Source: Escherichia coli (lineage in GTDB: Bacteria > Pseudomonadota > Gammaproteobacteria > Enterobacterales > Enterobacteriaceae). From it: a DNA stretch of 64,000 bases. Both the position numbers and the translations under genes were made by a program. The notes below the pieces were generated by a model that saw nothing but the letters and a program-made list of their open reading frames with translations, did not search any database and was not told where the DNA came from. The DNA is taken from assembly GCF_013315695.1 (NCBI RefSeq), contig NZ_CP054353.1. One strand, given 5' to 3'. This document shows, one piece after another, positions 1 to 64,000 of this stretch (its first letter is position 1; each line of letters begins with the position of its first letter).

Positions 1-1020
1 AGTTGTAAAGGTTCAGTTGATTCTACGATTGCGGATTTATTAGAAAAACCATTGAATAATGCCTTATTAGCAATAAGGAACGAACATCTGCTATTAATGC
101 CTCATGTATGTAGTGAATCGATTTCATACTTACTGGGCGAAAATGGTATACTTGAAGAAATAGATAAGCTCTACGAATCAAATGATCACGGAATTGATAA
201 TCACAAAAAAGGTAACAATGAAATTAATGACATCATGATTAACCTGTCTCATATTCTTATTGATTCCTTAGATGATGCAAAGGTTAACCTTACACCGGTC
301 ATCGATTCGATGCTGGAGACTTTTTTAAAATTCCCATATATTTATGATGTAAGAATACTGGAGTGGTGCTTTAATAAAAGCATGCAATATTCTGATGATA
401 CAAAAAAGATAAAGCATGCATGCTCCGTAATAAATCATATTAATCTTCGCAGCGATCAGTCTAAAATAGCTGAGGCATTATTTTTCAATCTCGATAAAGA
501 ACCCTATAAAAATAGCCCTGAATTACAGGGGTTGATTTGGAATAAGTTGGTTGTATATGTCAATGATTTTAACTTAAGCAATCGAGAAAAAACATATTTA
601 ATACAAAGGATATTTAATAATGTTGAGTCTGTATTTAATAAAGTGCCTGTCAGCATTTTAGTAAATGATATTTTTCTGAAGGATTTTTTTATGAAAAATC
701 CTGAGATGATTAATTGGTATTTCCCTCAGTTACTTAATACCTATGAGGGTGAAAAGATTTATTTTGATAAGTTGGGGTATGATTTTAATAATAAAGAGTC
801 TAATGATGAGATTATGAAAAATCAACCAAATGATGTTATTAATGAAAAAATTAATAATGAATTAAAACTTAGGTTTAGAATGATGCAAACTATCTTGAAA
901 TCGAGAGTTAATGTATTACCATATATTAATGAACAGCGTTTAAATAAACTAAATCCACCGGAAAATTTACGTATAGCAATAGAAAAATTTGGGTGGAATA
1001 ATAAACCTATCACTGCATAA
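1..1020 (+). CDS. yjgL: AT-rich hypothetical protein, C-terminal part; 5-prime end lies outside the window
   Basis: Reading frame is open from base 1 in frame with ORF 52..1020; N/K/I-rich low-GC protein; position upstream of argI matches K-12 yjgL synteny. Confidence 0.55.
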   Translation, partial: SCKGSVDSTIADLLEKPLNNALLAIRNEHLLLMPHVCSESISYLLGENGILEEIDKLYESNDHGIDNHKKGNNEINDIMINLSHILIDSLDDAKVNLTPVIDSMLETFLKFPYIYDVRILEWCFNKSMQYSDDTKKIKHACSVINHINLRSDQSKIAEALFFNLDKEPYKNSPELQGLIWNKLVVYVNDFNLSNREKTYLIQRIFNNVESVFNKVPVSILVNDIFLKDFFMKNPEMINWYFPQLLNTYEGEKIYFDKLGYDFNNKESNDEIMKNQPNDVINEKINNELKLRFRMMQTILKSRVNVLPYINEQRLNKLNPPENLRIAIEKFGWNNKPITA

Positions 1021-1075
1021 AATAATGTAATGCCGGGATGGTTTGTATTTCCCGGCATCTTTATAACAATATCAA

Positions 1076-2080
1076 TTATTTACTGAGCGTCGCGACCATC
1101 ACCGCTTTGATGGTATGCATGCGGTTTTCCGCCTGATCAAATACAATGCTGGCGGCAGATTCGAAGACCTCATCAGTCACTTCCATTCCGCCATGTAGGC
1201 CAAACTCTTCCGCCATTTTCTTGCCAAGCGTCGTTTGGTCGTCATGAAACGCGGGCAGGCAGTGGAGGAATTTGACCTCCGGGTTACCGGTCAACTGCAT
1301 CATCTTGCTGTTCACTTGATAATCACGCAGCAATGCAATGCGTTCAGCCCATTTCTCTTTTGCTTCACCCATCGACACCCATACATCGGTATAGATAAAG
1401 TCAGCACCTTCAACTCCTTTAGCTACATCTTCCGTCAGCGTAATATTCCCGCCATTTTGCTGTGCCAGAGCGCGGCATTCCGTAACCAGCGCAGCTTCCG
1501 GCCAGCATGCCTGTGGCGCGACCAGACGCAAATCCAGACCGGTAAGCGCCGCAGCTTCGAGCATCGAATTGCCCATGTTGTTACGTGCGTCACCTGCATA
1601 GACCAGCGTCATTTCGTTGAATGCTTTACCGGGTAAATGCTCCTGCATGGTGAGGAGATCCGCCAGCAACTGCGTGGGGTGAAACTCATTGGTCAGGCCG
1701 TTCCATACCGGCACGCCAGCGTATTCCGCCAGTGTTTCGACAATCTCCTGACCATAGCCGCGATACTGAATACCGTCATACATGCGACCCAGCACGCGGG
1801 CAGTGTCTTTAATCGACTCTTTATGACCAATCTGACTGCCGCTTGGGCCGAGATAAGTAACGCGAGCACCCTGGTCATATGCGGCAACTTCGAAAGAGCA
1901 TCGGGTACGGGTCGAGTCTTTTTCGAAGATGAGCGCGATGTTTTTACCAGTGAGTTTGGCTTCTTCTTTGCCGCTTTTCTTATCGGCTTTCAGCTTCGCG
2001 GCTAACTGCAGCAGGCTGTTGAGTTCAGCTGGCGTGAAATCGAGTAATTTCAGGAAATGCTTATGATAAAACCCGGACAT
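1076..2080 (-). CDS. argI: ornithine carbamoyltransferase
   Basis: 334-aa translation with carbamoyl-phosphate binding STRTR motif and HCLP motif; matches E. coli ArgI. Confidence 0.95.
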
Positions 2081-2105
2081 AGATCCCTCCTGTGGCTAAC
2101 GCCTC

Positions 2106-2144
2106 AATGAATTAAAATTCAATTTATATGGATGATTATTCATT
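2106..2144 (-). promoter_or_regulatory. Two tandem ARG boxes (ArgR operator) in argI promoter region
   Basis: aatgaattaaaattcaat and tatggatgattattcatt, two 18-bp TGAAT...ATTCA-type palindromes separated by 3 bp, directly upstream of argI. Confidence 0.6.
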
Positions 2145-2241
2145 TGCAAGTCTAAAGCATAAATCTTTGTCACAAAGGTGGAGGCAATGCCAGTGGTGTG
2201 TGACAATATGAGTATCGGCAGGACATTAAGAGGAATGAGCC

Positions 2242-2658
2242 ATGGCAAACCCGGAACAACTGGAAGAACAGCGTGAAGAAACACGTTTGATTATTGAAGA
2301 ATTACTGGAAGATGGCAGCGATCCGGACGCACTGTACACCATCGAACACCATCTTTCCGCAGACGATCTGGAAACCCTGGAAAAAGCAGCAGTTGAAGCG
2401 TTTAAACTCGGTTACGAAGTGACCGATCCAGAAGAGCTGGAAGTTGAAGATGGTGATATCGTGATTTGCTGCGACATCCTCAGCGAGTGCGCGTTGAATG
2501 CCGATCTGATCGATGCCCAGGTTGAACAACTGATGACGCTGGCGGAGAAATTTGACGTTGAGTACGACGGTTGGGGCACTTACTTTGAAGATCCCAACGG
2601 CGAAGACGGCGACGATGAAGATTTTGTCGATGAAGACGATGACGGGGTTCGCCACTAA
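2242..2658 (+). CDS. rraB: regulator of ribonuclease activity B, acidic protein
   Basis: 138-aa highly acidic protein; matches RraB (YjgD) and its position next to argI. Confidence 0.9.
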
Positions 2659-2703
2659 TTAATTGATTAAAATGCCCGATAGCACACACTAGCGGGCATT
2701 TTT

Positions 2704-3207
2704 TTAGAGTTCGCGTAGCATCCGCACTTCACAATCGACATGGCCCGTGCAGCCAAGCGCATAGTCGATATGCTCAAAGCCCAAATGCTCATAAAGCGCA
2801 ATGGCTTCCTTTAAAAAAGCGGTCGTTTCCAGATAGCAGCGTTTGAAGCCCATTTCTCGTGCCTGCTCCATCGCCATTAAGGCCAGTTTTTTCGCCAGCC
2901 CTTTACCGCGAATAGCCGGAAGAAAATACATCTTTTGCAGTTCGCAAATGTCCGATTCACTACCTGCTAATGGCGCAATCCCACCGCCGCCGACCACTTC
3001 ACCCTCGTACTCAACCACCCAATATGCATGACCCGGCTGACTATACACTTGATACAGCTCGTCAAGATTCGGATCGGCGACGGTGTAGCCTTTATCAGCG
3101 GTAAGACCGTATTCGGCGGATACCTGACGAATGACGCGGGCGATAGCAGGATTATCCTGCAACGTCAGGCGACGCATTACAGGTGATTGCGGCGCAATGT
3201 TATTCAT
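2704..3207 (-). CDS. yjgM: GNAT family N-acetyltransferase
   Basis: 167 aa with acetyl-CoA binding R-G-x-G-x-A-type motif ([10 protein letters not shown]); K-12 synteny. Confidence 0.85.
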
Positions 3208-3399
3208 AGTTTAACCCAATAAAAATAAAGTAATTATACATTTGTTTAATACCACTCTCTTCTTACGTGCGCAAGCGTCTTATAAAGCAATAAAGTTTTT
3301 GCCAGCCTATTACTGATAAGAGTATTGTAACGTGGCAGAACATTTTACTGTCTGTATCTATAAATTATATCAATGGATTTTTTAATTCAGGGAATTTTT

Positions 3400-4596
3400 A
3401 TGGCTCAAGTTATTAATGAAATGGATGTTCCGTCCCATTCGTTTGTTTTTCATGGTACAGGTGAGAGATATTTTCTTATTTGTGTGGTGAATGTGTTGTT
3501 AACGATTATAACGCTAGGTATCTATTTACCATGGGCATTAATGAAATGTAGGCGTTATCTCTATGCTAATATGGAAGTTAACGGACAACGATTTTCTTAT
3601 GGAATTACTGGTGGGAATGTTTTTTTTAGTTGTCTTGTTTTTGTTTTTTTCTATTTCGCAATCTTAATGACAGTGTCAGCAGATATGCCGCTTGTTGGCT
3701 GTGTTTTGACTTTGTCACTGTTGGTTTTGCTTATATTTATGGCAGCAAAAGGACTGCGTTATCAGGCCTTGATGACCAGTCTCAACGGCGTAAGATTTAG
3801 TTTTAATTGCTCTATGAAAGGGTTCTGGTGGGTAACCTTTTTCTTGCCGATTTTAATGGCCATTGGGATGGGGACTGTTTTCTTTATCTCGACAAAGATG
3901 CTACATGCCAATAGTTCAAGTAGTGTTATTATATCTGTGGTTCTGATGGCAATAGTTGGTATTGTTTCCATTGGTATTTTTAATGGTACTTTATATAGCC
4001 TGGTAATGAGTTTTCTCTGGAGCAATACCAGTTTCGGTATACATCGTTTCAAGGTGAAATTAGATACTGCGTATTGTATAAAATATGCCATCCTCGCATT
4101 TTTAGCTTTATTACCTTTTCTCGCTGTTGCTGGTTATATTATCTTCGATCAAATATTAAATGCGTATGATAGTTCTGTGTATGCAAATGATGATATTGAG
4201 AATTTACAGCAATTTATGGAAATGCAACGTAAAATGATAATCGCGCAGTTAATCTATTATTTTGGGATTGCTGTTAGCACCAGTTATTTAACGGTGTCGT
4301 TGCGAAATCATTTTATGAGCAACCTGTCACTGAATGATGGGCGTATTCGTTTTCGCTCAACTTTAACATACCACGGTATGCTTTATCGCATGTGTGCGTT
4401 GGTGGTGATATCCGGGATTACGGGCGGTCTGGCTTATCCACTGCTGAAAATATGGATGATTGACTGGCAGGCAAAAAATACGTATTTGCTGGGCGATTTG
4501 GATGACCTTCCTTTAATCAATAAAGAAGAACAACCAGATAAAGGCTTCTTAGCCAGTATTTCACGGGGAATTATGCCTTCTTTACCATTTCTGTAA
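3400..4596 (+). CDS. yjgN: DUF898-type inner membrane protein
   Basis: Multi-pass hydrophobic protein; start chosen at internal ATG (MAQVINEMD) to give 398 aa as in K-12 YjgN. Confidence 0.8.
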   Translation: MAQVINEMDVPSHSFVFHGTGERYFLICVVNVLLTIITLGIYLPWALMKCRRYLYANMEVNGQRFSYGITGGNVFFSCLVFVFFYFAILMTVSADMPLVGCVLTLSLLVLLIFMAAKGLRYQALMTSLNGVRFSFNCSMKGFWWVTFFLPILMAIGMGTVFFISTKMLHANSSSSVIISVVLMAIVGIVSIGIFNGTLYSLVMSFLWSNTSFGIHRFKVKLDTAYCIKYAILAFLALLPFLAVAGYIIFDQILNAYDSSVYANDDIENLQQFMEMQRKMIIAQLIYYFGIAVSTSYLTVSLRNHFMSNLSLNDGRIRFRSTLTYHGMLYRMCALVVISGITGGLAYPLLKIWMIDWQAKNTYLLGDLDDLPLINKEEQPDKGFLASISRGIMPSLPFL

Positions 4597-4604
4597 GAGA
4601 TAAA

Positions 4605-4640
4605 AAAGGCCGGAGCATGCTCCGGCCTTCGTTTTCATCA
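4605..4640. terminator. Bidirectional rho-independent terminator between yjgN and valS
   Basis: Perfect GC-rich hairpin aaggccggagcatgctccggcctt flanked by A-run and T-run. Confidence 0.65.
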
Positions 4641-4651
4641 CTGTGTTTTGA

Positions 4652-7507
4652 TTACAGCGCGGCGATAACAGCCTGCTGTTCAATCAGCTTAGCTTTCGCT
4701 TCTGCATAGCCTTCCAGCTTCTCACGCTCTTTCGCGATGACCGCTTCCGGTGCGCGGGCGACAAAGCCTTCATTCGCCAGCTTGTTCTCGATACGGCTGA
4801 TTTCGCCTTCGATCTTCGCCACTTCTTTCGCCAGACGCGCCAGCTCATCTTCTTTGTTGATGAGGCCAGCCATCGGGATCAGCAGCTCTGCGCCGTCGAT
4901 GATCTTCGTAACGGAAACCGGACCTTTGTCATCGGCAGGCAGCACGGTGATGCTTTCCAGACGCGCCAGGGTTTGCAGGAAGCCACGGTTTTCATTTACG
5001 CGACGTTCTGCATCCGCGCTGCAACCACGCAGCAGCAGCTCCAGCGGTTTGCCCGGCGCGATATTCATTTCTGCACGGATGTTACGTACGGCAACGATCG
5101 CCTGTTTCAGCCACTCGGTGTCGGCCAGCGCCGCTTCATCAACCTGAGACGCATCATACTGCGGGAACGGCTGCAGCATGATGGTGTCGGCAGTGATACC
5201 GCAAAGTACTTTCACACGCTGCCAGATGGTTTCGGTGATGAACGGAATGATCGGATGCGCGAGGCGCAGCAGACCTTCCAGTACAGTCACCAGCGTATGG
5301 CGAGTACCGCGCAGTTCGGCGTCTGTTCCACCGTTCATTACCGGCTTGGTCAGCTCCAGATACCAGTCGCAGAACTGGTTCCAGGTGAACTCATACAGAA
5401 TGCCTGCGGCGATATCGAAGCGGAAGCTGTCCAGCGCTTCGCGGTACGCTTTGATGGTCTGGTTGAACTCCGCCAGAATCCAGCGATCCGCCAGCGACAG
5501 CGTCATTTCACCGCCGTTAAAGCCGCAATCCTGACCTTCTGTGTTCATCAGCACAAAGCGGCTGGCGTTCCACAGCTTGTTACAGAAGTTACGGTAACCT
5601 TCCAGGCGCTTCATATCCCAGTTGATGTCACGACCGGTAGAAGCCAGTGCCGCCAGGGTGAAACGCAGCGCGTCAGTACCGTGCGGCTCAATACCGTTCG
5701 GGAACTGCTTCTCGGTGCGCTTACGGATTTTGTCCGCCAGCTGCGGCTGCATCATATTGCCGGTACGTTTCTCCAGCAGTTCCGGCAGCGAAATACCGTC
5801 AACCATATCCAGCGGGTCAATAACGTTACCCTTGGATTTGGACATCTTCTGACCTTCGTCATCACGAATCAGACCAGTCATGTAAACGGTGTGGAACGGC
5901 ACCTGCGGTTTGCCATTTTCATCTTTGATGAAGTGCATGGTCATCATGATCATGCGGGCAATCCAGAAGAAGATGATGTCGAAGCCGGATACCATCACGC
6001 TGGTTGGGTGGAACTGACGCAGGGCGTCGGTGTTTTCCGGCCAGCCAAGGGTAGAGAAGGTCCACAGCGCAGAAGAGAACCAGGTGTCGAGAACGTCTTC
6101 GTCCTGACGTAGAGCAACGTCGGCACCGAGGTTATTTTCTTTACGCACTTCATCTTCGTTGCGGCCAACATAAACGTTACCCGCTTCGTCGTACCATGCC
6201 GGGATACGGTGACCCCACCACAGCTGACGAGAGATACACCAGTCCTGAATATCGCGCATCCAGGAGAAGTACATGTTTTCGTACTGCTTCGGTACGAACT
6301 GAATGTCGCCGTTCTCAACCGCTTCAACCGCCGGTTTCGCCAGTACATCGGCACGCACGTACCACTGGTCGGTCAGCATTGGTTCGATAACTACGCCGCC
6401 ACGGTCGCCGTAAGGAACGGTCAGGTCGTGCGGTTTAATTTCTTCCAGCAGGCCGAGTGCGTCAACCGCAGCAACGACCGCTTTACGTGCAGCAAAACGC
6501 TCGAGTTTCTGGAACTCTGCCGGGATTTCGCTGGAATAAACGTCAGATTCGTTACCTTTGGTATCGAACACCTGGGCGCTTTCACGGATATCGCCGTCAA
6601 AGGTCAGGATGTTGATCATCGGCAGCGCGTGACGTTTACCCACTTCATAGTCGTTAAAGTCGTGCGCCGGAGTGATTTTCACGCAGCCGGTGCCTTTTTC
6701 CATGTCGGCGTGTTCGTCGCCAACGATCGGAATACGACGGTTAACCAGCGGCAGAATGACATATTTGCCAATCAGATCTTTGTAACGCGGATCTTCCGGG
6801 TTAACGGCTACGCCAGTATCGCCCAGCAGGGTTTCCGGACGGGTAGTCGCGACCACCAGATAATCTTTACCGTCTGCGGTTTTCGCACCGTCAGCCAGCG
6901 GATAGCGGATGTGCCACATCGAACCTTTCGATTCGCGGTTTTCCACTTCCAGGTCAGAGATAGCGGTGCGCAGTTTCGGGTCCCAGTTTACCAGGCGTTT
7001 GCCACGGTAAATCAGGTCTTCTTTATATAGACGAACGAAAACTTCTTTCACCGCATTGGACAGGCCTTCGTCCATCGTGAAGCGTTCACGCTCCCAGTCG
7101 ACGGAGTTGCCGAGACGGCGCATCTGACGGGTAATGGTGCCGCCGGACTCCGCTTTCCATTCCCAGATTTTGTCGATGAAAGCTTCGCGGCCGTAGTCGT
7201 GACGGGTTTTACCTTCTTCTGCGGCAATCTTGCGCTCAACGACCATCTGGGTAGCGATCCCAGCGTGGTCAGTACCGACCTGCCACAGGGTGTTTTTGCC
7301 CTGCATGCGCTGATAGCGGATCATGGTATCCATGATGGTTTGCTGGAAGGCGTGACCCATATGCAAACTGCCGGTGACGTTCGGCGGCGGGATCATGATG
7401 CAGAAACTCTCCTGGCTTTCATCGCCATTAGGCTTAAAGTAGCCCTGCTTTTCCCAGTGCTCGTAAAGCGGCTGTTCGATATCTTGTGGGTTATATGTCT
7501 TTTCCAT
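4652..7507 (-). CDS. valS: valine--tRNA ligase
   Basis: 951 aa with class I synthetase HMGH and KMSKS motifs and C-terminal coiled coil. Confidence 0.97.
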
Positions 7508-7950
7508 TATTTCCAGGTTGCCGTATTCAGGTTGAAACCAGCCACGCGGTAGGCTTTATAGCGTTCGCGCGCCAGTTGTTTCAGAGAATCTTCATAAGGA
7601 ACGAAGTCTACCACTTCTGTGAAAGCGGTGGCAAAATCTGCAAAGCTTGTTCGCAGACTAATCAATATATCGTGCGGGCTGCTGCTGCGTTTTTGCGGCC
7701 AGGCGATCTCCACCGGCGCACCGCCGCGCGGTCCTTCTCCCGCTAAATTATGCGGAACAAAGCTTTCTGCCGGACGCGCCCATAGGGCTTCATCCAGCCG
7801 GTAAGCCTGCTTTTCATCTTCACAGGCGATGAGCACGCGCTTACCGCTGCGCCAACGTTCTGCGGCAATTTCACACACCAGTTGCTCAACGGCGCTTAAG
7901 CCATCGACGGTGGTGTCATTGTCCAGAAGGTAGAACGTCGCGTTTTTCAT
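7507..7950 (-). CDS. holC: DNA polymerase III chi subunit
   Basis: 147-aa protein matching HolC; immediately upstream of valS with overlapping stop/start. Confidence 0.93.
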
Positions 7951-7984
7951 AAATGGGGCTTCTTGTGGTGGATTTAAATACGCA

Positions 7985-8300
<316 letters not shown>

Positions 8301-8303
8301 CAA

Positions 8304-9818
<1,515 letters not shown>

Positions 9819-10081
9819 CTACGCTCCTGAATCTTAAAGACAACGGCGGTGGCTACAGATAGAATTGCAAGCTTTCGTAACTCATGTCCGCTGTTGCGAT
9901 GACTTCGTGTTAATCTTAACGTTATTACGGCATTGGCACGTCAGAACAAAATCTGAGAGGTGAATCCGTTGAGTATAATTATCTTAGCGACGATTTCGAC
10001 GACTCAAGAGAATAAATGACGTTTAAGCCATGAAACAAGCTAAAATCCTGCAAAAGACGAGTTTTTACGGGCGTATTTAAA

Positions 10082-11182
10082 GTGATAATCATAAGATATC
10101 TGGTGCGGGAGACGCTCAAAAGCCAGCTGGCGATACTCTTCATCTTGCTTTTGATCTTCTTCTGTCAAAAGTTAGTGAGGATCCTCGGCGCAGCGGTTGA
10201 CGGCGATATTCCGGCGAATCTGGTGCTCTCCCTTCTCGGGTTGGGCGTGCCGGAAATGGCGCAGCTTATCCTGCCATTAAGCCTGTTCCTCGGGCTGCTG
10301 ATGACGCTGGGCAAACTGTATACCGAAAGTGAAATTACGGTAATGCATGCCTGCGGCCTGAGCAAAGCGGTTCTGGTGAAAGCGGCAATGATCCTTGCGG
10401 TATTCACGGCAATCGTCGCGGCGATTAACGTGATGTGGGCGGGACCGTGGTCATCGCGTCATCAGGATGAAGTGTTAGCAGAAGCGAAAGCGAACCCTGG
10501 CATGGCGGCGCTGGCGCAAGGGCAATTCCAGCAAGCGACTAATGGCAGTTCGGTGCTGTTCATCGAAAGCGTTGACGGCAGCGATTTCAAAGATGTGTTC
10601 CTCGCGCAAATTCGACCAAAAGGTAATGCACGTCCTTCTGTGGTGGTGGCCGATTCCGGACATTTAACCCAGCTGCGCGACGGCTCCCAGGTCGTCACTC
10701 TCAACCAGGGAACGCGCTTCGAAGGCACTGCACTGTTACGTGATTTCCGCATTACGGATTTCCAGGATTATCAGGCGATCATTGGTCACCAGGCGGTGGC
10801 GCTCGACCCGAACGATACCGACCAGATGGACATGCGCACATTGTGGAACACTGACACCGATCGTGCTCGCGCAGAACTGAACTGGCGTATCACGTTGGTA
10901 TTCACCGTGTTTATGATGGCACTTATGGTCGTACCGCTGAGCGTGGTTAACCCACGTCAGGGACGCGTACTGTCGATGCTGCCAGCCATGCTGCTGTATC
11001 TACTTTTCTTCCTGATCCAGACCTCCCTGAAATCGAACGGCGGTAAAGGTAAGCTGGACCCGACGCTGTGGATGTGGACCGTTAACCTGATTTATCTGGC
11101 TTTGGCGATTGTTCTCAACCTTTGGGACACCGTGCCGGTCCGCCGCCTGCGCGCCAGTTTTTCGCGTAAAGGAGCGGTGTGA
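10082..11182 (+). CDS. lptF: LPS export ABC transporter permease LptF
   Basis: 366-aa membrane permease; synteny divergent from pepA. Confidence 0.93.
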   Translation: MIIIRYLVRETLKSQLAILFILLLIFFCQKLVRILGAAVDGDIPANLVLSLLGLGVPEMAQLILPLSLFLGLLMTLGKLYTESEITVMHACGLSKAVLVKAAMILAVFTAIVAAINVMWAGPWSSRHQDEVLAEAKANPGMAALAQGQFQQATNGSSVLFIESVDGSDFKDVFLAQIRPKGNARPSVVVADSGHLTQLRDGSQVVTLNQGTRFEGTALLRDFRITDFQDYQAIIGHQAVALDPNDTDQMDMRTLWNTDTDRARAELNWRITLVFTVFMMALMVVPLSVVNPRQGRVLSMLPAMLLYLLFFLIQTSLKSNGGKGKLDPTLWMWTVNLIYLALAIVLNLWDTVPVRRLRASFSRKGAV

Positions 11183-12264
11183 TGCAACCTTTTGGCGTAC
11201 TTGACCGCTATATCGGTAAAACTATTTTCACCACCATCATGATGACGCTGTTCATGCTGGTGTCGCTGTCGGGCATTATCAAGTTTGTCGATCAGCTGAA
11301 AAAAGCCGGGCAGGGGAGTTACGACGCGTTAGGCGCAGGAATGTATACCTTGCTGAGCGTGCCGAAAGATGTGCAGATCTTCTTCCCGATGGCGGCTCTG
11401 CTTGGGGCGTTGCTTGGTCTTGGGATGCTGGCGCAGCGCAGCGAACTGGTGGTGATGCAGGCTTCTGGTTTTACCCGTATGCAGGTGGCGCTGTCGGTGA
11501 TGAAAACCGCCATTCCGCTGGTCTTACTGACGATGGCGATTGGCGAATGGGTCGCGCCGCAGGGCGAGCAGATGGCGCGTAACTACCGTGCGCAGGCGAT
11601 GTACGGCGGCTCGTTGCTCTCTACCCAGCAAGGCTTATGGGCGAAAGATGGCAACAACTTCGTCTACATTGAGCGGGTTAAAGGTGACGAAGAGTTAGGT
11701 GGCATCAGCATTTATGCCTTTAACGAGAATCGTCGTCTGCAATCCGTACGCTATGCCGCTACTGCGAAGTTTGACCCGGAACATAAAGTCTGGCGTCTGT
11801 CGCAGGTTGATGAATCTGATCTGACCAATCCGAAACAGATTACCGGTTCGCAGACGGTGAGCGGCACCTGGAAAACCAACCTCACGCCTGACAAACTGGG
11901 CGTGGTGGCGCTGGACCCGGATGCACTCTCTATCAGCGGTTTGCACAACTATGTGAAGTATCTGAAGTCGAGCGGTCAGGATGCCGGACGTTATCAGCTC
12001 AACATGTGGAGCAAAATCTTCCAGCCGCTATCTGTGGCGGTGATGATGCTGATGGCGCTGTCGTTCATCTTTGGCCCACTGCGTAGCGTACCGATGGGCG
12101 TGCGTGTGGTCACCGGTATCAGTTTCGGTTTTGTCTTCTACGTACTGGACCAGATCTTCGGCCCGCTGACGTTGGTTTATGGCATCCCGCCGATCATCGG
12201 CGCACTGTTGCCAAGCGCCAGCTTCTTCTTAATCAGCCTGTGGCTGTTAATGAGAAAATCGTAA
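11182..12264 (+). CDS. lptG: LPS export ABC transporter permease LptG
   Basis: 360 aa; ATG overlaps lptF stop (TGATG), consistent with translational coupling. Confidence 0.93.
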   Translation: MQPFGVLDRYIGKTIFTTIMMTLFMLVSLSGIIKFVDQLKKAGQGSYDALGAGMYTLLSVPKDVQIFFPMAALLGALLGLGMLAQRSELVVMQASGFTRMQVALSVMKTAIPLVLLTMAIGEWVAPQGEQMARNYRAQAMYGGSLLSTQQGLWAKDGNNFVYIERVKGDEELGGISIYAFNENRRLQSVRYAATAKFDPEHKVWRLSQVDESDLTNPKQITGSQTVSGTWKTNLTPDKLGVVALDPDALSISGLHNYVKYLKSSGQDAGRYQLNMWSKIFQPLSVAVMMLMALSFIFGPLRSVPMGVRVVTGISFGFVFYVLDQIFGPLTLVYGIPPIIGALLPSASFFLISLWLLMRKS

Positions 12265-12278
12265 CCGAATGAACGAAT

Positions 12279-12306
12279 AAAGGGAGCGAAAGCTCCCTTT
12301 ATTATT
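12279..12306 (+). terminator. Rho-independent terminator after lptG
   Basis: Hairpin aaagggagc-gaa-agctcccttt followed by a T-rich tail. Confidence 0.65.
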
Positions 12307-12374
12307 GTTAGCAAAGTGTGCTTCGTTCATTCCTGAAAAATAATTAAAATTCAATATATTGCAGTGGGGTGGGC

Positions 12375-12412
12375 ATGATAAGACGCGCCAGCGTCGCATC
12401 AGGCAAAGACAA
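12375..12412. repeat. REP-like palindromic element
   Basis: gataagacgcgccagcgtcgcatcaggc motif shared with the REP units at 7985-8300. Confidence 0.45.
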
Positions 12413-13928
12413 ATCTCGCCTGACTTACCTTCTTCTCCCCCCCCAGCAAACTCCCCAACATCCCGCGTACAATCTGATTCGTCACCTGGCGAGCGGCGCT
12501 TTTGGCCATTGTTTGCACCACACCATCTTTCTTCCCGCCGCGTGGTCCGGTAGTGCCGAACAAAATATCCTTCAATCCACCAAGAATGCCGTCATCCACC
12601 GCTACCTCTTTCCCTTTCGCGGGGGGATTATTTTGCTGCTCGGTACTGGCCTGAAAGCCTTTTTGCAACATCTCATAGGCGGATTCCCGGTCCACCTCAT
12701 CCTCATATTTGCCATACACCGGAGAGTGATTAATCAAGCCATTACGCTCATCTTCCGTCACCGGTCCCATCCGCGAACAAGGCGCAATCACCATCGCCCG
12801 TTCCACCACAGAAGGGCTTCCTTTCGCATCCAGAAAAGAGATCAACGCCTCGCCGGTGCCCAGTTTCTGAATCGCCTTTTCGGTATCAAATGCCGGATTG
12901 ACCCGCATGGTTTGCGCCGCAGCTTTTACCGCTTTCTGATCTTTGGGCGTAAAAGTCCGCAAAGCGTGTTGAACGCGATTACCGAGCTGGCCGAGCACGT
13001 TATCCGGAATATCGGACGGATTTTGCGAAACGAACCAGACGCCCACGCCTTTTGAGCGAATAAGCCTTATCACCTGCTCAATCTTATCCAGCAGTACCTG
13101 CGGTGCATCGTTAAACAGCAGATGTGCCTCGTCGAAGAAAAACACCAGTTTTGGTTTCTCCAGATCGCCCGCTTCCGGCAATTGTTCATACAACTCCGAG
13201 AGCATCCACAACAGGCTGGCGGCATACAGTTTCGGCATCTGATAAAGCTTCTCGGCGCTGAGGATATTGATAACGCCTTTACCGTTGGCATCGGTGCGCA
13301 TCCAGTCTTTGATATCCAGCATCGGCTCACCAAAGAAGTGTGCTGCGCCTTGCTGTTCCAGCGACAACAGCCCGCGCTGGATGGCACCAACCGATGCGCT
13401 ACTGATATTTCCGTACTGATTCTGGAAAGATTTGGCGTTATCGCCGATGTATTGGGTAATCGCCCGCAAATCTTTAAAGTCGAGCAGTAACAGCCCCTGA
13501 TCGTCAGCAATGCGGAAGATGATATTCAGCACGCCAGATTGCACATCGTTGAGATTCAACAGCCGCGCCAGCAACAGCGGCCCCAGATCCGAAACCGTCG
13601 CCCGCACCGGATGGCCTTTCTCGCCAAAGATATCCCACACCACCACCGGATTGGCATGCGGTTGCCAGTCATTGACGCCGATATTTTTAAGCCTTGTGAG
13701 CAGTTTTTCCGACGCCGTTCCTGCCTGCGCGATACCGGTCAGATCGCCTTTCACATCAGCCATAAACACCGGCACGCCGATTTCCGACAATGACTCTGCC
13801 AGTTTTTGCAGCGTAACGGTTTTACCCGTCCCCGTTGCGCCAGTAATCAGCCCGTGACGGTTAGCCATTCCCGGCAGTAAAAACAGTTCTGTGTCCGGCG
13901 TGCGGGCAATTAACAGGGGTTCGCTCAT
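12399..13928 (-). CDS. yjgR: DUF853 family P-loop NTPase
   Basis: Walker A GATGTGKT; start set at MSEPLL with GGAGG RBS to give about 500 aa. Confidence 0.85.
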
Positions 13929-14055
13929 GAGATTTCCTCCAGTTCCTGCCTGGAGTATAGGCAACGGCTGTGCACTCTTCACCGCTAAATTCAGCAGATT
14001 GCGAGACGCCTTCCAAAGAGATTTAAGTGCCGGGCGACAGCACCCGGCAAAGGGA

Positions 14056-15075
14056 TCAGAAGTCAGCTTTCAGGACTACTCGGTAGCGAGCTTTACCATC
14101 GCGTACATGCTGAATGGCGTCGTTAATTTTCGACATCGGGAACAGTTCGGTTGTCGGCGCAACCTTGCTGCGGGCGGCAAAGCGCATCAGCTTTCGCAGC
14201 TCATAAGGCGTGCCGGTAGCAGAACCAGAGATGCTGCGGTCGCCCGCAATTAACGTAAAGGCCGGAACAGACAGCGGCGTGAGAACCGCACCGACCGTAT
14301 GGAAATTACCGCCATAGGTCAGCGCCTCAAAATAAGGCTGCCAGTCGAGGCTGACGTTCACAGTATTGATAATGAGATCAAACTGCCCCGACAGGGCTTT
14401 CAGTGCCTGCGGATCGCGGCTATTCACCACTTTATCGGTACCCATCGCCAGTACTTCCTGCTCTTTCGCCGGATTAGAACTAAAGGCCGTCACCTCGCAT
14501 CCCATTGCGTGCAGAAGTTTTATAGCGATATGCCCCAGCCCGCCAATACCAATTACCCCAACGCGGCTGGTAGCAGTGATATGGTGCATCAACAGTGGTT
14601 TAAAGACCGTGATACCGCCGCACAACAGCGGCCCGGCGGACTCGATATCAATATTTTCTGGCAGTGGAATCACCCATTGCCAGTCCGCACGCAACTTCTC
14701 GGCAAAGCCACCGCGATTCATAATCGTCGGCACCGCACCTTGCTCGCAGTTGATCTGATTACCGCTAATACAGGCGTCGCAGTGACCACAGCTACGCGCC
14801 GTCCAGCCAATCCCGACACGCTGACCGACCTGCAAACCTTTATCCTGCGCGGCGCTCCCGAGTGCCACCACGCGCCCAATCACCTCATGCCCGGCAACCA
14901 GCGGATATTGTGAAAATCCCCATTCGTTATCGATCATCGACAGATCGGAATGACAAATCCCGCAGTAATCCACCTGCACTTCAACATCTTGTGGCTTCAG
15001 CTCACCGGGATCGTACTCATAAACTTCCAGTTCGCCGCCCGCTTCTTTTGCGGCATAGCTTTTTATCATCGACAT
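14056..15075 (-). CDS. ahr: NADPH-dependent aldehyde reductase, zinc-type alcohol dehydrogenase family
   Basis: Zn-binding GHE and CGxCxxC motifs plus GxGxxG Rossmann motif; start set at MSMIKSYAA (339 aa). Confidence 0.9.
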
Positions 15076-15270
15076 TTTTGGGTCCTTCTCTGGTGTTGTT
15101 TGGGAAGTGTAGAGCATGGCAGGGCGGGGTGCCTGGAGTGTGACAAAGGTTACATATCGCTGAGTGTAATGCTGAAAATTTCAGCACTTAGCGAGGTGGG
15201 TGCAAGCTGGCGCTTGCATGGTGGCGTGCGACAGGTATAATCCACAACGTTTTCCGCATACCTCTTCAGT

Positions 15271-15355
15271 GCCGAAGTGGCGAAATCGGTAGACGCAGTT
15301 GATTCAAAATCAACCGTAGAAATACGTGCCGGTTCGAGTCCGGCCTTCGGCACCA
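15271..15355 (+). tRNA. leuX: tRNA-Leu (anticodon CAA)
   Basis: 85-nt sequence gccgaagtggcgaaatcggtagacgc...ggcacca with long variable arm and CAA anticodon loop, ending in CCA. Confidence 0.92.
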
Positions 15356-15357
15356 TC
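15313..15357 (+). repeat. Direct repeat copy 1 (leuX 3-prime end, attachment-site core)
   Basis: 45 bp identical except one mismatch to 25708-25752. Confidence 0.8.
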
Positions 15358-15889
15358 TACATTTTCCTCTTGAAAAACAAGCGATTAAGTAAATTATTTT
15401 ACCTTTTTTGCCTATCTAATCTTCACTGATTCTTTCCCGTATAAAAGCCACTGTGATTGTTAATGGCTTTGGTATGTTAGCACGCAGTGGCAAGTAGTTA
15501 CCAGGCTCAACCTTGTACTGCATACGCCAGTATGCCCCCCTTTGAAGCAGGAAGACGCGCCGCCGTCTCTAAACCTATGCCAAGCACTTTTAACCGTTCC
15601 ACACTTAGTTCGGCGTTCCGTTCAAGCCTGTCGTGGTGACTTACCACGAATAAACAAGCAAATTCGCGGTATGGTATTCGTTACGAGAGCGGTTAACTGA
15701 CAAGACTCCTGTGATACGCCTAAGGTGCTTAAATTGATGCGTCCAACATGGCACAAAAGGCGGTCTATCGTTTAATTTTGCTCCATACATCAACTGGCAT
15801 TGCCAGCTGTATGGGGCTTGGTCTGCTGGTTCCGATGAACGGATTAAATTGCTAAGATGCAGACCATAAGCCATAAGGCGGAGATAAGT

Positions 15890-17098
15890 ATGAAATCTGT
15901 AGAACTATTTGCCGGTGCTGGTGGCTTGGCTATGGGTTGCGAAATTGCTGGTTTTGAGCATCTTGCAGTCGTTGAATGGGATAAATGGGCCTGTGATACC
16001 GTTAGAGAGAACAAAAAGAATGGCTTTCCGCTGTTGTCTGATTGGGATCTTTTTGAGGGTGATGTAAGAGAATTTGATTGGTCGAAAATCCCTAAAGGGA
16101 TTGACCTTCTTGCGGGAGGGCCACCTTGCCAGCCATTTTCAATCGGTGGTAAGCACAAGGCTAATTCTGATTCGCGGGACATGTTTCCAGCGACAGCAGA
16201 AGCGATCAGGCAAATTCGCCCTAAGGCTTTCATCGTCGAGAATGTGAAAGGCTTAACACGGGCAACCTTTGCGAGCTATTTCCAGTACATCCAGTTACAG
16301 CTTGAGTTTCCAGAAGTAGCCCCGCGAAATGGCGAAGACTGGAGCGAGCATTTAAAACGCTTGCAGGAAGAAAAAACCAGTGGAAAGAACAAAGGGAGAG
16401 GGCTGACGTATAACGTTCTGGCTACGTTAGTCAATGCAGCAGACTACGGCATCCCACAAAAACGTGAGCGTGTCTTCATTGTTGGCTTCCGCGATGATCT
16501 TGAAATTGAGTGGTCGTTCCCTAAACCGACACACAGTTATGATGCACTCGTTTATGATCAGTGGGTTACTGGTGATTACTGGAAACGACATGGTTTAGAA
16601 ATGCCAACTGTTCCAAGCCAGATGGTTAACCGTATCGCAAAATTGCGTAAAAATCCTCCCGATACACTTCCGTGGAAAACTGTTCGAGATGCAATCGCGG
16701 ATTTGCCAGATCCTGAAACAAAGGCGGCAAAGATGATCCGGAATCATGCGTTCCAGGCGGGGGCACGAACTTATCCCGGTCATACCGGAAGCCCCTTAGA
16801 TCTGCCAGCTAAAACGCTCAAAGCAGGTGCTCATGGCGTTCCTGGGGGCGAGAACATGCTTGTTCGTGATGATGGCTCAGTACGCTATTTTACTGTGCGA
16901 GAAAGTGCCAGAATTCAAACATTTCCCGATAGTTATCGTTTTCACGGGAGTTGGACTGAAACTATGAGGCAGTTAGGTAACGCTGTGCCGGTTCATTTGG
17001 CGTATTGCGTTGCCAGCAGTGTAGCGGAAAAGCTGCTGACCTCTGAAATTGGGAACATCCTTAAGCAGGGTGGCAATTATAAAAGGGCTTCTGCATGA
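15890..17098 (+). CDS. DNA (cytosine-5)-methyltransferase, Type II R-M modification subunit
   Basis: Motif I FAGAGG, motif IV GGPPCQPFS, motif VI ENVKGL; start set at MKSVELF with GGAG RBS. Confidence 0.88.
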   Translation: MKSVELFAGAGGLAMGCEIAGFEHLAVVEWDKWACDTVRENKKNGFPLLSDWDLFEGDVREFDWSKIPKGIDLLAGGPPCQPFSIGGKHKANSDSRDMFPATAEAIRQIRPKAFIVENVKGLTRATFASYFQYIQLQLEFPEVAPRNGEDWSEHLKRLQEEKTSGKNKGRGLTYNVLATLVNAADYGIPQKRERVFIVGFRDDLEIEWSFPKPTHSYDALVYDQWVTGDYWKRHGLEMPTVPSQMVNRIAKLRKNPPDTLPWKTVRDAIADLPDPETKAAKMIRNHAFQAGARTYPGHTGSPLDLPAKTLKAGAHGVPGGENMLVRDDGSVRYFTVRESARIQTFPDSYRFHGSWTETMRQLGNAVPVHLAYCVASSVAEKLLTSEIGNILKQGGNYKRASA

Positions 17099-17745
17099 CA
17101 GGAAAGGTCATACCATTTAATCCACTTGATAAACAAAATTTAGGTGCCAGCGTTGCGGAAGCCTTATTGAGCAAAGATGCTCATCCTCTGGAGGAGTTAA
17201 CCTCATTTCAAGGAGCAGGGATTTACGCAATTTATTACACTGGCGATCATCCTGCTTATAGGCAACTGGCAGAACTGAATCGTGACGGGCAATTTCGATT
17301 GCCTATCTACGTGGGTAAGGCCGTCCCAGCAGGGGCGAGAATGGGGCTTACCAACCCTGATAAGGTTGGTAACGTTCTGTTTAGGCGCTTGAAAGAACAT
17401 GCAGAAAGTATTCGCGCAGCGGAAAATCTTTCGATTGAAGATTTTTATTGTCGATTTTTGGTTGTTGATGACATCTGGATCCCATTGGGAGAATCGCTGG
17501 TTATCTCTCGCTTTAAACCGATTTGGAATTCGTCTATTGATGGTTTCGGTAATCATGACCCAGGTAAGCATCGCTACACTGGTTTACGTCCTCGCTGGGA
17601 CTTTATGCACCCGGGGAGAGGATGGGCTCAAAATTTACGTGAGCGTGATGAAACTGTGGATGAACTCATTCGTGATTCTATACAGTATCTTCAGAATTTA
17701 CCGCCTTGCTTGGCTCAGAAATTTATCGAAGCTGAAGGCGATTAA
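17095..17745 (+). CDS. GIY-YIG family restriction endonuclease (Eco29kI-like)
   Basis: GIYAIYY ... YVGKA motifs; 216 aa; start overlaps the methyltransferase stop (ATGA). Confidence 0.6.
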   Translation: MTGKVIPFNPLDKQNLGASVAEALLSKDAHPLEELTSFQGAGIYAIYYTGDHPAYRQLAELNRDGQFRLPIYVGKAVPAGARMGLTNPDKVGNVLFRRLKEHAESIRAAENLSIEDFYCRFLVVDDIWIPLGESLVISRFKPIWNSSIDGFGNHDPGKHRYTGLRPRWDFMHPGRGWAQNLRERDETVDELIRDSIQYLQNLPPCLAQKFIEAEGD

Positions 17746-17866
17746 TCAGCAAATGATCATCGGAGGCATCTGCCTCCGAATGTGATTAAGCCTTGGTTGA
17801 CAAAGTGGTTGCTTAAAACATTAAGCGTTAATTTTCTGGCCCTCTACCTTCTGACGTGCATAATTC

Positions 17867-18442
17867 TCAAATATCAGGGAGTTGCAAGAACGACTTAAGT
17901 CGGTAGAAGGTTGCTTTGCTGATCTCTAACCTATCCTGGACCGCTGCTGGTGGTAATCCTCGTGCTAATAACTCACGTACTTGTTCAACGGTTGCTTTGA
18001 TCGGTCTGCCGCAATGCTTACCTTCCGACTGAGCTCGTTTGATTCCTGCGGCTCTACGCTCTGCGATTAGGTCTTTTTCCAGGCTGGCAAGTCCTGCCAT
18101 CATAGTGAGCATGGCTTTACCCACTGGTGTTGAAAGATCAAACCCCTCTCGCAAGCTGACAACCTTCACACCCTTCATTTGCAACATTTCAACAGTAGAT
18201 AGTACATCGATAGTGTTACGTCCCAAGCGGTTTATAGCAATCACGATCAGCGTATCGCCTTCTCGCACATAATTGAGTAGTTCAGCAAACCCTGGACGCT
18301 CTCCTGCCTTGATTGCACCACTCACCGCTTCATCACTAAACCAGCGAGTTACGCTATAACCAGCATCGGCTATCTGCTTCTTCTGGTTTTCAACGTTTTG
18401 ATCGCTGGTGGAAACTCGCACATATCCGATCACAGTTGTCAT
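17867..18442 (-). CDS. serine recombinase (resolvase/invertase family)
   Basis: N-terminal GYVRVSTSDQ catalytic serine motif and C-terminal HTH; 191 aa. Confidence 0.88.
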   Translation of the reverse strand: MTTVIGYVRVSTSDQNVENQKKQIADAGYSVTRWFSDEAVSGAIKAGERPGFAELLNYVREGDTLIVIAINRLGRNTIDVLSTVEMLQMKGVKVVSLREGFDLSTPVGKAMLTMMAGLASLEKDLIAERRAAGIKRAQSEGKHCGRPIKATVEQVRELLARGLPPAAVQDRLEISKATFYRLKSFLQLPDI

Positions 18443-18449
18443 GATGTTC

Positions 18450-18580
18450 TCTAAGTCTCAAAAGGTAGTGTCAAAATAATAGCTGTCTCAAAATTAAAGA
18501 TCAACCTTTTGAGACAAGGCGAAGCCGCATTCTGTCGTTGCGTCGGTGTGGTCTTATAAGGAGATGGTTTTGAGACTGGA
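18450..18580. promoter_or_regulatory. Candidate recombination (res-like) site upstream of the serine recombinase
   Basis: Four copies of GTCTCAAAA: two direct (18456, 18485) and two inverted (18507, 18568). Confidence 0.35.
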
Positions 18581-18681
18581 TAGCAGCGGTTTAGGAATAG
18601 AGGCTTGGAACGAGAGTATGGGGAGAATGGAAATTCGGAATGGGCGGTCAACTTATTGGGCGTGATTGCTCACGCCTTTGT

Positions 18682-19033
18682 TTAGATCTCAGAACACAGG
18701 CTCAGCGTGTAGAGTGCCGTTTCACCATCGTTGTTAGTTGGGCGCATAACGAAAACTGGATCACTGCCGTTGTCGATGTAAGTAACCGCTATTCCACCGT
18801 CTGGGGTGGCGTACATCTTCGCAATACTTTTCTCTCCAATGAAACCCAGCCGCCAGGTTTTACCACCCATGCTCACTTTCATGATTTTGTCCCGCACATC
18901 GAGGCGAGTTTCGACAGACGATTTTTGGCTACCAGAATCTATCTGCCCTTCCTGAATGGCCTTACAGGTGAATGTGGTTGCACTTGAGGCGAAGGGGGGG
19001 GACGAGCAGCGCCGCGAGAATCAATTTTTTCAT
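18682..19033 (-). pseudogene. Small secreted protein gene disrupted by a frameshift in a G8/C8 homopolymer
   Basis: ATG at 19033 encodes signal-peptide-like MKKLILAALLVPP, then the frame breaks at the C8 run (18994-19001); removing one C fuses it to ORF 18682..18897. Confidence 0.5.
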
Positions 19034-19213
19034 GGTCTTCCTTTTGGATACGAGTTAAGAGTTCGTCGGGAGACATTATAAAATCTTTAATTGATAAAAA
19101 CGATCAATTTCTATCGTATTGATCGATAAAATTGATCATAATTGAAACTATAAATCCTACGCTCAGTCGTTATGGATGAGGTTTTTTATAAGAGAACTCA
19201 ACGGGATGATGTT

Positions 19214-19420
19214 ATGAAAAGAGCAATGATGGTGATGTGTGGGCTACTGTTTTCACAGTTGGTAGCAGCAGGGCAGATCACAATGATCGATCCCCAGCAG
19301 GATACGACGGAGAATGGCAAGACGCTTTGCACCTACGAGAACAGCCAGTATGTTTTTACCTACGTCACTAAAGGGCAGTGCCCCTATGCAAAGACTTTCG
19401 ATACTCAGGATTCAGAGTAG
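19214..19420 (+). CDS. small putative secreted protein (about 68 aa, two Cys)
   Basis: Internal start MKRAMMVMCGLLFSQLVAAG gives a signal-peptide-like N-terminus. Confidence 0.4.
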   Translation: MKRAMMVMCGLLFSQLVAAGQITMIDPQQDTTENGKTLCTYENSQYVFTYVTKGQCPYAKTFDTQDSE

Positions 19421-20490
19421 AGGCTGCATAAAATAGGAAGTGTTGTTTAACTTCATGAAAAGACAGGTGTGCTTAGCACAAGCCTCCAACGGATTGATTG
19501 TTAATTCTTCTGATAACGGCACAGCGCAAGGCTTTACGCAAAGAGAGTGATAGTTACTATCTTGATGACTATGGCAATTTTCCCCCTGTAACAACGGCAT
19601 TCATTACCTGCTAATTACCAGCGGATTACGCGCCAGTTTGATGGGAATTAACTCAGGGTTATTGCATGGGGTAGTGTGGAGTGAGCAGGGTGACAGTCTA
19701 CCGTTGGGTGAAGGGCTGATAGGTAATCGACGCGAAGCGCCGGAACCATACTGTTATGCGCTGGCCTTGGTGCCAGGCTCACGCCGCGCATGAAAGATAG
19801 CCATTACAGGAGAGATAATTTTTGACAAGTTACCTTCATCAAAGGTGCTTCTCCTGTATAAATGCTTGTTATGCTCGCTATGCTCCCAAACACAAACCCA
19901 TTAAACCCAACTAACTTAAGGTTAGTTAATTGGTTTTCTCTCTCTCTTGGGCTACTACCGCCCAAACTTTGCTTAATGCCATACAGCGACTACGCCGCCA
20001 TTAACAACACTCCACAATGATCCAATGGCATTCCTGCTTAATGTCATCCACCGATCTTGATTAGCCACCAACCAAACAACCACCCTAAATCTTTTAGGCT
20101 GTCTGTTTATCTGGTGCAAGGTAGCTATGACATTACCATACGTGCAAACATCCCAAGCCAATCATCACTGATTGGCTCGTGCTGATGCACTTCAGTGCAG
20201 AGAGAGAATCTCTCTACTATTATAGCGTATTTAGTAGGTCCCTGTATTTAAAGGAAAAATTAGGGTGAAAATCGCCATTGTTCACTTTTTTTCTCAAGAA
20301 ATGGCGAGATGCTGTTCGTAAATGGGAGGCATGGCTGTCTTCTCTGGTGGCAAGTTCTACCACAAATTTTGATTGACAGCAACCATCTATTTCTGGTATA
20401 AGAAGCACTAATTGCAAAGCAAAAATGCAACTAATTGAAAATGACCAAAAATATTTCATGAGATCACCGTTTGGGTATTGACAAACGTTA

Positions 20491-20781
20491 GTGGTCTATG
20501 GTATTCTTAATACTAAGAAGGGGAGAAAACCTTCTGAACTTTTCAGCCCTGGGCAGGGTAACTGCCTGGGGCTTTTTGCATCCAAAATCCGAAGGAGGCC
20601 ATTATTGAAGTATTACAGCAGTGACCAGATTTTTAATGACCTGGTGAGCGGCGAAGTGAAACGCCACGTTATTTACGCATCTATGCAAGCAGCAAAATCG
20701 AGAGGGTATACAGACCGAATGGAAATGTTTCAATCTGCAATTATCCGTTATGACCAACACCGAAGGGAGAACACCAACTAA
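20491..20781 (+). CDS. small hypothetical protein; true start may be the TTG at about 20608 after the AAGGAGG RBS
   Basis: ORF 10 nt upstream of the 306-aa ORF; strong RBS aaggagg at about 20593. Confidence 0.4.
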   Translation: MVYGILNTKKGRKPSELFSPGQGNCLGLFASKIRRRPLLKYYSSDQIFNDLVSGEVKRHVIYASMQAAKSRGYTDRMEMFQSAIIRYDQHRRENTN

Positions 20782-20790
20782 GGAGGAACA

Positions 20791-21711
20791 TTGATTCAAG
20801 CATACGAAGACGGCTATTTTTACAGAGATACCCCGCACCACGATCACTGCCCGCTTTCAGCATTTTCCAGACCATCCCAGCAATTCATCGTTATTGATAA
20901 TGTTCTGTACGTTGTCGAAGTGGAAAGTGGTGAAATTCTTCACTACGACTCGACAGAGTATTTGCTTGATGGTGGCATTGTTCAGGATCTGCATTTGAGT
21001 TACTCGACAGCAGACACCGCCAAATCAAAACAGGCTCACCGTGAATACGCTAATAAGCTGGGCGACCTTCCAGGGAATGCAGCCTATAACGGGATCAAGG
21101 AATACGCAGACGTATTAAGCAAGCCAGATTTCAAGAAAGTATTTGCATTGTGTCAGGAAGTAGATAGACGCAATGTAGTGTTTATAAAACGTGCGGATTT
21201 GAGCATAATACTGAACACCACGCCGGATCATCTCAATCGTGTATTATCTGCTCTTGAACGTAAGCACTACATCAAAGTTGATAAAGCTGAACACCAGAAA
21301 GGAGTATTAAAACTGTGGGTTAATCCTTCGTTTGTCTGGAAGGGTGATTCAGCTAACCGCTACTTATCTGGATATTTGCAGGGCTTCCCAATCTTGGAAC
21401 GTAAACGCTCCACAAAACGTTCTGACGTGCTCGACACGCTCACGGCTGCTGCAATGGTTGCCTTTGATACCTGGCACATTGAACACGGTTATAAGGCCAA
21501 TCAGCCTCATTCTAATGAATGGTATGCAGAGATCACGATGTACGAAAACGCCTACGGCGAAGGGGTGAGGCTTGCAGCAGAAAATAAGACATTGAACAAG
21601 TTATTGAACCCGGCAACATCTGAGGGGGATTTCGTTTATGAGCTATTCACTACGGCACAATACAGGGAATACCTGCAAACATTGGCAAAACAAGTAAGGA
21701 GATTACACTGA
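20791..21711 (+). CDS. hypothetical 306-aa protein with possible winged-helix segment
   Basis: Long ORF with GGAGG RBS; no recognisable catalytic motif. Confidence 0.6.
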   Translation: MIQAYEDGYFYRDTPHHDHCPLSAFSRPSQQFIVIDNVLYVVEVESGEILHYDSTEYLLDGGIVQDLHLSYSTADTAKSKQAHREYANKLGDLPGNAAYNGIKEYADVLSKPDFKKVFALCQEVDRRNVVFIKRADLSIILNTTPDHLNRVLSALERKHYIKVDKAEHQKGVLKLWVNPSFVWKGDSANRYLSGYLQGFPILERKRSTKRSDVLDTLTAAAMVAFDTWHIEHGYKANQPHSNEWYAEITMYENAYGEGVRLAAENKTLNKLLNPATSEGDFVYELFTTAQYREYLQTLAKQVRRLH

Positions 21712-21995
21712 ACCAATGTTTTGTAATAAAGAAGCCAGCACAATACTTATTTGAACTAAATTAAGCAACTCTCATACACACCGCTCTTTTGGTGAGTTAT
21801 TTATTACTATCTTTAAGGTGATGAGTGTTTATACTGTATTAAATTATTATAAATAAGGGGATGGTGTATGATTACAGCTCTTTATTGGTGTTTGTTCTTT
21901 CAGTTTGCGCTGTATTTTTTGTCTAAATTAAATTTAAATTGAAAATTAGCCCTGATCTTGAAATAGTTCAGGGCTGGAATTTCTAAAAAATAACA

Positions 21996-22955
21996 TCAGT
22001 GTGCTTTTAGTTCATCTTTAGCTAATGAGTCATAGAGTATTTTTGTGAGCGGAGACTCTAAATAATCATCACTAAGTAGTTTAATAAAATGCTTTTGGGA
22101 TTCTTTTGTTTTTACGAGCAATTGTGTGCCGTCTTCACTTACAATTAAAACTGTTGAAAGATAGGTATGCTTGCTTACATAATCGATAATTTCTGGCACA
22201 TCAATTTTCCCCAGTACAGGTGAGTGTTTGGCAATTTTGGCAAGCTTCCTTGAGAAAGAAATTTCTTTTGCACTCTTCTCAAGGTGAGTAAGATCTTCGA
22301 TAAGCAATGAAGCTTTCAATGCTTCCAAAGCCACCGTTGCTTGAGCTTCAATAACCTGATGGAACTGCATCGTTATTTCTAAAGTTTTTTGATTTTTTAT
22401 CAGGAATTCGTCGTCTATAAGAGCCAAGTCATAATTATAATCTAATCGGAACACTTGGGTTGGCAATTCTTTTAAATACCCGTCTGCGTCTGGTATCAAG
22501 TTAAACAATTTTCGGCTTTGCTCAAAAACCATGAGGTTTGTTTTGTTCTTATACAATGACAAACACTTATTGTTGCCTCTTAACTGAATTATTATCCCTT
22601 TCACGTCAGTAAATTTATTATTTAAATCATAATAATCCTGAGAGTTAGGCGGTATGGCTATTGCATTTTTTATAAAATCAAACTCTTTTGGATGTTCTTC
22701 ATAATCAAATGCAAACAAGGCATTTTTTCTATCATCAAAATTCGAAAGGAGAGGAATGGTTAAATCCTCATTTGTCACAATGTCGTCGTAAAGCCTAATT
22801 TTGAATCCTTCAACAATTTTTGGTAAAGCTTCAGCATCTATTTTAGATAATTTTAATTCATAATTATCTTCAGTTTTAACTATAAAGATAATTCTTATAC
22901 CTGAGAAATTATCGAAAATTTCGGTGATTTGATTTTTAAAATTCACAGGGGTCAT
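21996..22955 (-). CDS. 319-aa soluble protein, KwaB-like (candidate Kiwa component)
   Basis: Co-oriented with and overlapping the membrane protein gene; size and order match the Kiwa KwaA-KwaB arrangement. Confidence 0.55.
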   Translation of the reverse strand: MTPVNFKNQITEIFDNFSGIRIIFIVKTEDNYELKLSKIDAEALPKIVEGFKIRLYDDIVTNEDLTIPLLSNFDDRKNALFAFDYEEHPKEFDFIKNAIAIPPNSQDYYDLNNKFTDVKGIIIQLRGNNKCLSLYKNKTNLMVFEQSRKLFNLIPDADGYLKELPTQVFRLDYNYDLALIDDEFLIKNQKTLEITMQFHQVIEAQATVALEALKASLLIEDLTHLEKSAKEISFSRKLAKIAKHSPVLGKIDVPEIIDYVSKHTYLSTVLIVSEDGTQLLVKTKESQKHFIKLLSDDYLESPLTKILYDSLAKDELKAH

Positions 22956-23572
22956 TATTTTTTCCTTGCTATGAAAACGTAGTCATCAAAAAAACTATAG
23001 AATACTTGATCGTCAACAGTCAGCACATCCATCGAGATTGCAATGACGTTTTTTACTTCACCACTTCCTGCATGAGAAATGTTAACTCTATACAACTTAT
23101 AACCGAAAAGCGCCAAAGTAGGATTCGCATAATACTTATCCGTTTTAATGAAAATTAAACCAATAACTACTATTAAGAGAAAGTACGCAATGTTTTTCTG
23201 AGGGTCATCAAAACTGAATCCCATAAAAGGTACTATGTAAGTTGCTAAGAAAGTCAAACTTTCATAGCTCTCACTTTGGCAAGCAGTGATTGTTACACAG
23301 TCAGCATTGTTGACCTTCGTCAATCCTTTAAACCTTCTATAGAAATAAAATGCTATTCCTATAAAAATTAAACAAATTATTGAGATTATGTTGCTGGAAG
23401 CTAATTGATAAAAACCTATAAAATGGCAGGAAGAGCCATAACAAAATGGGATTTTTGCGCTCAAAATGATAATAAAAACAAACAGCAACATTAAAGACAG
23501 TATGTATAGTCCCATCTTGTTGAATGTGCTTTTTCGTTTCATGTTATCCCCCAGTGATGAAATCATAATCAA
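22955..23572 (-). CDS. four-TM membrane protein, KwaA-like (candidate Kiwa component)
   Basis: 205 aa with four hydrophobic helices; AT-rich; stop overlaps start of downstream gene. Confidence 0.6.
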   Translation of the reverse strand: MIMISSLGDNMKRKSTFNKMGLYILSLMLLFVFIIILSAKIPFCYGSSCHFIGFYQLASSNIISIICLIFIGIAFYFYRRFKGLTKVNNADCVTITACQSESYESLTFLATYIVPFMGFSFDDPQKNIAYFLLIVVIGLIFIKTDKYYANPTLALFGYKLYRVNISHAGSGEVKNVIAISMDVLTVDDQVFYSFFDDYVFIARKK

Positions 23573-23826
23573 AACTTGATCATGTGAACATCAAAAGCAT
23601 ACCTTAAAGCACTGGTTTTTTGTACAGCAATCGGCAAATTCATGCGTACTATCGAACTTACAAGAGGACGCATAGTAGATTTTCTGATCCAAATTGCCAT
23701 CATGTACTTTTAATTCATGTAGAGTAGCCAATGAAGTATCAGCAATTACATGATTTTATTGTCTATTTTTTATGTTTTTTTGTAAAACACCAGAAGATTG
23801 AAAAGGGCCAATGAGGCCCCTTGGCG

Positions 23827-24078
23827 TTATTTACGGTTTTTGTTGGATTGAGCCAGCACGGAAGCAGCAAGCTGCTTGGTTAAAGTACTGGAACGTGGAT
23901 TATCCAGCGCCGCAGATGCTTTATGTTCCATTGCACCACTTGTCTGATTTGAGGAACCTTTTTGAGAGAGAGCTGAACCAGCAAGGCTCTTCTGAATTGC
24001 AGATGCGTTGGGGTTGTTTAGGGTTTGTGCTGCGACTGATGCGACTTTACTTGATGTTTGCTTTGAATTGTTAGCCAT
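23827..24078 (-). CDS. small S/A/Q/N-rich protein with internal repeats
   Basis: ORF with repeated KxxASxxAQ-like segments; start set at MANNSK. Confidence 0.35.
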   Translation of the reverse strand: MANNSKQTSSKVASVAAQTLNNPNASAIQKSLAGSALSQKGSSNQTSGAMEHKASAALDNPRSSTLTKQLAASVLAQSNKNRK

Positions 24079-24309
24079 TCTCAACACCTATTCAAGAAGT
24101 GAATTATTGAACATCTTGTATTTAAATCAAGAATGAATACAAGATGTAGTGTTAATGATAATCCTCACCGCTTCGCTGTGCAACGATGAAAAATCTCTTT
24201 ACTGGATAAAACTACAGTTTTAAAAATGTGCGGTATTTCTGCTTTCAAATTGGCTTAATGTGCATACATTTAGATGATACCACTGCGTTTTCTGATCGTT
24301 ATTCGTTCA

Positions 24310-25593
24310 CTATTTATCAGTTTTCTCACGTTGGGGCTCCGTCTCTATCTCTGGGTAACGTAATAGCTCGATGTATGGCTGTAGTTCAATCGGAGATGCT
24401 GCATTCTTGCTGTACGTCTTGAAACTTTCTGTAGAGCCGCGCTCATGACCCAAGAGAAGTGCGATCCGGTCTTCTGTAACTGGTTTTAACTTACCTCGTC
24501 CAACCCCCCCACGATCCAGAATCTGCGCCACTGCATGGCGTAGACTGTGAAAAACTTTCAACTCTGATCCTACTTCCCCCAATGCCTTACGTTTAGCCCT
24601 CGTAAAACGCTGTGAATGCCACGTAGAGCGCTTTCCATCTGCGCGGTCAGCTATCGACGCACGATAGAATAAAAAGCCGTTATGGGGCTTCTCACGCAGC
24701 GACAAAACCAACGGAGTGATCAGGCTATGCACCGGAATAATACGGGCTGCTGATTTGGTCTTCCCCTCCGTCACTTCGAAACATAACACCCCTTCAATCT
24801 CTCGGATGTTGGCTGCACGTAATGAACAAATTTCATTCAGGCGCATACCGCTATACATCCCGATCAGCGTTACATTTTGCATCTCTTCATCATTCGCCAT
24901 CACAGCGAACACCTTCGCCAATTCTCCAGGCTCAAATACTTCATAACTCACCTTGCTACTTTTGGCCTCCAGCGCATGACCGCGCCAGATGTTTTCTTGC
25001 GGTGCATCGTGGTAGCGATTACGGGCCAGATCCCAGATTTGAGCCAGTGCGCTGACATAGTTTTGTATGGTCTGTGGTGCTTTCTCCGTCTTGAGCTGAT
25101 CAAGCCAGCCTGTAACGGTGGTTCGGTTAACGTCACGAAGCTGAACATCACGCTTTTTCAGATGTTCTAAGAGCACTTCAACAGCCTTGTTTGTCTTCGA
25201 TAGCGTAGTGAGTTTGCGCTTCTCGCTGAACTGCAATAGATAAAGATCACGCATTTTCAGGAGGGATGGCACTCCTTGGGATTGGGTATTGCTCATGACA
25301 TGCTGAACAGGTGTTTCATGAACTCGGGCGCTAACTCTGCGTAGCTCTGCAATTGCCTGCTCAATCTTACTCCCTTCTCTTGGTTTGACCTGTTCCCGTA
25401 AACGTATCCATTCAACAGCGATAGCATCTCTGAACAATCGCGCCTGACGTATGTCACTTGTGCCAGTGCTCTTGACGAAGTAGCGCTTGTTGCCAAAAAG
25501 CGAGCGCATGTAAGCTGGAACGGTAATCCTTACCAGATAGTTTCCGCATGGATCTAAAACTAAGTAACGATCTCTCTTGAAACTCATGTTCAC
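24310..25593 (-). CDS. tyrosine-type site-specific integrase
   Basis: C-terminal catalytic region with HSLRH and LLGH motifs; adjacent to the distal direct repeat. Confidence 0.88.
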   Translation of the reverse strand: MNMSFKRDRYLVLDPCGNYLVRITVPAYMRSLFGNKRYFVKSTGTSDIRQARLFRDAIAVEWIRLREQVKPREGSKIEQAIAELRRVSARVHETPVQHVMSNTQSQGVPSLLKMRDLYLLQFSEKRKLTTLSKTNKAVEVLLEHLKKRDVQLRDVNRTTVTGWLDQLKTEKAPQTIQNYVSALAQIWDLARNRYHDAPQENIWRGHALEAKSSKVSYEVFEPGELAKVFAVMANDEEMQNVTLIGMYSGMRLNEICSLRAANIREIEGVLCFEVTEGKTKSAARIIPVHSLITPLVLSLREKPHNGFLFYRASIADRADGKRSTWHSQRFTRAKRKALGEVGSELKVFHSLRHAVAQILDRGGVGRGKLKPVTEDRIALLLGHERGSTESFKTYSKNAASPIELQPYIELLRYPEIETEPQREKTDK

Positions 25594-25707
25594 CCCGGCT
25601 ATTTTGTAAGGGCTTTTACATGGGGAAGTTTCCTGTGTAGATTGTTGGAGCGGCGAATTATTAGCAGTTGATTCAATAGCTTAGATCAGCTTGCTGGACA
25701 AGCGAAC

Positions 25708-25752
25708 ACCGTAGAAATACGTGCCGGTTCGAGCCCGGCCTTCGGCACCATC
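25708..25752 (+). repeat. Direct repeat copy 2 (partial leuX 3-prime end)
   Basis: accgtagaaatacgtgccggttcgagcccggccttcggcaccatc matches tRNA 3-prime end 15313-15357 with one mismatch. Confidence 0.8.
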
Positions 25753-25948
25753 GGAACATCAATAGACGTCAACGGACGTCTTTTTTTGTGCCTAAAATCC
25801 AGTATCCGCAAGGCTTTCCTCGCTTTTTCACTCAACCTAAGTCAACCTGATTCAATCTACATCAACTTACTGATGCGGGTACAACTGCGGGTATTTCCCG
25901 GTTCGATAATGTTTGTACCCACACAGAACCCTTGAAAGGATACTCATC

Positions 25949-27126
25949 ATGGCTCTGAGTGATGTGAAGGTTCGTTCGGCTAAGCCTGAAGCAAAAGCCT
26001 ATAAGCTGACCGACGGTGAAGGCATGGTTTTGCTGGTTCACCCTAACGGCTCCAAATACTGGCGGCTACGTTATCGCTTTGGCGGTAAAGAGAAGATGCT
26101 GGCATTGGGGAAATACCCCGAAGTGTCGTTGGCGGATGCCAGGGCACGCCGGGATGAGGCTCGTAAGCTTTTAGCTAATGGTGTCGATCCCAGTGAAAAC
26201 AAGAAAGCTGTTAAGGTAGAATAGGAACAAGAGGCGATAACGTTTGAAGTAGTCGCCAGAGACTGGCACGCCAGCAATCAGAAGTGGTCGGCATCGCATA
26301 GCGCTCGTGTTTTGAAAAGTCTGGAGGATAATCTCTTTACTGCTATCGGTAAGCGGAACATTGCGGAACTGAAGACGCGGGATCTTCTTGTACCCATTAA
26401 AGCAGTCGAGTCATCCGGGCGGCTCGAAGTTGCCGCCCGTTTACAGCAGCGTACTACCGCGATTATGCGCTTTGCCGTTCAGAGCGGCTTAATCGACTAC
26501 AACCCCGCGCAAGAGATTGCAGGTGCGGTTGCTACGGCGAAAAGACAGCACCGTGCAGCTCTTGAACTGAACCGTATACCTGAATTACTTCATCGCATAG
26601 ATCACTATTCTGGCAGACCGTTAACTCGACTGGCGGTTGAACTCACTTTATTGGTTTTCATCCGTTCGAGCGAGCTGCATTTTGCCCGCTGGTCAGAAGT
26701 AGATTTTGAAACGGCTATGTGGACAATCCCAGGTGAGCGTGAGCAACTGGAAGGAGTCAAGCATTCTCAGCGTGGCTCGAAGATGCGGACACCACACCTT
26801 GTACCTTTGTCGCGGCAGGCCCTAAGTATTTTGGAAAAGATCAAAAGCATGAGCGGAAATTGAGAGCTGATTTTTGTGGGCGATCACGATCCACGTAAGC
26901 CGATGAGTGAGAATACGGTGAACAAGGCTTTGCGCGTAATGGGGTATGACACGAAGGTCGAGGTTTGTGGGCATGGCTTCAGGACGATGGCTTGTAGTTC
27001 GTTGATTGAGTCGGGATTATGGTCGAGGGATGCGGTAGAGCGGCAGATGAGTCACCAGGAGCGTAGCTCTGTGCGAGCCGCTTACATCCATAAGGCGGAA
27101 CATCTTGGGGAGCGTAGGTTGATGTT
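25949..27126 (+). pseudogene. intB: P4-type integrase, fragmented and truncated by IS911
   Basis: N-terminus MALSDVKVRSAKPEAKAYKLTDGEG; reading frame broken into three ORFs; 3-prime end replaced by IS911 left end. Confidence 0.8.
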
Positions 27127-27198
27127 TGAAGTGGCACACTGAATTTGGCCACCTGAACAGAGGTGATATGCTCACCTCAGAACAACACAGGTGCTCCA

Positions 27199-28364
<1,166 letters not shown>

Positions 28365-30109
28365 CCACTTCAAACGGACTGGGAGAACAGGTACAACATG
28401 TGCTGAATGATAATCCCTTCTCCGGTCACCTGTTTATCTTCCGTGGCCGACGGGGTGACACCGTCAAAATTCTTTGGGCTGATGCTGATGGTCTGTGCCT
28501 GTTCACCAAACGCCTGGAGGAAGGCCAGTTTATCTGGCCTGCGGTACGTGACGGCAAGGTATCCATTACCCGCTCGCAACTGGCAATGCTCCTCGATAAG
28601 CTGGACTGGCGTCAGCCAAAAACATCCAGCCGTAACTCACTGACAATGTTGTAAAAAACTCCTGACCGCATTATAAAAACGGTCATGAGTCAGAAATACC
28701 TCATTCGCATCGCAGAGCTGGAAAGGTTGCTCTCTGAGCAGGCTGAAGCCCTCCGTCAGAAAGACCAGCAACTGAGTCTGGTTGAAGAGACGGAAGCCTT
28801 CCTGCGCTCTGCACTGACACGTGCCGAAGAAAAGATCGAAGAAGATGAACGGGAAATAGAACATCTGCGGGCTCAGATAGAAAAACTGCGCCGGATGCTG
28901 TTCGGTACCCGTTCTGAAAAACTGCGTCGTGAAGTTGATCTGGCTGAGGCTCTGCTGAAACAACGTGAACAGGACAGCGATCGTTACAGTGGGCGGGAAG
29001 ACGATCCTCAGGTTCCCCGCCAGTTGCGACAGTCGCGCCATCGTCGTCCGTTACCGGCACACCTTCCCCGTGAAATACACCGCCTGGAGCCAGAAGAAAG
29101 CTGTTGCCCGGAGTGTGGCGGTGAGCTGGATTATCTGGGGGAAGTCAGCGCTGAACAGCTGGAACTGGTGAGCAGTGCCCTGAAAGTGATCCGCACAGAA
29201 CGGGTAAAAAAAGCCTGTACAAAATGTGACTGTATTGTTGAAGCACCGGCGCCGTCCCGCCCGATAGAGCGTGGTATCGCGGGCCCCGGATTACTTGCCC
29301 GCGTGTTAACGGGAAAATACTGCGAACATCTGCCACTGTATCGTCAGAGTGAAATCTTTGCCCGCCAGGGTGTCGAACTGAGCCGGGCCTTACTCTCCAA
29401 CTGGGTTGACGCGTGCTGCCAGTTAATGACACCGGTGAATGATGCCCTGTACCGTTATGTAATGAACACCCGCAAGGTTCACACTGATGACACACCGGTA
29501 AAGGTACTGGCACCGGGTCAGAAAAAGGCGAAAACAGGGCGTATCTGGACGTATGTCCGGGATGATCGCAATGTGGGTTCGTCATCTCCTCCAGCGGTCT
29601 GGTTCGCGTACTCGCCGAACCGGCAGGGGAAACACCCGGAGCAACACCTCCGCCCCTTCCGGGGTATCCTGCAGGCGGATGCGTTCACAGGTTACGACAG
29701 GTTGTTCAGTGCAGAACGTGAAGGTGGTGCACTGACAGAAGTTGCGTGCTGGGCCCATGCCCGGCGAAAAATCCACGATGTATACATCAGCAGCAAAAGT
29801 GCGACGGCAGAAGAAGCCCTGAAGCGAATCAGTGAACTGTACGCCATCGAGGATGAAATACGGGGATTACCGGAGTCAGAGCGTCTTGCCGTCAGGCAGC
29901 AGCGAAGCAAAGTGTTACTGACGTCGCTGCATGAATGGATGGTGGAGAAGAATGGTACGCTGTCGAAAAAATCCAGACTGGGCGAAGCGTTCAGCTATGT
30001 ACTGAATCAGTGGGATGCCCTCTGTTATTACAGTGATGACGGTCTGGCGGAGGCGGATAATAATGCTGCGGAAAGAGCGCTTCGTGCAGTCTGTCTCGGA
30101 AAGAAAAAC

Positions 30110-31560
30110 TCTTATGACCTTTGTCAAATATTAAGCCCAAAAAGACCTACGCAGCTCCGGGAGCTTCGTTATATCGCGGATTAAAGAACCTGAAACAGTC
30201 AGACTGTATCTTGGATTTTACAAACTCTTATTCGGGGATTTTAGCCCCATGACGATTTACGCAGTGAGCTGGCCTCTTTCTATATGCAGGTATTGGCGCA
30301 TTCTGACCTCCTGAATTCTTTTACGAGGATCACTCATTCCGTGTCTGACTGCTTCAGGGTTTAATTTTGCTTCTGCTGACTGAATGATGATTGGGCAGCA
30401 AGTGCAATATCCCACATAAATCCAGTCAACTCACGAGCCACCGCCGTAATGGCTACTTGTGATTTTTTCCCTTTTGCTGTCAGACTTCGGTAACGAGAAC
30501 ACAATCGTTGTTGAGCTTTCCATGCAATATCTTTGGAATATTGTGTTACAGAATCCGGTCGGTAATATATAAGCCATGCACCAACTTTTGCAGGTGTACG
30601 ATAAGACCAGGCGGCTTCGTAAAGCAGACGTCTCAGTTCGCTGTTTCCAACTTTTGTTATTCCTCTGGGACGAATACTGTTTCCACTGGAATATTCACCT
30701 GGCACCAGTCCCAGAAAAGCCATGAGCTGTTTGGGACTGGAAAATCGCGAAAAATCACCCAGTTCAGCAACCAGGGTTATTGCAATTAGCTGACCAACAC
30801 CTTTTAGAGCCTGCAACTGGCAGACCAGATTGCACAGAGACCACTCAGGTAACAGGCGAGATATTTCCTGGTCGAGTTGAAGTATGCGATCTTCAATCTG
30901 CTCCAGACTTTGACAATAGTGTTGAAAAGCAATCTGCTGAGATGGCTGACTAAATGATTGATTAGCTAACCAGGTTCGATGTTTGCCGGTCCAGTGCTTC
31001 CCTGCATAACGTTTGTCTGTTCGCAATAGCATGCTCAGAATTCGCTGTCGGGCAACTCTGCTGTCTCGTTTAGCTGCTGCACGGGCTCTGATTAGATCCC
31101 GCATAGCTTCATGAGTCAGGTCAGGGATCCAGACAGGGGTAAGTTCACCAGCCCGCAGTAACCTGGCAAGAGAAATTGCGTCCCGATGATCATTTTTGAT
31201 TCTGTCTGTCGGTGATTTTGGTATCCGGGAAGGGGCAATAACCTGGCATTTTATATTCATCGCTGTGAGTTGATGATATAGCCCAAAACCACAGGGGCCA
31301 GCCTCATAGCAGGAAAGAATGTTTCCGTAAAGTCCCTGCAATTTCTGAAATAATCGACGTACAGCCTGGGCTTCGTTGTTAATCGTACCATAATAACGAA
31401 CTTCGCCAAGCCGTTCAGGTGCAGCAATAGCAACCGCCAACGTTTCTTTATGTACATCCAGCCCGATGTAAGCTGCAATATTTTCCGAATGCATAATGAC
31501 CTCCTCTGGAATATCCCACCAATGCTATAGTGAGTATATAAAGGTCATACCATCTTTATG
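30110..31560 (-). mobile_element. IS110-family insertion sequence nested in IS66 tnpC
   Basis: Boundaries from the break in the IS66 TnpC reading frame; encodes a DEDD-type transposase; 251-bp non-coding region 3-prime of the transposase. Confidence 0.7.
30361..31494 (-). CDS. IS110-family DEDD transposase/recombinase
   Basis: N-terminal YIGLDVHK RuvC-like motif typical of the IS110 family; 377 aa. Confidence 0.8.
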   Translation of the reverse strand: MHSENIAAYIGLDVHKETLAVAIAAPERLGEVRYYGTINNEAQAVRRLFQKLQGLYGNILSCYEAGPCGFGLYHQLTAMNIKCQVIAPSRIPKSPTDRIKNDHRDAISLARLLRAGELTPVWIPDLTHEAMRDLIRARAAAKRDSRVARQRILSMLLRTDKRYAGKHWTGKHRTWLANQSFSQPSQQIAFQHYCQSLEQIEDRILQLDQEISRLLPEWSLCNLVCQLQALKGVGQLIAITLVAELGDFSRFSSPKQLMAFLGLVPGEYSSGNSIRPRGITKVGNSELRRLLYEAAWSYRTPAKVGAWLIYYRPDSVTQYSKDIAWKAQQRLCSRYRSLTAKGKKSQVAITAVARELTGFMWDIALAAQSSFSQQKQN

Positions 31561-31726
31561 TTCTTTGGCAGCGATCACGGCGGCGAGCGTGGAGCACTGT
31601 TGTACGGGCTGATCGGCACCTGCCGTCTGAACGGTATCGATCCGGAAGCGTATCTGCGCCATATCCTGAGCGTACTGCCGGAATGGCCTTCCAACCGAGT
31701 TGATGAACTGCTGCCATGGAACGTAG

Positions 31727-32468
<742 letters not shown>

Positions 32469-32655
32469 TCAGTTTATCCCCGCAGTGGCAAAGTGTTCGC
32501 TTTTGCCGACTGGACAGTGGCAGTGCCTGTCTCTACTGCGCCATCGCTGAACAGTGCAGAATTAGCAACGTTTGCTTTTGGCACAAAGCATACGCCCATT
32601 CTCACGCGAATGCTTTGCCCTTGACTTGCCAACAACCGAATTGCTTGCTCTGCAG

Positions 32656-33948
32656 CTATGTTTTTTTATTAGAATATTCGCCACTAAATAAATTATAATA
32701 AGTTGATTTTATTAGATATCTATCAGAATCTATATGGTCAGCACGAGTTGCATGCTCTAATGTTTCAAATGCCAGGGTATGTGCGGCTTCAGCAAATATC
32801 TCAGGCCAACCTTTACTCAGCATCGACAGTCCTTTAAGGACTCTTATCTGAATCTCCCTCATACTGGCACCATCGCGCGCGACAGGTGAGAAAAAGTCTT
32901 CCAGTAGATCGTTATTCTGAAGTGGTGCAACATGTACTGAAGGATATTTCACTTCTATTTCATCAGATTTATTCTGCGCGTAAGTGGAAAGTATACGAAC
33001 ACCTCTGCCAATGACATCAATGGCGGTTCCAGGATCGTTCACTGCAGGGGAAAGGGCCCGGCAGGCTATTTCGGCCATGACGCTAAGACAAAATCGAGGA
33101 TCCTGAGCAAATGAACGTGCATCCGAGACAATAATCGTCTCAAGTAAATCGGTGTTGATTGACGACTCCTGGCCCTGACTCAGGTACAAAACTGGCATGG
33201 ACGGATGTATGAAACTGCCTGGCTGCGCCACGAGGTATACATGACGGGGATCATTGGTCAGCAGCTTGCTAAGTTTCACCATATCAATATATTCAACATA
33301 GCCAATCTTCTTCGGATAAACTGCAACCGTTCCTTTCGGCTGTTCATTGTTCTCAAGCCATGGATATCCGCCGAGACAGGGATTTCTTGCTCTCGCAATA
33401 AATGTTTCGATGGCCGCCTGTTCTACTTGTGCCGTTGTCTCACCAACCCTCCCCAGAGAGGTCAAATGCTGTATCCAGCGAAGCAATGTGATGAGGATTA
33501 AGGCAATGACAACCAGTGTGACAATGAATAAAATGACTCTCCCCCTTTCTCCATAAGCTCCCATATTGAGGGCAATAATCCCTACCAGACTGAAGAGAAA
33601 AGAACCGATGAAGGTGGCCAGTACATTTTGTGTGGTGACGTCTTCAACAACTAAACGCGTAGCTCTGGGAGTCACATTAGTAGTGGCTGAACCGTAGGCT
33701 GTGACCATGATACTCAGCGAAAATGTGGTCACTGCCAGCATACTCGATGCCAGTATGTTCAGAATGTTATCGACTGCTTCCGCACCAACCTTCACGGAAA
33801 CCGACTCAGGTATCATTGATTTAAAAAGAATTGATAAAAGGGCCGTTATTATCGCGACAATTGCGAATAACGTTGCCCTGAACCATAGTTTTTTAATTGT
33901 CTGCTTCAGCATCCATTTCCAGCGTGAAATCATTCTGCATTCCCTCAT
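32656..33948 (-). CDS. DUF2254-like integral membrane protein
   Basis: N-terminal multi-TM region followed by large soluble domain; 430 aa. Confidence 0.55.
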   Translation of the reverse strand: MRECRMISRWKWMLKQTIKKLWFRATLFAIVAIITALLSILFKSMIPESVSVKVGAEAVDNILNILASSMLAVTTFSLSIMVTAYGSATTNVTPRATRLVVEDVTTQNVLATFIGSFLFSLVGIIALNMGAYGERGRVILFIVTLVVIALILITLLRWIQHLTSLGRVGETTAQVEQAAIETFIARARNPCLGGYPWLENNEQPKGTVAVYPKKIGYVEYIDMVKLSKLLTNDPRHVYLVAQPGSFIHPSMPVLYLSQGQESSINTDLLETIIVSDARSFAQDPRFCLSVMAEIACRALSPAVNDPGTAIDVIGRGVRILSTYAQNKSDEIEVKYPSVHVAPLQNNDLLEDFFSPVARDGASMREIQIRVLKGLSMLSKGWPEIFAEAAHTLAFETLEHATRADHIDSDRYLIKSTYYNLFSGEYSNKKT

Positions 33949-33995
33949 ATTGCGGCCGGGATAATAATTGCCGCCCCCAGGACGGCATGTTGCTA

Positions 33996-35999
33996 TTAAC
34001 GAACCAGGTGCAGGAAGTGCAGGTGTTTTTCGTACTGGTCCAGTATGTCATTAATCAGCTGTTCCTGGTTCCAGCCCATCACATCATAATTTTGACCGCC
34101 TTCTTTGAGATAAACCTCAGCGCGATAATATCGATGTTGTTCAGTCTGCTGCTCATCATTATCCATTGCGGCGAGCGCGAAGGTCGGTGAGATATACCCG
34201 CGAAGCCTCACTTCATATATAAAATTCAGCTCGTTGCCCAAATCGACTTCAAGACGAATACGATCGTCGACTGCATCACTAATGTGGCTTATCGTCCCCT
34301 GCTTGTTCAGTTCCTCCTGAACCAGCGTCATGGCAGGCTGGATAACGTCGTCCATAAAACGTTTCACAAGAGATCGCTTCGGCAGATACGCGATATTGCG
34401 TAACCTTCTCTGCCAAGGAATTGGGTTACGTGCAGCCGTAGGAGCAATTGTCGCCATGCTCAGGCTTTCACGCTTGGTCAAATCCCGGCGCAAAGCTTTT
34501 AAAAGTCCGTATATAGATATTAGTAAGATCACTGAGAAGGGCAATGCACTCGCTATTGTCACCGTTTGCAGCGCACTTAGCCCTCCGGCAAGGAGAAGCG
34601 CAATTGCAACAATGCCCATAAGCGAGGCCCAGAATATTCGCTGCCAGACGGGTGTGTTTGCCACTCCACCTGATGCCAGAGTATCCACAACCATTGCCCC
34701 CGAATCAGCAGACGTTACAAAGAAGACGATGACCATCGCCATTGCAATGAATGACAGCACAGAAGAGAACGGGAAATGCTCCAGGAAATTAAACAGGGCC
34801 AGCGCCACATCCTGCTGAACAGTATTGGCGAGGTCTGTGGCCCCCTGGTTCATAATGAGATAGATCGCGCTGTTACCAAACACCGTCATCCACATTAGCG
34901 TAAAACCCGCGGGAACAAACAGCACGCCGGTGACAAACTCGCGAATGGTTCGCCCGCGGGAGACCCGTGCGATGAACATCCCCACAAACGGCGACCATGA
35001 AAGCCACCATCCCCAGTACAGTAATGTCCAGCCCCCCAGCCAGTTGCTCGACTTGGGCTCATACGCGTAAAGGTTGAACGTTTTACTCACCAGTTCCGAA
35101 AGATAACCGCCCGTATTTTCCACAAATGACTTCAGCAGAAGCACGGTTGGTCCCAGACACAGGACCAGCGCCAGGAGCAACAAAGCCAGACCCAGATTGA
35201 GTTCAGACAGGATACGTATTCCCTTATCCAGACCGGACACCACTGAAATCGTCGCTAACCCCGTGATGACCACGATCAGAATTACCTGCACCGTTTCATT
35301 GATGGGCACCCCGAAAAGATGGTTCAAACCGGCATTCACCTGCAAAACACCGTAACCCAGTGATGTCGCAACGCCAAAGACCGTGCCTATAACAGCGAAA
35401 ATATCAACCGCATGTCCTACAGGTCCGTATATGCGATCGCCAATAATGGGATAGAGTGCGGAGCGCAGAGTTAAAGGCAGACCGTGACGGTAACTGAAGA
35501 ACGCCAGAATCAGCGCCACAATGGCATAAATTGCCCATGCGTGCAGTCCCCAGTGGAAAAAGGTCAGACGCATTGCTTCCTTAGCTGCCGCAACGGTTTC
35601 TGGAGTGCCAACGGGTGGCGAAAGATAATGCATTACAGGTTCGGCAACGCCAAAGAACATCAGGCCGATCCCCATCCCTGCCGAAAAAAGCATCGCAAAC
35701 CAGGAGTGGTAGCTGAAATCAGGCTGCGCATGGTCCGGGCCCAGCTTGATATCACCGTAGCGTGAGAGTCCAAGGAACGTGACACTCAGTAAAATCAGGG
35801 CCACAGCAAGGATGTAGAACCAGCTGGCATTCGTGAAGATTTGTTGCTGAAGTAGTTTAAAATTTTTGTCGGCGACATCCGGGAATACGGCGGCAAAGGC
35901 GACAAGAAGGAAAATTAGCAAAGCAGATGTAAAGAATACCGCTTTGTTAATCTGACTTGTAGACTTCTTTGGGATTGTATCATTTTCACTCATAATCAT
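33996..35999 (-). CDS. BCCT-family (betaine/carnitine/choline) transporter, BetT-like
   Basis: 667 aa, 12-TM core with W-rich BCCT signature segment and long C-terminal cytoplasmic extension. Confidence 0.8.
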   Translation of the reverse strand: MIMSENDTIPKKSTSQINKAVFFTSALLIFLLVAFAAVFPDVADKNFKLLQQQIFTNASWFYILAVALILLSVTFLGLSRYGDIKLGPDHAQPDFSYHSWFAMLFSAGMGIGLMFFGVAEPVMHYLSPPVGTPETVAAAKEAMRLTFFHWGLHAWAIYAIVALILAFFSYRHGLPLTLRSALYPIIGDRIYGPVGHAVDIFAVIGTVFGVATSLGYGVLQVNAGLNHLFGVPINETVQVILIVVITGLATISVVSGLDKGIRILSELNLGLALLLLALVLCLGPTVLLLKSFVENTGGYLSELVSKTFNLYAYEPKSSNWLGGWTLLYWGWWLSWSPFVGMFIARVSRGRTIREFVTGVLFVPAGFTLMWMTVFGNSAIYLIMNQGATDLANTVQQDVALALFNFLEHFPFSSVLSFIAMAMVIVFFVTSADSGAMVVDTLASGGVANTPVWQRIFWASLMGIVAIALLLAGGLSALQTVTIASALPFSVILLISIYGLLKALRRDLTKRESLSMATIAPTAARNPIPWQRRLRNIAYLPKRSLVKRFMDDVIQPAMTLVQEELNKQGTISHISDAVDDRIRLEVDLGNELNFIYEVRLRGYISPTFALAAMDNDEQQTEQHRYYRAEVYLKEGGQNYDVMGWNQEQLINDILDQYEKHLHFLHLVR

Positions 36000-36103
36000 T
36001 TATTCCATTAATTAAATTCGCACTGGATAGAAGGTACTACCTCTCACAAAGTAGCAAAGTTCAACTGGCTATGCGGCGTTAATCGTAATGCATGGTGGAA
36101 TGT

Positions 36104-64000: not shown

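What the first reader, a model, noticed from the sequence alone, without database searches (positions are those of the whole stretch)
30110..31560. IS110-family element nested in an IS66 transposase gene, with a long 3-prime non-coding arm
The IS66 TnpC reading frame is interrupted after ...CLGKKN and resumes at FFGSDHGG about 1.45 kb later. The insert encodes a DEDD-type IS110-family transposase (YIGLDVHK motif). The 251-bp region 3-prime of the transposase (30110-30360) is non-coding, while the 5-prime flank is only about 65 bp. As I recall, IS110-family elements encode structured guide (bridge/seek) RNAs in a non-coding end, and a 3-prime location would fit the IS1111 subgroup. This region is a candidate for such an RNA.
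Basis: partly seen in the sequence, partly recalled or inferred. Interest (0 to 1): 0.6.

Follow-up and report, generated by a model that had tools for sequence, protein, structure and literature searches.

The report
ISEc45 insertion sequence with bridge RNA

Summary
A 1443-bp element (30111-31553, minus strand) flanked by a duplicated 2-bp core (CT on the + strand) splits the ISEc23 tnpC gene after ...CLGKKN. It is 99.4% identical to E. coli copies annotated ISEc45. It encodes an intact 377-aa DEDD/Ser recombinase, has 10-bp subterminal inverted repeats, a 59-nt 5' arm and a 250-nt 3' arm.

The 3' arm holds a structured RNA of about 170 nt. A covariance model built only from 15 distant relatives finds it as the single hit in the 64-kb window (E 1.4e-19). 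Its helices covary. Its two loops carry short segments that match the IS66 target and the element's own ends, and these change with target and ends across about 30 relatives.

Durrant et al. 2024 already list ISEc45 as IS1111-group with a bridge RNA detected in the right end, so the class is known.

Added here:
- exact ends and core
- the guide assignment
- seven of nine relatives with IS66-like guide loops and a readable flank sit at the same IS66 TnpC profile position as the window copy
- this copy's target loop has drifted toward its ISEc23 site

RNA expression, and which strand is transcribed, are inferred, not shown.

The parts
30111..31553 (-). ISEc45-type insertion sequence (IS110 family, IS1111 group), 1443 bp between the two core copies
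   Evidence: Junctions compared with uninterrupted ISEc23; 99.4% identity to annotated ISEc45 copies
30109..30110 (.). Core dinucleotide CT (AG in tnp orientation), copy at the right-end junction
   Evidence: The left flank matches the empty site through 30110 and the right flank matches from 31554, so the overlap is 2 bp. The same AG...AG frame is seen in 22 relatives
31554..31555 (.). Core dinucleotide CT, copy at the left-end junction
30361..31494 (-). tnp: 377-aa DEDD/Ser recombinase. D13, E64, D102, D105 and S270-G271 are all present. Shine-Dalgarno GGAGG lies 5 nt upstream of the ATG
   Evidence: S270 aligns with catalytic S241 of IS621 (PDB 8WT6). Residue positions
31540..31549 (-). Left subterminal inverted repeat TATGACCTTT, 4 nt (ATGG) inside the core
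30113..30122 (-). Right subterminal inverted repeat AAAGGTCATA, 2 nt (AG) inside the core
30189..30358 (-). Predicted bridge/seek RNA, about 170 nt. Closing helix P0 pairs 30343-30358 with 30189-30204. The target-binding arm has P1 (30332-30336 with 30265-30269), P2 (30325-30328 with 30273-30276) and P3 (30310-30313 with 30287-30290). The donor-binding region is centred on hairpin P5 (30245-30248 with 30234-30237)
   Evidence: MFE fold; covariance-model hit at 30193-30337, 79.2 bits; pair counts; P0 in all intact relatives; coordinates checked
30314..30323 (-). Target loop, 5' guide UAAAAGAAUU. Its last 7 nt pair with the tnp-sense strand AGTTTTT (core plus right flank) using two wobble pairs. 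Equivalently it is the same sense as the IS66 coding strand AAAAACT at 30104-30110
30280..30286 (-). Target loop, 3' guide CAUAUAG. It is identical in 6 of 7 positions to left flank plus core CATAAAG (31554-31560, minus strand)
30249..30253 (-). Donor loop, 5' guide (minimal) GUCAU, complementary to ATGAC of the left end (31544-31548). It does not reach the core
   Evidence: This is the weakest of the four assignments
30225..30231 (-). Donor loop, 3' guide AUAAGAG, identical in 7 of 7 positions to right end plus core (30109-30115, minus strand)
30122..30127 (-). TTGACA -35 hexamer in the right end. On a circle junction it lies 17 bp upstream of TATGAC (31544-31549)
   Evidence: Read from the sequence. 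TTGAC is conserved in most relatives' right ends. Function is inferred from the literature
28685..30109 (+). ISEc23 (IS66 family) tnpC, N-terminal 475 codons, ending at NF033517 profile position 346 of 387
31556..31743 (+). ISEc23 tnpC, C-terminal remainder (FMFFGSDHGG...)

Best explanation
This is an intact ISEc45 element: IS110 family, IS1111 group. It inserted into a conserved stretch of the ISEc23 tnpC gene, the codons for G-K-K-N|F-M-F, by RNA-guided recombination. A transcript covering the 3' arm folds into an RNA of about 170 nt closed by a long helix.

One arm of the RNA presents an internal loop whose two sides pair with opposite strands of the target, overlapping at the 2-bp core. 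The second region, around a GGGG/CCCC hairpin, carries a copy of the right end plus core and a short complement of the left end. These recognise the joined ends of the excised circle.

The DEDD/Ser recombinase bound to this RNA would bring circle and target together and exchange strands at the core. This leaves the core on both sides and no other duplication.

If the DNA is read on the strand where the core is CT (opposite to tnp), the layout matches IS621. [quoted passage not shown]

Shown here: the element's anatomy, RNA homology and covariation, and guide/DNA matching with its co-variation. Inferred from other family members: transcription, processing, protein binding, the circular intermediate and the junction promoter.
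For: Identity and anatomy.

Catalytic set: D13, E64, D102, D105 and S270-G271 are present. S270 aligns with S241 of IS621, PDB 8WT6.

Published listing: ISEc45 is recorded as IS1111 group with a bridge RNA in the right end.

RNA homology: model R1 was built from 15 relatives whose transposases are 46-72% identical, none from E. coli. It gives one hit in 64 kb on both strands, at 30193-30337 (-), 79.2 bits, E 1.4e-19. It hits 35 loci, always downstream of tnp and on its strand.

Covariation: 97.0% of cells pair against 82.9% in shuffles. 8 of 11 pairs have compensatory changes. The covariation score is 0.426 against 0.168 (0 of 500 shuffles reach it), and slid registers collapse. Closing helix P0 is present in every intact relative with a different sequence, and the cognate partner ranks first in 11 of 14.

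Guides: the donor 3' guide equals AT + the 3-nt right-end extension + AG. It follows the extension through AAG, CAG, GAG, ATC and ATT. The target guides follow the flanks. In permutation tests the observed sums were 57 vs 14.9, 191 vs 122 and 45 vs 26, with no shuffle reaching the observed value.

Canonical ISEc45 guides AAAAAGAAUU and CACGUAG match one IS66 variant perfectly over 11 + 7 nt (L051).

Within ISEc45, 7 of the window copy's 10 private differences fall in the 41-nt target loop. They include an A-U to G-C compensatory pair in inner P3 and two transitions that bring the 3' guide from 4/7 to 6/7 identity with ISEc23.

Where the target core is AA, the left junction reads AG and the right junction AA (L012, L016, L051). 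This fits IS621 top-strand cleavage 3' of the CT core and that paper's statement that the first core base is the less constrained.
Against: There are no expression data. No sigma-70-like promoter was found inside the arm.

The transcribed strand cannot be decided from structure. Only 6 of 19 homologues fold better in tnp sense. In the modelled helices there are 5 G.U cells against 5 A.C cells. Strand assignment therefore rests on RNA-seq of other IS1111 members. It also rests on 10 elements whose 5' target guide needs an rU.dG wobble at the core.

The MFE z-score of the whole arm is only -2.28.

The donor 5' guide is short (5 nt) and does not reach the core in this copy.

This copy's guides pair imperfectly with its own ISEc23 site. 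The 3' guide has one mismatch, and the 5' guide forms 7 pairs, two of them wobble.

The permutation tests ignore relatedness of the elements, so they are not true probabilities.

Rfam 15 has no matching family.
Confidence: 0.85

Rival explanations
1. The conserved 3' arm acts as DNA, not RNA. It would be a set of recombinase-binding or end-recognition sites, and its conservation and internal repeats of the end sequence reflect protein-DNA contacts.
For: The strand cannot be assigned from folding. The donor 3' 'guide' is literally a second copy of the right-end sequence ATAAGAG, as an internal binding site might be. No internal promoter was found.
Against: Helices keep pairing through compensatory changes on both sides: 8 of 11 pairs, and P0 in 11 of 14 elements. 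This is expected for a folded single strand, not for duplex protein sites. The loop segments track the target flanks, which are outside the element. Several target matches work only with rU.dG or rG.dT wobble. For other IS1111 members the arm-derived RNA co-purifies with the transposase and works in trans.
Confidence: 0.05
2. The arm makes a structured RNA that only regulates the element, for example as a 3' UTR stabiliser, attenuator or antisense partner, and does not guide recombination.
For: IS110-family elements can carry extra regulatory small RNAs, such as Asr9 and Ssr9 of ISPpu9. The arm also contains two further hairpins 3' of P0 whose role is unknown.
Against: A purely regulatory RNA gives no reason for its loops to co-vary with the sequences flanking each insertion and with the element's terminal extensions. 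Nor does it explain why the canonical ISEc45 loops are an 11 + 7 nt perfect match to an IS66 site.
Confidence: 0.05
3. The RNA is a real guide in the family, but this copy is a passive passenger. It was inherited or moved as part of ISEc23, not by its own recent transposition, and may no longer be mobile at this site.
For: The same ISEc23::ISEc45 junctions occur in other strains and on plasmids (L001, L049, L054). This suggests one old insertion spread by ISEc23 or by descent. Canonical guides fit ISEc23 poorly, at 4 of 7 positions in the 3' guide. ISEc23 here is itself truncated by an IS3-family element.
Against: The ORF, catalytic residues, both ends and the RNA are all intact. The same guide variant is also found in a different IS66 remnant next to iha in NCTC86 (L053), so it has moved. 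This rival concerns the history of this copy, not what the arm encodes.
Confidence: 0.3

Closest known systems
ISEc45 (ISfinder entry; NCBI 'IS110-like element ISEc45 family transposase')
   Same: The full-length element is 99.3-99.4% identical. It has the same ends and the same recombinase. Durrant et al. list ISEc45 as IS1111 group with the bridge RNA in the right end.
   Different: The window copy is a variant. It has 10 private differences, 7 of them in the target-binding loop: 5' guide UAAAAGAAUU against AAAAAGAAUU, and 3' guide CAUAUAG against CACGUAG. About 105 E. coli records carry an arm at least 99% identical to this one.
IS621 bridge RNA system (Durrant 2024; Hiraizumi 2024; PDB 8WT6)
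   Same: It shares the DEDD + Ser recombinase, a 2-bp core and two guide loops. Each loop pairs with both strands and overlaps the core. Read with the core as CT, the 5' loop side is same-sense and the 3' side antisense, as in IS621. The first core base is variable and the second fixed, and the core travels with the left arm.
   Different: The RNA lies 3' of tnp instead of 5'. The element's tnp and RNA are oriented oppositely relative to the CT-reading strand. It has long subterminal inverted repeats. The donor-binding nucleotides sit in a multiloop closed by a long helix rather than in a simple internal loop. Protein similarity is only detectable in the C-terminal domain.
IS1111-family seekRNAs of ISEc11, ISPa11, ISKpn4 and ISPst6 (Siddiquee 2024)
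   Same: The non-coding region is downstream of tnp, with subterminal inverted repeats and terminal extensions. In the RNA, the segment pairing with the top strand lies 5' of the one pairing with the bottom strand. A -35 hexamer in the right end could form a circle-junction promoter.
   Different: The transposase is 377 aa, against 330-350 aa quoted for the core IS1111 set. It is only 26-35% identical to IS1111, IS4321 and IS5708 in local BLASTP alignments, none covering more than 241 aa. Its nearest catalogued relative is IS1533, at 30.5% over 334 aa. No experiments exist for this lineage.
[quoted passage not shown]
   Same: It is an RNA-guided insertion sequence whose natural target is a conserved coding motif of another IS family's transposase gene.
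   Different: It belongs to a different subgroup with an upstream RNA, and it targets a different IS family (IS3 rather than IS66).

Membership tests
IS110 family (DEDD/Ser RNA-guided recombinases) | N-terminal RuvC-like DEDD domain plus C-terminal Transposase_20 domain | tested here: met
   Pfam PF01548 (E 3.6e-15) and PF02371 (E 9e-23). NCBIfam NF033542 at 278 bits against a cut-off of 140
IS110 family (DEDD/Ser RNA-guided recombinases) | Catalytic D-E-D-D and the Ser of the G..P....SG motif | tested here: met
   D13, E64, D102, D105 and GLVPGEYSSG with S270-G271 are present. S270 aligns to S241 of IS621
IS110 family (DEDD/Ser RNA-guided recombinases) | Site-specific insertion with a short core repeated at both junctions and no longer target duplication | tested here: met
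   A 2-bp CT overlap was found against the empty ISEc23 site
IS1111 group | Subterminal inverted repeats of 7-17 bp with short terminal extensions | tested here: met
   A 10-bp repeat lies 4 nt from the core on the left and 2 nt on the right. Relatives share the frame AG-5nt-ATG...CAT-3nt-AG
IS1111 group | The longer non-coding end, holding the RNA, lies downstream of tnp | tested here: met
   250 nt 3' against 59 nt 5'; the covariance-model hit lies in the 3' arm
IS1111 group | Transposase related over its full length to IS1111-group proteins | tested here: inconclusive
   The best match among ten representatives typed in from Durrant's table is IS1533 (IS1111 group, 145 bits). Next come IS5708 (76.6 bits), IS650 (IS110 group with a right-end RNA, 72.4), IS1111C (68.6) and IS621 (56.6). 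The margin over IS110-group proteins is small, and the length of 377 aa is outside the 330-350 aa range quoted for the core group. Durrant et al. label it IS1111
Bridge RNA / seekRNA | Conserved structured RNA encoded in the non-coding end | tested here: met
   Leave-one-out covariance model E 1.4e-19; covariation; a compensatory change within ISEc45 itself
Bridge RNA / seekRNA | Loop with two segments pairing with opposite strands of the target and overlapping the core | tested here: met
   Window copy: 7 pairs (two wobble) for the 5' guide and 6 of 7 identity for the 3' guide. Canonical ISEc45 against the L051 site: 11 + 7 perfect. The segments co-vary with flanks across relatives
Bridge RNA / seekRNA | Second region with two segments matching both ends of the element (the donor) and overlapping the core | tested here: inconclusive
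   The 3' segment is met: 7 of 7, and it co-varies with the right-end extension. The 5' segment is only 5 nt in this copy, without core pairing. It is longer in some relatives, for example 10-12 nt in L005
Bridge RNA / seekRNA | The RNA is expressed, binds the recombinase and is required for transposition | not testable with these tools
   No transcript or biochemical data are available. This is known only for other family members
Rfam-curated RNA family | Match to a curated covariance model | tested here: not met
   Nothing was found in 30111-31553 even at E up to 10. Rfam 15 apparently holds no model for this RNA

The most novel reading that the evidence does not exclude
ISEc45 may belong to a lineage of IS1111-type elements, spread across phyla, whose guide RNA is tuned to one conserved coding motif of IS66-family transposase genes, G-(R/K)-K-N|(W/Y/F). 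It would be an insertion sequence that specialises in disrupting another insertion-sequence family. Wobble pairing at the core (rU.dG and rG.dT) would let one guide accept both Asn codons. The natural AG-left/AA-right junctions record on which side of the core the strands cross over. I found no paper in the searchable library describing this target or this lineage's RNA.
Probability: 0.4. Interest if true: 0.45.

Novelty: already known. Interest (0 to 1): 0.3.

Why it matters
For the finding as stated, it matters little. It is a correct reading of a catalogued element of a recently characterised class. It shows that a tool-free reader can recognise an IS1111-type guide-RNA arm from layout alone.

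The by-products have modest value:
- an explicit guide map for ISEc45, which is present in about a quarter of complete E. coli genomes
- natural examples of guide drift and of target-core mismatch outcomes in an IS1111-type system, for which no structure exists
- evidence that a whole lineage homes to IS66 tnpC, which bears on how insertion sequences compete and on choosing compact IS1111-type recombinases for engineering

Tried and rejected
- Rfam 15 at permissive thresholds gave only chance hits outside the element.
- The sigma-70 promoter and terminator scan found no promoter or terminator inside the 3' arm. The only site inside the element is a terminator-like hairpin within tnp, on its strand, at 30758-30775.
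- A first search for exact 6-mers in the window copy alone was ambiguous, because the target is partly palindromic (AAAGAA/TTCTTT). The guides became clear only after relatives were aligned.
- RNAalifold on the plain MAFFT alignment recovered only three helices. P0, P3 and P4 had to be examined per sequence.
- Strand assignment from folding energy (6 of 19 better in sense) and from G.U against A.C counts (5 against 5) was uninformative.
- Small ORFs in the arm were considered and dismissed. The open frames differ between the window copy and canonical copies because of a 1-nt indel.
- The apparent TTT continuation of the donor 3' guide into the right flank (ATAAGAGTTT) is not reproduced in relatives, so I treat it as coincidence.
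- Searches for 'ISEc45' returned only resistance-genome surveys. A search combining IS110, IS66, tnpC and 'target site' returned nothing.
- L015, L033 and L040 have flanks that do not fit their guides or the IS66 profile. They may be rearranged and were not explained.
Full report
**1. What is in the sequence**

ORF listing and direct reading show an IS66-family TnpC frame on the + strand from 28685. It ends its homology at ...CLGKKN (30109) and resumes at 31556 (FMFFGSDHGG...). Between the two parts, on the minus strand, lies a 377-aa ORF (30361-31494).

The host element is ISEc23. An uninterrupted ISEc23 from E. coli 042 reads GGAAAGAAAAACTTTATGTTCTTTGGC. The window's left junction is AAAAACT|CTTATGACC and its right junction is ACCAT|CTTTATGTTC. 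The two flanks therefore overlap by exactly CT, at 30109-30110 and 31554-31555. The insert is 30111-31553, 1443 bp.

**2. Identity**

The insert matches 1467 of 5426 complete E. coli genomes. Full-length hits are 99.3-99.4% identical and annotated 'IS110-like element ISEc45 family transposase'.

The protein passes NCBIfam NF033542, 'IS110 family RNA-guided transposase', at 278 bits against a cut-off of 140. It carries Pfam DEDD_Tnp_IS110 and Transposase_20. D13, E64, D102, D105 and S270-G271 are all present. S270 aligns with the catalytic S241 of IS621, PDB 8WT6. A GGAGG ribosome-binding site precedes the ATG.

Among ten catalogued family proteins the closest is IS1533 (IS1111 group, 30.5% over 334 aa). 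Other IS1111-group proteins come next, and IS621 scores lower. The margin is modest.

**3. Architecture and relatives**

One scan of species-representative genomes returned 39 loci encoding relatives that are 45-72% identical. Plasmid searches added alphaproteobacterial ones.

Aligning on the inverted repeats shows a shared frame in tnp orientation: left flank-AG-5 nt-ATG...subterminal repeat ... repeat...CAT-3 nt-AG-right flank. The arm between the stop codon and the right repeat is 247-488 nt.

In the window the repeats are TATGACCTTT (31540-31549) and AAAGGTCATA (30113-30122). The 3' arm is 250 nt and the 5' arm 59 nt.

These are the features that define the IS1111 group. Durrant et al. 2024, Supplementary Table 5, lists 'ISEc45 | RE | IS1111'. 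The class-level claim is therefore already published. I found no paper giving ISEc45's RNA structure or target.

**4. Is there a conserved RNA in the arm?**

The arm's minimum-energy fold has a 16-bp closing helix (nt 3-18 with 157-172 of the arm) around a multiloop. Its z-score is only -2.28, and Rfam has no match.

The relatives' arms share a recognisable core. I aligned 15 of them, none from E. coli (A1), and built a covariance model with three helices (R1). Searching the whole window on both strands gave a single hit, at 30193-30337 (-), 79.2 bits, E 1.4e-19.

Across all loci the model finds 35 copies, always downstream of tnp on its strand. Many of these were not used to build it.

On that alignment 97.0% of cells pair, against 82.9% in shuffles. 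Eight of 11 pairs show changes on both sides. The covariation score is 0.426 against 0.168, and no shuffle of 500 reaches it. Sliding the register by one column drops pairing to 55-63%. The alignment is fitted to the model, so these figures lean towards the structure.

The long closing helix P0 was assessed separately. Every intact relative has one, with a different sequence. The cognate 3' strand is the best partner for its own 5' strand in 11 of 14 elements.

Within ISEc45 itself, the window copy differs from canonical copies by an A-U to G-C double change in the inner P3 stem.

**5. Guides**

All sequences in this section are in tnp orientation. The table lists loop segments beside junction sequences for about 35 elements.

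- *Donor loop, 3' side.* The segment just after the GGGG/CCCC hairpin is AT + the 3-nt right-end extension + AG. It follows the extension through AAG, CAG, GAG, ATC and ATT. In the window it is AUAAGAG (30225-30231), equal to the right end plus core in 7 of 7 positions.
- *Target loop, 3' side.* The 7-mer ending in AG copies the left flank plus core. Examples are CAGCCAG for ...CAGCC-AG sites, CAGGUAG for ...AGGT-AG, CAGUAAG for ...GTA-AG and GCUCUUAG for ...CTCTT-AG. In the window it is CAUAUAG (30280-30286) against CATAAAG, a 6 of 7 match.
- *Target loop, 5' side.* This segment is antisense to core plus right flank. Examples are UCAAGAAUU for AATTCTTG, CAUCUCUA for TAGAGATG and CAGGCUA for TAGCCTG. 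In the window, AAGAAUU pairs with AGTTTTT through two wobble pairs.
- *Donor loop, 5' side.* This segment is antisense to the left end. It is long in some relatives (CGAACAUACGG in L005) but only GUCAU in the window, without core pairing.

I shuffled which flanks go with which RNA. The observed and shuffled-mean sums were 57 vs 14.9 (target 3' guide), 191 vs 122 (target 5' guide) and 45 vs 26 (donor 3' guide). No shuffle reached the observed value. Related elements share both guide and target, so these are not true probabilities. Even so, the switches between clades are what a programmable guide predicts.

Read on the opposite strand, where the core is CT, the layout is that of IS621: the 5' side is same-sense to left arm plus core and the 3' side is antisense. 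It also fits the observation by Siddiquee et al. that the order of the guide segments is reversed relative to tnp in IS1111 types.

**6. The target**

For relatives from Nitrosomonas, Trabulsiella, Limnoglobus, a Sphingomonadales MAG, a Rhodobacteraceae MAG and an Acidobacteria MAG, and for a second E. coli IS66 variant, the flank translates to IS66 TnpC. In each case the match ends at NF033517 profile position 346 of 387, the same position as in the window.

L017's flank shows the motif by eye but was not scored. L015's flank gave no IS66 match.

In E. coli, ISEc45 sits at this position in at least four different IS66 backgrounds. The canonical ISEc45 guides, AAAAAGAAUU and CACGUAG, are an 11 + 7 nt perfect match to the variant in L051/L052 (...GAACACGT-AG/AA-TTCTTTTTCC). 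They fit ISEc23 poorly.

The window copy differs from canonical copies at 10 positions, and 7 of these fall within the 41-nt target loop (30283-30323). Two transitions turn CACGUAG into CAUAUAG, which is closer to ISEc23's CATAAAG. This could be a recombination patch or point mutations; I cannot tell which. About 105 E. coli records carry an arm at least 99% identical to the window's. The same variant also lies in a different IS66 remnant in NCTC86.

**7. Core behaviour**

Where the target's core position reads AA (L012, L016, L051), the left junction is AG and the right junction is AA.

On the CT-reading strand, the first core base stays with its own left arm. This is as expected if the top strand is cut 3' of the core, as in IS621. 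It also agrees with the IS621 rule that the second core base (T) is fixed and the first is flexible.

The 5' target guide ends in UU and the 3' guide in AG. Both AG and AA cores can therefore be paired using wobble. This is an inference from sequence.

**8. Expression**

No internal promoter was detected. The right end carries a perfect TTGACA (30122-30127). On a circle junction this would lie 17 bp from TATGAC in the left end. TTGAC is conserved in most relatives' right ends. Junction promoters of this kind, and processing of the guide from a longer transcript, are documented for ISEc11, IS621 and others. Here they are inferred.

Folding energies and wobble counts in helices do not tell which strand is the RNA.

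**9. Verdict**

The element is ISEc45, already catalogued and already listed as carrying a right-end bridge RNA, so the finding is of a known kind. What this analysis adds is a guide map, the exact ends and core, the lineage-wide IS66 target, and natural guide drift in this copy. Interest is modest.

Noticed in passing
L009, L010, L012, L013, L016, L038, L051 (flanks of the ISEc45 relatives); window 30109/31556: Seven relatives of ISEc45, from Nitrosomonas, Trabulsiella, Planctomycetota, Sphingomonadales, Rhodobacteraceae, Acidobacteria and E. coli, interrupt IS66-family tnpC genes. All do so at the same profile position (346 of 387 of NF033517) as the window copy. This looks like a lineage specialised on IS66. 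L015, in the same guide group, gave no IS66 match.
   Followed up: partly
L012, L016, L051 (also L053 and L040) junctions: When the target core differs from AG (AA, or AT in L053), the left junction carries the donor-type AG and the right junction the target-type base. This is a consistent asymmetry that records where strands cross over.
   Followed up: partly
window 30283-30323 compared with L001, L047-L049: Seven of the window copy's ten private differences from canonical ISEc45 cluster in the 41-nt target-binding loop. They include a compensatory stem change and two guide changes toward the ISEc23 site. Whether this arose by a patch exchange or by point mutation is undecided.
   Followed up: partly
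window 27163-28654: An IS3-family element (orfA 27163-27498, orfB 27525-28364) abuts a 5'-truncated IS66 tnpB (28358-28654). The ISEc23 copy that hosts ISEc45 is therefore itself cut by another insertion sequence.
   Followed up: partly
window 31846-32468: Just beyond ISEc23 lie a C-terminal fragment of an IS21-family IstB helper ATPase (31846-32139, + strand) and a truncated TetR/AcuR-like regulator (32190-32468, minus strand). This is a graveyard of mobile-element fragments.
   Followed up: no
L022:1700-1800 (downstream of the RNA): The right end of this relative is tandemly duplicated: ...TTGACTGCGGACATCAGAGCG appears twice, about 50 nt apart. This may be a footprint of an aberrant recombination at the core.
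   Followed up: no
L043 and L046, about 3660-3800: In two Novosphingobium relatives the RNA is cut off after the target-binding arm by an insert containing a long perfect palindrome (...GCGCCTTATGTCGAACTCGACATAAGGCGC...).
   Followed up: no
window 30111-30188: Two further hairpins, GAAGCUCCCGGAGCUGC and GUAGGUCUUUUUGGGCUUA, lie between the closing helix of the predicted RNA and the right inverted repeat. Their role is unknown; they could mark a terminator or a processing site.
   Followed up: no
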